NCBI GenBank assembly: GCA_034112225.1
Contig: JAWUVT010000077.1
Location: forward strand, 7,616 to 71,615
Source: Flavobacteriales bacterium
GTDB taxonomy: Bacteria; Bacteroidota; Bacteroidia; Flavobacteriales_E; Vicingaceae
Direction: 5' to 3'
Length of the DNA: 64,000 nucleotides
Below are positions 1-64,000 of the stretch, piece after piece. A program made the position numbers and the translations under genes. Under the pieces are notes generated by a model that was not told the origin of the DNA, ran no database searches, and was given only the letters and a program-made list of their open reading frames with translations. Each line of letters opens with the position of its first letter. Within the stretch, counting starts at the first letter, position 1.

Positions 1-19
1 AACGGTAATTCGAAAGTCG

Positions 20-2395
20 ATGAATTTAGCTGAAAGTTCACAAGCTTCTTGCATCAACTTCTTAAAGAATAACTCCAATAAAGTAAGAGCTTATCATTCA
101 CTTTGGATTATCAACATGATGACCATAGAGGCTACAAAGGAAATTATTGAACAATTAACCATGAATTCTGAAATTGATTATCTGGAAGAATACAATCACT
201 TTACGGTGAAACCTATCGAAATCATGTTGGGCGAATCCGTTAATTCCAAATCTGTAGGTGGAATTGAGCCTGGATTGGCAGCTATAAATGCTCCTGCTTT
301 ATGGGCTATGGGTTATACCGGAAAAGGAAGAAAATATCTAAATTATGATACTGGAATGTGGACTGAACATCCTGCTTTAACGGATGCTTGGCTAGGAAAT
401 TACCAACCATTAGATCAAGCTTGGTATGGAGTTGATTCTCCTATTCCTGCGGATAAAGATGGTGCTCATGGCACACATACTGCAGGTACGGTTTTAGGTT
501 TAGATCCTGCAACAAATGACACGATTGGAGTTGCCTTTAATGCTTACGTAATGGTTACTGATCCAATCGTTACAAGTGCAGCAGATATTAAGCCCTTAGT
601 GGAATATATTGCTGTTTTCGAATTTGCTCTTAATCCAGATGGAGATACAACAACAACTAATGATATTCCAGACGCCATCAATAATTCTTGGGGAATTGAC
701 ATCCATGATGACACTACTCTTTGTGCTGGATACATTACTCAAATGTTTGATGCGATTGAAGCTGCTGGAATTGCAAATGTTTTTTCTGCGGGAAATGAAG
801 GGCCTGGAAATACGACTATTGGACAACCACAATATGTAAGTACAGGCTTAGTGAACACATTTACTGTAGGAGCAGTTAATGGTGCTAACCCAACATTTCC
901 TATCACCAATTTTTCTAGTGAAGGTCCAACAATTTGCAATGTTCCTGCTGGACCATTAAAAATTAAACCTGAAGTTGTTGCCCCAGGGTTAAATGTAAGA
1001 TCTTCTGTAGCAGATAATAATTATGCTTCTTACAACGGAACATCGATGTCTGGTCCTCATGCCACGGGTGCAGTTCTTCTTCTTAAAGAAGCTTTCCCGA
1101 ATGTTAGTGGTGAAGAAATTTTATTGTCGCTTTACAATACAGCAACAGATTTAGGGGTAGCTGGAGAAGATAACATCTACGGTAAAGGAATGATTAATGT
1201 ACTCGCTGCTTTTAATGAGCTAGCTCTTACGCATACTCCGACTCTTCCAAATCAATATAAATACGATGCAACTGTTAGTGAAATTTTAAATACTGGATCA
1301 AATTTTATTTGTACCCCATCAATTAGTCCGACGGTACAAATTAAAAATCAAGGAGATAGCTCAATCGTAAATGCAGAAATTATTTACCAATTAAATGAAG
1401 AGCCTCAAGTTGTTTACAATTGGGTTGGAACTTTGTTAGCAGGAGGTACTGCTTTAATTAATTTACCGACTATAACGGCTTTAGGATTTGGAGAATATGA
1501 ATTAAAAATTAAAGTGATTATTGATTCCAATAACGTTGAAAGTGATTACATCAATAATCAACGGGTTCAACGTTTTGATATTAGAGAAACTATTTCTACA
1601 CTTCCTTATGTTGAAGATTTTGAAAACATGAGTATCGGTAATTCTGAATGGAAAACCTCTTATACTGATGGATCTACAACTTGGGACACTATACCTACTT
1701 CAGGGCTAAGTGGAAGCCTGGTTTCAGCATCAATGCAACTTTATAATTACAACAACCTCAACGAAAAAGATGCTTTAATCTCCACCAATATTTCTTTACC
1801 CAATCAAGATTCAATCTTTTTACGGTTTGATTTAGCTTATCAATATTTTTTGCCAATTGCGAGTTTAGCAGATTCAATGGAAATATTTATTTCAACAGAT
1901 TGTGGTCTTACTTATTCTTCTATTTATAAAAAAGGCGGAAACGATTTGCAAACCTATTCTACATCTACGGCAAACTTTGTTCCTCAAGCGTCCAACCAAT
2001 GGAGAACCGAGTATGTTGACATTACCTCTTTTGCAAATAACGATGTCATTGTAAAATTTGTCTCTCACAACAAAAGTGGCAACAACTTATATCTCGATAA
2101 TATATGGGTTTATGAAGGTAGTGAACCTATAATTTCAAGCATTACTGCTGTTCATTTAGCTCAACTTTCAATCTATCCTAACCCTACTAAAAATACTTTT
2201 CAAATAGATTTAGGAGAAAATGAACTTGAAAATGCTAAAATAGAAGTGTTCGATATCTTAGGAAAAAGCCTTTACCTAAAGGAAGTCTCCTCAAAAATAA
2301 TTCAAATTAATTTAGCAGGTTTTACCAACGGAGTTTATCTTTTAAAATTTTCGAATAACAAAGGGGTTCGTACCAGCAAAATTATTAAGGAGTAA
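20..2395 (+). CDS. Subtilisin-like serine peptidase (S8 family) with type-A T9SS C-terminal sorting domain; probably 5'-truncated by the window edge
   Basis: Catalytic motifs occur in D-H-S order: YDTGMW (Asp), HGTHTAGT (His), NNSWG (oxyanion Asn), GTSMSGPHATG (Ser). The C-terminus LSIYPNPTKNTFQIDL...GVYLLKF...KIIKE fits the Por/T9SS CTD pattern (TIGR04183-like). The frame is open from nt 2 and the residues around the first Met look like an I9-type propeptide, so the true start is probably upstream of the window. Confidence 0.9.
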   Translation: MNLAESSQASCINFLKNNSNKVRAYHSLWIINMMTIEATKEIIEQLTMNSEIDYLEEYNHFTVKPIEIMLGESVNSKSVGGIEPGLAAINAPALWAMGYTGKGRKYLNYDTGMWTEHPALTDAWLGNYQPLDQAWYGVDSPIPADKDGAHGTHTAGTVLGLDPATNDTIGVAFNAYVMVTDPIVTSAADIKPLVEYIAVFEFALNPDGDTTTTNDIPDAINNSWGIDIHDDTTLCAGYITQMFDAIEAAGIANVFSAGNEGPGNTTIGQPQYVSTGLVNTFTVGAVNGANPTFPITNFSSEGPTICNVPAGPLKIKPEVVAPGLNVRSSVADNNYASYNGTSMSGPHATGAVLLLKEAFPNVSGEEILLSLYNTATDLGVAGEDNIYGKGMINVLAAFNELALTHTPTLPNQYKYDATVSEILNTGSNFICTPSISPTVQIKNQGDSSIVNAEIIYQLNEEPQVVYNWVGTLLAGGTALINLPTITALGFGEYELKIKVIIDSNNVESDYINNQRVQRFDIRETISTLPYVEDFENMSIGNSEWKTSYTDGSTTWDTIPTSGLSGSLVSASMQLYNYNNLNEKDALISTNISLPNQDSIFLRFDLAYQYFLPIASLADSMEIFISTDCGLTYSSIYKKGGNDLQTYSTSTANFVPQASNQWRTEYVDITSFANNDVIVKFVSHNKSGNNLYLDNIWVYEGSEPIISSITAVHLAQLSIYPNPTKNTFQIDLGENELENAKIEVFDILGKSLYLKEVSSKIIQINLAGFTNGVYLLKFSNNKGVRTSKIIKE

Positions 2396-3034
2396 CTAAG
2401 AAAACTTACCAAAGCTTTTACAAAAGTGAGTGATTTTACATGCTTCACATTTTGGCTTTCTGGCCTGACAAACATATCTTCCATGCAAGATTAGCCAATG
2501 ATGAGAGAGATGCATTACCTCATCAGGAATGTATTTTACCAATTGTTTTTCAGCAGCTAAAGGCGTTTTAGCATTCGTGGTTAAACCTAACCTCTCAGAA
2601 ACTCTAAAAACATGAGTATCTACCGCCATTACAGGTATATTGTAAATTACACTTGCAATAACATTTGCTGTTTTTCTTCCAACACCTGGCATCTTTTGTA
2701 ACTCATTTACATCAGAAGGTACAACATTTTTAAAATCATTGACTAATATTTTAGCCATACCCACTAAATGTTTTGCTTTGTTGTTGGGATAACTTATACT
2801 TCTGATATATTCAAATACCTCTGCAGAATCAGCTTCAGCTAAAGAATCTGCCTCAGGAAACCGTTGAAATAAATCAACGGTTACAATATTTACTCTTTTA
2901 TCTGTGCATTGTGCAGATAGTATTACGGCCACTAAAAGCTCATAAGGATTTGAGTAGTTCAATTCAGTTTCTGCAATGGGTTGATGCTCTCTAAAATAAT
3001 CGACAAACAACTGGTAACGTTCTTTCTTATTCAT
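2396..3034 (-). CDS. nth: Endonuclease III (DNA glycosylase/AP lyase)
   Basis: Helix-hairpin-helix motif MPGVGRKTANVI and the AVDTHVFRV region are present. The C-terminal 4Fe-4S loop is CQARKPKCEACKITHFC (C-x6-C-x2-C-x5-C). The ORF-track start at 3052 is a TTG; the first ATG (MNKKERY) at 3034 is the likelier start. Confidence 0.93.
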   Translation of the reverse strand: MNKKERYQLFVDYFREHQPIAETELNYSNPYELLVAVILSAQCTDKRVNIVTVDLFQRFPEADSLAEADSAEVFEYIRSISYPNNKAKHLVGMAKILVNDFKNVVPSDVNELQKMPGVGRKTANVIASVIYNIPVMAVDTHVFRVSERLGLTTNAKTPLAAEKQLVKYIPDEVMHLSHHWLILHGRYVCQARKPKCEACKITHFCKSFGKFS

Positions 3035-3083
3035 ACTACAAAAGTACACCAATTTTAACTACTTTTATTCTCCTCAAACTGTT

Positions 3084-4394
3084 ATGATAGAATTTTTACT
3101 CAGCGCTTTTTACTTTCTTATTTTTTGTTTGATTATTATCAAAACATCTTTTTTTAAGGACGAAAATATTTCTAAACCCTGGTTTATTGGACTTTTTGGG
3201 CTTAAAGTAATGGTTGGGGTTGTACTGACCTTAATCTATTCAAAATATTACACCGATAGAAGTACCGCTGATATTTTTAAATATTTTGATGATGGTAAGA
3301 TTCTCTTTAAGGCATTTGAGTCCAACCCAAAAGATTATCTGAAAATGATCGTTGGAATAAATTCAGATACTGAATATTTTAACACAACATATTATCAAAA
3401 AATGAAATTTTGGACAAGAGCTTATAAAAATGGTTTGGTCAGTGATACACACATTATTATTCGTTTTAATGCACTGCTTCAATTCTTGTCATTTGGTTAT
3501 TTTAGTGTGCACAATGTATTTATGAATTTTATTTCTTTCATCGGTTTAATCGCTTTATTTAAAACCTTTCAACATTTTTTAAAAGGTAAAGAAAGAATGT
3601 TGTTTATCATTATCAGTTTAATCCCCTCAGTTCTATTTTGGGGTTCTGGATTACTCAAAGAAGGCATTATTTTTTTAGGTGTTGGATTACTTGTTTATTC
3701 TATCTTTAAACTTAATTCAAAATTTAAACTAATCTATATCCTACTTGGCAGTCTTGGTTTTCTTTTAATCATTTATACCAAGCTATATTTAATGGTTGTA
3801 TTAAGTATTCCGTCATTCGGATACTTCATCAATAGCGTATTTAAATTTAAAAAAAAACTATACGGCTATGGGTTGTCAATCCTTACTTTCTTAGTTTCAA
3901 TAAATCTACTCCCTTTAATTCATCCACCACTTAATTTTGTTCAACAAATTGTTAATAAACAACTTGCTTTTTCTAGATTTATAACTTCTGTAGAAACTAA
4001 TAGTGGTTTTCAAATACCTGAATTATCTGATGGAATGTCTCTTCTAAAAAACATACCCAATGCTCTAATAAACACTACTTTAAGACCCTATTTATGGGAG
4101 TGTAACTCTGCTTTTATTTTAATGAGTTTTACAGAAAACATACTGCTTTTAGCTTTTATTTCCTTGTGCATTCTTTTCCGTAAAAAGATGGCTTCCACTC
4201 AACAGAATGCATTCTATTTCTGTCTTATTTTTACGATTACATTGTATGCACTAATTGGACTAACAACCCCAGTGTTTGGAGCGATAGTAAGGTATAAAAT
4301 ACCGGGACTATTACTGATTTCTATCTCTATGTTATTCATTCTAGATTTAGAAAAATTAAAAACAAAATTTCCTTTTCTTTCAAAAATATTCTAA
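3084..4394 (+). CDS. Polytopic integral membrane protein, function unknown
   Basis: Long ORF made almost entirely of hydrophobic segments (roughly ten by eye). Its stop overlaps the next start by 1 nt (TAATG), suggesting an operon with the amidohydrolase and the following membrane protein. No family motif recognised. Confidence 0.6.
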   Translation: MIEFLLSAFYFLIFCLIIIKTSFFKDENISKPWFIGLFGLKVMVGVVLTLIYSKYYTDRSTADIFKYFDDGKILFKAFESNPKDYLKMIVGINSDTEYFNTTYYQKMKFWTRAYKNGLVSDTHIIIRFNALLQFLSFGYFSVHNVFMNFISFIGLIALFKTFQHFLKGKERMLFIIISLIPSVLFWGSGLLKEGIIFLGVGLLVYSIFKLNSKFKLIYILLGSLGFLLIIYTKLYLMVVLSIPSFGYFINSVFKFKKKLYGYGLSILTFLVSINLLPLIHPPLNFVQQIVNKQLAFSRFITSVETNSGFQIPELSDGMSLLKNIPNALINTTLRPYLWECNSAFILMSFTENILLLAFISLCILFRKKMASTQQNAFYFCLIFTITLYALIGLTTPVFGAIVRYKIPGLLLISISMLFILDLEKLKTKFPFLSKIF

Positions 4395-6115
4395 TGAAAT
4401 ATTTAAAATTTATATTCCTAATTTACACTTGGAGTTTAGTCAGTTGTACTCGTACTGAAGAAGCTGATTTAATTGTTCACAATGCCAAAATTTACACCCT
4501 AAATAATGCTTTTGATATCGCATCAGCAATGGTGATTAATGATGGGAAAATTCTAGCAATTGGACCAGAACATGAAATCAGGAATAAATACAATGCAAAG
4601 AAAATAATAGATGCAAAAAAACGGCCAATTTATCCAGGTTTTATAGATAGTCATTGTCATTTTATAAATTACGCTTTAAGTAAAAATAGGGTCAATTTAA
4701 CCGGAACAAGATCTTTTGAAGAGGTTCTTGATCAGCTTGAATCTTTTTCTAGTGAAACTTCAAATGAATGGATCTATGGTTATGGATGGGATCAAAACGA
4801 TTGGTCATTAAAAGAATTTCCAACACGAGAAAAGTTAGACAGTTTATTCCCTAATCAACCAGTTGTATTATCTAGAATTGATGGTCATGCACTCTTGGTT
4901 AATGGCGAAGTGCTTCGAAGATCGGCTATTAATTCTAAAACTAAAATTGAAGGTGGAGCCATTTTACAATTCAATATTGAGGGCTTAAAGAGGAAAAGCT
5001 TCAAGAGCATTCAACCAAAAGAAGGACAACAGCTTAACTCCGAAAATATATTTCCATTAACAGGGATATTAATTGATAAGGCCATGGATTTAGTATCTTA
5101 TGAAACCGCTCCTGAAATAACCAATCTCAACCTTTCAGAATTACTACTTAAAACACAACATGAGTTGTTTAGTGTTGGATTGACAACAATTGATGAAGCT
5201 GGTTTAGATAAGGAAACAATAAGTCTTATTGACAGTCTTCATCAAAAAAAGTTGCTTAAAATAAAAATGTACATTATGGCTTCCTCAGAAGAGTCAACCA
5301 TTGAATACTATCTTAATAATGGTCCCTATAAAACTGATTTTCTTAATGTCTGTTCATTTAAGTTTATTGCCGATGGGTCTTTAGGTTCTCGTGGAGCTTG
5401 CTTAATAGAACCCTATTCAGATGTTGCTAACGACCATCATGGGCTAATGCTTCATGATAAAGAATATTTTGAAAAATATGCGCCACTACTTTTTGCCAAT
5501 GGTTTTCAAATGAATACCCATTGTATTGGTGATGCTGCAAACCGGTTAATTTTAGAAGTATATTCTAAAACACTAAAAGGAGTAAACGACAAACGTTGGA
5601 GAATTGAACATGCTCAAATTATCCATTCAGAAGATCTTCATTATTTTAAAGATTTTACAATTATTCCCTCCATACAGTCAACACATGCAACTTCAGATAT
5701 GTATTGGGCAGAAAATAGATTAGGTGCTGAGCGAATTAAAGGCGCTTACGCATTTAAAGAGTTGTTGAACCAAAATGGAATTGTAGCCTTAGGTACAGAT
5801 TTTCCAGTTGAGGGTATTAACCCTATCAATACTTTTTATGCTGCTGTTGTAAGAAAGGATAACAAAGGGTTTCCCGAAAAAGGTTTTCAAATGGAAAATG
5901 CGCTAACCAGAAAAGAAGCGTTAAAAGGGATGACCATTTGGGCTGCAATAGCCAATTTTGAAGAGCATGAAAAAGGAAGTTTAGAGCTTGGAAAATCAGC
6001 TGATTTTGTAATACTTAATGATGATCTTATCACTACCAAAGAAGAAAATTTATTAAAAGTAAAAGTTTTACAAACTTTTATTAATGGAGAAAATGTATTT
6101 TCGCTTAAAAAATAA
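4394..6115 (+). CDS. Amidohydrolase-family metallo-hydrolase (Amidohydro_3/YtcJ-like), predicted lipoprotein
   Basis: Lipoprotein-type signal peptide (IYTWSLVSC). N-terminal metal-binding motif YPGFIDSHCHF, with downstream HCIGD and IEHAQ histidine motifs typical of the amidohydrolase superfamily. Confidence 0.85.
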   Translation: MKYLKFIFLIYTWSLVSCTRTEEADLIVHNAKIYTLNNAFDIASAMVINDGKILAIGPEHEIRNKYNAKKIIDAKKRPIYPGFIDSHCHFINYALSKNRVNLTGTRSFEEVLDQLESFSSETSNEWIYGYGWDQNDWSLKEFPTREKLDSLFPNQPVVLSRIDGHALLVNGEVLRRSAINSKTKIEGGAILQFNIEGLKRKSFKSIQPKEGQQLNSENIFPLTGILIDKAMDLVSYETAPEITNLNLSELLLKTQHELFSVGLTTIDEAGLDKETISLIDSLHQKKLLKIKMYIMASSEESTIEYYLNNGPYKTDFLNVCSFKFIADGSLGSRGACLIEPYSDVANDHHGLMLHDKEYFEKYAPLLFANGFQMNTHCIGDAANRLILEVYSKTLKGVNDKRWRIEHAQIIHSEDLHYFKDFTIIPSIQSTHATSDMYWAENRLGAERIKGAYAFKELLNQNGIVALGTDFPVEGINPINTFYAAVVRKDNKGFPEKGFQMENALTRKEALKGMTIWAAIANFEEHEKGSLELGKSADFVILNDDLITTKEENLLKVKVLQTFINGENVFSLKK

Positions 6116-6118
6116 CCT

Positions 6119-7387
6119 ATGCCAACAGCTACAGAAACTATATCAGAAATATTAAACAAACCATTTATAACAGATGATGCTGTTGTTTTTGGTCTTCTAA
6201 TGTGTTGTTTAGGAATCGTTTTTTATACTTCGCAGCTAAAGAACTTAAAGTGGTTTTATAAAATAGTTCCTGCTTTATTAATGTGTTATTTATTACCTGC
6301 TTTACTGAGTACTTTTAATATTATCTCTCCAAAATTCTCGGGATTATGGCCTATAGCAAAAAACTATTTTTTACCTGGCTCATTAATTCTAATGACTTTA
6401 AGTACTGATTTAAAAGGGATACTTAAACTAGGACCTAAAGCATTAATCATGTTTTTTACCGCTACAGTCGGTATTATTTTAGGAGGTACTATAGCCATTT
6501 TAATCACCTCTATTATCTCTCCTGACACTTTAAACGGAGCAGATTTTGATGCTGTTTGGCGAGGGTTAGCGACACTTGCAGGAAGTTGGATTGGAGGCGG
6601 AGCTAACCAGACAGCAATGTTAGAGCTCTATGAATTTAATGTAGATAAATACGGAGCTATGCTTGCGGTAGATGTTGTGGTGGCCAATATTTGGATGGCG
6701 TTTATTTTATTCGGAGCAGGGAAATCCGATAAGATTGATAAATGGTTAAAGGCAGATTCTTCCTCTATAGAGAATTTAAAAATACAAATGGAAACTTACA
6801 CCTCAAGTGTAGAGCGTCAAGCAACTTTAACTGATTTAATAAAAATATTTGCAATTGCTTTTGGGGGTGTAGGTTTATCTCATTTTTTAGCGACAACTTT
6901 TAGTGATTTAGCACTCGCCTCAAACTTCTCTAAAACCGTTTTATCAAGTCAATTTTTCTGGGTGGTTGTTGTTGCAACTACTTTTGGTTTAACGCTATCC
7001 TTTACTAAACTTAGAAGTCTTGAAGGTGCAGGAGCATCGAAAATGGGAAGTGTTTTCATCTACATACTCGTCGCTATTATTGGTATGAAAATAGACCTAT
7101 CTCAACTCGTACAATATTGGGATTTCATTATTATCGGATTAATATGGATGGCTTTTCACGTTGGATTATTATTCTTAGTCGCCAAAATAATAAAAGCTCC
7201 ATTTTTCTTTTTGGCAGTAGGTAGTAAGGCTAATGTTGGAGGCGCTGCCTCTGCCCCCGTTGTTGCATCTGCATTTCATCCAAGCTTAGCTCCTGTTGGT
7301 GTTCTATTAGCTGTTTTAGGTTATGCTTTAGGGACATATGGAGCAATCATTTGCGCCACCTTAATGGAGATGGTAAGTCCTGTTTAA
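6119..7387 (+). CDS. Integral membrane protein, DUF819-like
   Basis: About ten hydrophobic helices. Conserved-looking stretches GSWIGGGANQTAM and GSKANVGGAASAPVVA recall the DUF819 family. The assignment is from memory and has not been checked with an HMM. Confidence 0.55.
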   Translation: MPTATETISEILNKPFITDDAVVFGLLMCCLGIVFYTSQLKNLKWFYKIVPALLMCYLLPALLSTFNIISPKFSGLWPIAKNYFLPGSLILMTLSTDLKGILKLGPKALIMFFTATVGIILGGTIAILITSIISPDTLNGADFDAVWRGLATLAGSWIGGGANQTAMLELYEFNVDKYGAMLAVDVVVANIWMAFILFGAGKSDKIDKWLKADSSSIENLKIQMETYTSSVERQATLTDLIKIFAIAFGGVGLSHFLATTFSDLALASNFSKTVLSSQFFWVVVVATTFGLTLSFTKLRSLEGAGASKMGSVFIYILVAIIGMKIDLSQLVQYWDFIIIGLIWMAFHVGLLFLVAKIIKAPFFFLAVGSKANVGGAASAPVVASAFHPSLAPVGVLLAVLGYALGTYGAIICATLMEMVSPV

Positions 7388-7891
7388 ATACAATAAACAA
7401 AAGATTCAATTGCTTTTGACTGTGATTTAAATATAAAATATTGTAAAACAAACCCAATTTAACTAAGATTAATCTCGATCAGGATTCCAATTTTAATGAT
7501 TTAATTATTTGATCAAAAACTGGTTAAAGTCCCTAAAGTAAGATACTATTTTAACAGATAAGCTTTTTTTTTGCAGTCAATAATTAACATTAAGACTCCA
7601 ACATTCCGTACTTAATTAGCTAAAAAACAAGACCATATCCTTCTCTTGTTTAAACAACTATCACTAGTTTTAGTTGTCTTAGATAATGTTAAACACTAAA
7701 ATAATTTCTTAAAATGACATGTTCTTGAAATAAAGCTTTCGAGTTTAAAAATAGCTTCGTTTTCTACACAATCAAGTTGAGTAAAAGCTTTGACCTAAAA
7801 GTCAAAAAAGGTAAACATCATAATTACACCTCAACATCAATTGTTACTAAAACAGATGGCTAACTTTTAAGAAAATTAAGAAGCCCGAACA

Positions 7892-7899
7892 TAGATTTG
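7892..7899 (+). promoter_or_regulatory. Candidate Bacteroidota -7 promoter box (TAGATTTG)
   Basis: Matches the TAnnTTTG consensus 53 nt upstream of the 7952 ATG. No clear -33 TTG partner was seen. Confidence 0.25.
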
Positions 7900-7951
7900 A
7901 TGAGATTTAAATAATTGAAAAGACGGCAGTAATAATCTGAAAATTACAGGA

Positions 7952-10900
7952 ATGAGAAGACATTATATTTTACTCTTATGCACTTTAAGCTTCGCAACAT
8001 TCTTTTCCTATAGCCAAGAGGTCGTTCTTATGTCAAACGGAACAGCCAACATCTGTAATGGCATCTTATATGATACTGGAAACCAAGGTGGTTCCGGATA
8101 TTCTAATGAAGAAAATTTCACATTAACGCTCTGCGCAGACGAGCCGGGGGATGTACTGACTGTTATTTTCAACAACTTCCACTTAGACACTACCTCGACT
8201 GCTTTAGGCAACAATAAAGATAATTTAACCATTTACGATGGAGGTTCAACAAGTGAACCAACCCTAGGAACTTATACTGGAAATGAATTACAAGGCGTAA
8301 TTGTTTCTGCAACTTCTGCTAATACCTCAGGGTGTTTAACCTTTGTTTTTAATTCAAACAGTGAGGGTACAGGCGTTTTTTCGGCAACGATCACTTGCTC
8401 AATTCCTTGTCAACCACCAACGGCTTTATACACAAATGCTACTATAGCTGAAAACCCACTGTTAATTTGTCAAGGAGAAACGGTTACTTTTGATGCTTCA
8501 GGATCTACAGCTCAATCAGATTTTACATTAGTTGCTTATATTTTTGAGTATGGAGATGGCGCAACAGACACGCTAGATAATCCTAATACAACACATGCAT
8601 TTATAAATCCTGGCGAATACCTTGTAAAGCTAACCGTAATTGATGATAACGGTTGCACTAACATTAATTCAGCAATTATTAAAATATGGGTAAGTACTAC
8701 TCCCTATTTTAATACTATTGTTTCAGATTCTATAATATGTTTAGGTGAATCCTCTTGTTTAGATGGAGAGACTCGCTTCAATCCTGTAACTTATAGGCCT
8801 TCACCCACAACATCTCTTACTGGAGCAACCTATTTACCAGATGATGTTGGTCAGTGCTTTTCTGCAACTTTAGATTATGAATTCTTTACGCCTGGCCAAA
8901 CACTAAATAATATTTCAGATCTTTTGGGAATATGTGTTAACATGGAGCATTCTTATATGGGAGATTTAGTAGCAACCATTGTCTGTCCAAATGGAACAAG
9001 TGTAGTTCTTCACCAACAAAATGGTGGAGGTACAAATTTAGGAAATCCAAATCAAATTGATGATTCTCTATTAATAGGTACAGGTTGGAATTATTGTTGG
9101 AGTCCAGCTGCAACAAATGGCACTTGGGCAGACAACTCTTTATTTGGCAGTGATCCAAATACCATGATGAATAGCTCAGGTAATCAATCTCTAGTTCCTA
9201 GAAGCTACGAAAGTTCTAACTCAATGATACCCTTAGAAGGCTGTCCTCTTAATGGTATTTGGGAAATTAAGTTTTGTGATTTATGGGGTTCTGACGATGG
9301 ATTTGTTTTTGATTTTTCGATAGATTTAGAGCCATCCCTGTACCCCTCTTTAAGTACTTTTACTCCAAGTTTAGGACCATTACGAGATTCAACTTATTGG
9401 AGTTCAAACACTCCAGACAACATGGGATATGTAACTTCTGGGACCGCTGATAGTAACGAAATTTGCATCACACCAACTGTTAGCGGAATTATGGATTACA
9501 CCTTTGTAGCTAATGATAATTTTGGATGTTCCTATGATACAACTGTCTCTGTATTAATTGTTCCCAATTTTACCTACACTAAAAATCAAACAGACTCTTT
9601 AGTATGCTTAGGTGAAGAGGCTATTTTTACAATCACAGCGACTTCTATTCTACCCATTACTTATTCTTGGGAACCTGCTTCAATTTTTAATGATGCAACT
9701 CTTGCTTCACCCACCGCAACAATTCATACTCCTGGATTAACAACCGTTACCGTTAGCATGAATAATGGCTCTCAATGTATTAAAACGGAAACTTTTAACA
9801 TCTACGGAACAAACGTATCTAGACCCACTATTAATATCGTTACTCATGATACGACACTAAATTGTAGAGAACTATTGAACTTAGAAGTTGATTTAGGAGC
9901 AGAAATCCCTACCTTTTGTGGCTTAAACCCTACAAATAATTGTTCTCAAGCAATTACACAAACAATAATTGGTACAGGAACTACAACTATTTCTAGCATA
10001 CCCTCACCTTACCAAGGCTATTACGATGACAGTAGAATTCAAATGATATATACAGCTGCAGAATTAAATGCGATGGGTTTTATCGGAGGAAAAATAACCG
10101 AAATTGGATTTTACATTACTAACAAAGCAAGTACAGCTTCTTATAACAGATTTACCCTAAAAATGGGATGTACCACTACGAATAGTTTTAATGGCGCAAC
10201 TCAATTTGAAACTGGCCTCTCTCAAGTACATAACTCTGGCAGTTACACCTCAACTTCAGGTTGGAATACTCATATTTTAGAGCATGCATATGAATGGAAT
10301 GGGGTTTCAAATTTAATTGTTGAAGTGTGTTATGACAATCATGCCTTTACCAATACTGATCAGGTTGCACAAACCTCCACAATACAACCTCTTACTCTTA
10401 TAGAATTTAAAAATGAATCTCCTAATGGTGGCTGTAATTTAAATGGTGGTTCTAATTTCTCAACAGAACTTAATCGGCCTATCATTAGATTAACTCATTG
10501 TTCTTTAACACCCAACCCTACAGATTACATGATCCTCTGGACTCCGGCAGTAAGTCTAAGTGATGCAACCATTCAAAATCCAGTTGCGACACCAATTATC
10601 TCTACGAACTACATTGTTATGGCATCTGATTTGTCAGGTTTATGTTCGAGTTATGATACAATTTCAGTAACAGTAAACAGTATTTATACCGTTATTTTTG
10701 ACTCTATTGCTGTTTCTTGCCCTGGAAGTAATGATGGAAAAATTAGAGTCCAAATTACAGGAGGCGAAACACCATATACAGTTGAATATTATGATAGTTT
10801 GGGCACCACACTTATTCAAACAAACAATACCAATGCAGCTGATTCAAGCTCCGCATTATTTTCAGGAACTTATAGTGTAAAAATTACCGACAATACCGGT

Positions 10901-12238
10901 TGTCCACTTTGGAAAACAATACGCATTAACGAACCATCACCAATGGTAATAACTAGCCTTACTCAAGATACAACTATTTGCATTGATGGAGCAATTATTT
11001 TAGAAGGAGATATTACTGGAGGAATTGGTCCAGTTCGTTTAATTTGGGATCATAACTTAATTGGCAATGGACCTCACAGTGTCAATCCCCCTGATAGTTT
11101 AACTCGTTATTATGTGTACGGAATAGATTCATTAGGTTGTACCTCCAAAACAGATAGTATCACCATACTATGGCATGATTCACTTCGGATTACAGACTTA
11201 ATTTCAGATACGATATGCCAAGATGATGCTTTTAACAGTTCGTTATTAATTGCTGTAGTTACTGGAGGAGATGGAAACGGATATACTTATCAATGGTTTG
11301 ATGGAACCCATACATTAATTGAAACTACTAAGGATTTACATGCCTCCCCATCAACTAACCCAGAAAATTTTACTCTTATTGTTAGCGATGGTTGCACGAC
11401 TCCAACCGCATCCACAAATGTAGACATCTACCTTCATCCAAGGTTTGATCCGATATTTAAAACGATTACTGGAGATCAATGCTCCCCAGATACCGTCGAA
11501 TTTATTAACCTAACAAATCCAGCAATTATAGCGAGTATAGAATGGAGCTTTGGAGATGGCACCATTTCTACTGTCCCATTAAATACAAATCATATTTACA
11601 ATAAGGCAGGAGTTTATGACATTCATTCGAAGATTACGAGTATCCATGGATGTATCGAAGATACCACCTACCCTGCTTATGTAATAGTAAATCCTTTACC
11701 CTTGGCAAATTTCAACTATTCCCCAGAAAACCCTATAAAATTTGATACAGAAATTACTTTTGAAAACTTAAGTTCAAATTATATCTCTAGCTATTGGAGT
11801 TTCTCTGAAGGAAACCCGCTAAATTCCACTGAAGAGAATCCTATTGTTACTTTCCCTAGTACAGACCCAGGAAATTACCCTACACAATTAACGGTAACAA
11901 GTGATTCGGGCTGTGTAGCTTCAACTGCTGGGAAATTTGTTAAAATTGACGGTGTATATCTCTTGTATATCCCGAATGCGTTTACACCTAACAATGATGG
12001 AAAAAACGATATCTTTAGACCTTTCGGTTCCGACATAGAATTAACAGCCTTTACTATGTCTATTTATAATAGATGGGGAAAACTTTTATTTAACACCAAT
12101 AATATTAATAATGGGTGGGATGGAACTTATAAAGGTGAAAAAGTACCTATCGGAACATACATTTGGAGAATTAACGCTAAAGAAAAATATACTCCAATCA
12201 CCCATGATAATTGGGGGAAAATAACACTTACACTTTAA
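7952..12238 (+). CDS. Giant multidomain surface/adhesin-like protein with type-B T9SS (gliding motility-associated) C-terminal domain
   Basis: Signal peptide. N-terminal CUB-like module (LTIYDGGSTSEPTLGTYTG). PKD-like modules (FEYGDGATDT...LVKLTVIDDNGC; WSFGDGTIST). Proprotein-convertase P-domain-like segment (NMEHSYMGDLVATIVCPNGTSVVLHQQNGGG). SprB-like repeat (CPGSNDGKIRVQITGGETPYTVEYY). The C-terminus IPNAFTPNNDGKNDIFRPFG...YNRWGKLLF...WDGTYKGEKVPIGTYIWRI fits the TIGR04131-type CTD. Confidence 0.9.
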   Translation: MRRHYILLLCTLSFATFFSYSQEVVLMSNGTANICNGILYDTGNQGGSGYSNEENFTLTLCADEPGDVLTVIFNNFHLDTTSTALGNNKDNLTIYDGGSTSEPTLGTYTGNELQGVIVSATSANTSGCLTFVFNSNSEGTGVFSATITCSIPCQPPTALYTNATIAENPLLICQGETVTFDASGSTAQSDFTLVAYIFEYGDGATDTLDNPNTTHAFINPGEYLVKLTVIDDNGCTNINSAIIKIWVSTTPYFNTIVSDSIICLGESSCLDGETRFNPVTYRPSPTTSLTGATYLPDDVGQCFSATLDYEFFTPGQTLNNISDLLGICVNMEHSYMGDLVATIVCPNGTSVVLHQQNGGGTNLGNPNQIDDSLLIGTGWNYCWSPAATNGTWADNSLFGSDPNTMMNSSGNQSLVPRSYESSNSMIPLEGCPLNGIWEIKFCDLWGSDDGFVFDFSIDLEPSLYPSLSTFTPSLGPLRDSTYWSSNTPDNMGYVTSGTADSNEICITPTVSGIMDYTFVANDNFGCSYDTTVSVLIVPNFTYTKNQTDSLVCLGEEAIFTITATSILPITYSWEPASIFNDATLASPTATIHTPGLTTVTVSMNNGSQCIKTETFNIYGTNVSRPTINIVTHDTTLNCRELLNLEVDLGAEIPTFCGLNPTNNCSQAITQTIIGTGTTTISSIPSPYQGYYDDSRIQMIYTAAELNAMGFIGGKITEIGFYITNKASTASYNRFTLKMGCTTTNSFNGATQFETGLSQVHNSGSYTSTSGWNTHILEHAYEWNGVSNLIVEVCYDNHAFTNTDQVAQTSTIQPLTLIEFKNESPNGGCNLNGGSNFSTELNRPIIRLTHCSLTPNPTDYMILWTPAVSLSDATIQNPVATPIISTNYIVMASDLSGLCSSYDTISVTVNSIYTVIFDSIAVSCPGSNDGKIRVQITGGETPYTVEYYDSLGTTLIQTNNTNAADSSSALFSGTYSVKITDNTGCPLWKTIRINEPSPMVITSLTQDTTICIDGAIILEGDITGGIGPVRLIWDHNLIGNGPHSVNPPDSLTRYYVYGIDSLGCTSKTDSITILWHDSLRITDLISDTICQDDAFNSSLLIAVVTGGDGNGYTYQWFDGTHTLIETTKDLHASPSTNPENFTLIVSDGCTTPTASTNVDIYLHPRFDPIFKTITGDQCSPDTVEFINLTNPAIIASIEWSFGDGTISTVPLNTNHIYNKAGVYDIHSKITSIHGCIEDTTYPAYVIVNPLPLANFNYSPENPIKFDTEITFENLSSNYISSYWSFSEGNPLNSTEENPIVTFPSTDPGNYPTQLTVTSDSGCVASTAGKFVKIDGVYLLYIPNAFTPNNDGKNDIFRPFGSDIELTAFTMSIYNRWGKLLFNTNNINNGWDGTYKGEKVPIGTYIWRINAKEKYTPITHDNWGKITLTL

Positions 12239-12259
12239 TACAAAAAAACAGCGTTTAGC

Positions 12260-12990
12260 AAATTCAAAAACTTTTTAAATTGATTCCTCATGATGCAACT
12301 AAATACGCTTTGGATAGCTTTACCCACTTTTCTGAAAAATGGAAAAATACGAGTCAAGTTCAAAATTTGGTAGTGTGCAAAAAAAATGTATCTGACTTCT
12401 CTTCTCAACTCTTAATTATGAAGCTATAATTTTGTGAAATTCACATTAATTCATTTAGTCTTTTGTCAAACATACATTTACTTTATCCATTGCTCCCTAT
12501 TCCAGTAGTGATAAGTATGGAGTGCCAATTGGTCTCAAGTCTATGATTTTAAAGTCTTTATAAACGATTTGTTAACCGTTCTATCCAATTGGTCGTATCA
12601 CTAATTCTGCTAATTTTTGGATCATAACTTAGATCAGAAAAATAGAGTGCATTCATTCTCATTGTTGGCTATATTTCCAATGTGTTTATAGTTCTTTTGC
12701 CATTGATTAGAAAATATTCTTAGTCTTTTAAAAGCAGCTTCAGTTGTATCTAGATTAAATGCTTCTTTTAAATCTATTGCGAGTTCTTCTTTATGTTTTG
12801 AAGCTGCTTAACTCAGAATGTTTCTTTTTATATGAACGACACATTTTTGATGTTCAGTGTTTTTTTAAACTAAAGTAATAACAGCATTTACCCCTGTTAG
12901 GTTGTCTCATCTGTTAAACTAATCTTCTTTACCCCTGGCTGTATATTCATCAAAACTTATTTTCAACAAGAGTATACAATGGTAAGAGTT
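12260..12990 (-). pseudogene. Relic of an IS256/Mutator-family transposase (C-terminal half only, multiple stops and frameshifts)
   Basis: Minus-strand translation gives VLMNIQPGVKKISLTDETT*QGVNAVITLV*KNTEHQKCVVHIKRNILS*AASKHKEELAIDLKEAFNLDTTEAAFKRLRIFSNQWQKNYKHI... A frameshift then leads to FSDLSYDPKISRISDTTNWIERLTNRL*, followed by ...FSEKWVKLSKAYLVAS*. This follows the Mutator signature (D..G......[P]....Q.C..H, then W...YP, then TTN.iE.ln) but is interrupted by in-frame stops. No N-terminal half and no terminal inverted repeats were found. Confidence 0.65.
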
Positions 12991-12998
12991 GGAAGTTC

Positions 12999-13006
12999 TA
13001 TTTTTG
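12999..13006 (+). promoter_or_regulatory. Candidate -7 promoter box (TATTTTTG)
   Basis: Matches TAnnTTTG about 50 nt upstream of the 13057 ATG, at the edge of the IS relic. Confidence 0.3.
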
Positions 13007-13056
13007 AAAATAGGAACTACTGCTCTAAAATCACTTTTTTTTCGTAAACTTGCACT

Positions 13057-14076
13057 ATGCTTAAAAAGATCTTCTTTTTTTATTCAATTCTTTCAATTCT
13101 TTTAATTCTTTCCACTCTTTTATCTTGCACAAAAGAAGCTAATGTTGAACCATTGATCAACGCAGAAGATAGTGAAGAATCCGCTGAAATTTTCACAAGT
13201 ATCTATACCTCTTCAAATAGCGGGCTTTTAGACAACCTGATACATGACATTGAATTGGATGGAACTCTCTCAAAAATAGCTACTAAAAATGGGTATACTA
13301 CTTTTGATGGAACGAGTTGGGAAACTTTGAATTCAAGTAATTCTGCACTTCGATCTGATGAGATTTATTGTATAAAAACTCAAGGAGCTATTACTTGGTT
13401 GGGTAGTGATGATGGACTTATTAAATGTGAAGGTTCGGTGATTACAGTCTATAATAAGAGCAACTCCTCTTTGCCCCTAAATAAAATTAGGAGTTTAGAA
13501 GTTGATCTGTATAATCACTTATGGGTTGGAACTTTCAACGGAGGTGGATTATCAAAATTTGATGGAACTGACTTTACGGTTTATACTCCTGGAAACTCAA
13601 ACCTACCAAACAATTCTATCTCTGCTATCACTAAAGACAATATTGGAAACATATGGATAGCATCAGCCAATGGCATTTCAAAATTTGATGGTTCAACTTT
13701 TACAAATTATAAAACCACAAACACTCCATTACCTAATAGTAATGTGTACACGATTGCTATTGATAACAATAATGTAAAATGGATAGGCAGCAATGGAGGC
13801 CTTACTAGATATGATGACATTAACTGGACAACCTATAACATGGAAAACTCTGGTTTACCTTTAGATCTTGTGAGAGATGTTGCCCTAGAATCGAATACTA
13901 ATTTATGGATTGGTATGGCTGGACAAGGAATTGTAAACTTTAATTATTCGACCAACACTTGGAAACATTTCAATTCAAACAATTCTAATCTTCAGAACAA
14001 TTTCATTAATAAGGTAAGCATTGGTCCTGATCATAAAAAATGGCTATCCACCGAAAACGGGATAACCATTAAATAA
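13057..14076 (+). CDS. Lipoprotein with two-component-regulator-propeller (Reg_prop) repeats, beta-propeller fold
   Basis: Lipoprotein signal (STLLSC). Six to seven repeats of the W(I/V)G(T/S)xxGGLxxFDGxxFTxY type (LWVGTFNGGGLSKFDGTDFTVY, IWIASANGISKFDGSTFTNY, KWIGSNGGLTRYDDINWTTY). No kinase or HTH output domain. Confidence 0.8.
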   Translation: MLKKIFFFYSILSILLILSTLLSCTKEANVEPLINAEDSEESAEIFTSIYTSSNSGLLDNLIHDIELDGTLSKIATKNGYTTFDGTSWETLNSSNSALRSDEIYCIKTQGAITWLGSDDGLIKCEGSVITVYNKSNSSLPLNKIRSLEVDLYNHLWVGTFNGGGLSKFDGTDFTVYTPGNSNLPNNSISAITKDNIGNIWIASANGISKFDGSTFTNYKTTNTPLPNSNVYTIAIDNNNVKWIGSNGGLTRYDDINWTTYNMENSGLPLDLVRDVALESNTNLWIGMAGQGIVNFNYSTNTWKHFNSNNSNLQNNFINKVSIGPDHKKWLSTENGITIK

Positions 14077-14429
14077 TCTATTTCAACTCTAATGCTTGTC
14101 TCCTCTATCGCTATATCACCTTATGATGAGCCCTCTATTACTCATTCTCTTCTCTAGAAAGAGCCTAACGGAAAAGTTAGGGAGCAAAAACCAATCGGAT
14201 TTCAACACCTGATGGTTTTGTCTTTACCATCTATAAAACAGCTGCCTATTTATTTCTTAACGGTAATGCTTACTAGATTTTCATTGTAACGAATAGCATT
14301 ATCTTGTAGAATAGCAAATGAGGATTCATACGTCTTTACAATAGCAATTACAGGTAGATATCTGGATGATTATCCGATAAATTCTATTTTAAAGTAATGA
14401 GGTCACAAAAAGAACTATTTCTTCTATAA

Positions 14430-14468
14430 CAAAAAAAAATGGCTATCCACTGAAAAAAGGATAGCCAT
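14430..14468 (-). terminator. Rho-independent terminator for the 14564..18670 gene
   Basis: Perfect 10-bp stem ATGGCTATCC / GGATAGCCAT (14439-14448 and 14459-14468) with a 10-nt loop. On the minus strand it is followed by a run of nine T (plus-strand A-run 14431-14439), about 95 nt past the stop codon. Confidence 0.7.
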
Positions 14469-14563
14469 TTAATACGTTTACGCTACTTTAAGTCCACTTT
14501 CCGAACGTTTTATTTGTTTAGACTCTTGATGAAATACCCTTCAATAGAAATCTACAGTCTCTA

Positions 14564-17500
14564 TTACTCCTTAATAAATTTGAAGATATTTTTGTTTTTC
14601 AAACTACCCAGACTAACAAAGTACATTCCAGATTTCAGAAAATCAATATCCAATTGATATTTATTCAATCCTTCTCTTGAAAGAATACTCTTCTTTAGGA
14701 ATAATTTTCCGGCAACATCAACCACTTGTATTTCTACATTAACTTCGTTGGTCGTAAAAAATGATAGAAAGGCATTATCTTTTACTGGACTTGGATAAAG
14801 ACGTGCATCAATAAAATCTTTTTTGTTATTAATTGTTTTTATTTCTGAATAAAAGTATTCTCCATCAAAATCTGTTTGCTTTAAGCGGTAATAAGATAAA
14901 CCATCAACTGGTTCGTTATCTATAAGCTCATAAGTGTTATTTTCAGTTGAGTTTCCAGAGCCTTGAACGATACCAACCACTTCATAAATATCTCCATCAA
15001 CACTCCTTTCTACAGTAAAATAATCATTATTAATTTCTGTTTCTGTTATCCAATCTAAATTCACTTTTCGCTCTATCAACTCCGCATCAAAATTCAAGAA
15101 CTCTACAGGTAAGACTCCTGAGCCGGTAAGCGTAAACCCAAACCCTCCTGTTCCTCCGGAGAAAGATGGAACTCCAGTAAACTCTACATAAGGTACATCG
15201 TTGATATATCCTGTATAAGTAGCGCCTAAGAAATTAATATTATCTACAGATGTTGGTGTTATATTCGTGAAATTAAAATTGTTTCCATCAATATTCGTTC
15301 CTGGGTCAAAATCTACACCAACAGACTTAAACCACCTCCACGGAACATCATTTGCTGAAGGATAATTAGTTGTTCGTTCAAAATTTCTTAAATCATAAGC
15401 TGCTCTAACTTCAGCTGTATCAAAGAAAAATCTCACATTAACAGGTGTTGCTATAGTTCCTGAAATGACCCTAGCATTCCAATATCTAGAGGCTAAAAAG
15501 CTACCATGTACACCCGGTGCATTAATGTTTGAATAAACTGTTGGAGATTCCACAATATCTATTTCTGCTTCAAACGCATTTCCATTCTTATCTATAGCAA
15601 ATAACCATTTAGTTATATCAGCTGGATCAGAATAATAGGTCCACACTGCCTCCTCGCATTTTTCTAAGGCAGAAATAACTGTAGCAGCTGCTAACACTAC
15701 ATTAGCTGTAGCACTCAATGGTGTAGCTATAACGGGTATTGTAGGACTAGAACATGCAATACTATAGTATACTGCACCTTCGAAAGTAAAATCGTTATAG
15801 ATAGTAGCAAACTCTCCGCCACAAGAAACAGATCCAAAAGAAAGTTCTATGTCGACATTTGAGAACAAACTTGCTCCTACTTCAATAGCATTTTCATAAA
15901 CTACATAAATTCCATAAGTAGCCCCTGCAGGAACGAAGAGATCTGTAATGTCAAAATTGGTAACTGCAATAGGAGCATTTAATACCGCCAAAACCGTATT
16001 ATCAGTCAATGTCCAACCAGCTGTAGATGCTGAAAAACCAACATAACTTTCTGGTCTATAATATACTTTAACAGTTCTATTGTTAAAGTTTCCTGCGGGA
16101 ACTCCTGGCCCTGATATATCTTCAAACATTAAGTCTAAAGCCGTAATATTAAGATTAGCTGATTTTGCTTTTATATCAAAAAAGAATCCTGAACCAGCTG
16201 AACCACCGCCACAAACTGTAGTTGCATTGGTACCTGCCGTTATAGATGATGCTGCCCCTTGTAAAAAATTTGCTACATAATACGTTGGAGGATCAGTAAT
16301 ACCAGTTGGACAATACGTTGATCCTGTACCAATAGGCACTCCAAGAGTTGGAACATCGTACCAATAATAATCAGGATACGCTCCTCCACTAGCTTCTAAA
16401 CATAAATCAGCAGCACATTCGGTAGAATCATTTGCAATAGCAACAAGTACAGCTGTTTGTGTATCAAATGACCAAATACTACTTGCACCATCACCACCTG
16501 CACTAACAGGAACAATTTTCCAATAATAGGTGGTGTTACTTGCTAAATTTCCTGTATAATAACTTGTTTCAGTAGAATTAGACACCAAAGTAGTTGGACT
16601 AGGGTTGGTATCCATATACACTTTAAATCCAGTAGTAGCACAAGAATGACTATCCCAAGATAAACTTGCTGCTGCACCACAAGGCAATGCCAAAGCATCT
16701 GCGGGGAAACGTCCAGTTACATCAGATGGAGTGGTACCACAATATATAGTGATCATATAATCTTCTGTTTCACCGATTGTTGATCCTGAAAAGCAGGTCC
16801 AACTAGACAGTACTACAGAATTCTCACCATATTGAATTCGCATCCTTGTAGTTCCGGATAAAGCTGTTGTTGGTATGACTACAGGAACTGTAGTCACCGT
16901 ACTCGCATTAATAGTTCCTTGGCCTATTGAGGTAAACTCTCCTGGATCTAAAAAACTACCATTTTGGTTGTAATCTATCCACATCCCACAAGAATGTATT
17001 CCTGCTCCAGAACCAGATGTTATTGATATATTATTTGATGTACCTATTTCAAAAGAAGGTGGAGCAATGGCTGTGTAATCAGAATACCCAGTAGTTCCCG
17101 TACAAGTTGTGCCCGAATTATTATCTAAGGTTCCAAACTGAACCCTTGCTATTAAATCATTTCCAGTACAGAGTAAATTACCTGGGTCACAATAAACAGG
17201 AGTAACTGTTACTAGGGCTGGTACAGAGGTATTGGATAAGCCACTATTCGTACAGGTAATAATCAATTGAAAATAAGTATTCCCAGCAGGTGAGGCGACT
17301 GGAACAGTATACGTATTTGATGTTGCTCCAGATACGTTCGTCCAAGGACCAGTATTGGAAGGTCCGCTTTGCCATTGATAAGTATGCCCTAATTCATAAG
17401 TTTGTGACCAAGAAAGCGCAACACTTTCTGCTGTTGTAATTGAACTTGTAGCTGGAGAAGCCGAACCAGCTGTAGGAGTTCCTGCACAATTGACAGGAGA

Positions 17501-18670
17501 GAGTACCACAATCGTATAATCTTCCCAATCAATATAAGTTGCGTAAGAATCACAAGCACCAGTACCAGTACCATCAATAAAATCAAGATTATATTTCATA
17601 CCAACTCTCATTCTTAGGCCTGCACTAGCAGAACCTATTGGTGGAGATATACTTACGGTTCTTGTTGTAGATCCAACTGTAGCATCATTAAGATTGACAA
17701 CTACATTTTCACCAACATCATCAAAATCTCCATCATCATTCCAGTCAATCCAGGCAGCAGTACGTTGATTATAAGCATTATTATTAAGTCTACTTATCGA
17801 TAAATCATAAGCAACACCTTCAAGTAGCGTAGTTGACAAACCGGTATTTATATATCCATTATCCCATACACTTGTCCTATTAATTGTATTTAATGTCACA
17901 TTACTTAAATATCCTGTGGTAGAGCTAGATCCGCTTACTGGACAATAAACATGACAACCAGAACCCGAAACTGCAGTGATTACTACATCATCAGAAGAAG
18001 AAGTACAACCAGCTAGTGCAATTGTCCATCTAAAAGTTGTTGCCACACCTGGTGTTAATCCAGTAACAGCAGATGTAGGAGAACCTGGAGTGGAAATTCC
18101 AACCCCCGTACAATTGGTAACACAAGTCCAAGTACCTACGCCAACAGTTGGTGTATTCCCTGCTAAATTGGTAGTTGTTGCACAATTAGCCAAGGTTTGT
18201 GGGGAACCAGCAATAGCGGTAGATGGAGGTGTATTTACCGTTACTAACTCCGATGAAGTCGAAGTTATTGAACCTGCAAGAGCACAATTAGGACCAGCGC
18301 CCCAAGAGACTACAACATAATAATATTTTGATCCAACAACAGTTGTCAAAGGAGTATAAGTAGACGTTATCGTTGCAGATGAAGAAGCTGTAGTCTGAAC
18401 CAAAGTCCCGCCCGCTTGATCGTTATCTACATCCTCATACCATTGAACAGACGTTGTAACATAATTGGAAGAGCCACCCCCACAATTCGAATGCGTTTCG
18501 GTACTAAAAGTAAATGACAAATTTCCTGCAGCATCAAATTGACAGTAAGATGTACCTCCTGTAAATGATGTTTGCACTTTAGGTACAATATCTTTTGAAG
18601 CTCCAAAAGAGTTTAATGTCATTCCTAACATTAAAAGTGTGACAAATATATAGTTGAGAATTCTTTTCAT
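14564..18670 (-). CDS. Giant secreted surface protein with GEVED-type modules, Fn3/Ig-like repeats and type-A T9SS CTD
   Basis: Signal peptide. Thr/Ser/Gly-rich Ig-like repeats. Two GEVED-like motifs (IDWEDYTIVV, IGETEDYMITIY). Fn3-like segment (FKVYMDTNPSPTTLV...TTYYWKIVPV). C-terminal ARLYPSPVKDNAFLSF...GMYFVSL...KFIKE sorting domain. Confidence 0.88.
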   Translation of the reverse strand: MKRILNYIFVTLLMLGMTLNSFGASKDIVPKVQTSFTGGTSYCQFDAAGNLSFTFSTETHSNCGGGSSNYVTTSVQWYEDVDNDQAGGTLVQTTASSSATITSTYTPLTTVVGSKYYYVVVSWGAGPNCALAGSITSTSSELVTVNTPPSTAIAGSPQTLANCATTTNLAGNTPTVGVGTWTCVTNCTGVGISTPGSPTSAVTGLTPGVATTFRWTIALAGCTSSSDDVVITAVSGSGCHVYCPVSGSSSTTGYLSNVTLNTINRTSVWDNGYINTGLSTTLLEGVAYDLSISRLNNNAYNQRTAAWIDWNDDGDFDDVGENVVVNLNDATVGSTTRTVSISPPIGSASAGLRMRVGMKYNLDFIDGTGTGACDSYATYIDWEDYTIVVLSPVNCAGTPTAGSASPATSSITTAESVALSWSQTYELGHTYQWQSGPSNTGPWTNVSGATSNTYTVPVASPAGNTYFQLIITCTNSGLSNTSVPALVTVTPVYCDPGNLLCTGNDLIARVQFGTLDNNSGTTCTGTTGYSDYTAIAPPSFEIGTSNNISITSGSGAGIHSCGMWIDYNQNGSFLDPGEFTSIGQGTINASTVTTVPVVIPTTALSGTTRMRIQYGENSVVLSSWTCFSGSTIGETEDYMITIYCGTTPSDVTGRFPADALALPCGAAASLSWDSHSCATTGFKVYMDTNPSPTTLVSNSTETSYYTGNLASNTTYYWKIVPVSAGGDGASSIWSFDTQTAVLVAIANDSTECAADLCLEASGGAYPDYYWYDVPTLGVPIGTGSTYCPTGITDPPTYYVANFLQGAASSITAGTNATTVCGGGSAGSGFFFDIKAKSANLNITALDLMFEDISGPGVPAGNFNNRTVKVYYRPESYVGFSASTAGWTLTDNTVLAVLNAPIAVTNFDITDLFVPAGATYGIYVVYENAIEVGASLFSNVDIELSFGSVSCGGEFATIYNDFTFEGAVYYSIACSSPTIPVIATPLSATANVVLAAATVISALEKCEEAVWTYYSDPADITKWLFAIDKNGNAFEAEIDIVESPTVYSNINAPGVHGSFLASRYWNARVISGTIATPVNVRFFFDTAEVRAAYDLRNFERTTNYPSANDVPWRWFKSVGVDFDPGTNIDGNNFNFTNITPTSVDNINFLGATYTGYINDVPYVEFTGVPSFSGGTGGFGFTLTGSGVLPVEFLNFDAELIERKVNLDWITETEINNDYFTVERSVDGDIYEVVGIVQGSGNSTENNTYELIDNEPVDGLSYYRLKQTDFDGEYFYSEIKTINNKKDFIDARLYPSPVKDNAFLSFFTTNEVNVEIQVVDVAGKLFLKKSILSREGLNKYQLDIDFLKSGMYFVSLGSLKNKNIFKFIKE

Positions 18671-18701
18671 TTTATTTTATTTTATTTTCAGTAACGGTTA
18701 A

Positions 18702-19088
18702 TTACTGTTCACTTAACACGTTGGTTCTAAAATAGGTATCTAAATACTCCTCCGCATAATCAACATCAATCTTTACACGCATTGGTTTCTCTTCACTTGA
18801 TATTCCCAATTCAAAGAAACCAGGCAAAGCTGTAATTTCATTTCTTTTTGAAACATTAAAAAAAAGCGCTTTCCTTACCTCATTATTAGATATTAAATAA
18901 GTCGTTATTTCATTAACCGTTTCTACCTCAATTATTTCATCTTCTGAGGGATTCACTTTATCTTCAACCAATTCTTTTTGCTGAACTGTAATTTCAGTAT
19001 TTTCAAGAGTATTCCTCTGTACAGAAGAAGAAGTTTGAGCATTTAAAAAAAATGGTAGAATTAATACTACAACGCTTATCAGTTTCAT
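18702..19088 (-). CDS. Small secreted protein, unknown function
   Basis: 128-aa ORF with an N-terminal signal peptide (VVLILPFFLNAQ). It lies 31 nt upstream of the giant T9SS cargo gene on the same strand. No recognisable motifs. Confidence 0.55.
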   Translation of the reverse strand: MKLISVVVLILPFFLNAQTSSSVQRNTLENTEITVQQKELVEDKVNPSEDEIIEVETVNEITTYLISNNEVRKALFFNVSKRNEITALPGFFELGISSEEKPMRVKIDVDYAEEYLDTYFRTNVLSEQ

Positions 19089-19172
19089 GTTTTTTATTTT
19101 TTTATCTAAATAATCTAAAAGGAAATCCCTTTTTATTGTACTTACCCATCAATAATAAGTTAAATTATACCT

Positions 19173-19210
19173 GTTAAACTCACTATTTGTTAAATTCACT
19201 ATTTGTTAAT
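19173..19210. repeat. 16-bp tandem direct repeat GTTAAAYTCACTATTT (2 full copies plus a partial third)
   Basis: GTTAAACTCACTATTT at 19173-19188 and GTTAAATTCACTATTT at 19189-19204, then GTTAAT. The repeat lies 85-120 nt upstream of the minus-strand start at 19088. Confidence 0.6.
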
Positions 19211-20011
19211 TTTAAAACAAAACACACCAACCGAAGGCGGTTAAAGGCCTTAGACTAACAAACCTTTTTTTGAATATAGTGATAAATTAACACTAACACA
19301 AAAAAAAAACTTTACGATCATTACAAATCCTCAACATCAACAGATGTAAAATTGTAGTTTCTCTTAAAAAAAAGGTGAACAACCGAACAAATACTTAAAA
19401 TTCCTCTATTTAGTTCAAGTTTATAAAATGGAATGACTTCATACTGCTTATTATCAACCTGATAAAAATATGGTTATAAAAATCCAAAAAAAAACACTTA
19501 AAAGACCAATAGCTAAGCAATTTAGCTCAATTTTAATCGCTGTAGAGAATTTTACAAGTTCTAGTTAATGAATTTATTAACTATTTTTAACGATTTACAG
19601 GCCATAGTATAGAGAATGCTAGGCATTAGAAGAGTTGCACTGGAGGGGTTCAACACTCCAAAATAAAGTTTCTTCATAAAGACAGGTGTAAGTTACAGCG
19701 GTAATAAATCTCACAAGAAAGAAATCATTTCATAAGTTCAGTCTTAAATATAAAATTTGACTTTAACCAGTAAGAAAGATAAAAACTACCTTAAAAAAAA
19801 ATGAATACTCAATATCCAACGCTCAACATTCTAAGTATTAAAATGAGAGGAGATTAAAGTATCGATATTCAAAAAGGCTGAACAATGATAAGCGTTTAAA
19901 TACTATTTTTAGTCTTCAAGATTAGACTCACAGTCCTCTTTTGCCTCAATGGTTATTTAAAATGTAGTTTCTGAAACCTTTAAATAAAATTATATGCTTC
20001 AAGGTTCGGTC

Positions 20012-22138
20012 TCAAGAAATTCTTCCCCAATTAATTTTATTTCCAAACAATTGGTTCAAACCCGTTACCAAACGATGATTCTTTTCCATCTCTAAGTTAG
20101 GGTCTTCTTTTAATACCTCTTTCGCGATGTCTCTTGCATGTTGCAAAATTTGGCCATCCTTTACTAAATCTGCAATGTTTAGGTTTAGCAATCCACTTTG
20201 TTGAGTTCCTTGAATATCACCTGGACCTCTTAATTTGAGATCGACTTCACTTAATTCAAAACCGTCATTGGTTTTCACCATGGTTTTCATTCTTAATCTA
20301 CTGTCAGCACTTAATTTATTGCCCGTCATTAAAATACAAAAAGATTGCTCCGCTCCTCTACCTACTCGCCCCCTTAATTGGTGCAATTGAGAAAGTCCAA
20401 AACGTTCTGCACTTTCGATAACCATAACACTTGCATTGGGAACATTTACCCCAACTTCAATTACCGTGGTCGCTACCATAATTTGGGTTTCTCCTTTCAC
20501 AAAACGTTGCATCTCAAACTCTTTATCAGCTGCTTTCATTTGTCCGTGAACGATACTTATGTTATATTTTGGCTTTGGGAATCGTCTATCAATGCTTTCG
20601 TATCCGTCCATCAAATCTTTGTAATCCATGGTTTCAGATTCTTGAATCAAGGGATAGACGATATAAACTTGTCTTCCCTTTTCAATTTCTGCTTCAATAA
20701 ACCCGAAAATCTTTAATCGAGAAGCATCAAAACGATGTATTGTTTTAATCTCTTTTCTACCTGGTGGCAATTCATCAATTACAGAAACCTCTAAATCTCC
20801 ATAAAAAGTCATGGCTAATGTTCTAGGAATTGGAGTTGCCGTCATCACCAAAATATGAGGAGGAGTAACCTTTCCGTTTTCTTTTGGTGTCCCTTTTCTC
20901 CACAATTTAGAACGTTGTTGAACACCAAAACGATGCTGCTCATCAATCACCACAAAACCTAATTTCACAAACTTAACTTTATCTTCTATTAAGGCATGAG
21001 TTCCTATTAAAATATCGAGTTCACCACGCTCTAGTTGTGCATGAATTTCTCTACGTTTTGCTGCTTTAACGGAACCAGTAAGTAACTGAACATTTAAATT
21101 CATTCCTTTTAACAATTCCACAATACCCACAAAGTGTTGGTTGGCTAATATTTCTGTGGGAGCCATTAAGCAGGTTTGAAAACCATTGTCAATAGCAATA
21201 AGCATACTCATTAGAGCAACTATTGTTTTTCCACTTCCTACATCTCCTTGTAACAATCGATTCATGTGATTTCCATAACCGACATCATCTCTTATTTCTT
21301 TCAACACTTTTTTTTGAGCTCCAGTCAATTCAAATGGCAAGTTCTCACTGTAAAACTGATTAAAACACTTTCCAACTCTCTTAAAGGCATGTCCTTTTAT
21401 TTGGTCGGTTTTAATCACTTTTTGGCGAAGGATATTCAATTGCAAGTAAAAAAGTTCTTCAAATTTTAAGCGATAGCGTGCTTTTTTTAAGAGGTGTTCA
21501 TTTTCTGGAGCGTGAACATTCACTACGGCTTTTTCTTTACTAATTAGTTTTAATTCTTCCAAAATTGAGAAGGGCAAGGTCTCCTGAATTTTTCCGCCCA
21601 ATTGAGCTACCAAATTCTTTTGAATTTTGTGAATTCCTTTGGAGTTCAAACTCAACTTGGTGAGCATCTCTGTAGTTGGATAAACGGCTTCTAAGGTTAC
21701 TTTGTTGGCGATTAAGGAACTGTCTACCTCATCCAAATCTGGATGAGCAATGTTATAGCGATTGCTAAATTTTGAGGGTTTCCCGTAAACCACATACTCT
21801 TTACCGATAACAATTGATGAAGCCAACCATTGAACGCCTTTAAACCATACTAACTCAATTTCTCCTGAATCATCTTTTAATGTAGCAACCAATCGCTTTG
21901 CTTTTCGCTCTCCAAAAGTTTTTAGCTCAACAATTTTTCCTCTTAGCTGAATATGAATTTCCTCAGAATTAATTTCAGCCACCTTAACCAATTTCGATTT
22001 ATCAATGTATCGAAAGGGATAATATTGCATGAACTGTCTATAGTTCGCAATCCCCAATTCTTTTCTAAGAAATTCAGCCCGTTTAGGACCAACTCCTTTT
22101 AAGAATTCAATTTTTGTATCTAAAAAATGGTTAGGCAT
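20012..22138 (-). CDS. recG: ATP-dependent DNA helicase RecG
   Basis: Wedge/OB N-terminal region. SF2 helicase motifs GDVGSGKT (Walker A), DEQHRFG (Walker B), MTATPIPRT, and QLHQLRGRVGRG (motif VI). Confidence 0.95.
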   Translation of the reverse strand: MPNHFLDTKIEFLKGVGPKRAEFLRKELGIANYRQFMQYYPFRYIDKSKLVKVAEINSEEIHIQLRGKIVELKTFGERKAKRLVATLKDDSGEIELVWFKGVQWLASSIVIGKEYVVYGKPSKFSNRYNIAHPDLDEVDSSLIANKVTLEAVYPTTEMLTKLSLNSKGIHKIQKNLVAQLGGKIQETLPFSILEELKLISKEKAVVNVHAPENEHLLKKARYRLKFEELFYLQLNILRQKVIKTDQIKGHAFKRVGKCFNQFYSENLPFELTGAQKKVLKEIRDDVGYGNHMNRLLQGDVGSGKTIVALMSMLIAIDNGFQTCLMAPTEILANQHFVGIVELLKGMNLNVQLLTGSVKAAKRREIHAQLERGELDILIGTHALIEDKVKFVKLGFVVIDEQHRFGVQQRSKLWRKGTPKENGKVTPPHILVMTATPIPRTLAMTFYGDLEVSVIDELPPGRKEIKTIHRFDASRLKIFGFIEAEIEKGRQVYIVYPLIQESETMDYKDLMDGYESIDRRFPKPKYNISIVHGQMKAADKEFEMQRFVKGETQIMVATTVIEVGVNVPNASVMVIESAERFGLSQLHQLRGRVGRGAEQSFCILMTGNKLSADSRLRMKTMVKTNDGFELSEVDLKLRGPGDIQGTQQSGLLNLNIADLVKDGQILQHARDIAKEVLKEDPNLEMEKNHRLVTGLNQLFGNKINWGRIS

Positions 22139-22700
22139 TGAGCGATCTTCTTGATTGGTAATATTTACGTCTTTTTAAACTCGAAGACTTCAGTAAAACG
22201 ATTTCATCTACCTCTTCTAAGCCTGTGAGCATTGAAACTTCATGTAGAAAAACTAAGGCTTTATCATAAGCTCCAAAACTCTTTATATTTTCTGGTTTTT
22301 GTCCTTGCAAAATTACATCATATGTTTTATAATTCAGCGAATGCAATCCTGTTCTTGTATATGCATTCTTATTTTCTGAAGATCTTTTAATTCTTACAGA
22401 ATCATATTGCTCAATCTTTCTCCAATGCCCAATTTTTATTCCAAAATATGAATAATAAAGCATTAAGTTTTCTATTTTTTCATCTACACAAATTCCTCCT
22501 TGAGCAATAAATAAAATTTGACCAATAGGAATCGCAATGGTCACAAACACGATGTAATTCCAATTCAAACTATTTATTGACTCCACAGAAATAAGTATTA
22601 ATTGGGCAATTACGAGAAGCAAAGAAGCCAAAATAATTAACAATCCAGGGATAGTAAAAACTCCGTTGTAAGTTTTTCCAATATTTATTTTTTTATTCAT
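22131..22700 (-). CDS. Small membrane protein, unknown function
   Basis: Two to three N-terminal hydrophobic helices followed by a soluble roughly 100-aa tail. Its stop overlaps the recG start by 8 nt, suggesting translational coupling. Confidence 0.55.
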   Translation of the reverse strand: MNKKINIGKTYNGVFTIPGLLIILASLLLVIAQLILISVESINSLNWNYIVFVTIAIPIGQILFIAQGGICVDEKIENLMLYYSYFGIKIGHWRKIEQYDSVRIKRSSENKNAYTRTGLHSLNYKTYDVILQGQKPENIKSFGAYDKALVFLHEVSMLTGLEEVDEIVLLKSSSLKRRKYYQSRRSLNA

Positions 22701-22731
22701 AGCCTAAGACCCTATAAATATAAGAAATAAA

Positions 22732-22765
22732 AAACCCTCAACATAGCGTGTTGAGGGTTTAAAAA
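22732..22765 (-). terminator. Rho-independent terminator after the PDH E2 gene
   Basis: 12-bp stem AAACCCTCAACA / TGTTGAGGGTTT (22732-22743 and 22749-22760) with a 5-nt loop. On the minus strand it is followed by TTTTTATTTCTT. Confidence 0.75.
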
Positions 22766-22815
22766 TTATAAATACACCCCCTCTTTAATTTCTCCTTAAA
22801 GGAATATTTTTAGGG

Positions 22816-24408
22816 TTAAATATTTTGAACACCCAACAATACAACTGGGTTTTCCATGTATTTTTTAAAGTCGTTTAAGAACCTAGAACCTGCAACACCG
22901 TCAACAACTCTGTGATCACAAGATAAGGTTACTTTCATTACGTTACCAGGAACAACCATTCCGTTTTTAACCACTGGTACTTGCTTTGTTCCTCCAATTG
23001 CCAAAATACAAGCGTCTGGAGGGTTTATAATGGCTGTAAATTCTTCAATACCAAACATTCCTAGGTTAGAAATGGTAAATGTACTTCCTTCCCAATCTTC
23101 TGGTTGTAATTTTTTAGCTTTAGCTCTTGCTGCATAATCTTTTACTTCTGCAGAAATTTGGCTTAAGGTTTTACCATCAGCAAAACGAACTACAGGAACT
23201 AATAAGCCATCTTCTACAGCTACAGCTACTCCAATGTTTACGTGCTCGTTGTAACGAATCTTATTTTCTAGCCAAGATGAATTTACTGTTGGATTCTTTT
23301 TTAATGCTCCTGCAACTGCTTTAATAATAATATAATTAAACGATATTTTTACGGGTGCAATATCATTGATAGATTTTCGTGCGGCAATCGCATTGTCCAT
23401 ATCAATGTCCATGGTGAGGTAAAAATGAGGAGCAGTAAATTTACTTTCTCCTAATCTTCTTGCAATCACTTTTCTCATTTGAGAAACGGGTACTTCAGTA
23501 AATTTTTCTACTCCAACTACATTTGGTGTAGTTCCACCTCCCTTATAATTTTCAATATCTCTTTTTATTATTCTACCACCATCTCCAGTTCCGCTCAACA
23601 TCGAAATGTTAATGTTCTTTTCTGCAGCTAATTTTTTTGCTAATGGAGAAATCATTATTCTACCATTACTTGAATTTTGAATAACAGGTGTTGGGGATTG
23701 TGTTTTTACCGCTGCTGATTTTACTGGTGCTGCTATGGCAACAGGTTTTTCTTCGGTTGGAGTTGCTTGCTTTTGATTGCTTGCTTTTAACAAGGTATCA
23801 ATATCAGCATTCTTTTCTCCTATTATCGCTAAAACTTCATCAACTGGAGCACTTCCTCCTGCTTCAATTCCAATGTGTAATAAAACGCCATCTTCAAAAG
23901 ACTCGAATTCCATTGTTGCTTTGTCGGTTTCAATATCTGCTAACAAATCACCTTCACGAACAGTATCTCCCACTTTTTTATGCCATTTTGCTACCACACC
24001 ATCCGTCATGGTATCGCTCAATTTAGGCATTTTGATTACCACGGCATTAATTCCAGAAGTATCTATTCCAGTTTCATTAAGAGGTGCTGCTACTTGAACA
24101 GCTTCTTCTTCTACTTCTTCTTGAGGTTCAGTACCAACACCTTCCTTTAAAAGAGCAGTAAAATCTTCCCCTTCCTCTCCAAATATTGCTAAAATGGTAT
24201 CCACTGGTGAAGCCCCACCTTCTTGCACGCCAATGTGCAACAAAGTTCCATCTAAAAAAGATTCAAACTCCATCGTTGCTTTATCCGTCTCTATTTCTGC
24301 TAATAAATCTCCTTCATTCACCTTATCTCCAATTTTCTTATGCCACTTGGCTACCACACCTTCTGTCATGGTATCACTTAATTTGGGCATTCTAACTATT
24401 TCAGCCAT
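22816..24408 (-). CDS. pdhC: Dihydrolipoamide acetyltransferase (E2 of the pyruvate dehydrogenase complex), two lipoyl domains
   Basis: Two lipoyl-attachment motifs (EIETDKATMEFES and DIETDKATMEFES). Peripheral subunit-binding domain (ISPLAKKLAAEKNINI). Catalytic C-terminal motif SCDHRVVDG. The ORF-track start at 24459 is a TTG; the ATG at 24408 (MAEIVRMPKLSDTM) is the likely start. Confidence 0.93.
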   Translation of the reverse strand: MAEIVRMPKLSDTMTEGVVAKWHKKIGDKVNEGDLLAEIETDKATMEFESFLDGTLLHIGVQEGGASPVDTILAIFGEEGEDFTALLKEGVGTEPQEEVEEEAVQVAAPLNETGIDTSGINAVVIKMPKLSDTMTDGVVAKWHKKVGDTVREGDLLADIETDKATMEFESFEDGVLLHIGIEAGGSAPVDEVLAIIGEKNADIDTLLKASNQKQATPTEEKPVAIAAPVKSAAVKTQSPTPVIQNSSNGRIMISPLAKKLAAEKNINISMLSGTGDGGRIIKRDIENYKGGGTTPNVVGVEKFTEVPVSQMRKVIARRLGESKFTAPHFYLTMDIDMDNAIAARKSINDIAPVKISFNYIIIKAVAGALKKNPTVNSSWLENKIRYNEHVNIGVAVAVEDGLLVPVVRFADGKTLSQISAEVKDYAARAKAKKLQPEDWEGSTFTISNLGMFGIEEFTAIINPPDACILAIGGTKQVPVVKNGMVVPGNVMKVTLSCDHRVVDGVAGSRFLNDFKKYMENPVVLLGVQNI

Positions 24409-24544
24409 CTTTCTCTTGAGTTTAAAAGTTAAAAAGTTAAAAGTGGTTTGGTTTAACAACTCACTTTACTATTTTTCTCAACCTGCTTTATGATCTTATT
24501 CGTTAATAACCAAAAACTAGTCACTAACAACTATAAACTATTTT

Positions 24545-25543
24545 TTAGTCTTTAATAAAAGGGTAATCTGGTTCTGCATAAATATCTTCATACATCGCTT
24601 CAGGAGAAGGAAGTGGAGATTCTTCAGCAAACTGAATGGCTTCAAGAATTTCTTGTTTCACGCCTTCATGAATGGCAGTTAACTCTTTTTGGGAAGCATA
24701 CTTATTCTCTGTAATTATTTTTAAGACTTTGGCAATAGGATCACTATTCGTATATTCTATTTCCTCATCTTTTGTTCTATATTTTCGGGGATCAGACATA
24801 GAGTGCCCTTTAAAACGATAGGTTTCCATCTCTAATAAATAAGGACCTTTACCCTCTCTACAATGTTTTGCTGCTTTTGCTATTGCTTCATGCACCGCTT
24901 CAACATCCATCCCATCAACAGCCTCTCCAGGCATGTCGTAACTCAATCCTATTTTATGTAATTCAGTAACATTAGAGGTTCTTTCTACAGATGTTCCCAT
25001 GGCGTACCTGTTGTTCTCAATAATATAAATTACTGGCAACTTCCAAGTCATAGCCATGTTAAAGGCTTCGTGTAAAGCTCCTTGCCGAACTGCACCATCT
25101 CCCATAGAGCACATGGTTACAGCATCTGTACCTTTAAACTTTTCCGCAAAAGCTAAACCAGCACCTAATGGAATTTGTCCTCCAACAATCCCATGGCCAC
25201 CAAAAACTCTTCTACTCACATCAAACATGTGCATAGAACCACCTTTGCCTTTAGATAAGCCGGTTGTTTTTCCGTACAACTCAGCCATCATGTATTTAAT
25301 TGGAGTTCCTTTACCAATTGGGTGAGCATGACAACGATAAGCTGTTATCATATTATCTTTAGGTTTTGTTGCAGAAACTGCACCTGCAACAACTGCTTCT
25401 TGACCTATATATAAGTGTAAGAAACCACCAAACTTACGTTGAATGTATAGTTGGCTTAATTTCTCTTCGAACTTTCGCATTAAGTACATTGACTTGTACC
25501 ATGCTAAGTACTGCTCTTTTGAAAATTTAGTTTTCTCTGCCAT
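24545..25543 (-). CDS. pdhA: Pyruvate dehydrogenase E1 component, alpha subunit (TPP-dependent)
   Basis: TPP-binding motif GDGAVRQGALHEAFNMAMTWKLPVIYIIENNRYAMGT. The HSMSDP phosphorylation-loop-like motif is typical of heterotetrameric E1 alpha. The likely start is the ATG at 25543 (MAEKTKF); the ORF-track start at 25564 is a TTG. Confidence 0.9.
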   Translation of the reverse strand: MAEKTKFSKEQYLAWYKSMYLMRKFEEKLSQLYIQRKFGGFLHLYIGQEAVVAGAVSATKPKDNMITAYRCHAHPIGKGTPIKYMMAELYGKTTGLSKGKGGSMHMFDVSRRVFGGHGIVGGQIPLGAGLAFAEKFKGTDAVTMCSMGDGAVRQGALHEAFNMAMTWKLPVIYIIENNRYAMGTSVERTSNVTELHKIGLSYDMPGEAVDGMDVEAVHEAIAKAAKHCREGKGPYLLEMETYRFKGHSMSDPRKYRTKDEEIEYTNSDPIAKVLKIITENKYASQKELTAIHEGVKQEILEAIQFAEESPLPSPEAMYEDIYAEPDYPFIKD

Positions 25544-25609
25544 AATTAAAATATTAACGCACAAACTTAAAACAATTAACCATTACATTTCGTGCTTTTA
25601 TTATCCTTT

Positions 25610-26086
25610 TTATTTTAAAAATTCACCATCAAATGCAAATGGTAAAATATCGTTGACCCTTTTAAACTGCCAAACCTTAGAATTTCCTGATTTCATACTC
25701 AATTCAATGGGCTGATTCTGAACAACTTCATATTCCATTAACACTTGTCTACATGCTCCACATGGGGATACTGGAAAGGCTGTAGTTTGGGCTGTTGTAA
25801 TTACAATTCTATCCACTTTTTCATCAGGAAATTGAGATTTTGCTGCAAAAATAGCAACTCGCTCTGCACATAAGCCCGAAGGATAAGCTCCATTCTCTTG
25901 ATTGGTTCCTTTTACAAGTTCTCCGTTAGACAATTGACAAACTGCACTTACCTTAAAATTAGAATAAGGAGCGTACGCATTTTTCAAATTAGAATCCGCG
26001 AGAGTAAACAAATTTTGTAATTCTTCATTTAAACCCTTTGTAGATTCAAATTCTAAGTACTCAATATTCAACAACCTTTTATTCAT
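25610..26086 (-). CDS. cdd: Cytidine deaminase (homotetrameric type)
   Basis: Zinc-binding motifs CAERVAIF and PCGACRQ at the spacing typical of CDA-family deaminases. 158 aa. Confidence 0.9.
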   Translation of the reverse strand: MNKRLLNIEYLEFESTKGLNEELQNLFTLADSNLKNAYAPYSNFKVSAVCQLSNGELVKGTNQENGAYPSGLCAERVAIFAAKSQFPDEKVDRIVITTAQTTAFPVSPCGACRQVLMEYEVVQNQPIELSMKSGNSKVWQFKRVNDILPFAFDGEFLK

Positions 26087-26164
26087 CTATGTAATAATAC
26101 TACTAATTTTATATTACTTTTAAACTTCTATTACTTTCAATAGTCAAACATACCAAAATTAAAG

Positions 26165-26926
26165 ATGAAAAAGAATATTTTAATACTGCTAGTGATAAGT
26201 ACTGTACTGCTTTCTTGTTCTAAAGACGAAGGTGAAGGTGGAAGGTCTTCTATTTCGGGCACTGTAACTGGCATAGAGATTTCTGTGGCTCAAGCTGAAT
26301 CGACTGTAATCATTACAATTCCGGGAGATGAGATTAAAAATCAAGACTTTATCTTATTAAACACTCCTGATACAAATGAGAATTATGCCCTTTGGTTTCG
26401 TAACACCTCTGAAATCGTATCTCCACCAAATTTTTTAGAGAGAAGTCTTATCCAAATTGATTATACCAAAACAACAAGCACCAATATTGATATTGCCACA
26501 AGTATTGAGTCTGCATTAAATTTAATCTCAGAAAATCCTTTTACAGTGAGCAGAATTAATGATATCATTACTGTAACCTGTAACACCAAGGGAACTGTTG
26601 CTGATGGAGATAATGGAATATCTAACTTAGGCGTTGATGTCACCACTCAAGGTGAAAATCAGATCACCTTACAAAGTGGGGCTTTTGCTGATGAAGATGT
26701 TTTTATCATTTACGGGGATAATGATGACATAGCTGATGACAACCTCAAAACAAACTATGATGGGACTTTTAAATTCACCAATTTAAGAAAAGGTTCGTAC
26801 ACCATTTTTGCATACAGTAAAGATGAATCTGCTATCGATAAACCGCTAACTCCCATTTTTGTTTCTACTGATATTAGCGGAAATGAAGAGGCTAATGTTG
26901 GTGCAATTTCCATAGAAAAAAAATGA
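26165..26926 (+). CDS. Lipoprotein, unknown function (CarboxypepD_reg-like strands split by an insert)
   Basis: Lipoprotein signal peptide (VLLSCSKDE). ISGTVTG near the N-terminus and YDGTFKFTNLRKGSYTIFAY near the C-terminus resemble a carboxypeptidase-regulatory-like beta-sandwich. ATGA overlap with the next gene. Confidence 0.6.
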   Translation: MKKNILILLVISTVLLSCSKDEGEGGRSSISGTVTGIEISVAQAESTVIITIPGDEIKNQDFILLNTPDTNENYALWFRNTSEIVSPPNFLERSLIQIDYTKTTSTNIDIATSIESALNLISENPFTVSRINDIITVTCNTKGTVADGDNGISNLGVDVTTQGENQITLQSGAFADEDVFIIYGDNDDIADDNLKTNYDGTFKFTNLRKGSYTIFAYSKDESAIDKPLTPIFVSTDISGNEEANVGAISIEKK

Positions 26927-27687
26927 ATCCAGCGTTAGTAAAGGCATTAAGTGAACTTACCCCCATTTCTTTAAAAGAAATGGATCGAGTAAAGCTGCAA
27001 AATAGAACAGACACCAAGTTTGTTTTTAATGCGGATGTATTGCCAGCGATACTTACAGAGATGGTTCCTTATTATTCTATTCTTGAAATTAAAGAAAACC
27101 GTACCAATAGTTATCAAACACTTTACTACGACACTAAAGATTTTCTAAGTTACATTAGACACCATAATGGTAAAGCAAATAGAATTAAAGTACGATTTAG
27201 AAAGTACATAGAGTCTGAATTGGTCTATTTAGAAGTGAAATACAAAAACAATAAATCACGAACGATAAAGGCCAGAACTAAGACAAAAAATATTGAAGAA
27301 GGGCTTTCTGATTTTTCTAAACAATTTGTTGAAGCGAATTCTTATTCTTTTTTTGATGAGCAAGAAATCATACCCACTTTATGGAATAGCTTTACCCGAT
27401 TAACTTTAGTGCATAAAACAGCAAACGAACGCTTAACAATCGATCTTAATTTAGGGTTTAAATCTTTTTCTGACAATAGAGAAGAACACATTCCTCATAT
27501 TATTATTGCTGAAGTAAAACAAGAAAAGGCCTCGTCTAATTCTGATTTTATTAAAGCCATTAGAAAATACCATATTAGACAAAGTAGTATGAGTAAATAC
27601 TGTGTTGGAACGGCTTTACTTCATAAAGGAATCAAACAAAACAATTTCAAAGAACGTATATTGAAAATTAATAAATTACAAAAATGA
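26923..27687 (+). CDS. VTC domain protein (polyphosphate polymerase / triphosphate-tunnel-metalloenzyme fold)
   Basis: Soluble 254-aa protein with the basic strand pattern of the VTC domain (Pfam PF09359): RIKVRFRKYIESELVYLEVKYKNNKSRTIKAR and, later, IIAEVKQEK. No signal peptide or TM segment. ATGA overlaps with both neighbours. Confidence 0.7.
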   Translation: MNPALVKALSELTPISLKEMDRVKLQNRTDTKFVFNADVLPAILTEMVPYYSILEIKENRTNSYQTLYYDTKDFLSYIRHHNGKANRIKVRFRKYIESELVYLEVKYKNNKSRTIKARTKTKNIEEGLSDFSKQFVEANSYSFFDEQEIIPTLWNSFTRLTLVHKTANERLTIDLNLGFKSFSDNREEHIPHIIIAEVKQEKASSNSDFIKAIRKYHIRQSSMSKYCVGTALLHKGIKQNNFKERILKINKLQK

Positions 27688-28364
27688 TTGACGAATTATT
27701 ACTAAGAATACCAATTTTAGGATCAAAAATAATAGACTTCGATGATTTTTTCGAAATGATTCTCCGCTTTTTAATCAACTTTACGGTTGTGTTTATGTTG
27801 GTAAGAGTTATTTACTATCCCATACATAAACGTAAAGATTATTTAGTTACTTTTTTCTTGATTAACATCCTTATCTTTTTTGTTTGTATTGTGATGAAAG
27901 ATGTTAAAATGAATATGGCTTTTGCTTTTGGTTTATTTGCCATTTTTGGAATATTAAAATATCGTACAGAACAGCTCCCCATAAAAGAAATGACCTATTT
28001 ATTTATGGTTATTGCTATAGCTGTATTGAATTCTTTAGCAGGAAAAAAAATCAGTTTTGCAGAGCTGATGCTAGTCAATGGAACAATCATTCTTGCTACT
28101 TACCTCCTTGAAAGAGTCTTTTTATTAAAACATGAATCGAGAAAATCGATTGTCTATGAAAAAATAGAAAATGTTAAACCGGAAAACCATGCTCAACTTC
28201 TTGCTGATTTAGAAGATCGAACGGGTTTAAGTATTAACCGAATACAGATTGGAAAAATCGATTTTTTAAGAGATACCGTTAAGGTTGTTGTTTATTATCA
28301 TGAGGAGGATCCCTCTAATAGTTTTAATGATTCAAACGGTTTTGTGAGTAATAAAAATGAGTAA
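27684..28364 (+). CDS. DUF4956-family membrane protein (usual partner of bacterial VTC-domain proteins)
   Basis: Four to five TM helices with the conserved-looking GLFAIFGILKYRTEQLPIKEMTYLF stretch, followed by a soluble C-terminal tail. Adjacent to and overlapping the VTC gene, as in the recurrent VTC/DUF4956 gene pair. Confidence 0.65.
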   Translation: MIDELLLRIPILGSKIIDFDDFFEMILRFLINFTVVFMLVRVIYYPIHKRKDYLVTFFLINILIFFVCIVMKDVKMNMAFAFGLFAIFGILKYRTEQLPIKEMTYLFMVIAIAVLNSLAGKKISFAELMLVNGTIILATYLLERVFLLKHESRKSIVYEKIENVKPENHAQLLADLEDRTGLSINRIQIGKIDFLRDTVKVVVYYHEEDPSNSFNDSNGFVSNKNE

Positions 28365-29001
28365 ACGTCTATTTATACTTTTGGTATTCATGCCCTTACT
28401 TTGTCAATCACAATTGGCGAGTGATGCCAAATTATGGTCAGGAATAAGTGTGTCTAAAAAAGTAAATGATTTTAAATTTTCTATTGCTAAAGAAGTTAGA
28501 TTTGACGAGAACATGAGTCATCTTGATAAATCATTTGGGGAAATAGGCAGCCAATATAAAATTAATAAAACGCTTTATGTTGAACTCAACTACAGATTTA
28601 ATCGAGATAACGACTATTCTACAGAAAGTTATCAGCTAATCCATAGAGTTGATTTTGGTCTTTCCTATAAAAGGAAGGTCGATAAATTTCGTTTGAAATG
28701 GAGGAGTAAAATTCAATTAAAAAGTGCTTCAACCGACGAAAATAATCCATTGGTTATTCGTAACAAAATGTCAATAAAATATAAAATCAACAAAAAAATA
28801 GCCCCTTATATCGCTTATGAGTTTTATTATCAACTCAATACTGAAAATTGCATAAACAGAAACCGAATCTCTTTAGGGAGCTCTTTTAAAGTAACAGATC
28901 AAACCGATCTAAAAATGTTTTATCTGTTTGAAAATAAATTTAACGTAAAAAACATACAACATAATCATGTTTATGGCATTAGCTATAGTATAGATTTATA
29001 A
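28357..29001 (+). CDS. Secreted small beta-barrel-like protein (DUF2490-like), putative outer-membrane component
   Basis: Signal peptide (LLVFMPLLCQSQ). Alternating hydrophobic/polar beta-strand pattern throughout (LYVELNYRF, HRVDFGLSYKRK, FRLKWRSKIQLK, KMFYLFENKF, VYGISYSIDL). 8-nt overlap with the DUF4956 gene. Family assignment is tentative. Confidence 0.5.
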   Translation: MSKRLFILLVFMPLLCQSQLASDAKLWSGISVSKKVNDFKFSIAKEVRFDENMSHLDKSFGEIGSQYKINKTLYVELNYRFNRDNDYSTESYQLIHRVDFGLSYKRKVDKFRLKWRSKIQLKSASTDENNPLVIRNKMSIKYKINKKIAPYIAYEFYYQLNTENCINRNRISLGSSFKVTDQTDLKMFYLFENKFNVKNIQHNHVYGISYSIDL

Positions 29002-29010
29002 ATCTCTTCC

Positions 29011-29018
29011 TATATTTG
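29011..29018 (+). promoter_or_regulatory. Candidate -7 promoter box (TATATTTG)
   Basis: Exact TAnnTTTG match 20 nt upstream of the 29038 ATG, in the 36-nt gap after the VTC operon. Confidence 0.3.
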
Positions 29019-29037
29019 TTGCTTATTAATATTCTGC

Positions 29038-29865
29038 ATGTTTAAATTTTTATTCAGTAAAACCTTTGTCATCAATCTATCCATATCTCTTGTTATTGCA
29101 GGGTGTATAATTGGGGGTATTTTTAAATTTATTGAGGACTATACTTTACATAATCAAATGATTAGCGTACCTACTTTAGAGGGGTTAACCTTGGAAGAAA
29201 CAAGCTCTTTATTAAATGAGAGAAAGCTACGCTTTACTATTCTAGATTCTATATACGTTACTGACGCTGCTAAAGGTGTTGTCTTAGAACAAAATCCTGC
29301 GGCAGCTGATTTAGTTAAAGAAAACCGAACGATTTACATTACTATTTCTAAAGTGGTTCCTCCAAACATTTCGATGCCAGATGTTGTTGACATGTCTTTG
29401 AGATTGGCTATCGCTAAATTAGAGAGTTATGGTTTAAAAGTGAAAACACAATTCATTCCCTCAGAGTGTATCAATTGTGTTTTAATTCAAGAGATTGATG
29501 GAAAAGAAGTTTTTCTTAATGATAAAATCAAAACAGGGTCTACAGTTCTTTTAACTATTGGTAAAGGTACAAGTGATGAGAAAGTATTGGTTCCATTTTT
29601 AAAAGGATTAACGAAAAATGAAGCGGAGAAAAAACTAACCGGAACTTCTTTAAACATTGGTTTTAGTGATTATGAAAATTGCCAATGCAAAACAAAAGAA
29701 GACTCCCTAAATGCGAAAGTTTATCGGCATAACCCTATACGAGATCAAAAAGTTGTAATTAATATGGGGAGTTCCGTAGACTTGTATTTTACTTGTGATA
29801 CTTCAATGCTTATTTTGATGCCTTCAGATACTAATTTATCAGCTAATACGTTCATCCAAGAATGA
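29038..29865 (+). CDS. Membrane-anchored stand-alone PASTA-domain protein (three PASTA-like units)
   Basis: N-terminal TM anchor (INLSISLVIAGCIIGGIF), then three roughly 65-aa units starting VPTLEGLTLEE..., MPDVVDMSLRLA..., VPFLKGLTKNEA.... No kinase or transpeptidase domain. Confidence 0.75.
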   Translation: MFKFLFSKTFVINLSISLVIAGCIIGGIFKFIEDYTLHNQMISVPTLEGLTLEETSSLLNERKLRFTILDSIYVTDAAKGVVLEQNPAAADLVKENRTIYITISKVVPPNISMPDVVDMSLRLAIAKLESYGLKVKTQFIPSECINCVLIQEIDGKEVFLNDKIKTGSTVLLTIGKGTSDEKVLVPFLKGLTKNEAEKKLTGTSLNIGFSDYENCQCKTKEDSLNAKVYRHNPIRDQKVVINMGSSVDLYFTCDTSMLILMPSDTNLSANTFIQE

Positions 29866-31751
29866 GAAAACACCTTTACATATTATTAATTGGAATATTA
29901 TTGACGATTACGTTGCTAGGACAAAAAGATACTATTTATGATTTAGGAGGAAACAATGTCATTAGTTCTTTTTACAACACGAACAAAGATCATCCCAATT
30001 CGATTTATAAGCGGCTCAAAATTCAAAATAAAAAAGCGGCATTAAGCCTTCCCTTTTTAGATGATTTTTCTCAAGCCAATATCTATCCTAATCTAAATTT
30101 ATGGGAAGATATAAACGTTTATGTAAATTCTAATTTCCCTGACAATCCAATTAGTTATGGTGTTGCTACTTTTGATGGATTAGACTCTACGGGTACACCT
30201 TACAACTTTGCAGTACCAACATCTTATGGTCCTGCTGACACTTTAACCTCTAAACAAATAGATTTAACAACCATCAATGATAGTGTATTTTTAAGCTTCT
30301 ACTACCAACCACAAGGAAATGGAAATAAACCCGAAGCTAGAGACAGTTTAAGATTAGAGTTCTTTAGACAATCTGATAGTACATGGGTTAGAATGTGGGG
30401 AATGGAAGGCTTGCCAAATCAAGTTTTTAAACAAGTAATGCTTCCAGTTGATACTTCTTATCATACGAATGAATTTCAATTTCGATTTATGAATTGGGCT
30501 ACATTATCGGGCAATGTAGATCATTGGCATCTGGATTATGTTTACCTTAATGACAACAGGACACATGCTGATACGGCATTAAATGATGTATCGTTTATTA
30601 CAAATCATCATAATATGTTGAATGAGTTGACCAGTCTTCCTTGGAGTCATTACTTAACCGATACCATTGGTTTAATGAAAACGGATATGGATGTGACTTA
30701 TCGAAACAACCATAACAGTACTTACGCAGTTTTTTATAACTACGAAGTAATTGAAGATAATGGCAGTGGGTCATCCATTGAAACTTACCCCACAACAACC
30801 TCTTCAAAAAATGTGACTGCCCATTCTAACTTTACCGAACCTCAAGCTGTGTACAATACTCCAAATAATGATTTTTTCTTTCCATCAAACAGTGCTATTT
30901 CTAATGTTTTTCAAATAAAAAACTATTTTAATGTTTCTCCATCTGATTTTAACACCAAAAACGACACGGTATGCTCTTATCAAGTTTTCAGTGATTATTA
31001 TGCTTATGATGATGGAAGTGCAGAATTAGGGTATGGAGTTCAAGGAGTTAATTCAAAACTAGCTCAAGAGTTTGACATAAAGAAAGCAGATACGTTAACT
31101 GCAATACAAATTTATTTTAATCCAATAATGAATGATTTGAGTGCACAAACATTCCGATTAAAAGTATGGAGTAGCTTAAGTCCTGAAGTTGTAATCTACA
31201 CCCAACCAGCTACACAATATACTAGTCCCGTTTATTCTAATACTAACGAATATATAAATTACACCTTAGAAACACCTCTTTATTTAACTGCAGGAACTTA
31301 TTATTTTGGTTGGGAAAAAATAACTGCAGCATTTTTAAATGTTGGTTGGGATGTTAACACCAACAATCGAAATAAAGTTCATTTCAATTCTGTTGGAACT
31401 TGGGAAGCTCCAACCTCTAGTATTCCTGATGGATCTTTAATGTTAAGACCTGTTTTTGGGCATCTTGCTCCAGTAATTGTAAGCACTCCCGAAATGGAAA
31501 GAAATCTAGCAGATTTTAAAGTTTATCCAAATCCAACTCAGGAGTTTATTTATTTTAAGGTTAGTGATGAGAATCAAAACTCCTATCGTATTGAATTACT
31601 TGATATTTATGGTAAACTGATCTTACAAACGGAATCTAACCTGAGTAACCGATTAAATGTTAAAGCTATTTCTAATGGCTTATACATCGTTCGTTTTACG
31701 AACAACGACAATGAAAAATCTATTCTGAAAAAAATTATTATTTCTAAATAA
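29862..31751 (+). CDS. Secreted protein of unknown function with type-A T9SS C-terminal sorting domain
   Basis: Signal peptide. The C-terminus FKVYPNPTQEFIYFKV...GLYIVRFTN...KKIIISK fits the T9SS CTD pattern. ATGA overlap with the PASTA gene. Confidence 0.75.
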   Translation: MRKHLYILLIGILLTITLLGQKDTIYDLGGNNVISSFYNTNKDHPNSIYKRLKIQNKKAALSLPFLDDFSQANIYPNLNLWEDINVYVNSNFPDNPISYGVATFDGLDSTGTPYNFAVPTSYGPADTLTSKQIDLTTINDSVFLSFYYQPQGNGNKPEARDSLRLEFFRQSDSTWVRMWGMEGLPNQVFKQVMLPVDTSYHTNEFQFRFMNWATLSGNVDHWHLDYVYLNDNRTHADTALNDVSFITNHHNMLNELTSLPWSHYLTDTIGLMKTDMDVTYRNNHNSTYAVFYNYEVIEDNGSGSSIETYPTTTSSKNVTAHSNFTEPQAVYNTPNNDFFFPSNSAISNVFQIKNYFNVSPSDFNTKNDTVCSYQVFSDYYAYDDGSAELGYGVQGVNSKLAQEFDIKKADTLTAIQIYFNPIMNDLSAQTFRLKVWSSLSPEVVIYTQPATQYTSPVYSNTNEYINYTLETPLYLTAGTYYFGWEKITAAFLNVGWDVNTNNRNKVHFNSVGTWEAPTSSIPDGSLMLRPVFGHLAPVIVSTPEMERNLADFKVYPNPTQEFIYFKVSDENQNSYRIELLDIYGKLILQTESNLSNRLNVKAISNGLYIVRFTNNDNEKSILKKIIISK

Positions 31752-31752
31752 A

Positions 31753-32790
31753 GTGGAGCAAGAAACGGAAGAATTGGCAAACAATGATGGTCTATATGAA
31801 CATTATAGTTTTGTCGCAGATAAAGGGCAAGAATTATTAAGAATTGATAAATTTTTAATGGATCGGATACCCAATGCAACAAGAACTAAACTACAAAGTG
31901 CAGCTATTGATGGTCACATCTTTGTTAATAAAAAAACAGTAAAACCGAATTATAGGGTAAAACCGTTAGACAATATAACTGTAGAATTGGCCTACCCTCC
32001 TCAAGAAATTGAATTGATACCTGAAGATATTCCTTTGAATATTGTGTATGAGGATGATACTGTTATTGTGATCAATAAGCAATCCGAAATGGTGGTTCAT
32101 CCTGGTTATGGAAATTATACCGGAACTCTTGTTAATGGTTTGATTTTCCATTTTGAAAATTTACCTCAAACTGATGTGGCAAATAGACCTGGCTTAGTGC
32201 ATCGATTAGATAAAAACACTACCGGAATTATGGTAATCGCTAAAAATGACCATGCGTTAACACATCTAGGAAAACAATTTCATGACAGAACTACAGAAAG
32301 AAGGTATCAGGCTTTAGTTTGGGGAGATTTAAAAGAAGATGAAGGCACTGTAACAGGTAATGTTGGAAGAGCATTAAAGAATAGGAAAGTAATGGAAGTT
32401 TTTCCGGAAGAAGATTACGGAAAACATGCGGTAACTCATTATAAGGTATTGAAACGTTATGGCTATGTTACGTTGATTGAATGTAAGTTAGAGACAGGTA
32501 GAACTCACCAAATACGTGTTCACATGAAGCACATCGGGCATACCTTGTTCAATGACTTAGAATATGGTGGAGATAGAATTCTTAAAGGAACTTCTTTTAG
32601 TAAATATAAGCAGTTTGTAAACAACTGTTTTAAAATTTTACCGAGGCAAGCTCTACATGCTAAATCTTTAGGTTTTGAACATCCTAAGACCGGTAAATGG
32701 ATGCAGTTTGAATCTGATTTACCAACAGACATGATAGATACTCTTGCCAAATGGGATGTCTATGTTGCCAATAGAGGTGATGTAAAATAG
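31753..32790 (+). CDS. rluD: RluA-family 23S rRNA pseudouridine synthase (RluD-like)
   Basis: N-terminal S4-like RNA-binding region (RIDKFLMDRIPNATRTKLQ). Catalytic motif HRLDKNTTGIMVIAK, and later GRTHQIRVH. GTG start 1 nt after the upstream stop. Confidence 0.9.
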   Translation: MEQETEELANNDGLYEHYSFVADKGQELLRIDKFLMDRIPNATRTKLQSAAIDGHIFVNKKTVKPNYRVKPLDNITVELAYPPQEIELIPEDIPLNIVYEDDTVIVINKQSEMVVHPGYGNYTGTLVNGLIFHFENLPQTDVANRPGLVHRLDKNTTGIMVIAKNDHALTHLGKQFHDRTTERRYQALVWGDLKEDEGTVTGNVGRALKNRKVMEVFPEEDYGKHAVTHYKVLKRYGYVTLIECKLETGRTHQIRVHMKHIGHTLFNDLEYGGDRILKGTSFSKYKQFVNNCFKILPRQALHAKSLGFEHPKTGKWMQFESDLPTDMIDTLAKWDVYVANRGDVK

Positions 32791-32803
32791 ATTTTAAATG
32801 TGA

Positions 32804-32840
32804 TAAAAAAAGGGTCTTATTCAAATAAGATCCTTTTTTT
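32804..32840. terminator. Bidirectional rho-independent terminator between convergent rluD and the 32858..34927 gene
   Basis: 9-bp stem GGGTCTTAT / ATAAGATCC (one G-T wobble) at 32812-32833 with loop TCAA. It is flanked by A7 upstream and T7 downstream, so either strand reads a hairpin followed by a U-tract. Confidence 0.75.
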
Positions 32841-32857
32841 ATATTCATTTTTTAGGG

Positions 32858-34927
32858 TTATTCTGCTATAATTTCTTTTGCTTTTGAGATTGGTATTAAT
32901 TCATCATTATGTAATCCAATGACAAATGCTCCACCTAGTCCTTTTTCTATAAGGATTAATTTAAAAGCATCAGCTTCATCAAAAGAGGTAAACTCACCAC
33001 CTGCAGTATAACGAATTAAACCTCCTGGCAACTCAACTTGTTCTATTTCGTCCATTTTCATAAACATACTTAATACTTCTGTAGGTAATTCATTTTTATA
33101 ACTTCCTATTTGCACTTTAAACTTAACAGCTGCTTTATCAAATTCATTGGGTTGAGTTGGTTTAATATTCTCAACAGTAGAAGACTCTACTCCAGCCTGG
33201 AGTAAAGAAATTCGTTTGCCATCTTTATAGGCAACAATAAAAGCATCTTTAACCCCATAATCTATTGCCAAGCTAATTGTTAATTCAGCAGCTTCTCTCG
33301 CAGATTTATAAGAATTTTTATGTAGATATTTCCATAATCCGTCATTTGCTTTAATTTCCATAATCCCTCCTACATTATTTAAAAAAGTACTTGGTAATCG
33401 TTTAGAGAAAGCACCTAATTGAACTCTAAATAATAAACCTTGAGAGTTTACACTTACACTTGGATAATAATCTACTGACATGTTATTTGCTTTATCGCCA
33501 ACTGAAGTGAAAGTTCCATTTTTCTCTTCTTCAACAACAATTGCTGCATTAAATCCTTCTGAAGTAAGCTGCATTTTTCTCTTGATCGCTTCTGGCAAAC
33601 TATTATAATCTCCAACACCTATAATTGTTAAACTGTCTCCAAAATTCATAATTTCTACATCTGGAACACTTAAGAATTTATCCACCAAATTGGCATCTAT
33701 TGCTCCAATAAACTCGCCGATTTGAACTTTATATTTTTTCTTTATAATTTTCTTTGCTTCAATTATTCTAATTTCAGTTTCGGCAAACATCCCTGTAGAA
33801 TCAGTATATCTTTGATAAGCTTCAAGAATCATATCATCACTCATTTCTATACCAGCAGGAGTTACTGGAGCTCCTTCGCGAGTTTCTAACTCATCATCCT
33901 TATAGTTAGGCACAAGATCTAAATCAAAATCTAAAGGACAGCCACTAGAATCAACTTCAACACCTTCTGGAGTCCAAGGACAATTATCCTTAAAGTCTAC
34001 TACTCCATCACCATCTTCATCAGCATTATCCAACCCTATATCATCAGACCCTTCGTCAAAATCATTTATTTCAGTTGTCGCATTATGTTTTAAAAAATTA
34101 TAACTGAGATTAAATGAAGTTAACAAGAAATTGTCATTGCCTCCATTTTCGGTTTGGGTTCCTAATCGATCTCCTGAGCTCTTATTATCTACATTATCGA
34201 TAAGATCAGAGGCGGTAAAATGGAAAGTAGAACCAATGGTAAAATCAATGTTTTCTGTCAGATGCATTTTCACACCTATTCCTAATGGAACTGCAAATGT
34301 ACGTTCAGCATATTTACCGTAACCATCGTAATCTTGTTCTCTTAAATCAGTTTCATAAATATAATCTCTTTGAATTACTACCGCATTTGATGCGTTAGGA
34401 GATGACTCTTCGAGATCTCTGATAGATCCATCTGACCAATAATTATATTCATTACCTAATCGGTCATATAAATCTGTTTTAGAATGAAATTCTATCGATT
34501 CAATTCCTAATGATATAAAAGGATTTATTACTCGATTGCTTGGTAAAAAATGATCAAAGTTATACATCATCTCAAAGCCTCCTACCGTTATTTTAGATTT
34601 GAAATTCAGATTGCGATCAACAGACCTTTCATTAGCCGTAAGGCTCCCAAATAAAACATAAAACTTAGCCATGAAATAACTATTTAATTGTTGTTTCACA
34701 TGTAAATCATACCCAATATTACTAATTAATGGATTTCCATTCTTAGCATTCATTATATCTCCATAGAATTTAAACATTCCTATTCCTAGGCCTACTGTTG
34801 GTGCATAGAAAATTTCGCGAACAGTTTCTTCTTTAACAGGCACTTGTATGGAGTCATTTTCCTCAATAGCGAATACTGAAGTATAAAAAGAAACTGTGAT
34901 GATTAAAAATAATATGTGTTTGAGCAT
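32858..34927 (-). CDS. Outer-membrane beta-barrel protein with thrombospondin type-3 (TSP3) Ca-binding repeats and several C-terminal SPOR-like repeats
   Basis: Signal peptide. N-terminal barrel region paralogous to the 36427 gene. TSP3 repeats: DNADEDGDGVVDFKDNCPWTPEGVEVDSSGCPLDFDLDLVPNYKD. At least three repeats begin YKVQIGEF, FRVQLGAFSK and FKVQIGSYK and end like DAFIVAYKDGKRIS (SPOR-like pattern). No OmpA_C motif seen. Confidence 0.75.
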   Translation of the reverse strand: MLKHILFLIITVSFYTSVFAIEENDSIQVPVKEETVREIFYAPTVGLGIGMFKFYGDIMNAKNGNPLISNIGYDLHVKQQLNSYFMAKFYVLFGSLTANERSVDRNLNFKSKITVGGFEMMYNFDHFLPSNRVINPFISLGIESIEFHSKTDLYDRLGNEYNYWSDGSIRDLEESSPNASNAVVIQRDYIYETDLREQDYDGYGKYAERTFAVPLGIGVKMHLTENIDFTIGSTFHFTASDLIDNVDNKSSGDRLGTQTENGGNDNFLLTSFNLSYNFLKHNATTEINDFDEGSDDIGLDNADEDGDGVVDFKDNCPWTPEGVEVDSSGCPLDFDLDLVPNYKDDELETREGAPVTPAGIEMSDDMILEAYQRYTDSTGMFAETEIRIIEAKKIIKKKYKVQIGEFIGAIDANLVDKFLSVPDVEIMNFGDSLTIIGVGDYNSLPEAIKRKMQLTSEGFNAAIVVEEEKNGTFTSVGDKANNMSVDYYPSVSVNSQGLLFRVQLGAFSKRLPSTFLNNVGGIMEIKANDGLWKYLHKNSYKSAREAAELTISLAIDYGVKDAFIVAYKDGKRISLLQAGVESSTVENIKPTQPNEFDKAAVKFKVQIGSYKNELPTEVLSMFMKMDEIEQVELPGGLIRYTAGGEFTSFDEADAFKLILIEKGLGGAFVIGLHNDELIPISKAKEIIAE

Positions 34928-34977
34928 AAATATATAGTGTACAGCTGATACGAAGATAATAAATTAAAGATACAATC

Positions 34978-36405
34978 CTATTTATACCATTTTTGTCGAG
35001 AAATCATTAAGGCCTCTTGCACTGTAATTCTAGTTCCAGAATTGTAGGCAGTTACAAATGCAGTCTTCACATTTTTCCTTACTAAATCCCGCTTATCTTT
35101 AGCTAATTTATAGACATCAAAAGACCCAACTAAATACTTGATCCAACCTTCATGATTTAGAGTACTGACCTTGTCTTTCAATTTAAACTTGGTTTTAAAA
35201 TAAGTGGAAGGTATCGTTTTGTGTCCAGCGCCAACTTGTACTTTATAAGTTACACCGTGTTCTGGATTTGGTGTCGTAGTTACTTTTTCTATTGGTGAAC
35301 TTTCAGCTTCTGCCTCTTCATTAGTCTTTAGCACCTGTTCTGCTACAATCGTTTCTGGTTCGTCTTCAGCCGTTTCTGAATCTTCTTCAGCAGTTTCTAA
35401 ATTTTCTTCAATAGGAGTAGATTCCGTATTTACTGTTGGAATTTCAATTGATGCTTCAGCTGCAACAAGTTCTTCAGCAGTATAATTAAAATTCATTTTA
35501 TCAATATCAGATGAACTTGAAATATCATTATCTAAATAAAAATATTCTCCAATAACTTCATAGTCCCCATTGGTTAAAGATTCCGTTGCCTCTATAAAAT
35601 AGCTAACCAGATAACGCTCTTCGGAAGGAACTTCCATCCATAATATTTTAACTTCATTTCTTTTAAATGAAAAAACGCCTCCTTTGGAGTCCATCTCAGA
35701 AGCGATAAATCCTTGAGGCAAAGTTTCTGAAATTTTAGCAAATCCTTCCACTCCTATTTTATCAACTTCAATCGAAACTTTAAATTTCCCATTACTAACC
35801 TTCTCTATTGTTCTCTTACAATTTACTGTTTTCTTCATGTTTTCTTCAGGTAAATCCGTTAAAACTTCATCACCAAGAGCTTCGTCCGAAGGCATTACCG
35901 CTGCATTGGCATCAACAATCGCTAAAGATTCTTCATCCTCATTGGTTTCCGCTTCACCTTCTTCAACGCTTGGGTCTTGAGCAATCACCGTAAAACTTGC
36001 TACAGGAATTTCAACATTTTTGCGTTCACTTTCTGAAATAAAGGAAAATTTACCACCAATAGTAAAATCTCCAACGGTAGTTGCATTTGGTGTTAATTGA
36101 TAGGATATGGTAAATTCATTTTGAAGAGGAAGTGACATCCAAATAAATTTCACTTTATTATCTTTAAATGAGAATGTAGCTCCTTTAGTCTCTAGAGGTT
36201 CAACAGTAAATCCCTCAGGAATTATTTGTTGCACTTTAGCAAAACCATTCACATCAGATTTATTAATAAATATCTCAACAGTAGCTGGGCTATCGGGGAG
36301 AATAGTAGTTGGAACTTTTTGAGTTACAGTAATATCTCCTGCGAATATTAATTGATAGAAAAACAATCCGAGTACTTGGATCAAAAGAAATAACTGTTTT
36401 ATCAT
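34978..36405 (-). CDS. Secreted protein with two internal ~110-aa repeats, acidic linkers and one C-terminal SPOR-like domain
   Basis: Signal peptide. Internal duplication: FAKVQQIIPEGFTVEPLETKGATFSFKDNKVKFIWMSLP versus FAKISETLPQGFIASEMDSKGGVFSFKRNEVKILWMEVP. Glu/Asp-rich linkers. The C-terminus YKVQVGAGHK...AFVTAYNSGTRITV resembles the repeats of the downstream gene. Confidence 0.7.
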   Translation of the reverse strand: MIKQLFLLIQVLGLFFYQLIFAGDITVTQKVPTTILPDSPATVEIFINKSDVNGFAKVQQIIPEGFTVEPLETKGATFSFKDNKVKFIWMSLPLQNEFTISYQLTPNATTVGDFTIGGKFSFISESERKNVEIPVASFTVIAQDPSVEEGEAETNEDEESLAIVDANAAVMPSDEALGDEVLTDLPEENMKKTVNCKRTIEKVSNGKFKVSIEVDKIGVEGFAKISETLPQGFIASEMDSKGGVFSFKRNEVKILWMEVPSEERYLVSYFIEATESLTNGDYEVIGEYFYLDNDISSSSDIDKMNFNYTAEELVAAEASIEIPTVNTESTPIEENLETAEEDSETAEDEPETIVAEQVLKTNEEAEAESSPIEKVTTTPNPEHGVTYKVQVGAGHKTIPSTYFKTKFKLKDKVSTLNHEGWIKYLVGSFDVYKLAKDKRDLVRKNVKTAFVTAYNSGTRITVQEALMISRQKWYK

Positions 36406-36426
36406 TTTAAATTATTATTAATTATG

Positions 36427-37737
36427 CTATTGATCAAAATAGAAATCGATTAAACTGTTAAGATCCTTGGCAGATAACTCATTTTCACCTTCAAAAAATC
36501 CATCTATAGCATTGGTGACTTCTTTGGCTGATATAAATTCGTCATTATCCGTATCTAATTCTTTAAATATTTCAGGAATAGTAATGCTTGAAATAGATGC
36601 TTCGGTATTTGCAAGTTCATATTCTGCTTGAATAGCTTCTAAATCTTGCTTTGATAAATCCTCTGCTTTAAATACTCTATATTCAATTTGTACAGAATCT
36701 TTAATTCGATTTCGATTGGCAATCATTTCATCCGTTAAAGTCATTCCATCCTTAGTAACTATTGACCCAGGTAAAGTTTCTAATTCTTTATCTTTATAAT
36801 CAGGAACGCCATCTTCATCGCCATCCAAAGCACAGCCATTATTATCAACTTCAACACCTTTAGGTGTACCTTGACATAAATCTTTATGATCGACAACACC
36901 ATCTTCATCGGCATCCTCTTTTTCTATCTCAGAAAAATTAAAGTCTTTAAACCGATCGTCTTTTTGTTCTGGACTAGTAAAATTATATTGTAAACCCATG
37001 GATAATGAAAACATATTATCATTCCCTCCACTCGCTATGTTGTCTAAATAATCAGTCATTGTTAAAATATAAGCTGCAGAAATTCTTGTCACTACTTTTT
37101 CAGACAACTTAAATTTAATTCCTAATCTAATTGGGATTGTTATTGCCGATTTTGAATAATTAGAATTTGTGTCAACCAGAGTTGATTCGTAATCATAATC
37201 TCTTTTTATAATCGTAGAGGCAGTATCTGAACCAGGGGTAGATTGAGAGATGTCTCTTAAGGTACCATCATCCCAATGCTGATATGTTACGCCATTTGAA
37301 GATAAGTCTCCTTTTGGATCAAATAATAAATATCCAACCCCAACAGCTAAAAATGGGGAGAATAAGGACGATTCATTAATTAATTTTCCGTTATCAAAAT
37401 CTAATAATAAATTAACATCAAAATTAATAATGTTAGTTTCAAAATTTAAAAAAATCTTGTCATCTAATTGACTTTTAGCTAATTTCCCGAAATTTATGTT
37501 TGAAGAGACACCAAAAATATTTCCCCATTTTTTTTCAAGATACAATCCATAAATAGGTTTTGAGTAGGTAAGAATCGTTGTTCCTGCTCCCCCAGAAACA
37601 TCTCCAAGATATGAGACAATCCCAGCCTGTAAGCCGATAGAAGGTGTGAATTCCTTCCAATTAGATTTCTTCTCTTGAGAAAAACCCTTGCCTACTAGTA
37701 GGCAAGTAATCGCTAAAAATATAGTGAATTTTTTCAT
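36427..37737 (-). CDS. Outer-membrane beta-barrel protein with TSP3 repeats and a C-terminal EF-hand
   Basis: The likely start is MKKFTIFLAI at 37737 (the ORF track extends to 37779). Barrel region paralogous to the 32858 gene (YQHWDDGTLRDIS...RDYDYES...NMFSLSMGLQYNF). TSP3 repeats: DADEDGVVDHKDLCQGTPKGVEVDNNGCALDGDEDGVPDYKD. The canonical 12-residue EF-hand loop is DTDNDEFISAKE. Confidence 0.75.
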   Translation of the reverse strand: MKKFTIFLAITCLLVGKGFSQEKKSNWKEFTPSIGLQAGIVSYLGDVSGGAGTTILTYSKPIYGLYLEKKWGNIFGVSSNINFGKLAKSQLDDKIFLNFETNIINFDVNLLLDFDNGKLINESSLFSPFLAVGVGYLLFDPKGDLSSNGVTYQHWDDGTLRDISQSTPGSDTASTIIKRDYDYESTLVDTNSNYSKSAITIPIRLGIKFKLSEKVVTRISAAYILTMTDYLDNIASGGNDNMFSLSMGLQYNFTSPEQKDDRFKDFNFSEIEKEDADEDGVVDHKDLCQGTPKGVEVDNNGCALDGDEDGVPDYKDKELETLPGSIVTKDGMTLTDEMIANRNRIKDSVQIEYRVFKAEDLSKQDLEAIQAEYELANTEASISSITIPEIFKELDTDNDEFISAKEVTNAIDGFFEGENELSAKDLNSLIDFYFDQ

Positions 37738-37911
37738 AATTATTAAATTATTGCGTTTTGTGCAATAAAAATAAAACAATTCTCCGGATTACCGAATTTT
37801 ACACCGTTTATTGACGACCTTCAATATAAAGCTCTGCAACAAATCTATGCTATAAAATAAGTTTTTGAAAAAAGAAAAGAGACACTTATAAACTAATAAA
37901 TGTTAATAAAC

Positions 37912-38622
37912 CTAAAAATTAGGTTTGAGTAGATAATTGGTATAAAAATCATCAATGCTTTTTACCGCGTCATCCACATTATCAACTAATGTAAATAAGT
38001 CTAGGTCTTTTGGGCTAATATTATTTTCTTTTCCCAATACCACATCCTGAATCCAATCCACCAATCCACCCCAATAATCTTTGCCTACGAGCACAATAGG
38101 GAATTTTCCAATTTTTCCTGTTTGAATTAAGGTTAACGCTTCAAATAATTCATCAAAAGTTCCAAAACCACCTGGCAGAGCTATAAATCCTTGTGAATAC
38201 TTCATGAACATTACTTTCCTTACAAAGAAATAATCAAAATTAATGAGTTTATCCGAATCAATATATTTATTATTAAATTGCTCAAAAGGTAATTCAATAT
38301 TTAAACCTGCAGATCTTCCTCCAGCTTCAAATGCTCCTTTATTTGCTGCCTCCATAATTCCTGGTCCACCACCAGAGATAACTCCATATCCTTTTTCAGC
38401 TAATTTGGCAGCAATTTCTTCTGCCATATTAAAATAACGATTATCCGCAGCAGTTCTTGCAGATCCAAAAATAGATACACATGGTCCTATTTTTGCCATT
38501 TTATCGAATCCTTCAACAAATTCGGCCATGACTTTAAAAATGATCCAAGAATCATTAGACTTAATTTCGTTCCAGTCTCTTTTTTTAAACTTTTTTTGAA
38601 TCCTCTTATCGTCTTTCTTCAT
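37912..38622 (-). CDS. LOG-family protein (TIGR00730-type nucleotide phosphoribohydrolase, formerly called lysine decarboxylase-like)
   Basis: Signature motifs GGGPGIMEAANKGA and PGGFGTFDELFE. Confidence 0.88.
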   Translation of the reverse strand: MKKDDKRIQKKFKKRDWNEIKSNDSWIIFKVMAEFVEGFDKMAKIGPCVSIFGSARTAADNRYFNMAEEIAAKLAEKGYGVISGGGPGIMEAANKGAFEAGGRSAGLNIELPFEQFNNKYIDSDKLINFDYFFVRKVMFMKYSQGFIALPGGFGTFDELFEALTLIQTGKIGKFPIVLVGKDYWGGLVDWIQDVVLGKENNISPKDLDLFTLVDNVDDAVKSIDDFYTNYLLKPNF

Positions 38623-38628
38623 ATCCCT

Positions 38629-41460
38629 TTATTTTAATTCGGCTAACAAATATTTTGCTGTATAACTCTCTGTATTACGAATTATTTGCTCTGGGGTTCC
38701 TTCAACGATAATTTTACCTCCATTTAATCCTGCATCTGGACCAACATCAACAATATGATCAGCCACTTTAATAATATCCATATTGTGCTCGATTATTAAC
38801 ACCGTATTTCCTAAATCGACGAGACGATCGATTACTTCTAAAAATATCTTTATATCCTCAAAGTGAAGTCCTGTTGATGGTTCGTCTAAAATGTAAAAGG
38901 TTTTTCCTGTCTGCTTTTTTGCTAATTCTGTAGCGAGTTTCACGCGCTGGGCTTCTCCTCCGGATAAAGTTGTTGAAGGTTGTCCTAACTTGATATACCC
39001 TAGCCCAACGTCCTTTAAACTTTTTATTTTTCTGATTATTTCAGGTATATTTTCAAAAAAATCAACAGCTTGGTCTATGGTGAGGTTTAGTACATCACTA
39101 ATAGATTTACCTTTGTAACGGACTTCTAGTGTTTCTCTATTGTATCTTTTAGAGTTACAATCGGTACAGGTGACATAAACATCTGGTAAAAAATTCATTT
39201 CAATGGTTTTTACCCCTGCGCCTTTACAAATTTCACACCTGCCTCCTTTAACATTAAAGGAAAATCTACCTGGCTTATACCCTCTTATTTTCGCTTCTGG
39301 CAAATTGCTAAAAAGTGTCCTTACATCGGTAAATACACTGGTGTAAGTTGCTGGATTTGACCTAGGGGTTCTGCCAATTGGGGATTGATCTATGTCAATT
39401 ATTTTATCAATATGTTCTAAGCCTTTAATTGATTGATAAGGCAAAGGTTTTTTTACTGCTTTATAAATATATTGGTTAAGAATTGGATATAATGTTTCAT
39501 TAATGAGTGTTGATTTGCCACTGCCAGAAACTCCAGTAACGCAGGTCAACTTACCTAATGGTATTTTAAGGGTAATGTTTTTAAGATTATTACCTGTAGC
39601 TCCTTTAAGTTCAATAAAATCTCCATTTCCTTTTCTACGTTTTTTAGGAATTGCTATCTCAATTTTCCCACTTAAAAAATGAGCTGTTTCTGTATTCTTT
39701 TTAATAAACATTTTTGGTTCTCCTTGAGACACTACTTCACCACCATGATGGCCCGCTTTTGGTCCAATGTCTATAATATAATCTGATGCCAACATAATTT
39801 CTTTGTCGTGTTCCACCACAATCACAGAGTTACCAACATCTCTCAACTCTTTTAAAGAGGCTATTAGTTTTTGATTGTCTCTTTGATGTAAACCGATACT
39901 AGGCTCATCTAATATATACAGGACATTAACCAATTGAGAACCAATTTGTGTGGCCAATCTAATTCGTTGTGCTTCTCCTCCAGAAAGTGTTCTTGAACTT
40001 CTGTTTAAAGAGAGATAAGTTAATCCTACATCCAATAAAAATTGAATTCTTGTATTAATTTCTTTTAGAATTTCTTTGGCAATTATTTTTTGGTTTTTAG
40101 CGAGTTTTGGTTCTAAATTAGTAGTCCACTCCATCAATTTTTCCAAATCCATATGCGCAATTTCTGCAATTGATTGATTATCAATTTTAAAATACATCGC
40201 TTGTTTTTTAAGCCTACTTCCGTCACAGGTTGTGCAAGTCACCTTGTTCATAAAGTTGTTTGCCCAACGTCCAATAGATTTTGTCTTATTTTCTTCAAAT
40301 TGTCTAATTATAATATTTACAATCCCTTCGAATTCAACATTATAATCAGACTTAACTCCTGCAATATTTTGTTCAACAAGAATAGTTTCAGAAGATCCAT
40401 TTAACAAACAATCTATCGCATCTTCATTAATTTCTTTTATAGGAGTACTGAGCGTAAATCCAAAGTTTTTACCAATTGCTTCAATTTGTTTAAAAGTCCA
40501 ATTATTTTTATACTCCCCCAGAGGCACTATCCCCCCTTTTTTTATAGACAAGTCCGAATTGGGAATAATTTTATCCATATCAATTTCGGAAACAACACCT
40601 AAACCATTGCATTTTTTACACGCACCATAAGGGGAGTTGAATGAGAATAAATTAGGAGCAGGATCATCGTAAGAAATCCCAGTGGATGGACACATTAAAT
40701 TCTTACTTAATAGAGAGTACTGATTGGTCTCTACATCAAAAACCATTAAAGAACCTTTACCATGTTTCATCGCTAAATTAACCGCATCAGAAATTCGCTT
40801 TTTATCTTCCTTTTTAACTTTAATTTGATCTATAACAATTTCAATATCATGGGTCTTGTAACGATCGAGTTTCATTTTAGGCGTAATGTTTACTAATTCG
40901 CCATTCACCCTAACTTTTACAAAACCTTGTTTAGATATTTGATGAAACAAATCTTGATAATGCCCTTTACGACCTTTCACAACGGGAGCTAAAACAATCA
41001 ATTTTTTATTTGTGTATTGTTCTATAATTAAATCTACAATTTGAGAAACTGTATACTTCACCATTTTCTCTCCTGTATTATAGGAATAAGCATCGGAAGC
41101 TCTTGCAAATAATAACCTAAAAAAATCGTAAACTTCAGTTATCGTTCCAACGGTAGATCTTGGATTTTTACTGATTGTTTTTTGTTCGATAGCAATAACA
41201 GGGCTTAAACCTGTTATTTTATCTACATCAGGTCTTTCCATTGTTCCTAGAAAATTTCTAGCGTAAGCCGAAAAAGTTTCTAAGTATCTTCGTTGACCTT
41301 CTGCATAAATGGTATCAAAAGCTAAAGAAGACTTTCCACTCCCACTTACACCAGTCATTACCACCAATTTATTACGGGGTATATTTACAGAGATATTTTT
41401 TAGGTTATGAACTCTAGAACCTATTACCTGAATGTAGTCTTCTTCTTTATCATTAATCAT
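38629..41460 (-). CDS. uvrA: Excinuclease ABC subunit A
   Basis: Two ABC ATPase modules ([23 protein letters not shown]; [13 protein letters not shown]; two LSGGEAQR signatures). Zinc-finger cysteine clusters (CKKCNGLG; CEICKGAG). 943 aa. Confidence 0.97.
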
Positions 41461-42553
41461 TAGTAGACTTGTTGGAATTTTTTTGAGCTATTGAAAATAA
41501 AACAGTAAAAACGAGAATAAAGTAAGTGGCAAAAATAAGGGTATACCAATGACTCCATACTTTAATGCCTATAATAATGAATACTGCAATTGCAGAAGAT
41601 GCTATTGCTATCAAGGCAATTATAGTAGTAACTTGCTTTTCAGAAAAACCTAAATAAGCCAAATGATGAGTGGTATGATCTTTTCCACCAATAAAAGGAG
41701 AATTTCCTTTACTCAATCGTTTAATGGTAACAGTAGTAGTATCAATAATCGGAACAATAAAACATAATAATGGAATTAAGAGCTGACGAGAAATTGAAAA
41801 TCCATCTGTAGTTGAAGGATTCCAAAGGTAAACAATACTTAAAGCGGCCAATAAAACACCTAAATATTGACTCCCGGTGTCTCCCATGTACATCTTTGCA
41901 GGATGCCAATTAAAACACAAGAAACCTAACAAAGAAGCAATTAAACCCAAAACAATTGTTGTTCCTATACTTGTTATATCATTATTATTTATCATCAATA
42001 CTAAAATGGTAAAACATACGACTAAAGAAACCGTAGTAGTAATTCCATCCATATTATCTAACATATTAATAGAGTTCATTAATGCCACTACCCAAAGAAT
42101 TGTTAGTAGGTAATTTAACAAATCACTATCAAATAGCTCAATATAAGTTCCTGAATAGATTAATATTATCCCACATAAAACTTGAGTTAAAAACTTTAAC
42201 ACAGGTCTTGTATTGTAGGCATCATCAGAGAGTCCCATTAAAAAACCTAAGGCTGTTGCGCCAACAATTCCAGTAAATTTAAAATCAATACTCCTCCCTT
42301 CATAGGAGAAAATAAAAGAATGAAAAATTATGGATAATAAAAAAATGATAAAAAAGGTTAAACCTCCCAATGCAGGTTTAACCTCAGAACTCCATCTAAT
42401 AGTTGATTCACCTACATTCCTAATACCAAGTGTTTTTACAAACCTCAACATGATATTATTAATAATGATAGAGAATAATAATGCGCCCAAAAAGAACAAG
42501 AGGTGTTTCCAAGAAATTATTTCCAAATTAAATTGCGTTAAAAGTGAGTTCAA
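41453..42553 (-). CDS. Polyprenyl-phosphate sugar-1-phosphate transferase, MraY/WecA family (glycosyltransferase family 4)
   Basis: About ten TM helices. Signature motifs NMLDNMDGI and MGDTGSQYLG. Its stop overlaps the uvrA start by 8 nt, and its start overlaps the wzc stop by 4 nt. Confidence 0.85.
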   Translation of the reverse strand: MNSLLTQFNLEIISWKHLLFFLGALLFSIIINNIMLRFVKTLGIRNVGESTIRWSSEVKPALGGLTFFIIFLLSIIFHSFIFSYEGRSIDFKFTGIVGATALGFLMGLSDDAYNTRPVLKFLTQVLCGIILIYSGTYIELFDSDLLNYLLTILWVVALMNSINMLDNMDGITTTVSLVVCFTILVLMINNNDITSIGTTIVLGLIASLLGFLCFNWHPAKMYMGDTGSQYLGVLLAALSIVYLWNPSTTDGFSISRQLLIPLLCFIVPIIDTTTVTIKRLSKGNSPFIGGKDHTTHHLAYLGFSEKQVTTIIALIAIASSAIAVFIIIGIKVWSHWYTLIFATYFILVFTVLFSIAQKNSNKSTND

Positions 42554-44973
42554 TCATTTTTTTCAAAAAGCCTAACCAATAAATTTGATTTTTCAACGGG
42601 TTCATCCTCGTAATAGCCACCATATCCATACTGTCCATATCCATATCCTCCTCCATAACCATAGCCATTACCATAACCATAAGAACCTCCATTTTGTTCA
42701 ACTGCATTTAAAATAATGGATATTTTTTTAATTCCATTATCTAAAATCAATCGATCTACATTCTTAACAAAGTTCTTTTTAGAGTATTCATGTTTGAATA
42801 CATAAATTGGATAATCCGCTTTTTTTAACAATTCCATAGCATCTGATACTAAACCAACGGGTGGATTATCAATGATTACGTAATCATAAATTTCTTTAAG
42901 ATTTGCTATCACCACATCTAATTCTCCATTAATAATAAGTTCAGACGGGTTGGGAGGTATTGGCCCAGAAGTAATAAAATCTAAATTTTCTAATTCACTT
43001 TCCCGGATGCAATCTTCAATTTTCGCACTCTTAATTAAAAGATTACTCATCCCTAAATTATTTTCAACTGCAAAACCGAGGTGTATTTTAGGTTTACGCA
43101 TATCTAAATCTAGAATGATCACTTTTTTACCGGAATAGGCAATAATTCCAGCAATATTAATTGCGCAAAAAGTTTTACCTTCTCCAGAAACTGTAGAAGT
43201 AACTGCTAGTATTTTTTTACCTTTAGAACCATCAATGAATTGTAGATTAGAACGGATAGATCTAAAAGATTCTGCAATAATAGATTTTGGATTTTTATCA
43301 ACAACCAACTGAGAAACAGGAATATCTCTTTTATACTTTGGTATTATGCCTAACACCGTAATATCAGTTAATGAATGCCTTATGATATCATCTATTGAGG
43401 ATATCGTATTTTTAAGAATATATTTTATCACTAACAGGAATAGACTTAGCATTAACCCTAAAGCAAAACCAATCCCTAAAAACATTTTTTTGTTGGGAAA
43501 TATTGGCGCAGTTGGTACAATCGCTCTATCCAAGATAATATGCTCTGATACAAAACCTGCATCAGAAATGGAATATTCCGTTCTTCTTTCCATTAGCATG
43601 GTAAAAAATTTCTCATCAATTGATAAGACACGCTGAAGTCTTGCATATTCTAACTCCTGCTGAGGAACATTTTCAAATTTCTTTTCTAATTCTGCCGTTT
43701 TTTCTATGAACTTATTCTTTTTCAATGCTAATTTCTCTATTGCGGAATTTATACTTTGGAAAAGAATCTTTTTTTGAATTTCAATTTTATGATTTAAAGA
43801 TTTTACAATTTCACTATTCCCTGTTACTTCAAACTGTAAGTTTGCTTTTTGAATTAACATTTCTTTTAAATTCTCAATCAATGAGCGAATGCCTCCTTCG
43901 TACTCCGTACCAGCAAGAATAGGTAACAATTCATAAACTTCTTCTTTGTTTTCTGAAATTGAAGTTTTTATTTCTTTAAGAATAGAGATTTGTAACTCTA
44001 AATCAATTAATTCGTTGCCCAACTGAAGACTTCGCTCAAAATAAGCAGAGGAACGATCTACTGTAGAATAATTAGTACTCTCATGAAATTCTTTTATTTT
44101 ATTTTCGGAAAGTTTTAACTTATTAAAATACCTATCCAATTGGTTATCAATAAATTCTAATGCACTTTTAGACCCCTTACTTCGTTCCTCTATATCATAA
44201 CTCATATACTCAAAAGCCACAGCTGTAACAATGTCAGCAGTTTTTTTTGCATTGAGATTCTCAAAAGAAATATTAATTGTTTTCGCTTCTCGATTTAGAG
44301 GGTAGACAGATAATTTAGGATTTAATTGATTGGTCAGTACTTCATAATTATTTATTTGAAAGAAGAGAGTACCTGACTCTAAAATTTCTCGATTTGCTGC
44401 TTTTTTTAAGGCAACACTCAAAATCACCTTCTTCAATTTTATTTGCTCTTTGGTTTTGAATGTCCCTAATAATTCTTCATTAGAAGTCAATTCAAATTCA
44501 GTATCATTGATATATTTTATAAAAAATTTTTGTCCCAATACCGTTGAATCTATAATTTCATAATCGATAGATATAGGGGCAGATTTATAAAGTTCATTAG
44601 TCAATATCTCTCCTTGATTATAATAACTAACTTCAACAGGAATTCTTTTTAGTGCACGTTTAAATAATAATTTTGATTTTAAAATTTCAACATCTTTTGC
44701 CAATGTATTTTCCTGAATACTTCCAACATTTAAAACTGTACTGGCTTTATTCTCCGAATTTACTTGATAAACTAATCGAGAAGAGTAGATCGGTGCTGTA
44801 TACCGTAAATACAAAAAAGACAGACAGACACACGCAACTGTGATTGCCGCAAATGTAAAAATGTTTTTTTTAAATAAATGAAAAAACAAAACAGGATCCA
44901 TCTCTGTATTTAAAGTAGACGGACTCCTTCCTCTCATTGAACTAACATTATTTGAAGAACCATTTTCTTCCAT
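42550..44973 (-). CDS. wzc: Polysaccharide co-polymerase / tyrosine autokinase (Wzc-like)
   Basis: Wzz-type N-terminal domain with a TM helix, a long coiled-coil periplasmic region and a second TM. BY-kinase Walker A (SGEGKTF). DxD-type Walker A-prime/B stretches (IILDLDMRKP; VIIDNPP). Gly/Tyr-rich C-terminal tail. Confidence 0.88.
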   Translation of the reverse strand: MEENGSSNNVSSMRGRSPSTLNTEMDPVLFFHLFKKNIFTFAAITVACVCLSFLYLRYTAPIYSSRLVYQVNSENKASTVLNVGSIQENTLAKDVEILKSKLLFKRALKRIPVEVSYYNQGEILTNELYKSAPISIDYEIIDSTVLGQKFFIKYINDTEFELTSNEELLGTFKTKEQIKLKKVILSVALKKAANREILESGTLFFQINNYEVLTNQLNPKLSVYPLNREAKTINISFENLNAKKTADIVTAVAFEYMSYDIEERSKGSKSALEFIDNQLDRYFNKLKLSENKIKEFHESTNYSTVDRSSAYFERSLQLGNELIDLELQISILKEIKTSISENKEEVYELLPILAGTEYEGGIRSLIENLKEMLIQKANLQFEVTGNSEIVKSLNHKIEIQKKILFQSINSAIEKLALKKNKFIEKTAELEKKFENVPQQELEYARLQRVLSIDEKFFTMLMERRTEYSISDAGFVSEHIILDRAIVPTAPIFPNKKMFLGIGFALGLMLSLFLLVIKYILKNTISSIDDIIRHSLTDITVLGIIPKYKRDIPVSQLVVDKNPKSIIAESFRSIRSNLQFIDGSKGKKILAVTSTVSGEGKTFCAINIAGIIAYSGKKVIILDLDMRKPKIHLGFAVENNLGMSNLLIKSAKIEDCIRESELENLDFITSGPIPPNPSELIINGELDVVIANLKEIYDYVIIDNPPVGLVSDAMELLKKADYPIYVFKHEYSKKNFVKNVDRLILDNGIKKISIILNAVEQNGGSYGYGNGYGYGGGYGYGQYGYGGYYEDEPVEKSNLLVRLFEKND

Positions 44974-45746
44974 TAGTTAGTACCTATATTTTGAATAACA
45001 ACAAAAAGTGTGATTGCACTTACAATTAAACTAACTACGGGTGCAATCTCTTTCAATACTTTATGGTAGTAGTCTGGCCTTGGTTCAATGTAAACAATAT
45101 CATTGGCTTGCAACACAAAATCAGCCTTTTGAAAGCCCTCAATCGTACTAAAATCAAATAGATAAACCTTAGGATCACTTAGTTTTCCTCTTATCAATTT
45201 AATCCTATATGCTTTTGCTAATTCAGGTAAACCGCCTACAGCAGCCAAAGCTTCAAGCAATTTCATATTATTGTTTGTTAAAGGAATTATTTGTGCTTTA
45301 CTACTTCCTCCAGGAAATACCGTTACTCGTTTATTGATAACCTTTACTTGTACAAATGGCTTTATATAATATTTTTTAAAGAGATTTTCTAACAACTCTT
45401 CAACTTCTAAAATCGTTAACCCTTTTAATTCTACTCTACCGAGTATAGGCAATTTAACATAGCCATCATTTTCAATTAGATAAGAAACAATAGATGAAAA
45501 ATTAGCTCCAGCAGAACCTTCGTTTATTGCTGTATAATCTACCAAAGCGCTACCTTCATTGGTATACAATTTAAATTCAATAATATCGCTAGGGGAAATT
45601 ATATATTTAGAGGACTCACCGGTTGGTGGTGCATCAAAAGGATAATTTTTTCCTGTCTTAAGCATTACATTTGAATTGAAGTTGCAACTTGATAAGGCAA
45701 CTACTAATCCAAAAAACAGGATTTTCTTTATAGTATGTAATTTCAT
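44973..45746 (-). CDS. wza: Polysaccharide export outer-membrane lipoprotein (Wza-like; Poly_export plus SLBB)
   Basis: Lipoprotein signal (VALSSC). Poly_export-like motif YIISPSDIIEFKLY. SLBB-like region (RVTVFPGGSS...GGLPE...VYLFD). 1-nt overlap with wzc. Confidence 0.85.
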   Translation of the reverse strand: MKLHTIKKILFFGLVVALSSCNFNSNVMLKTGKNYPFDAPPTGESSKYIISPSDIIEFKLYTNEGSALVDYTAINEGSAGANFSSIVSYLIENDGYVKLPILGRVELKGLTILEVEELLENLFKKYYIKPFVQVKVINKRVTVFPGGSSKAQIIPLTNNNMKLLEALAAVGGLPELAKAYRIKLIRGKLSDPKVYLFDFSTIEGFQKADFVLQANDIVYIEPRPDYYHKVLKEIAPVVSLIVSAITLFVVIQNIGTN

Positions 45747-45769
45747 CTGTTATTTTAAAATATAGTGGG

Positions 45770-45777
45770 CAAATTTA
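45770..45777 (-). promoter_or_regulatory. Candidate -7 promoter box (TAAATTTG on the minus strand) ahead of wza
   Basis: Exact TAnnTTTG match 24 nt upstream of the wza ATG, in the 66-nt gap after the GT4 gene. Confidence 0.3.
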
Positions 45778-45812
45778 TTAAATAATAGGATAACGAACTA
45801 ACTTATTAATTA

Positions 45813-47042
45813 CTACTTGCCCTTTAATAAACTGATGTAAAGTTTTTTCACATCTCTTACCAATCTCGAATAATGAAATTCTTCCTTCACAAAGTCCCAC
45901 CCCCGTTCGCCCATCTTAATTCTTAATTCTTTATTTTCAACCAATTTTAATATTGCCGTTGAAAACTCTTCTAAATTATTAGTTTCAGTAATAAAGCCTG
46001 TTACATCTTTTAAAACCACATTTTCTACTCCACCAACATTTGTAGTTACTATAGGCTTGTTTGAAGCTTGAGCCTCAATTAAACTAACTGGTGTTCCTTC
46101 ATTTAGTGAGGATAGCGTTATAATATCTAATCCTGCATTCGCCCAATCGATATCTTTTATCCAAGAAGTAAAAGTTACCGTTGCCGATTCTTTCTTGCTT
46201 TTCCATTCTACAAAATCTAATTCAATACGTTTCAGTAATTCAATTAGTTGTTCTTTTTCTTCTCCATCTCCAATAATAAATGCTCTTATTTTTTTAGATG
46301 TTTTTTTTTTAACCTCATGAATGGCATTAACAAATAGTTGATGATTTTTTATAGCCACTAACCTTCCTACAATTCCTATTGCAATTTCATCCTCTTTAAT
46401 TTTATATTCAGCCCTAAAAGAAGCTCTTTTTTCTTCAATATTTTCTTGAAACCGGTCTAAATCAAAGCCCAAAGGGACCACTACTAATTTTTCTTTTTTA
46501 CAAATTTTATGCGCTCTCCAAAGTTCTTCTTTTTGAATGTCACTAATGGCTACAATTTTAGTGGACTTCTTGGCTAATATCCTTTCTATATATTTATATA
46601 AGAGTGTTTTACTAAAACCAAAGTAAGAATGAAACACATGGCCATGAAAAGTATGAACAATTACAGGCACTTTACATTTAGCCGCAGCTAATCTCCCTAA
46701 TGTTCCAGCTTTAGAGGCATGAGTATGAACAATATCTGGCTGGAATTCTTCAATAATTTTTTTTATCTTCTGATAAGCCATTCTATCCTCTTTGAAACTA
46801 ATATTACGTTTCATTTCAGGGATTATTACTGGATTAATCCCTAATTTTTCGAGAATAAACTCCGAACTTTCCTCCTCTTCATATTTTACACCACCAACTA
46901 ATAAGGTTTCAAATTCGGGTGCTAAATATTTAGTTAAATAGGCCGCATTATAGGTAGGGCCGCCTAAATTAAAGCGGTTAATGATACGAAGTACTTTTAT
47001 TTTCTTTTTCTCTTTCACTATTTCTGAATGTATTTTTTCCAC
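45813..47042 (-). CDS. Glycosyltransferase, GT4 family (GT-B fold)
   Basis: C-terminal EGTPVSLIEAQASNKPIVTTNVGG motif (E-x7-E type). N-terminal NRFNLGGP. The 47042 start is a GTG that overlaps asnB by 25 nt. A second in-frame GTG at 47018 overlaps the asnB TAG by 1 nt and may be the real start. Confidence 0.85.
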   Translation of the reverse strand: MEKIHSEIVKEKKKIKVLRIINRFNLGGPTYNAAYLTKYLAPEFETLLVGGVKYEEEESSEFILEKLGINPVIIPEMKRNISFKEDRMAYQKIKKIIEEFQPDIVHTHASKAGTLGRLAAAKCKVPVIVHTFHGHVFHSYFGFSKTLLYKYIERILAKKSTKIVAISDIQKEELWRAHKICKKEKLVVVPLGFDLDRFQENIEEKRASFRAEYKIKEDEIAIGIVGRLVAIKNHQLFVNAIHEVKKKTSKKIRAFIIGDGEEKEQLIELLKRIELDFVEWKSKKESATVTFTSWIKDIDWANAGLDIITLSSLNEGTPVSLIEAQASNKPIVTTNVGGVENVVLKDVTGFITETNNLEEFSTAILKLVENKELRIKMGERGWDFVKEEFHYSRLVRDVKKLYISLLKGK

Positions 47043-48949
47043 CAGGTATTAAAGACAATCAGCGCCCAAATGGTAGCCTGAACATCCTCAGGGTTATTTG
47101 AAAATAATTTCTTTTTTAATGCGCGAGTAGCAGCCACATTAAAAACTCCTTGTGCTTCGATAAATTCGTCACTCAATAAATCATTTTCTATTGTTGCTCT
47201 CAATTCATTTCTAAACCAATTCAATAAGGGGACTTCAAAACCATGTTTAGGTCGTTTATAAATTTCTTCTGGCAATTCACTTCTAAATGTATCTTGAAGA
47301 ATTTTCTTCTTCATATCAGGATTAATCTTAAACGCAACGGGTAAAGAAAAAGCAAAGTTCACGAGCCTATGATCTAAAAAAGGGGTTCTTACTTCTAATG
47401 AATTTGCCATACTCATCGCATCAACTTTACGAAGCATATCGTTCGTTAACACCATTTTCATATCTGTATAAAGCACATCATTAATATCCCCATCTTTCCG
47501 AATATTAGCTAAGAGACTCTCTTTCCTTTTTTTATATTCAAAAGCAGTATCACTTATTCGTTGAGGATTAAAAATTAACTCTTCCTTTAATAAGTAGTTG
47601 GCTTTTTCTTCATTAAGAATTGATGCCCATTTCCAATAGCGTTCTTTATGAGTCAATTTTGAACCTAAACTAAATTTATAAAGTTGTCTGTTCATGTTCG
47701 TGATTTTAGAATTTCTAGATTTTGGCAAGTTTTTCCAAATTGGATACCCCATTTTCACTATCGATTCTTTAATCCCAGGATGACGAGATTTATATTCTGC
47801 CATGTGTTTATTGTATCCAGAGAACATTTCATCTGCTCCATCACCAGACAAAGCAACAGTTACGTGTTCTTTTGTGCGCTTACTTAATAAATAAACGGCG
47901 ATTGCTGAGGAGTCAGCAAAGGGTTCATCAAAATAAGCTAAGATATTTTCTAAATCTTCGTATAAATCATTGTTGGTTAATGAAAAAACATGATGTTGGG
48001 TTCCTATTTTTTTTGCCACCGCATTCGCATAAATCGTTTCATCAAAATAGGGTTCATCTTTAAAGCCAATAGAAAAAGTTTGCAAATCAGGTTTATGTTT
48101 TTTCGCTAACAAACTGATGATGGAGGAATCTACTCCTCCACTTAAAAATGTACCTACAGGTACGTCAGAAACTAATCTTTTCTGAACGGCATCATCCAAT
48201 AAATTACGAAGCATCTCTTGCGATTTATCATAATTCATGGCATTGGTTTGAATCGTTACTTCTTGATTTAAAGGAATTTCATAATACACTTCTTCTTCTA
48301 GGGCTTCGGGCAGTTGATGAATGTCTTTAATAAAAATGAAATGTCCTGGTTTCAGCTTCTTAACTCCCTCAATTATTGAATGATGTGTTGGGATGTAATT
48401 AAATTGCAAATAATTGAAGAGACTAATTTTATCAATATTCTTCTTAATGTTAAACGTTAAAATCGCTTTCAGTTCTGATGCAAAAATAAATTGTTCACCA
48501 TCATCATAATATAAAAGAGGTTTTATCCCCATTCTATCACGGGCAACAAAAAGCGAATTTTCTTGTTGATCGAAAATTGAAAAAGCAAAAAAACCATTTA
48601 ATTTATCTAAACACTTTTTACCATATTTAATGAATAGATAAAGTAAAACTTCAGTGTCGGATGTTGTTAAAAAGGCAACACCATCCTCAATTAATTCTTG
48701 TTTTAATTCTTTATAGTTGTAGATCTCTCCATTAAAAACGATGGTGAATCTTCCGGTGCTATCTGTTAAGGGTTGATTTGCTCCTTTAGAGGTGTCTATT
48801 ATTGAAAGTCGAGCATGACCCAGAGCTAGGTTCTTAAAACTTTTGGTACTCTTATTGTCTGGACCTCTTTTAGATAGCGTGGATATTGCCTCAGTAATTT
48901 TACTCAGTTGATTCTGATTAGAAGATACTATCCCTACAATTCCACACAT
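47018..48949 (-). CDS. asnB: Asparagine synthase (glutamine-hydrolysing) family amidotransferase, polysaccharide-cluster associated
   Basis: N-terminal nucleophile MCGIVGI (class II glutamine amidotransferase). PP-loop SGGVDSS in the synthetase domain. Confidence 0.9.
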   Translation of the reverse strand: MCGIVGIVSSNQNQLSKITEAISTLSKRGPDNKSTKSFKNLALGHARLSIIDTSKGANQPLTDSTGRFTIVFNGEIYNYKELKQELIEDGVAFLTTSDTEVLLYLFIKYGKKCLDKLNGFFAFSIFDQQENSLFVARDRMGIKPLLYYDDGEQFIFASELKAILTFNIKKNIDKISLFNYLQFNYIPTHHSIIEGVKKLKPGHFIFIKDIHQLPEALEEEVYYEIPLNQEVTIQTNAMNYDKSQEMLRNLLDDAVQKRLVSDVPVGTFLSGGVDSSIISLLAKKHKPDLQTFSIGFKDEPYFDETIYANAVAKKIGTQHHVFSLTNNDLYEDLENILAYFDEPFADSSAIAVYLLSKRTKEHVTVALSGDGADEMFSGYNKHMAEYKSRHPGIKESIVKMGYPIWKNLPKSRNSKITNMNRQLYKFSLGSKLTHKERYWKWASILNEEKANYLLKEELIFNPQRISDTAFEYKKRKESLLANIRKDGDINDVLYTDMKMVLTNDMLRKVDAMSMANSLEVRTPFLDHRLVNFAFSLPVAFKINPDMKKKILQDTFRSELPEEIYKRPKHGFEVPLLNWFRNELRATIENDLLSDEFIEAQGVFNVAATRALKKKLFSNNPEDVQATIWALIVFNTWWKKYIQK

Positions 48950-48970
48950 GGAGTAAATATATATATAAAA

Positions 48971-49004
48971 AATCCCTCTCCAAAATGGAAGAGGGATTTT
49001 AATT
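48971..49004 (-). terminator. Rho-independent terminator after lpd
   Basis: 9-bp stem AATCCCTCT / AGAGGGATT (48971-48979 and 48990-48998) with a 10-nt loop. On the minus strand the hairpin is followed by TTTTTATATAT (plus-strand A-run 48966-48970), about 48 nt past the lpd stop. Confidence 0.7.
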
Positions 49005-49045
49005 AAAATGAGTCAACTGCTCAATATTATCTGTTCGATTGGAAC

Positions 49046-50434
49046 TTACATGTGTATCACTTCATCATAAGCTGCAGCAGCAGCTTCCATAATGGCTTCA
49101 CTCATTGTTGGGTGAGGATGAACTGTTTTAATTAATTCGTGCCCTGTAGTTTCTAATTTTCTAACCGCAACGATTTCTGCAATCATTTCCGTAACGTTTG
49201 CACCAATCATATGACCTCCTAAAAGCTCACCATATTTAGCATCAAAAATCAATTTTACGAAGCCCTCTTTATGGCCTGCAGCACTTGCTTTACCTGATGC
49301 CGAGAAAGGAAATTTACCAACTTTAACCTCCAAACCAGCTTCTTTAGCCGCTTTCTCTGTCATACCAACCGAAGCAACTTCTGGAGAAGCGTAAGTACAT
49401 CCAGGGATATTTCCATAATCTAATGGTTCAACATCCATTCCTGAAATTTTCTCTATACAAATAATTCCTTCGGCAGAAGCAACGTGTGCTAGAGCTGGTC
49501 CAGGAACTACATCTCCAATTGCATAATAACCAGGAATGTTCGTTTGGTAATAATCGTTGACTAGAATTTTATCTCTATCTGTTGCAATACCAACTTCTTC
49601 TAATCCAATATTTTCGATGTTCGATTTAATTCCAACAGCAGAAAGTACCACATCACACTCAATGGTTTCTTCACCTTTTTTAGTTTTGACTAAAGCTTTA
49701 CATCCACTTCCTGAAGTATCAACACTTTCTACAGAAGAATTTAACATGACTTTAATTCCTGCTTTTTTAAATGAACGGGCAAACTGTTTAGAAACCTCTT
49801 CATCCTCTAAAGGAAGTAAGTGAGGTAAAAACTCAACAATCGTTACGTCAACACCCATTGCATTATAAAAATAGGCGAACTCAGAACCAATAGCTCCAGA
49901 TCCTACAACTACCATTTTCTTAGGCAATTCAGGTAAAACTAGCGCTTCTCTATATCCAATAATTTTTTTACCATCTTGTGGCAAGCTAGGCAAGACTCTT
50001 GATCGAGCTCCAGTTGAAATGACTATGTTTTTAGCCGCATATTCGGTTACTTTCCCTTCAGCATCAGTAACCTCAATTTTCTTTCCTGCTTTTACTTTTC
50101 CAGTTCCAGTAATGACATCAATTTTATTTTTTTTCATTAAAAATTGAATACCAGTACTCATTCCTGCTGCTACATCTCTACTTCTTTTTACAATAGCAGG
50201 AAAATCAGCATCAGCTTCTTTAATGTTAATTCCGTAATCAGCAGCGTGATTAATGTATTCAAAAACATTCGCACTCTTTAATAAAGCTTTTGTAGGAATA
50301 CATCCCCAGTTTAAGCAAATACCACCTAATTCAGATCTTTCAACAACAGCTGTTTTCAATCCTAATTGAGAAGCTCTAATAGCAGCAACATAACCACCAG
50401 GTCCAGTTCCTAAAACAATAACATCATAACTCAT
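49046..50434 (-). CDS. lpd: Dihydrolipoyl dehydrogenase (E3)
   Basis: FAD-binding GTGPGGY. Redox-active disulfide motif GGICLNWGCIPTK. NAD-binding GSGAIGSE. C-terminal HPHPTMSE interface motif. Confidence 0.95.
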   Translation of the reverse strand: MSYDVIVLGTGPGGYVAAIRASQLGLKTAVVERSELGGICLNWGCIPTKALLKSANVFEYINHAADYGINIKEADADFPAIVKRSRDVAAGMSTGIQFLMKKNKIDVITGTGKVKAGKKIEVTDAEGKVTEYAAKNIVISTGARSRVLPSLPQDGKKIIGYREALVLPELPKKMVVVGSGAIGSEFAYFYNAMGVDVTIVEFLPHLLPLEDEEVSKQFARSFKKAGIKVMLNSSVESVDTSGSGCKALVKTKKGEETIECDVVLSAVGIKSNIENIGLEEVGIATDRDKILVNDYYQTNIPGYYAIGDVVPGPALAHVASAEGIICIEKISGMDVEPLDYGNIPGCTYASPEVASVGMTEKAAKEAGLEVKVGKFPFSASGKASAAGHKEGFVKLIFDAKYGELLGGHMIGANVTEMIAEIVAVRKLETTGHELIKTVHPHPTMSEAIMEAAAAAYDEVIHM

Positions 50435-50476
50435 ATCTATATATGTTTAATTTTTATAATCTAATTTACGAAATAC

Positions 50477-50588
50477 GAAAGTAGTCAAAAAGTAGAAAGT
50501 TATAAAGTAGAAAGTCCATAAAGTTATAAAGATTGAAGCCAAAAGTGAAAAGTTGAAAAGTGAAAGGCAAAAGTGAAAAGTGAAAAGG
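50477..50588. repeat. Phased A-rich short tandem repeats (AAAGT / AAAAGTG units every 7-9 nt)
   Basis: About 14 successive units. The core at 50541-50588 reads AAAAGTG AAAAGTTG AAAAGTG AAAGGC AAAAGTG AAAAGTG AAAAGG. It is preceded by AAAGTAG / AAAGTTAT / AAAGTCCAT variants. Confidence 0.8.
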
Positions 50589-50737
50589 AACTAGGGACTA
50601 GTTTCTAGTAACTAGTAAAGACTATTTTCTTTATAGAAGTAGTTTGTGCAAAATCTCACTTTTTAGAAAAAATAAAAATACGCCAACTGACAACACCTTG
50701 TGCTCTGAAATTTCTTTTTAACTTTATGGACTTTCTA
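50508..50737. repeat. Perfect 19-nt inverted repeat pair bracketing a 192-nt segment
   Basis: TAGAAAGTCCATAAAGTTA at 50508-50526 is the exact reverse complement of TAACTTTATGGACTTTCTA at 50719-50737. The interior holds the AAAAGTG tract and a CTAG-rich palindromic cluster (ACTAGGGACTAGTTTCTAGTAACTAGT, about 50590-50617). Confidence 0.85.
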
Positions 50738-50760
50738 TTTTAAAACTTTGAGACTACATT

Positions 50761-52470
50761 ATGAAATACATTGTTTCTTACCAAAAAGCGAACAACCACT
50801 ATATAGACATCGAATATATTATTGACAATATATCCTCAGAAAAAATTGAAATTCAATTGCCTGCTTGGCGACCCGGAAGGTATGAACTCGGAAATTTTGC
50901 CAAGAACGTTCAAAAATGGGAAGCCTTAGATCCGAAAGGTAATTTACTTTCTGCTAAAAAAATAACTAAAGATTTATGGGAAGTTGAAACGAAAGGGAAT
51001 ACTGCTATACACATTAAATACAACTATTTTGCGAATGAAATAAATGCAGGCTCCTCCTACTTAGATGAGAAACAACTTTACATCAATGGAGTCAACTGCT
51101 TTTTATACGTTCCGGATAGAACCCATGAAAAGTGCGAGCTCCAATTAATAATTCCAACAACTTACAGCGTTGCTTCAGGATTACAAGAAATCGCTAAACA
51201 TCATTTTCATTGTAAAGATTTTCATGAATTGGTGGATTCTCCTTTTATTGCGAGTAATAGTTTACAGCACCATTCTTATTCTGAAAGCGGCGTTAAATTT
51301 CATTTGTGGTTTCAGGGCGAATGTAAACCTGATTGGAAATTGTTGGAAAACGATTTTAGAAAATTTAGTAAAGCTCAAATTGAAAAATTTGGAAATTTTC
51401 CTGTTGAAGAATATCATTTCATTTTTCAAATACTAACCCACAGAACATTTCACGGAGTAGAACACGCCAACTCTACTGTAATTTCTTTAGGACCTTCTTA
51501 CGACATTATGAACAAGAAAGGTTGGTATAAGGAATTATTAGGCGTTAGTTCTCATGAACTTTACCACACTTGGAATGTAAAACAAATCAGGCCTATTGAA
51601 ATGTTTCCTTATGATTATTCTAAAGAAAATTATACTGAATTGGGGTATATCGATGAAGGGGTTACCACTTATTTTGGTGATAAATTTTTATTGACTTCAG
51701 GAGTTTTCGATTGGGCTGAATATGCGAAGACTTTTAATCAACTTTTAGAAAGACACTTTAATAATTTTGGAACAAACAATTACTCTGTCGCTCAGTCTTC
51801 TTTTGACACTTGGTTAGATGGTTATGTAAAGGGGACTCCTGGCAGAAAAAGTTCTATCTACACCGAAGGTGCTTTAGTTGCTTTTATGACAGATGTTTTT
51901 ATCCTGAAAAATACCAACAACAAAAAATCACTAAATGAGGTGATGAAAATGCTCTACCAAGATTTCGCTCAACAAGCAAAAGGGGTTTCGGACAAGGACT
52001 ACAAAACTGTTGTAGAACAAGTTGCTAGAGTTTCGTATACTAGTATTTACACTAACTTTATTCACGGAACAGTGGACTTCACTGCCCAATTAAAAGAAAG
52101 TCTAAATTATATCGGTTGTGAGTTGAAAATCGAGCCATCATCTCTACACAACGAAGCCTACTTAGGTTTTAAAGTGAGGTATGAAAGTTCTAACTGTTTG
52201 ATCGAATCTATTTTTCCAAATTCTATTGCTGATGAAAATGGCTTCTCTATTCATGATGAAATTATTGCGATTAATGGAATTAAAGTAACTAATAACCTCT
52301 CGGAATGGACCTCCTATTTTAAGGAGGAAGAAATTTCATTTTCTATCAAAAGGGCTTTAGGAACAATTGAAAAAATAAGGCTAAAAACTTCAGAAACTAT
52401 TTACTTTAAAAAGTATTCCATTGTAAAAAATGAGTTGGAGCTTAACAACTTTAAAGCTTGGAACTCTTAA
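50761..52470 (+). CDS. M61-family glycyl aminopeptidase with C-terminal PDZ domain
   Basis: HExxH zinc motif in the M61 context (SSHELYHTWNVKQIRP). C-terminal PDZ-like segment (IFPNSIADENGFSIHDEIIAINGIKV). Confidence 0.85.
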   Translation: MKYIVSYQKANNHYIDIEYIIDNISSEKIEIQLPAWRPGRYELGNFAKNVQKWEALDPKGNLLSAKKITKDLWEVETKGNTAIHIKYNYFANEINAGSSYLDEKQLYINGVNCFLYVPDRTHEKCELQLIIPTTYSVASGLQEIAKHHFHCKDFHELVDSPFIASNSLQHHSYSESGVKFHLWFQGECKPDWKLLENDFRKFSKAQIEKFGNFPVEEYHFIFQILTHRTFHGVEHANSTVISLGPSYDIMNKKGWYKELLGVSSHELYHTWNVKQIRPIEMFPYDYSKENYTELGYIDEGVTTYFGDKFLLTSGVFDWAEYAKTFNQLLERHFNNFGTNNYSVAQSSFDTWLDGYVKGTPGRKSSIYTEGALVAFMTDVFILKNTNNKKSLNEVMKMLYQDFAQQAKGVSDKDYKTVVEQVARVSYTSIYTNFIHGTVDFTAQLKESLNYIGCELKIEPSSLHNEAYLGFKVRYESSNCLIESIFPNSIADENGFSIHDEIIAINGIKVTNNLSEWTSYFKEEEISFSIKRALGTIEKIRLKTSETIYFKKYSIVKNELELNNFKAWNS

Positions 52471-52667
52471 TGTGATCCTTTTCTAATTTTACACGTTAAA
52501 AAAAACCATAAACACCTGTTTTTTAGATGACTAATAAGTTTTTCGCACTCAACATTGGAAAGCTATCCTCTCAACGGTCTTCATTTCATTTTGGGATTTA
52601 CAAATTGTAAGTGATCAGTTTCGTTCCTAATTTTAAAGAGAGCGTTAATTAAAGTATCTTGCAGATA

Positions 52668-53509
52668 ATGAACTTTTTTTCGCTATTCTTATTCTCCATT
52701 CTATTTTTTGCTTGTGGCAAGAATGAGGTAAAGAATGAAAAAAAAGTATTTACAAAAAATGAATCAATACCCGTTTCGGTTGTTGAAAAATCCATACGAT
52801 CAGACTATCCTGCAGAATATTGTTTAGACAGTAGCTGGAATATTTTAACAGATGATCAAGAAGGTCTGTTTTTGGGGTATACCATACAAACCCGGTAAAG
52901 ACACCACTCTTTTGGTAGAGAATAGCATTGGAATTCTTGGGGCAATGGATCATCCTAACGCACACCTCATGAACGACACTACCTACTTCATCCCTAATGT
53001 TGGAGGTTCTTCATTGGGTTATTTTCAATTGTTCATCTATAAAAATGGAACATGCAAATATGTAGAACAAATTTCAAACAGGCTATCAAAAAATAGAGTG
53101 GACAGCATTAAAAGCAGCAAGAAGAAATCCGAAGCCAAAAGAGTGGCTTCCTGTAATTAAAAACACCTATAGCTTAAACGATAGCTCCATATTATTTTAT
53201 AGAAAAGCAACTTGCTATCCGAATTTACATCAACCTGACAGTTCATCGAGTCATACCTTTCGATTTAAAATCCCAAAAACAGAACATCAATTTACAATTA
53301 CAGGAGATTCCCTATTAACTCTTGAATTCTTCTATTCAGAAACAACTCCTACTCAGATTTTAAACGGAAATAAACCTTACAAAGGAACGGTTAAAGGGAC
53401 TAAGAAAACTGACAACTCCTGGTGGTTAGTCATCGATTTATGGTTAACGTTGAATACTGACAAAATGGATAAACATCTTAAAATAAATGGTCACTTTATT
53501 ACCTATTAA
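52668..53509 (+). pseudogene. Lipoprotein gene disrupted by two +1 frameshifts (or carrying homopolymer sequencing errors)
   Basis: The signal peptide MNFFSLFLFSILFFACGKNE reads to a stop at 52898. The coding-looking sequence continues in the +1 frame from 52849 to 53160, then in the next frame from 53066 to a stop at 53509 (...IEWTALKAARRNPKPKEWLPVIKNTYSLND...WWLVIDLWLTLN...). The frame-overlap zones contain T5/G4 (52869-52877) and A6 (53088-53093) runs. Confidence 0.65.
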
Positions 53510-53779
53510 ACTAGTGATTTTTGAGGCCTGAAATCAAGAATTAAAAATATTATTTTTGTCAGTATATTGACAGATAAATTTCACAAACTACTGTTGCACA
53601 GATCATATAATAACCATTAATCATTTCTTAACTTTGCTAAGATTAGCAGTAATGGATTTCATTTTAAGGTTTAAAAACTGACTTCAAAAATTCATTACGT
53701 AAAAACCCCTACGTAATTAATTTCAAAAATTGAATAAACAATAATAAATATGGATAAATTTACCATCTAAAGAAGGTTT

Positions 53780-54913
53780 ATGTCATATAAGTTTATTGAT
53801 AGCATTGAGAGTTTGGCCGAAAACATCCATTTAAGAAATGGTGATATAGTTAAAGCGACTGAGGAAATATTAAAGGAATGTGCGGCTATTTTAAACTGTG
53901 AAAGGGTAAATTCCTGGATTTTTAATTCGCAGGGCAATCAACTAAACTGCTTAAAAGCATTTACTTTAGCACAAAATAAGTATTCCATCGAAAAAGGTCT
54001 GCATGCTAAGGATTTACCAAATTATTTTAAACAGCTTAAGAAAGGGAAAATAATTGTTGCGAATAAAGCTGAAGAAGAACCGATTAACTTGGAATTAATA
54101 TCCGTTTACATTCAACCACTCGGCATAACTTCTATGATAGACATTCCAATTCGGTCTGAGGGAAAAATGATTGGAGTCGTTTGTTTTGAACATGTTAAAC
54201 AAAAACATACGTGGTCCATTCAAGAAGAAAAATATTGTCAATCTGCAGCCCAACTCCTTTCCCTAGCATTAGAATCGAATAAAAAGAAAGCTTATCAGCA
54301 AAAATTAGAAGATACTATCCGCGAAAAAGAAATATTACTGTCAGAGGTTAATCATAGAGTTAAAAATAATATGTCTGTTATTTTAAGCCTGTTGAAAATG
54401 CAAAAAAATAAAGCTTTAGAACATACAATCCCTGTAGAAGATTTGTTTGACGACATCATTAACCGGGTATATTCTATGGAGACCGTCCAATCGAGACTCC
54501 ACTCCTCTAAGAATTTTTCTGAGATTCGTTTAGATGAATACATTAAAAAACTGGTCGAAAACATGAAGCAAACCTATGGTGCAAATAAACAAATTGAAAT
54601 TCATTTAGATTTAGACCCTATTAATATAGACATTACCAAAGCGATTCCTTGTGGTTTAATTATCAACGAAATCTTAACCAATTCGTTTAAATACGCATTC
54701 GAACCAAACAATAAACAGCCTAAATTAAGTATATTCATCAAAAAAACGGAGCATCTAGAGATCAATATAAAAGATAATGGACCCGGATTTGATTTAAGTT
54801 CTGACGCTAAAAAATCTATGGGTCTTGAATTGATTGAAGATTTATCAGCTCAAATAGATGCGGATTTAAAAATTAATTCAAAAAATGGAGTGAACATCTC
54901 TCTAATTATTTAA
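53780..54913 (+). CDS. Orphan sensor histidine kinase (GAF-like sensor, HisKA_2-type phosphoacceptor, HATPase_c)
   Basis: GAF-like N-terminal half (RVNSWIF...IDIPIRSEGKMIGVVCFEH). H-box EVNHRVKNNMSVILSLLKMQ. N-box IINEILTNSFKYAF. G-boxes KDNGPGF and MGLELIEDL. No TM segment and no adjacent response regulator. Confidence 0.85.
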   Translation: MSYKFIDSIESLAENIHLRNGDIVKATEEILKECAAILNCERVNSWIFNSQGNQLNCLKAFTLAQNKYSIEKGLHAKDLPNYFKQLKKGKIIVANKAEEEPINLELISVYIQPLGITSMIDIPIRSEGKMIGVVCFEHVKQKHTWSIQEEKYCQSAAQLLSLALESNKKKAYQQKLEDTIREKEILLSEVNHRVKNNMSVILSLLKMQKNKALEHTIPVEDLFDDIINRVYSMETVQSRLHSSKNFSEIRLDEYIKKLVENMKQTYGANKQIEIHLDLDPINIDITKAIPCGLIINEILTNSFKYAFEPNNKQPKLSIFIKKTEHLEINIKDNGPGFDLSSDAKKSMGLELIEDLSAQIDADLKINSKNGVNISLII

Positions 54914-54940
54914 GGATAGAATTGTTGACTGAGAACGCCC

Positions 54941-55606
54941 TCAACTTTTAGCCAATAAATTAATAGCAGAGTTCTCCAACTGTTTTTTAGCAGATCCTTT
55001 AAGCACACTATTAATCATAGCTTGCCCTACCCTACTACTTGTTGTAATCGAATTCATTTTTTTGAGCAAAGGAAAAAATGGTGTTAAAATAGCATACAAC
55101 ACATTATAGGTTTTTACCTTAGATTTAACTCCTTTTTCTGGTAAAATAGCGCCAGGTCTAAACAAGTACACTTCCTTAAAAAGAGTGGTTAGTTTATTTT
55201 CAGTCTTTCCTTTTACACGTGCCCACATCACCTTTCCTTTTTCGGAACTATCTGTTCCTGCTCCAGAAACATAATTAAATGTCAGTTCAGGATTTATCTT
55301 CGCTACAACAGTTGCAAAATGAACCGTTAAAGCATAGGTGTATTTATGATACTGCGCTTCAGTTAACCCCATAGCAGAAACGCCCAAACAAAAGAAGCAC
55401 GCGTTATACCCTTTCAACTGATTTTCAATAGGAGTTAAATCAAAAAAATCAGTATGAATAATCTCTTTCAATTTAGGATGCTTCAACCCTATCGATTTTC
55501 TATTTATCACTAAAACTGAATTTACCAAAGGATGAGCTAAACATTCCAAGAGAACAGCTTTACCCACCATACCTGTTGACCCCGTAATTATTGCATTTAT
55601 TTTCAT
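54941..55606 (-). CDS. NAD(P)H-binding Rossmann-fold protein (atypical SDR / epimerase-like)
   Basis: N-terminal dinucleotide-binding motif ITGSTGMVGKAVL. 221 aa. No further family signature recognised. Confidence 0.7.
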   Translation of the reverse strand: MKINAIITGSTGMVGKAVLLECLAHPLVNSVLVINRKSIGLKHPKLKEIIHTDFFDLTPIENQLKGYNACFFCLGVSAMGLTEAQYHKYTYALTVHFATVVAKINPELTFNYVSGAGTDSSEKGKVMWARVKGKTENKLTTLFKEVYLFRPGAILPEKGVKSKVKTYNVLYAILTPFFPLLKKMNSITTSSRVGQAMINSVLKGSAKKQLENSAINLLAKS

Positions 55607-56013
55607 AAAGCGAAGTTAAGCAATTCGTTGAGTTTTGATCTGAAAATAGTGGGTGAATACTTTTAAAAAATGCGAACTGAAACCTCAATACCAACCAGAT
55701 GAGCTCCTCCTATTTTCAACGCTATAAAGTTGAGGATAAATGCCGTAGCCTTTAAAATTCACCTCGTAATTCGGCAGGAATAAACAACTTAAATCGATGC
55801 GCAACTTTTTGGGGAATTGCTAGAATTTAATCCAACACCCGATCTTGATACTATCCCTTATCTATACTGCACAGATAAGAACTAGTACGCTTAAAAAATT
55901 AGGTGAATTAAGGCCTACTTTTCTAAACTATTATTTCATCAACCCACTTACGTATTGCAAGTTACAAATAGAATCCCTACCTTCCAAGCCTATTGAACTG
56001 TAAGTCATATTCT

Positions 56014-57939
56014 ATGCTCAAATATTTCCCTCTTTTTATATTCTTTCTTTTTAGTTTTAAACAACATTTTAGTCAGTGCACTGCATCAGAAAAGGAATTG
56101 ATCATAAATATTACACCCGATAGTTACCCGGCTGAAATTACTTGGGACGTAAAGAACTTATCTACTGCAACGGTTATCGCTTCGGGTGATTCTCTGGGTA
56201 GCGCTGTATGTTTAGACACTACCACCTGTTTTAAATTTACCATTTACGATAGTTTTGGAGATGGTATTTGCTGTTCTTTCGGAAATGGGAGCTATGACTT
56301 AATTTATGATGGAATTTCCATTCAAACAGGAGGGAGTTATGGCAGTTTAGAAAGTAAAACAATCAATTGCCTCCCTATTGATTCTACAAATCTGCCGTTA
56401 GTAAAAATCAACACCAATGGGCAAACAATACTAGATGATCTTAGGATTATTGCTGACATGGAGATCATATATAATGGGCCAAATGTTATCAATCATTATT
56501 CGGATACTGCCAATAATTATAGGAACAAAATTAGCATCGAAAAAAGAGGTTCGTCTTCACAAACCTTCCCTAAAAAATCATACAGCTTTGAAACGCAGGA
56601 TGTGTTAGGAAATAACAATAACGTAAGTTTAATTGACCTGCCTGTAGAAAATGATTGGGTTCTATATGCTCCTTATTCTGATAAGAGTTTAATGAGAAAT
56701 GTACTCACCTATAGGCTTGGCAGAGAAATGATGGACTATGCTCCAAGAACACAGTTTTGTGAAGTGCTCTTAAATGATGAATACATTGGAGTCTATGTGC
56801 TTACCGAAAAAATTAAAAGAGATAACGATAGGATTGATATTTCAAAATTAGATGCTGATGACTTAGCGGGCGATAGCTTAACTGGCGGCTATATTGTTAA
56901 AATTGATAAAACAACTGGAGGAAGCAGCATTGGGTGGGCATCCCCCTACACCCCGCCAAATGATGCTACAGAGCAAATCGACTTTCTTTTTCATTACCCC
57001 AAAGAAAATGACATTCTACCAGCCCAAGCAAACTATATAGAGAATTACATGACTACTTTTGAAGAGGCCTTAAATGGCCCTAGCTTCGAAGATCCTCTTC
57101 TTGGATATGCTCCTTTTATTTCCGATATATCGTTTATTGATTTTTTCATTTTTAATGAATTAAGTAAAAATGTTGATGGATACAGAATTAGTTCTTACCT
57201 CTATAAAGACAAAGACAGTAAAGGAGGTAAATTAACAATGGGACCGTTATGGGATTTTAATATTGCTTATGGCAATTCAAATTATTGCGAGGGAGAATTG
57301 ACCAGCGGTTGGCAAAAAGACTTTAACGACATTTGTCAACACGGTAATATGGTTCCTTTTTGGTGGAATAGATTATTACAAGACACCACTTTTGCCAACC
57401 GTCTAAAGTGCCGTTGGGAAGATAAACGATCAGGACCCTTACATTTAGATTCTATTTTTCACAAAATAGATTCATTTGCAGTTTATCTAGACCAAGCTCA
57501 AGCTAGAAACTTTACAACTTGGAATATTTTAGGCACTTACATTTGGCCTAATAACTACATTGGTACTTCCTATATAGATGAAGTTAACTTTCTTAAAAGT
57601 TGGATTTCTTTAAGAATAGATTGGTTAGACATTAATATGCCTGGAACCTGTCCACCGCAACCTCCTTTGGGAGTTGAAGGCTTCAATTCTTTTCCAGCGA
57701 TTACTCTTTACCCAAACCCCGCAAAGAATATTTTATATATCAATTTACCCAATTCCTCTTTCTCCCCATTAAAAATTGAACTACAAGACACTAAAGGTAC
57801 TATTGTCTATAATGAGGTGATCTCTAATGCTACAAACAAAATAGCATTACCAGTAAATGGGTTAAAAAATGGGTTTTACACCTTAAAGCTTAGTTCCAAT
57901 CAACTTAATCGTGTTTTAAAATTTATTAAATCAGAATAA
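56014..57939 (+). CDS. CotH-family (atypical protein kinase fold) protein with N-terminal Cys-rich module and type-A T9SS CTD
   Basis: The likely start is the ATG at 56014 (MLKYFPLFIFF; the ORF-track start at 55993 is a TTG). CotH-like stretches: KKSYSFE, NDWVLYAPYSDKSLMRNVLTYRLGREM, NDEYIGVYVLTEKIKRD, DGYRISSYLYKD, GPLWDFNIAYGN. N-terminal module: YPAEITWDV...CFKFTIYDSFGDGICCSFGNGSYDLIYDG. C-terminus ITLYPNPAKNILYINL...GFYTLKL...KFIKSE. Confidence 0.8.
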   Translation: MLKYFPLFIFFLFSFKQHFSQCTASEKELIINITPDSYPAEITWDVKNLSTATVIASGDSLGSAVCLDTTTCFKFTIYDSFGDGICCSFGNGSYDLIYDGISIQTGGSYGSLESKTINCLPIDSTNLPLVKINTNGQTILDDLRIIADMEIIYNGPNVINHYSDTANNYRNKISIEKRGSSSQTFPKKSYSFETQDVLGNNNNVSLIDLPVENDWVLYAPYSDKSLMRNVLTYRLGREMMDYAPRTQFCEVLLNDEYIGVYVLTEKIKRDNDRIDISKLDADDLAGDSLTGGYIVKIDKTTGGSSIGWASPYTPPNDATEQIDFLFHYPKENDILPAQANYIENYMTTFEEALNGPSFEDPLLGYAPFISDISFIDFFIFNELSKNVDGYRISSYLYKDKDSKGGKLTMGPLWDFNIAYGNSNYCEGELTSGWQKDFNDICQHGNMVPFWWNRLLQDTTFANRLKCRWEDKRSGPLHLDSIFHKIDSFAVYLDQAQARNFTTWNILGTYIWPNNYIGTSYIDEVNFLKSWISLRIDWLDINMPGTCPPQPPLGVEGFNSFPAITLYPNPAKNILYINLPNSSFSPLKIELQDTKGTIVYNEVISNATNKIALPVNGLKNGFYTLKLSSNQLNRVLKFIKSE

Positions 57940-58619
57940 ATTTATTGAGGCAATATGACGAACCGAGTTTTTCTATCTATTTTTTCATAAACATTTCAGC
58001 TCCCTTAACACCCCAACTCAAGGTTTCCTCTAGCTCCTCAAAAGCATTCGTTATAGCTCTTGTCATTTTGACAACAGCGCCTCTCTTAGTTTAAACACCA
58101 TCTAATTTTTACCACTAATTCGCACCACATTTTTTTGGAGCTGCTTGGTCATTTATTGACGTGACTTACCTATGGTCAGTCATTGAAAAAAAGAGTATTT
58201 TATTAGCGCTTTTCATTCTTCACCTCCTTTTAAATATTGAATGTCATCCTACTTTCTTTTAGTTCCACAATACTTTGTCCAGATTTTTAAGCATTAGCAG
58301 ACTCACAATATTCATAGGCTATCTACTCATTGCCTATTTCCCTTCACTAAAATTGAAATCCTTGCTCATAGCTCCTGAGTTGATTTGAGTACTAATTGCC
58401 ACAGTATTAAATGCTTATATTTTGTTTAAAAACTAAGATAGAGCTCTTATTACTTTTCAATGAATTGAATTTCAAAAATAATTTACAGCTAGAATAGAAA
58501 CCCCATCATTATTTGTGGCGAGCAATGAAAAAATAAAGAATTAGGAAAATTGTAGAACAAGATGTTTTGTTTAAGTTTACACAGGAAAAGCTAAACACAA
58601 TTTAACATACATTATTCTT

Positions 58620-59315
58620 ATGAGAAATTATATAATTATAGGTGGGTCTTCAGGAATAGGTAAAGAATTAGTCAGTTTGCTAGAGGAACAAGAAGCAAGT
58701 ATAATTGCAACCTTCAATAAAAATGAAGTTCAAAACCGAAAAAAAGTAACCTATATTCAGTTAGATGTAACAACCGATTCATTAAACCTTGACAACTTGC
58801 CAGAAGAAATTCACGGTTTAGCTTATTGTCCAGGAAGCATTAACTTAAAACCATTTCACCGATTTAAAGAGGAAGATTTTATCGCTGATTTTAAGTTGCA
58901 AGTTCTAGGAGCTACGAATATCATACAACAGCTATTACCAAAAATAAAAAAAAGCGAAGATGCATCCATCCTTCTTTTTTCTACAGTAGCTGTTCAGTCT
59001 GGTTTTAACTTCCATTCACAAGTTGCCATGTCTAAAGGTGCAATTGAAGGATTAACAAGATCTTTAGCTGCTGAACTAGCTCCAACGATTAGAGTCAACG
59101 CAATAGCACCTTCACTTACCAACACCAATTTGGCGAGTAGGTTTTTAAATACTCCAGCCAAAATGGACTTACAAGCTGAAAATAATCCATTAAAAAAGAT
59201 CGGTGATGCCAAAAATGTAGCTGAAGCCGCTGCTTTTTTAATTACACCAAAATCCGCATGGATAACTGGCCAGATAATTCATGTAGATGGTGGATTTTCT
59301 AAAATAAAACAATAG
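58620..59315 (+). CDS. Short-chain dehydrogenase/reductase-fold protein with apparently non-canonical active site
   Basis: Cofactor motif IIGGSSGIGKEL. SDR-like core LLFSTVAVQSG...VAMSKGAIEGLTRSLAAELAP...RVNAIAPS. By manual alignment, the position normally holding the catalytic Tyr of YxxxK is Val. Confidence 0.8.
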   Translation: MRNYIIIGGSSGIGKELVSLLEEQEASIIATFNKNEVQNRKKVTYIQLDVTTDSLNLDNLPEEIHGLAYCPGSINLKPFHRFKEEDFIADFKLQVLGATNIIQQLLPKIKKSEDASILLFSTVAVQSGFNFHSQVAMSKGAIEGLTRSLAAELAPTIRVNAIAPSLTNTNLASRFLNTPAKMDLQAENNPLKKIGDAKNVAEAAAFLITPKSAWITGQIIHVDGGFSKIKQ

Positions 59316-59368
59316 TTTAGTGCAATCGTAAACGACAGGAAAAATAGAACACTCTAAAATCAATAGAA

Positions 59369-59650
59369 ATGGAAGACAGAATGTTCGCTGATACAGATCG
59401 AATAATTGAAATGGCTTGGGAGGATCGAACTCCTTTTGAAGCCATAAAATTTCAATTCGGTTTTTCAGAGGCCAACGTAATTCAATTGATGCGAAAAGAA
59501 TTAAAATTAAGCTCTTTTAAGCTTTGGAGAAAAAGAGTGCATAGCGGGGTGAGTAAAAAGCACCTTCACAAAAGAAATGAAGAAATTACACGTTTTAAAT
59601 CTTCACGCCAAAGAAGTATTTCGAACAATAAAATTTCGAAACGAGTATAA
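59369..59650 (+). CDS. TIGR03643/DUF2805-family small protein (HTH-like)
   Basis: The N-terminal 60 aa DTDRIIEMAWEDRTPFEAIKFQFGFSEANVIQLMRKELKLSSFKLWRKRV match my recollection of the DUF2805 consensus. Basic C-terminal tail. Confidence 0.7.
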   Translation: MEDRMFADTDRIIEMAWEDRTPFEAIKFQFGFSEANVIQLMRKELKLSSFKLWRKRVHSGVSKKHLHKRNEEITRFKSSRQRSISNNKISKRV

Positions 59651-59661
59651 AAACTAAGAAT

Positions 59662-60798
59662 ATGAAGGATATAGATTTTGGAAAAGGGTTTACAATCAGC
59701 AAACACGTACCTCAGGAAATCTCGAATTTCGATCGCATATTTGACATTTTCAAAGAGTTGTTGACGCACACTTCGGGAGATATTGAAGAATCTTTTAATT
59801 GGTTGGAAACGCTTGACAAAGAATATTCTTTTTTTAGTGATAAGTATAACCTTCAAGATTTTGAAGAAGACCTTAAGAAACGTGGATACATCAAAGAAGA
59901 GATTGATCCTGAAGACGGCAATTCAGGCATAGGGAAAGGGAAGAAAATACTAACGGCTAAATTAGAATCTGCACTTCGAAAGTATGCGTTAGATCAAATT
60001 TTTGGCAAGTTAAAGAAAAGCGGAGCTGGAAATCATCGGACTACTAAAATAGGTGTTGGAGATGAACGTGATGGCGAAAATCGTGCATTTCAATATGGAG
60101 ATGACTTGGCAACGGTGAACATGACGGAGAGCTTAAAAAATGCTCAAATAAATAACGGAATTTCAGACTTACGTTTAACCGAAAACGATTTAATAGTAGA
60201 AGAAACCAAGCATAAGGCTCAAATGAGTACTGTGCTCATGATAGACATTAGTCATTCTATGATTTTGTATGGTGAAGACCGCATTACACCCGCAAAAAAA
60301 GTTGCCATGGCATTGGTGGAGTTAATCAACCGTAAATACCCGAAAGATTCTATAGACATTATTGTGTTTGGGAATGAGGCTTGGCCTATTAAAATAAAGG
60401 ACCTCCCCTATTTAAAAGTTGGTCCTTATCATACCAATACTGTAGCGGGATTGGAATTGGCGATGGATATTCTCCGAAGAAAACGAAACACGAACAAACA
60501 AATTTTCATGATTACCGATGGCAAACCGAGCTGTATTCAATTGCCTTCTGGAGAGTTTTACAAAAATAGTAATGGACTGGATGAAATGATTGTTTCCAAA
60601 TGTCTGAATAAGGCAGCAGAAGCAAGAAAATTAAAGATTCCTATCACTACATTTATGATTGCACAAGATCCCTATTTGCAACAGTTTGTAGAGGTATTTA
60701 CCGCACAAAACCAAGGGAAAGCATTTTTAACAGGTCTTACAGGTTTAGGAGAAATGATATTTGAAGATTACGAAAAGAATAGAATTAAAAAAATATAA
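59662..60798 (+). CDS. von Willebrand factor A (VWA) domain protein, CoxE/BchD-like
   Basis: The C-terminal VWA domain has an intact MIDAS (VLMIDISHSM = DxSxS, later T and MITDGKPS). The N-terminal ~180 aa is an acidic/basic helical region. 11 nt after the DUF2805 gene and 3 nt before the AAA+ gene. Confidence 0.8.
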   Translation: MKDIDFGKGFTISKHVPQEISNFDRIFDIFKELLTHTSGDIEESFNWLETLDKEYSFFSDKYNLQDFEEDLKKRGYIKEEIDPEDGNSGIGKGKKILTAKLESALRKYALDQIFGKLKKSGAGNHRTTKIGVGDERDGENRAFQYGDDLATVNMTESLKNAQINNGISDLRLTENDLIVEETKHKAQMSTVLMIDISHSMILYGEDRITPAKKVAMALVELINRKYPKDSIDIIVFGNEAWPIKIKDLPYLKVGPYHTNTVAGLELAMDILRRKRNTNKQIFMITDGKPSCIQLPSGEFYKNSNGLDEMIVSKCLNKAAEARKLKIPITTFMIAQDPYLQQFVEVFTAQNQGKAFLTGLTGLGEMIFEDYEKNRIKKI

Positions 60799-60801
60799 CT
60801 G

Positions 60802-62265
60802 ATGATGAAAAAAGAAATCACGTTTAGAGAATTGAAAGATTCTGGATATATAGACCAAACCATTAACGAAGAAATTCAAGCCAACTTAATAGCTCGAATA
60901 AAATCTAAACAACCAGTTTTTGAAGGGCTATGGGGCTATGAAGATACAGTAGTTCCACAATTAAAGAAAGCCATTTTAGCTGGTCACCACATCAATTTAT
61001 TGGGATTACGTGGGCAAGCAAAAACGAAGATAGCAAGAAGTATGGTTGATCTTTTGGATGAATACATGCCGATTGTAAAAGGGTCTGAGATCAACGACAG
61101 TCCATTTCAACCGATTTCAAAATACGCTAGAGATTTAATTTCCGAGCTTAAAGATGAAACTCCAATAGCTTGGGTACATCGTTCTAAGCGGTTCTTTGAG
61201 AAATTAGCAACACCAGATGTTAACGTTTCAGATTTGATTGGAGATATCGATCCTATTAAAGCGGCCACCTTAAAACTGCCCTATTCTGATGAGCGTGTTT
61301 TGCATTATGGAATGATCCCTCGTGCCAACCGTTCTATATTTGTATTGAATGAATTGCCTGATTTACAGGCACGAATTCAAGTCTCTTTATTCAACATTTT
61401 ACAAGAAGGGGATATCCAAATAAGAGGATTTCAGTTAAGAATGCCACTGGACATTCAATTTGTTTTTACAGCCAACCCAGAAGATTATACCAATAGAGGA
61501 AGTATCGTTACGCCTTTAAAAGATAGAATTGGTTCGCAAATATTTACGCATTATCCCAAATCGATTGCTTTAGCAAGAGAAATTACCGAACAAGAAGCAA
61601 AAATTACAACGGCAGATAAAACAGCCATTCAAGTGCCTAATTTAGCCAAAGATCTTTTAGAACAAGTGGCTTTTGAAGCTCGTGATAGTGAGTATGTAGA
61701 TGCTAAAAGTGGGGTAAGTGCTCGTTTAACCATTAGTGCTATGGAAAATCTTATTGCAGCAGCAAAATTGAGATTGATTGAAACAGAGGCTGAAAAAACA
61801 ACGATACGTTTAGTCGATTTTATGTCAATCATCCCATCCATAACTGGAAAAATTGAGCTGGTGTATGAAGGCGAACAAGAAGGCGCGGATGAAGTGGCCA
61901 AAATATTGATTGATAACGCAGTGATCACTCAGTTTGAAAAAATATTTCCACGCATACCTAAACTAGAGAAAGAAGGGGTTAAAACGCCCTACACTGATTT
62001 GATTAATTGGTTCGACAACAACTTTATCGAATTAAATTTTACGGATACTGATTCAGAATTTGATGCCAACCTAAAAATTGTTTCTCCATTACAAGCGATT
62101 ATCGAAGAATATGCCTCTCCATTAAATGAGGCTGACCAAACCTTTTGTATGGAGTTGGTGTTATGGTGCTTAACGATCCATAATAAATTGGATAAATCGG
62201 AGAATGATACGGCTTATAAATTTGATACTACTGGTGTAAGTCAACAATTCTTCGGAAATAATTAA
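60802..62265 (+). CDS. AAA+ ATPase of the MoxR/BchI (Mg-chelatase-like) clade with variant Walker motifs
   Basis: Walker A-like INLLGLRGQAKTKIARSM (Ala where the invariant Gly precedes Lys). Walker B-like SIFVLNELPDL (Asn-Glu instead of Asp-Glu). Sensor-1-like FVFTANPED. Arginine-finger-like TPLKDRIGS. 487 aa. Confidence 0.75.
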   Translation: MMKKEITFRELKDSGYIDQTINEEIQANLIARIKSKQPVFEGLWGYEDTVVPQLKKAILAGHHINLLGLRGQAKTKIARSMVDLLDEYMPIVKGSEINDSPFQPISKYARDLISELKDETPIAWVHRSKRFFEKLATPDVNVSDLIGDIDPIKAATLKLPYSDERVLHYGMIPRANRSIFVLNELPDLQARIQVSLFNILQEGDIQIRGFQLRMPLDIQFVFTANPEDYTNRGSIVTPLKDRIGSQIFTHYPKSIALAREITEQEAKITTADKTAIQVPNLAKDLLEQVAFEARDSEYVDAKSGVSARLTISAMENLIAAAKLRLIETEAEKTTIRLVDFMSIIPSITGKIELVYEGEQEGADEVAKILIDNAVITQFEKIFPRIPKLEKEGVKTPYTDLINWFDNNFIELNFTDTDSEFDANLKIVSPLQAIIEEYASPLNEADQTFCMELVLWCLTIHNKLDKSENDTAYKFDTTGVSQQFFGNN

Positions 62266-62315
62266 CGACTAGAGGAAACCTCTATTTTACATCAAATAAG
62301 AGAAACGAACAACCA

Positions 62316-63755
62316 ATGAAAATACTTCTTACTGGTTCAACAGGATATATTGGCAAAAGATTACTTCCCATTTTAATAGCGAATGGGCATGAAGTGGTTT
62401 GTTGCGTTAGAGATCTCAAAAGAGTTAACGCTCCAGCATCTCTAAAATCCAAAATAACGATCATTCAGCTTGATCTACTTAAAAAAGAGACGCTAAAGAA
62501 TATCCCAAAAGATATCGATGCTGCATTTTATTTAGTCCATTCAATGCTGGCATCTTCAGACTATCCTATTTTAGAAGGAGAATCTGCTGAAAACTTTAAG
62601 GATGAAATCAACAAAACTAACGCAAAACACGTTGTTTATTTGAGCGGTATTGTGAATGAAACGGAACTGTCTAAGCACCTCTCTTCGAGAAAAAATGTTG
62701 AAACAGAACTTGGCAAAGGGAAATATTACTTCACCACATTAAGGGCAGGTATTATTATAGGATCAGGAAGTGCATCTTTCGAAATCATGCGAGATTTGGT
62801 GGAGAAACTTCCTGTAATGATTACCCCAAAATGGCTCATGACCAAATGTCAACCCATAGGAATAGCGGATGTGATCACCATTTTAGCTAAAACCATTCTG
62901 AATCCTAAGACCTACGATAAAGATTTTGACATTGGTGGGCCAGACATTTTATCTTATAAAGACATGCTTTTAGCGTTTGGTCGGGTAAGAAATTTAAAGC
63001 GCCACATTTTTATTGTTCCAGTAATGACTCCAAAGCTATCTTCCTACTGGCTCTATTTTGTAACCTCAACCTCCTACAAACTGGCTATTGCACTAGTCAA
63101 TAGCATGAAAATTGAAGTGGTTTGTAGAGACAATGAGATCAATAAAATAATCAACATCACACCTATCACTTATCAAGAATCTGTAGAACGGGCATTTAAC
63201 AAGATTGAAAGAAATGAAGTGATTTCTAGTTGGAAAGATGCTTTTATTAGCAGTGATTTTAGTCCTAATAGCACTGACTTTATCAAGGTTCCTTCTTTTG
63301 GTTGTTTTGTTGACGCGAGAGAAAAGTCTTTTACAGATAAAGAGAGTTGCATCGATAAAGTTTGGAGTATTGGTGGAGAAAATGGATGGTATTACGGCAA
63401 TTGGCTTTGGAAAATTAGAGGATTTCTAGATAAATTAGTTGGGGGAGTTGGACTGAGAAGAGGACGAACCTCAGTAAACAAGCTGAGCAACGGAGATGCC
63501 TTAGATTTTTGGAGAGTTTTGTATGCCAATAAATCCGAGGGCAGACTCATTTTATATGCTGAAATGAAGTTACCTGGTGAGGCTTGGCTTGAATTTAAAA
63601 TGGTAGAAAAAAAACTGAATTTAACAGCCACATTTCGACCTTTGGGTTTAATGGGTAGATTGTATTGGTATTCGGTCCTTCCCTTTCATGGTTTTATTTT
63701 TGAAGGAATGATTCAGCAATTAACCGATGCTAAAAAAGTTAAAACAACTCAATAA
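62316..63755 (+). CDS. Two-domain protein: N-terminal NAD(P)-binding atypical SDR (NmrA-like), C-terminal DUF2867-like domain
   Basis: Rossmann motif LLTGSTGYIGKRL. C-terminal ~150 aa (DFWRVLYANKSEGRLILYAEMKLPGEAWLEFKM...) resembles DUF2867. That assignment is from memory. Confidence 0.7.
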   Translation: MKILLTGSTGYIGKRLLPILIANGHEVVCCVRDLKRVNAPASLKSKITIIQLDLLKKETLKNIPKDIDAAFYLVHSMLASSDYPILEGESAENFKDEINKTNAKHVVYLSGIVNETELSKHLSSRKNVETELGKGKYYFTTLRAGIIIGSGSASFEIMRDLVEKLPVMITPKWLMTKCQPIGIADVITILAKTILNPKTYDKDFDIGGPDILSYKDMLLAFGRVRNLKRHIFIVPVMTPKLSSYWLYFVTSTSYKLAIALVNSMKIEVVCRDNEINKIINITPITYQESVERAFNKIERNEVISSWKDAFISSDFSPNSTDFIKVPSFGCFVDAREKSFTDKESCIDKVWSIGGENGWYYGNWLWKIRGFLDKLVGGVGLRRGRTSVNKLSNGDALDFWRVLYANKSEGRLILYAEMKLPGEAWLEFKMVEKKLNLTATFRPLGLMGRLYWYSVLPFHGFIFEGMIQQLTDAKKVKTTQ

Positions 63756-64000
63756 CACTTTTAATTCGTTGTTGTATCATTGCCAATATTCTCTTGTTAA
63801 AATCATTTTTATTACTCGAATATATGGTGTACTCAAAAACCGTAAAATGCCCCAATACCATTCCTTTAAGTTCTGATTTAAAAGCAATATCTTTCTTAAA
63901 AGCGGCATCAATAAACGCCTCTTTTTTAAGGCTTGTTAAATTCTCAAAACGACATTTTCTAGAGAGCAGATAAGAACGAAAGTATTTCACTAATAAATCA
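63739..64000 (-). CDS. Hypothetical protein, 3' part only (runs off the window)
   Basis: The minus-strand frame is open to the window end (the listed start at 63990 is a GTG with no upstream stop). Its stop at 63739 overlaps the convergent 62316..63755 gene by 17 nt. No motif recognised. Confidence 0.4.
   Translation of the reverse strand, partial: DLLVKYFRSYLLSRKCRFENLTSLKKEAFIDAAFKKDIAFKSELKGMVLGHFTVFEYTIYSSNKNDFNKRILAMIQQRIKSVIELF

Follow-up and report, generated by a model that had tools for sequence, protein, structure and literature searches.

A four-gene VTC-DUF4956 cassette of a Flavobacteriales bacterium as a candidate envelope-spanning polyphosphate module

Introduction

In the textbook view, bacterial polyphosphate is a matter of PPK1/PPK2 chemistry and is confined to the cytoplasm: both enzymes form it from ATP, the product is deposited in cytoplasmic granules, and neither is known to have an export partner. 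A preprint from August 2026 (PMC13484657) reports that, in the Bacillus cereus group, abundant extracellular polyphosphate persists without PPK1 and PPK2; it calls the route of synthesis and export unknown and notes that a VTC4 homologue is missing from B. cereus. PPK-independent extracellular polyphosphate is an open question to which a gene cassette within a 64,000-nucleotide stretch of Flavobacteriales DNA (hereafter the window) is relevant. A sequence-only reading had described the cassette as a candidate envelope-spanning polyphosphate module. Could its four proteins synthesize polyphosphate at the inner membrane and deliver it outside the cytoplasm?

Gene organization of the cassette

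Between positions 26165 and 29001, the window encodes four proteins on the same strand (Table 1); the coordinates of the sequence-only reading were exact, and all three junctions overlap. ORF1 and ORF2 as well as ORF2 and ORF3 are joined by an ATGA (26923-26926 and 27684-27687), and the ATG of ORF4 (28357-28359) sits 8 nt inside ORF3, whose TAA occupies 28362-28364. These overlaps support an operon with translational coupling. The fixed stoichiometry that had also been proposed was over-read, as it is no consequence of gene overlap.

The promoter of the cassette would lie in the spacer shared with the divergent cdd gene, where the blocks TTAATATTACTTTTAAA and AGTCAAACATAAnAAAAT are kept in the equivalent spacer of close relatives. 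An exact TAnnTTTG was absent from the plus strand of this spacer; the minus strand carries two copies (26145-26161). No pel genes, no adjoining CotH gene and no DUF4832 gene belong to the cassette. The host is a member of a marine polymer-degrading lineage.

Table 1 Features of the cassette, with positions given in window coordinates
Feature	Position	Strand	Description
Intergenic region, 78 nt	26087..26164	.	between divergent cdd gene and ORF1; presumed cassette promoter region
ORF1 lipoprotein	26165..26926	+	253 aa
ORF2 VTC-domain protein	26923..27687	+	254 aa, cytoplasmic; candidate polyphosphate polymerase
ORF3 DUF4956 inner-membrane protein	27684..28364	+	226 aa
ORF4 DUF2490 outer-membrane beta-barrel	28357..29001	+	214 aa

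ORF2 resembles the catalytic domain of Vtc4

ORF2 affiliates with the VTC family (PF09359; E=2.5e-26, 93.1 bits, the cut-off being 23), which counts 5559 representatives at 50% identity, and its residues 27-234 span the full profile (1-235/235). It lacks a signal peptide, an SPX domain and a transmembrane (TM) segment, has a pI of 9.7, and includes a basic, conserved C-terminal helix (238-253). Its AF2 model (pLDDT 88, pTM 0.86) had yeast Vtc4 as the closest Foldseek match (E 5.8e-13, TM 0.66). The Vtc4 structures 3g3r and 3g3q (E about 1e-12) ranked first, followed by Vtc2/3, ygiF and CYTH proteins; AtTTM3 was also among the matches. The earlier placement of ORF2 in the VTC/TTM fold is borne out by these results. 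A closed antiparallel beta-barrel tunnel is predicted for the model from the fold match rather than from the coordinates.

Residues were mapped by profile alignment to the Vtc4 chain, with residue roles taken from bioRxiv 10.1101/2023.01.27.525886. According to this mapping, all triphosphate ligands of Vtc4 (K200, R264, R266, K281, R361, S457 and K458) have predicted equivalents in ORF2 (K32, R91, R93, K106, R159, S224 and K225, respectively), and the Mn ligand E426 corresponds to E197 by motif only (E426-x-K428 versus E197-x-K199). The equivalents of K200, R264, R266, K281, K294, R361, R373, S457, K458 and, by motif, E426 were invariant in 290 bacterial homologues, so that the basic tunnel residues expected by the sequence-only reading are both present and conserved. 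Among them, Lys458 tells active Vtc4 from inactive Vtc2/3 (bioRxiv 10.1101/2023.01.27.525886). The invariant residues of ORF2 alternate i/i+2 on seven strands, the pattern expected of a tunnel lining. The exception is Tyr359, whose position is taken by Phe157 in ORF2 and by Phe (166), Tyr (120) or Cys (4) in the 290 homologues. A Y359F exchange reduces polyphosphate in yeast (bioRxiv 10.1101/2023.01.27.525886), and this residue is evidence against the function proposed below, yet Phe and Tyr swap freely at this position of the family alignment. Overall, fold and catalytic residues point to ORF2 as a candidate ATP-dependent polyphosphate polymerase.

ORF3 is a membrane protein of the DUF4956 family

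ORF3 belongs to DUF4956 (PF16316; E=5.1e-54, profile 1-169/169), and no other Pfam family was found in it. Five hydrophobic segments at about residues 22-146 were recognized from hydropathy and K/R distribution, in agreement with the multi-TM DUF4956 protein of the sequence-only reading. In alignments, the motif GLFAxF...(K/R)YRT(E)...(M)TYLF at the TM3-loop-TM4 junction is invariant across phyla. The C-terminal domain (about 150-206) is of the alpha/beta type, ACT-like and cytoplasmic.

The AF2 model of ORF3 was poor (pLDDT 59), and a Foldseek search with this low-confidence model yielded just weak ACT-like matches (E>0.1) and no Vtc chain; a sequence search of the PDB returned zero matches. 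Likeness of DUF4956 to the channel helices of Vtc1/3/4 or to any solved transporter was not detected, and no structural match speaks for a channel role. DUF4956 has been described as MgtC-like with an ACT domain (PMC12345266), which suggests a regulator. Sequence comparison did not support membership in the MgtC family (PF02308): hhalign of the DUF4956 alignment against E. coli YhiD gave a probability of 0.2%, and Pfam MgtC was matched by one of 14 members (E=0.043).

The outer membrane barrel and the lipoprotein

ORF4 affiliates with DUF2490 (PF10677; E=1.1e-19, 71 bits, the cut-off being 29.8), with a weak additional match to OMP_b-brl. The signal peptide and barrel-like character noticed earlier were recovered: ORF4 carries a C-terminal aromatic/hydrophobic beta-signal ending in SYSIDL, and the aligned DUF2490 proteins, predicted to be barrels, share the terminal motif x-Y-S-x-[DE]-[FLI]. 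The protein is basic (pI 9.6), and D23, R48, N52, Q120, R135, E155 and R170 are invariant in the DUF2490 alignment. The best PDB match of the DUF2490 profile was NanC, a 12-strand acidic-sugar channel of equal length, at a borderline E=0.002. DUF2490 is listed as a putative porin family (TC 1.B.81; PMC4827864), and its conserved charged residues may form a buried structural network instead of lining a pore (preprint 10.64898/2026.07.29.741452).

In Gammaproteobacteria-type operons the slot of DUF2490 is held by the phosphate-selective porin O/P, Porin_O_P (16 operons; PF07396, E down to 1.5e-59). ORF4 itself matched neither Porin_O_P (at E<=0.1) nor KdgM in Pfam, and its link to Porin_O_P is positional, not one of family membership. 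That two unrelated barrel families share one slot behind DUF4956, with overlapping junctions, would be difficult to understand if the barrels had no functional connection to it.

ORF1 has a signal peptide followed by the lipobox LLSC (MKKNILILLVISTVLLSC), whose Cys18 is invariant among 33 aligned homologues; it is accordingly a predicted lipoprotein, as previously proposed. The tether motif C-x-K-x-x-G-E-G-G is invariant as well. Residues 36-174 are a lineage-specific insert of approximately 140 aa; homologues usually lack it and have a length of about 135 aa. At the C-terminus, a conserved beta-sandwich (about 80 aa) gave solely sub-threshold Pfam matches of the prealbumin/Y_Y_Y type. ORF1 homologues were present in 48 of the 80 genome loci, nearly always alongside DUF2490.

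Conservation of the gene neighbourhood

Adjacency of VTC and DUF4956 (VTC>DUF4956) was observed in 78 of 80 genome loci, the remaining two being broken by contig ends, and the two genes adjoined in 60 of 63 metagenome loci seeded with DUF4956, an arrangement far past chance. The pair occurs in either gene order in Bacteroidota, Alpha- and Gammaproteobacteria, Deinococcota and Actinomycetota, so the gene-order conservation anticipated for relatives reaches well past Flavobacteriia. With start codons being approximate, 59 of 79 VTC-DUF4956 junctions and 29 of 39 DUF4956-DUF2490 junctions overlap, the latter most commonly by 8 nt, as here. Among 59 metagenome loci, the gene directly 3' of DUF4956 encoded DUF2490 in 25, Porin_O_P in 12 and a lipoprotein pyrophosphatase in 5. 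No barrel adjoined the pair in 34/80 genome and 17/59 metagenome loci, and the Gram-positive versions in the literature have no barrel gene.

Further recurrent partners are a lipoprotein inorganic pyrophosphatase, MORN-repeat, beta-helix and phytase-like proteins, and CotH-family kinases with a T9SS tail, lipobox or signal peptide, the kinases being found in such operons of Bacteroidota, Proteobacteria, Deinococcus and Firmicutes. Some cassettes encode secreted carbohydrate-binding (Cthe_2159), beta-helix and CBM-like proteins. In Proteobacteria and Deinococcus, neighbours related to phosphate include a PiT-like transporter, phnDCE, an acid phosphatase (HAD) and a phytase-like esterase. All accessory partners bear export signals and are extracytoplasmic; a cytoplasmic, ATP-using enzyme can serve them solely via something that crosses the inner membrane.

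Proposed function and alternative explanations

We propose that the operon encodes a bacterial split VTC polymerase/translocase with outer membrane parts, in which synthesis is coupled to export via DUF4956 and an anion-selective barrel, and we give this reading a probability of roughly one half. In the cytoplasm, ORF2 would use gamma-phosphates from ATP to extend a polyphosphate chain that lies within the basic tunnel of its beta-barrel. It would be docked on an ORF3 oligomer, with contacts probably made by the invariant TM3-loop-TM4 motif of ORF3 and by the C-terminal domain of ORF3 on the cytoplasmic side. ORF3 would pass the growing polymer to the periplasm, and the basic barrel ORF4 together with lipoprotein ORF1 may let this polyanion traverse the outer membrane or reside there; we infer this last role because Porin_O_P replaces DUF2490 in other lineages. 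The sequence-only reading of an envelope-spanning polyphosphate module is supported in fold, tunnel residues and synteny, and it is strengthened by Porin_O_P in the DUF2490 position and by the extracytoplasmic location of all accessory partners. Polyphosphate synthesis and translocation themselves are deduced from these features.

The strongest competitor, which we nevertheless regard as unlikely, involves no translocation. Here DUF4956 would be an MgtC-like anchor or ACT regulator of a cytoplasmic VTC enzyme, either a granule-making polymerase at the membrane or a triphosphatase, and the lipoprotein and barrel would be a separate outer membrane module sharing the operon. The 4-5 TM segments plus ACT-like C-terminal domain are indeed an MgtC-type architecture, no channel-like match was found for DUF4956, the barrel is missing from the loci counted above, and lipoprotein-DUF2490 pairs also occur as stand-alone units. 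However, the MgtC sequence tests were negative, and neither the exclusively extracytoplasmic partners nor the filling of one slot by two barrel families fits such a separation.

Inward scavenging of environmental polyphosphate or pyrophosphate ranks below it and is improbable. The barrel and lipoprotein would capture the anion, DUF4956 would thread it through the inner membrane, and VTC would consume it in the cytoplasm by hydrolysis or transfer to ADP. Porin O/P, PiT, phn, phosphatases and the periplasmic pyrophosphatase typically take part in the acquisition of phosphate and suit import as much as export. TTM enzymes, such as ygiF and AtTTM3 among the Foldseek matches, are mostly hydrolases, and the marine polymer-degrading lineage of the host is in keeping with uptake. 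Against uptake, the equivalent of Lys458, the marker of polymerase Vtc4 versus its inactive paralogues, is invariant, the nearest structures are Vtc4/2/3 rather than triphosphatases, neither an energised importer nor a periplasmic binding protein is present, and the recurrent links to secreted CotH kinases and to exopolysaccharide (pel) are left unaccounted for.

Least probable is that VTC acts on another triphosphate-bearing substrate, for example by passing phosphate or pyrophosphate on to an acceptor (lipid, glycan or protein) that DUF4956 holds, with a phosphorylated envelope component instead of free polyphosphate as product: the catalytic versatility of the TTM superfamily, the secreted carbohydrate-binding proteins of some cassettes and the Pel link (DUF4956 and CotH mutants alter Pel level and aggregation) favour it, but the complete Vtc4 triphosphate and polymer ligand set is conserved, the Porin O/P, pyrophosphatase and Pi-transporter partners indicate inorganic phosphate species, and neither a glycosyltransferase nor a lipid-carrier gene was found in the window cassette (ORFs and Pfam).

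For the split polymerase/translocase, strict conservation of the catalytic site, an inner membrane partner and phosphate-selective outer membrane channels make the cassette a testable candidate for a second polyphosphate route, delivered outside the cytoplasm. If true, the VTC principle of combined synthesis and translocation has a prokaryotic counterpart with other membrane parts, which would bear on marine phosphorus cycling, on biofilm matrices (pel-linked versions) and on virulence loci (C. perfringens NELoc-2). It would also suggest a phosphoryl supply for extracytoplasmic CotH kinases. As a more doubtful extension, the core and an anion-selective barrel may perform PPK-independent polyphosphate secretion, the product serving as energy-rich phosphoryl donor or scaffold outside the cytoplasm, where there is no ATP, feeding above all secreted or lipid-anchored CotH kinases and explaining at least part of the PPK-independent extracellular polyphosphate.

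Comparison with known systems

PPK1/PPK2 and ORF2 share the proposed product, whereas their folds are unrelated. Secretion systems for Pga, Pel, alginate and cellulose combine a cytoplasm-facing polymerase, an inner membrane conduit, a lipoprotein and an outer membrane barrel in one operon. The cassette may work like these synthase-dependent systems, but this is an analogy only, as none is homologous; its polymer would be polyphosphate, and it has no glycosyltransferase, TPR scaffold or c-di-GMP receptor. ORF4 is linked to the phosphate/polyphosphate-selective porins OprP/OprO by the operon slot (Porin_O_P) and to the KdgM/NanC acidic-substrate channels by the best solved match of its family profile (NanC, borderline), and it is basic with conserved arginines; it belongs to a different Pfam family, and its pore is putative. 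MgtC/SapB proteins resemble DUF4956 in the N-terminal half of 4-5 TM and the small ACT-like domain (PMC12345266), a likeness that has no sequence support.

The eukaryotic VTC complex (Vtc4/Vtc3 or Vtc2/Vtc1; PDB 3G3Q, 7YTJ, 8I6V) has the catalytic fold and the triphosphate, Mn and polymer ligands, including Lys458, in common with ORF2, at a sequence identity of about 12-17% and with Phe for Tyr359. Both systems pair the catalytic domain with a dedicated membrane component, which implies synthesis beside the membrane. In contrast to the eukaryotic architecture, ORF2 has no SPX domain and no fused 3-TM segment, enzyme and partner are separate polypeptides, DUF4956 (5 TM plus ACT-like) is unlike the 3-TM Vtc1-type (DUF202) subunits, and the outer membrane and lipoprotein partners have no eukaryotic counterpart.

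The Gram-positive pel-linked loci encoding cotH, polyphosphate polymerase, DUF4956 and DUF4832 (S. intermedius SIR_1594-1591; Whitfield et al. 2019-20; mBio 2025, PMC12345266) share the VTC-DUF4956 core, often with a secreted CotH, and are the sole members with any genetics. The closest experimental evidence comes from Streptococcus intermedius mutants, which show mild phenotypes in aggregation; deletion of the VTC gene had no clear phenotype, polyphosphate not being part of the readout (PMC12345266). Given these deletion mutants, the earlier statement that no bacterial member has been characterized is slightly outdated; it stands for biochemistry, as our literature search found no biochemical data on any bacterial VTC member. 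The triad was reported as absent outside pel loci (PMC12345266); here, pel-free instances were seen in Bacteroidota, Gammaproteobacteria-type contigs and Deinococcus. Relative to the pel-linked loci, the window cassette adds a lipoprotein and an outer membrane barrel to the common core.

Organization of the cassette and its surroundings

The window, from a Flavobacteriales bacterium near Vicingaceae, contains a compact cassette encoding a lipoprotein (ORF1), a VTC-domain protein (ORF2), a DUF4956 membrane protein (ORF3) and a DUF2490 barrel (ORF4). The overlaps claimed for its junctions by the sequence-only reading (ATGA at 26923-26926 and 27684-27687, 8 nt at 28357-28364) were confirmed in the raw sequence. 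An NCBIfam search of the four proteins gave no information beyond Pfam.

Features of the cassette and of other parts of the window
Feature	Position	Strand	Description
cdd	25610-26086	-	cytidine deaminase, upstream of the cassette, divergent
ORF1	26165-26926	+	lipoprotein
ORF2	26923-27687	+	VTC, full-length (Pfam E=2.5e-26)
ORF3	27684-28364	+	DUF4956 (Pfam E=5.1e-54)
ORF4	28357-29001	+	DUF2490 (Pfam E=1.1e-19)
TATATTTG box	29011-29018		between cassette and PASTA-domain gene
Second packed unit	29038-32790	+	PASTA-domain gene, T9SS-tailed gene, rluD
T9SS-tailed gene	29862-31751	+	629 aa; 4-nt ATGA overlap with PASTA-domain gene (29862-29865)
rluD start	31753	+	GTG, separated from the preceding stop codon by one base
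Hairpin	32803-32842		18 pairs, likely bidirectional terminator
CotH-family kinase	56016-57939	+	Pfam CotH 9.1e-54, Por_Secre_tail 2.4e-11

The cdd gene adjoins the cassette in 30 of 80 related genome loci (L001-L054, L039, L069, L077 and L078 being named); it lies upstream in divergent orientation in some and downstream in the same direction in others. A functional link was rejected because a fixed chromosomal slot (PDH E2, PDH E1alpha, cdd, then the cassette), in which the cassette is occasionally inverted, accounts for the adjacency.

Directly 3' of the cassette lies a second tightly packed unit. The 36 nt separating the cassette from its PASTA-domain gene hold no terminator-like hairpin, and the first strong hairpin follows rluD. 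It is long and perfect-looking, with A/T-rich arms and the core GGGTCTTATT...AAGATCC, and sits between rluD and a convergent 689-aa gene on the minus strand. The T9SS-tailed protein has no recognisable catalytic domain and a weak Reelin-subrepeat match; it was rejected as a divergent CotH or T9_553 partner, the T9SS sorting domain being its sole match. Neither it nor the PASTA-domain gene is part of the cassette. Scans for promoters and terminators yielded nothing informative (85 TAnnTTTG matches against 97 expected; sigma-70 sites at chance level).

At a distance of 27 kb from the cassette, the window also encodes a CotH-family kinase that stands alone and bears both a signal peptide and a C-terminal sorting domain of the T9SS type. 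Its neighbours are unrelated (epimerase-like, SDR, GAF histidine kinase), and it is only distant kin of the CotH proteins found inside VTC cassettes elsewhere.

ORF2, a candidate polyphosphate polymerase

ORF2 was modelled confidently with AF2 (pLDDT 88, pTM 0.86). In Foldseek, its nearest PDB structures were the catalytic domains of yeast Vtc4, the active polyphosphate polymerase of the VTC complex (3g3r, 5.8e-13, TM 0.66), followed, in this order, by Vtc chains of cryo-EM complexes, Vtc2, and the triphosphatase ygiF with CYTH proteins. A direct PDB sequence search returned zero matches and a shallow profile found Vtc2 alone (E=0.068). A broader profile, built from 52 diverse representatives of a VTC family of 5559 clusters (E<=1e-3), reached Vtc2 (2e-5) and Vtc4 (3e-4) with residue-level alignments; with a chain offset of 185, the numbering agrees with that published for Vtc4.

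In this profile alignment, R28, K32, R91, R93, K106, K116, R159, R170, S224 and K225 of ORF2 correspond to Vtc4 R196, K200, R264, R266, K281, K294, R361, R373, S457 and K458, respectively, and E197-x-K199 matches E426-x-K428 by motif only. The triphosphate ligands of Vtc4 are K200, R264, R266, K281, R361, K458, S457 and Y359, mutation of any of which lowers polyphosphate, and E426 is a Mn ligand; K458 is the one residue swapped, for Ile or Leu, in the inactive Vtc2 and Vtc3 (cryo-EM preprint, 10.1101/2023.01.27.525886). Among 290 bacterial sequences the equivalent positions were invariant or nearly so, except that of Tyr359, which is Phe in 166 (the window protein included) and Tyr in 120. Such invariance means strict purifying selection on the active site. 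Sequence and structure show ORF2 to be a Vtc4-like enzyme whose active site is intact and which would make polyphosphate. In JGI/IMG, ORF2 and a cluster mate are labelled 'Fe-S cluster assembly scaffold protein SufB', a misannotation, since Pfam and structure both indicate the VTC/TTM fold; the NCBI name for ORF2-like proteins is 'polyphosphate polymerase domain-containing protein'.

Membrane and envelope partners

ORF3 has five hydrophobic segments; a cytoplasmic location is predicted for its K/R-rich loops (42-58 and 87-104) and for the C-terminal domain. Conservation in DUF4956 is highest in the block GLFAxF...(K/R)YRT...TYLF, which runs from TM3 through a cytoplasmic loop into TM4. Among the 80 genome loci, retrieved with a VTC profile, VTC is directly followed by DUF4956 in 78, the remaining two stopping at contig edges, and junction overlaps are the rule, with start codons in related loci being approximate. 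The converse search of metagenomes, seeded with DUF4956, found an adjoining VTC gene in 60 of 63 loci. DUF4956 is hence an obligatory, translationally coupled membrane partner of the VTC protein.

ORF1 gave only sub-threshold beta-sandwich matches in Pfam, within its last 80 residues. Across 33 homologues Cys18 and the following C-x-K-x-x-G-E-G-G are invariant, the fuller invariant form after the lipidated Cys being C-x-K-x-x-G-E-G-G-x-S/A-x-I-x-G (residues 18-32); this motif could tether or plug the DUF2490 barrel. Most homologues have about 135 aa, and an insert of about 140 aa (residues 36-174), placed between the first and second beta-sandwich strands as an extra domain with no Pfam match, is limited to ORF1 and its closest relatives. 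The idea that the insert derives by fusion from p158, the secreted 158-aa MORN-repeat gene of longer cassettes, was rejected, as the two show no similarity.

ORF4 carries a signal peptide and a C-terminal beta-signal, has a pI of 9.6 and conserves D23, R48, N52, Q120, R135, E155 and R170. The best solved match of its profile is NanC, a 12-strand acidic-sugar channel of equal length (E=0.002). A published listing (PMC4827864) has DUF2490 as a putative porin family whose function is unknown, and a buried charge network was described in part of the family (2026 preprint, 10.64898/2026.07.29.741452).

Variation of the cassette and accessory genes

The lipoprotein occurs in 48, DUF2490 in 46 and both in 43 of the 80 genome loci, and lipoprotein-DUF2490 pairs are also found alone. 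Longer cassettes of other Bacteroidota read lipoprotein, 158-aa secreted MORN-repeat protein, VTC, DUF4956 and DUF2490, preceded on the 5' side by either a CotH kinase with a T9SS tail or an uncharacterised T9SS protein. Where loci come from MAG contigs, their taxonomic labels are uncertain. In B. thetaiotaomicron, BT3498 has been named in the literature as DUF4956 and BT3499 as DUF2490. Annotated plasmid or chromid records hold CotH-VTC-DUF4956 in Deinococcus, VTC-DUF4956 adjoining an acid phosphatase and phnDCE in another Deinococcus, DUF4956-VTC-phytase-like esterase in Aminobacter and Shinella, and the latter order with a PiT-like phosphate transporter between VTC and esterase in Nitratireductor.

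Directly after DUF4956, 25 of 59 metagenome loci encode DUF2490, 12 a phosphate-selective porin O/P (PF07396, E down to 1.5e-59), five an inorganic pyrophosphatase of family I bearing a lipoprotein signal and 17 none of these. The porin-type operon, lipoprotein-CotH > VTC > DUF4956 > Porin_O_P, was present in 16 loci. Every recurrent accessory product bears an export feature (T9SS tail, lipobox or signal peptide). The same operon has thus recruited, repeatedly and independently, anion channels of the outer membrane as well as phosphate-related proteins located outside the cytoplasm.

Several loci deserve separate mention. The pyrophosphatase genes at L137:6515-7120, L143:6515-7120 and L150:6571-7134 (lipoprotein signals ..FIGC.., ..VISC..) overlap the end of DUF4956 in operons of the order beta-helix-lipoprotein > VTC > DUF4956 > PPase; an extracytoplasmic location is in itself unusual for a pyrophosphatase. 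In five loci (L163:7341-9005, L148:7369-9276, L129, L166 and L090), one of them a human-gut contig, DUF2490 or the porin is followed by a Cthe_2159 carbohydrate-binding beta-helix lipoprotein (Pfam 5e-37), which adds to the extracytoplasmic accessories of the module. In the isolate Pseudoalteromonas sp. CuT4-3 (L081:6273-7558, NZ_CP142031.1) DUF4956 and the porin O/P gene have remained intact, while all that is left of the VTC gene is a C-terminal piece of 104 aa, which a lamin-tail-domain ORF overlaps; the locus has probably decayed from a CotH-VTC-DUF4956-porin operon of the kind kept complete in the related metagenome contigs L089-L104. A BaeS/BaeR-like two-component pair of the envelope-stress type, scoring below equivalog cut-offs, recurs no more than a few kb away from proteobacterial porin-type operons (L091, L093, L099, L103 and L159) and is a candidate regulator. 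Its identity as PhoBR was rejected on the NCBIfam ranking, and membership of the Pho regulon is therefore not claimed.

Proposed function and comparison with known systems

We propose, with a probability of roughly one half, that the module performs synthesis-coupled polyphosphate export: polyphosphate made by ORF2 would pass the inner membrane through DUF4956 and be handled at the outer membrane by DUF2490 and its lipoprotein. That a phosphate-type anion is what crosses the outer membrane finds its strongest single argument in the substitution of porin O/P for DUF2490.

The role of DUF4956 as conduit is the weakest link of the export model, since its AF2 model was poor (pLDDT 59, from a 23-sequence alignment, all at least 64% identical to the query), Foldseek with this low-confidence model gave only insignificant ACT-like matches to the C-terminal domain, a PDB sequence search found zero relatives, and the MgtC homology proposed in the literature, where the Streptococcus intermedius orthologue is described as MgtC-like plus ACT (mBio 2025, PMC12345266), was not supported by sequence comparison. 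DUF4956 is accordingly a candidate conduit; that it would be a non-translocating anchor or regulator we consider unlikely. Slightly less probable still is the same module working as an uptake system: the phosphate-acquisition flavour of many neighbouring genes suits import, whereas the invariant polymerase-type lysine, the first rank of Vtc4 among structures and the links to secreted CotH kinases and exopolysaccharide loci suit export. That the VTC domain serves another phosphoryl acceptor is improbable.

A trio of cotH, polyphosphate polymerase and DUF4956 genes has been noted beside Gram-positive pel loci and in NELoc-2 of C. perfringens. In S. intermedius, deletion of the DUF4956 or the CotH gene alters Pel level and aggregation and deletion of the VTC gene had no clear phenotype, polyphosphate not being measured there (PMC12345266). 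That study reported the trio at pel loci only; in contrast, we found it without pel in several phyla. Our literature search retrieved no report linking DUF2490, porin O/P, the lipoprotein or pyrophosphatase to VTC-DUF4956, nor of a biochemical test on any bacterial VTC protein. A recent preprint describes PPK1/PPK2-independent polyphosphate outside the cells of the B. cereus group, made by a pathway that it calls unknown (PMC13484657); the VTC-DUF4956 module is a ready, directly testable candidate for PPK-independent extracellular polyphosphate chemistry in its many bacterial carriers. Compared with the eukaryotic VTC complex, the catalytic kind is the same, whereas the membrane hardware is different and non-homologous.
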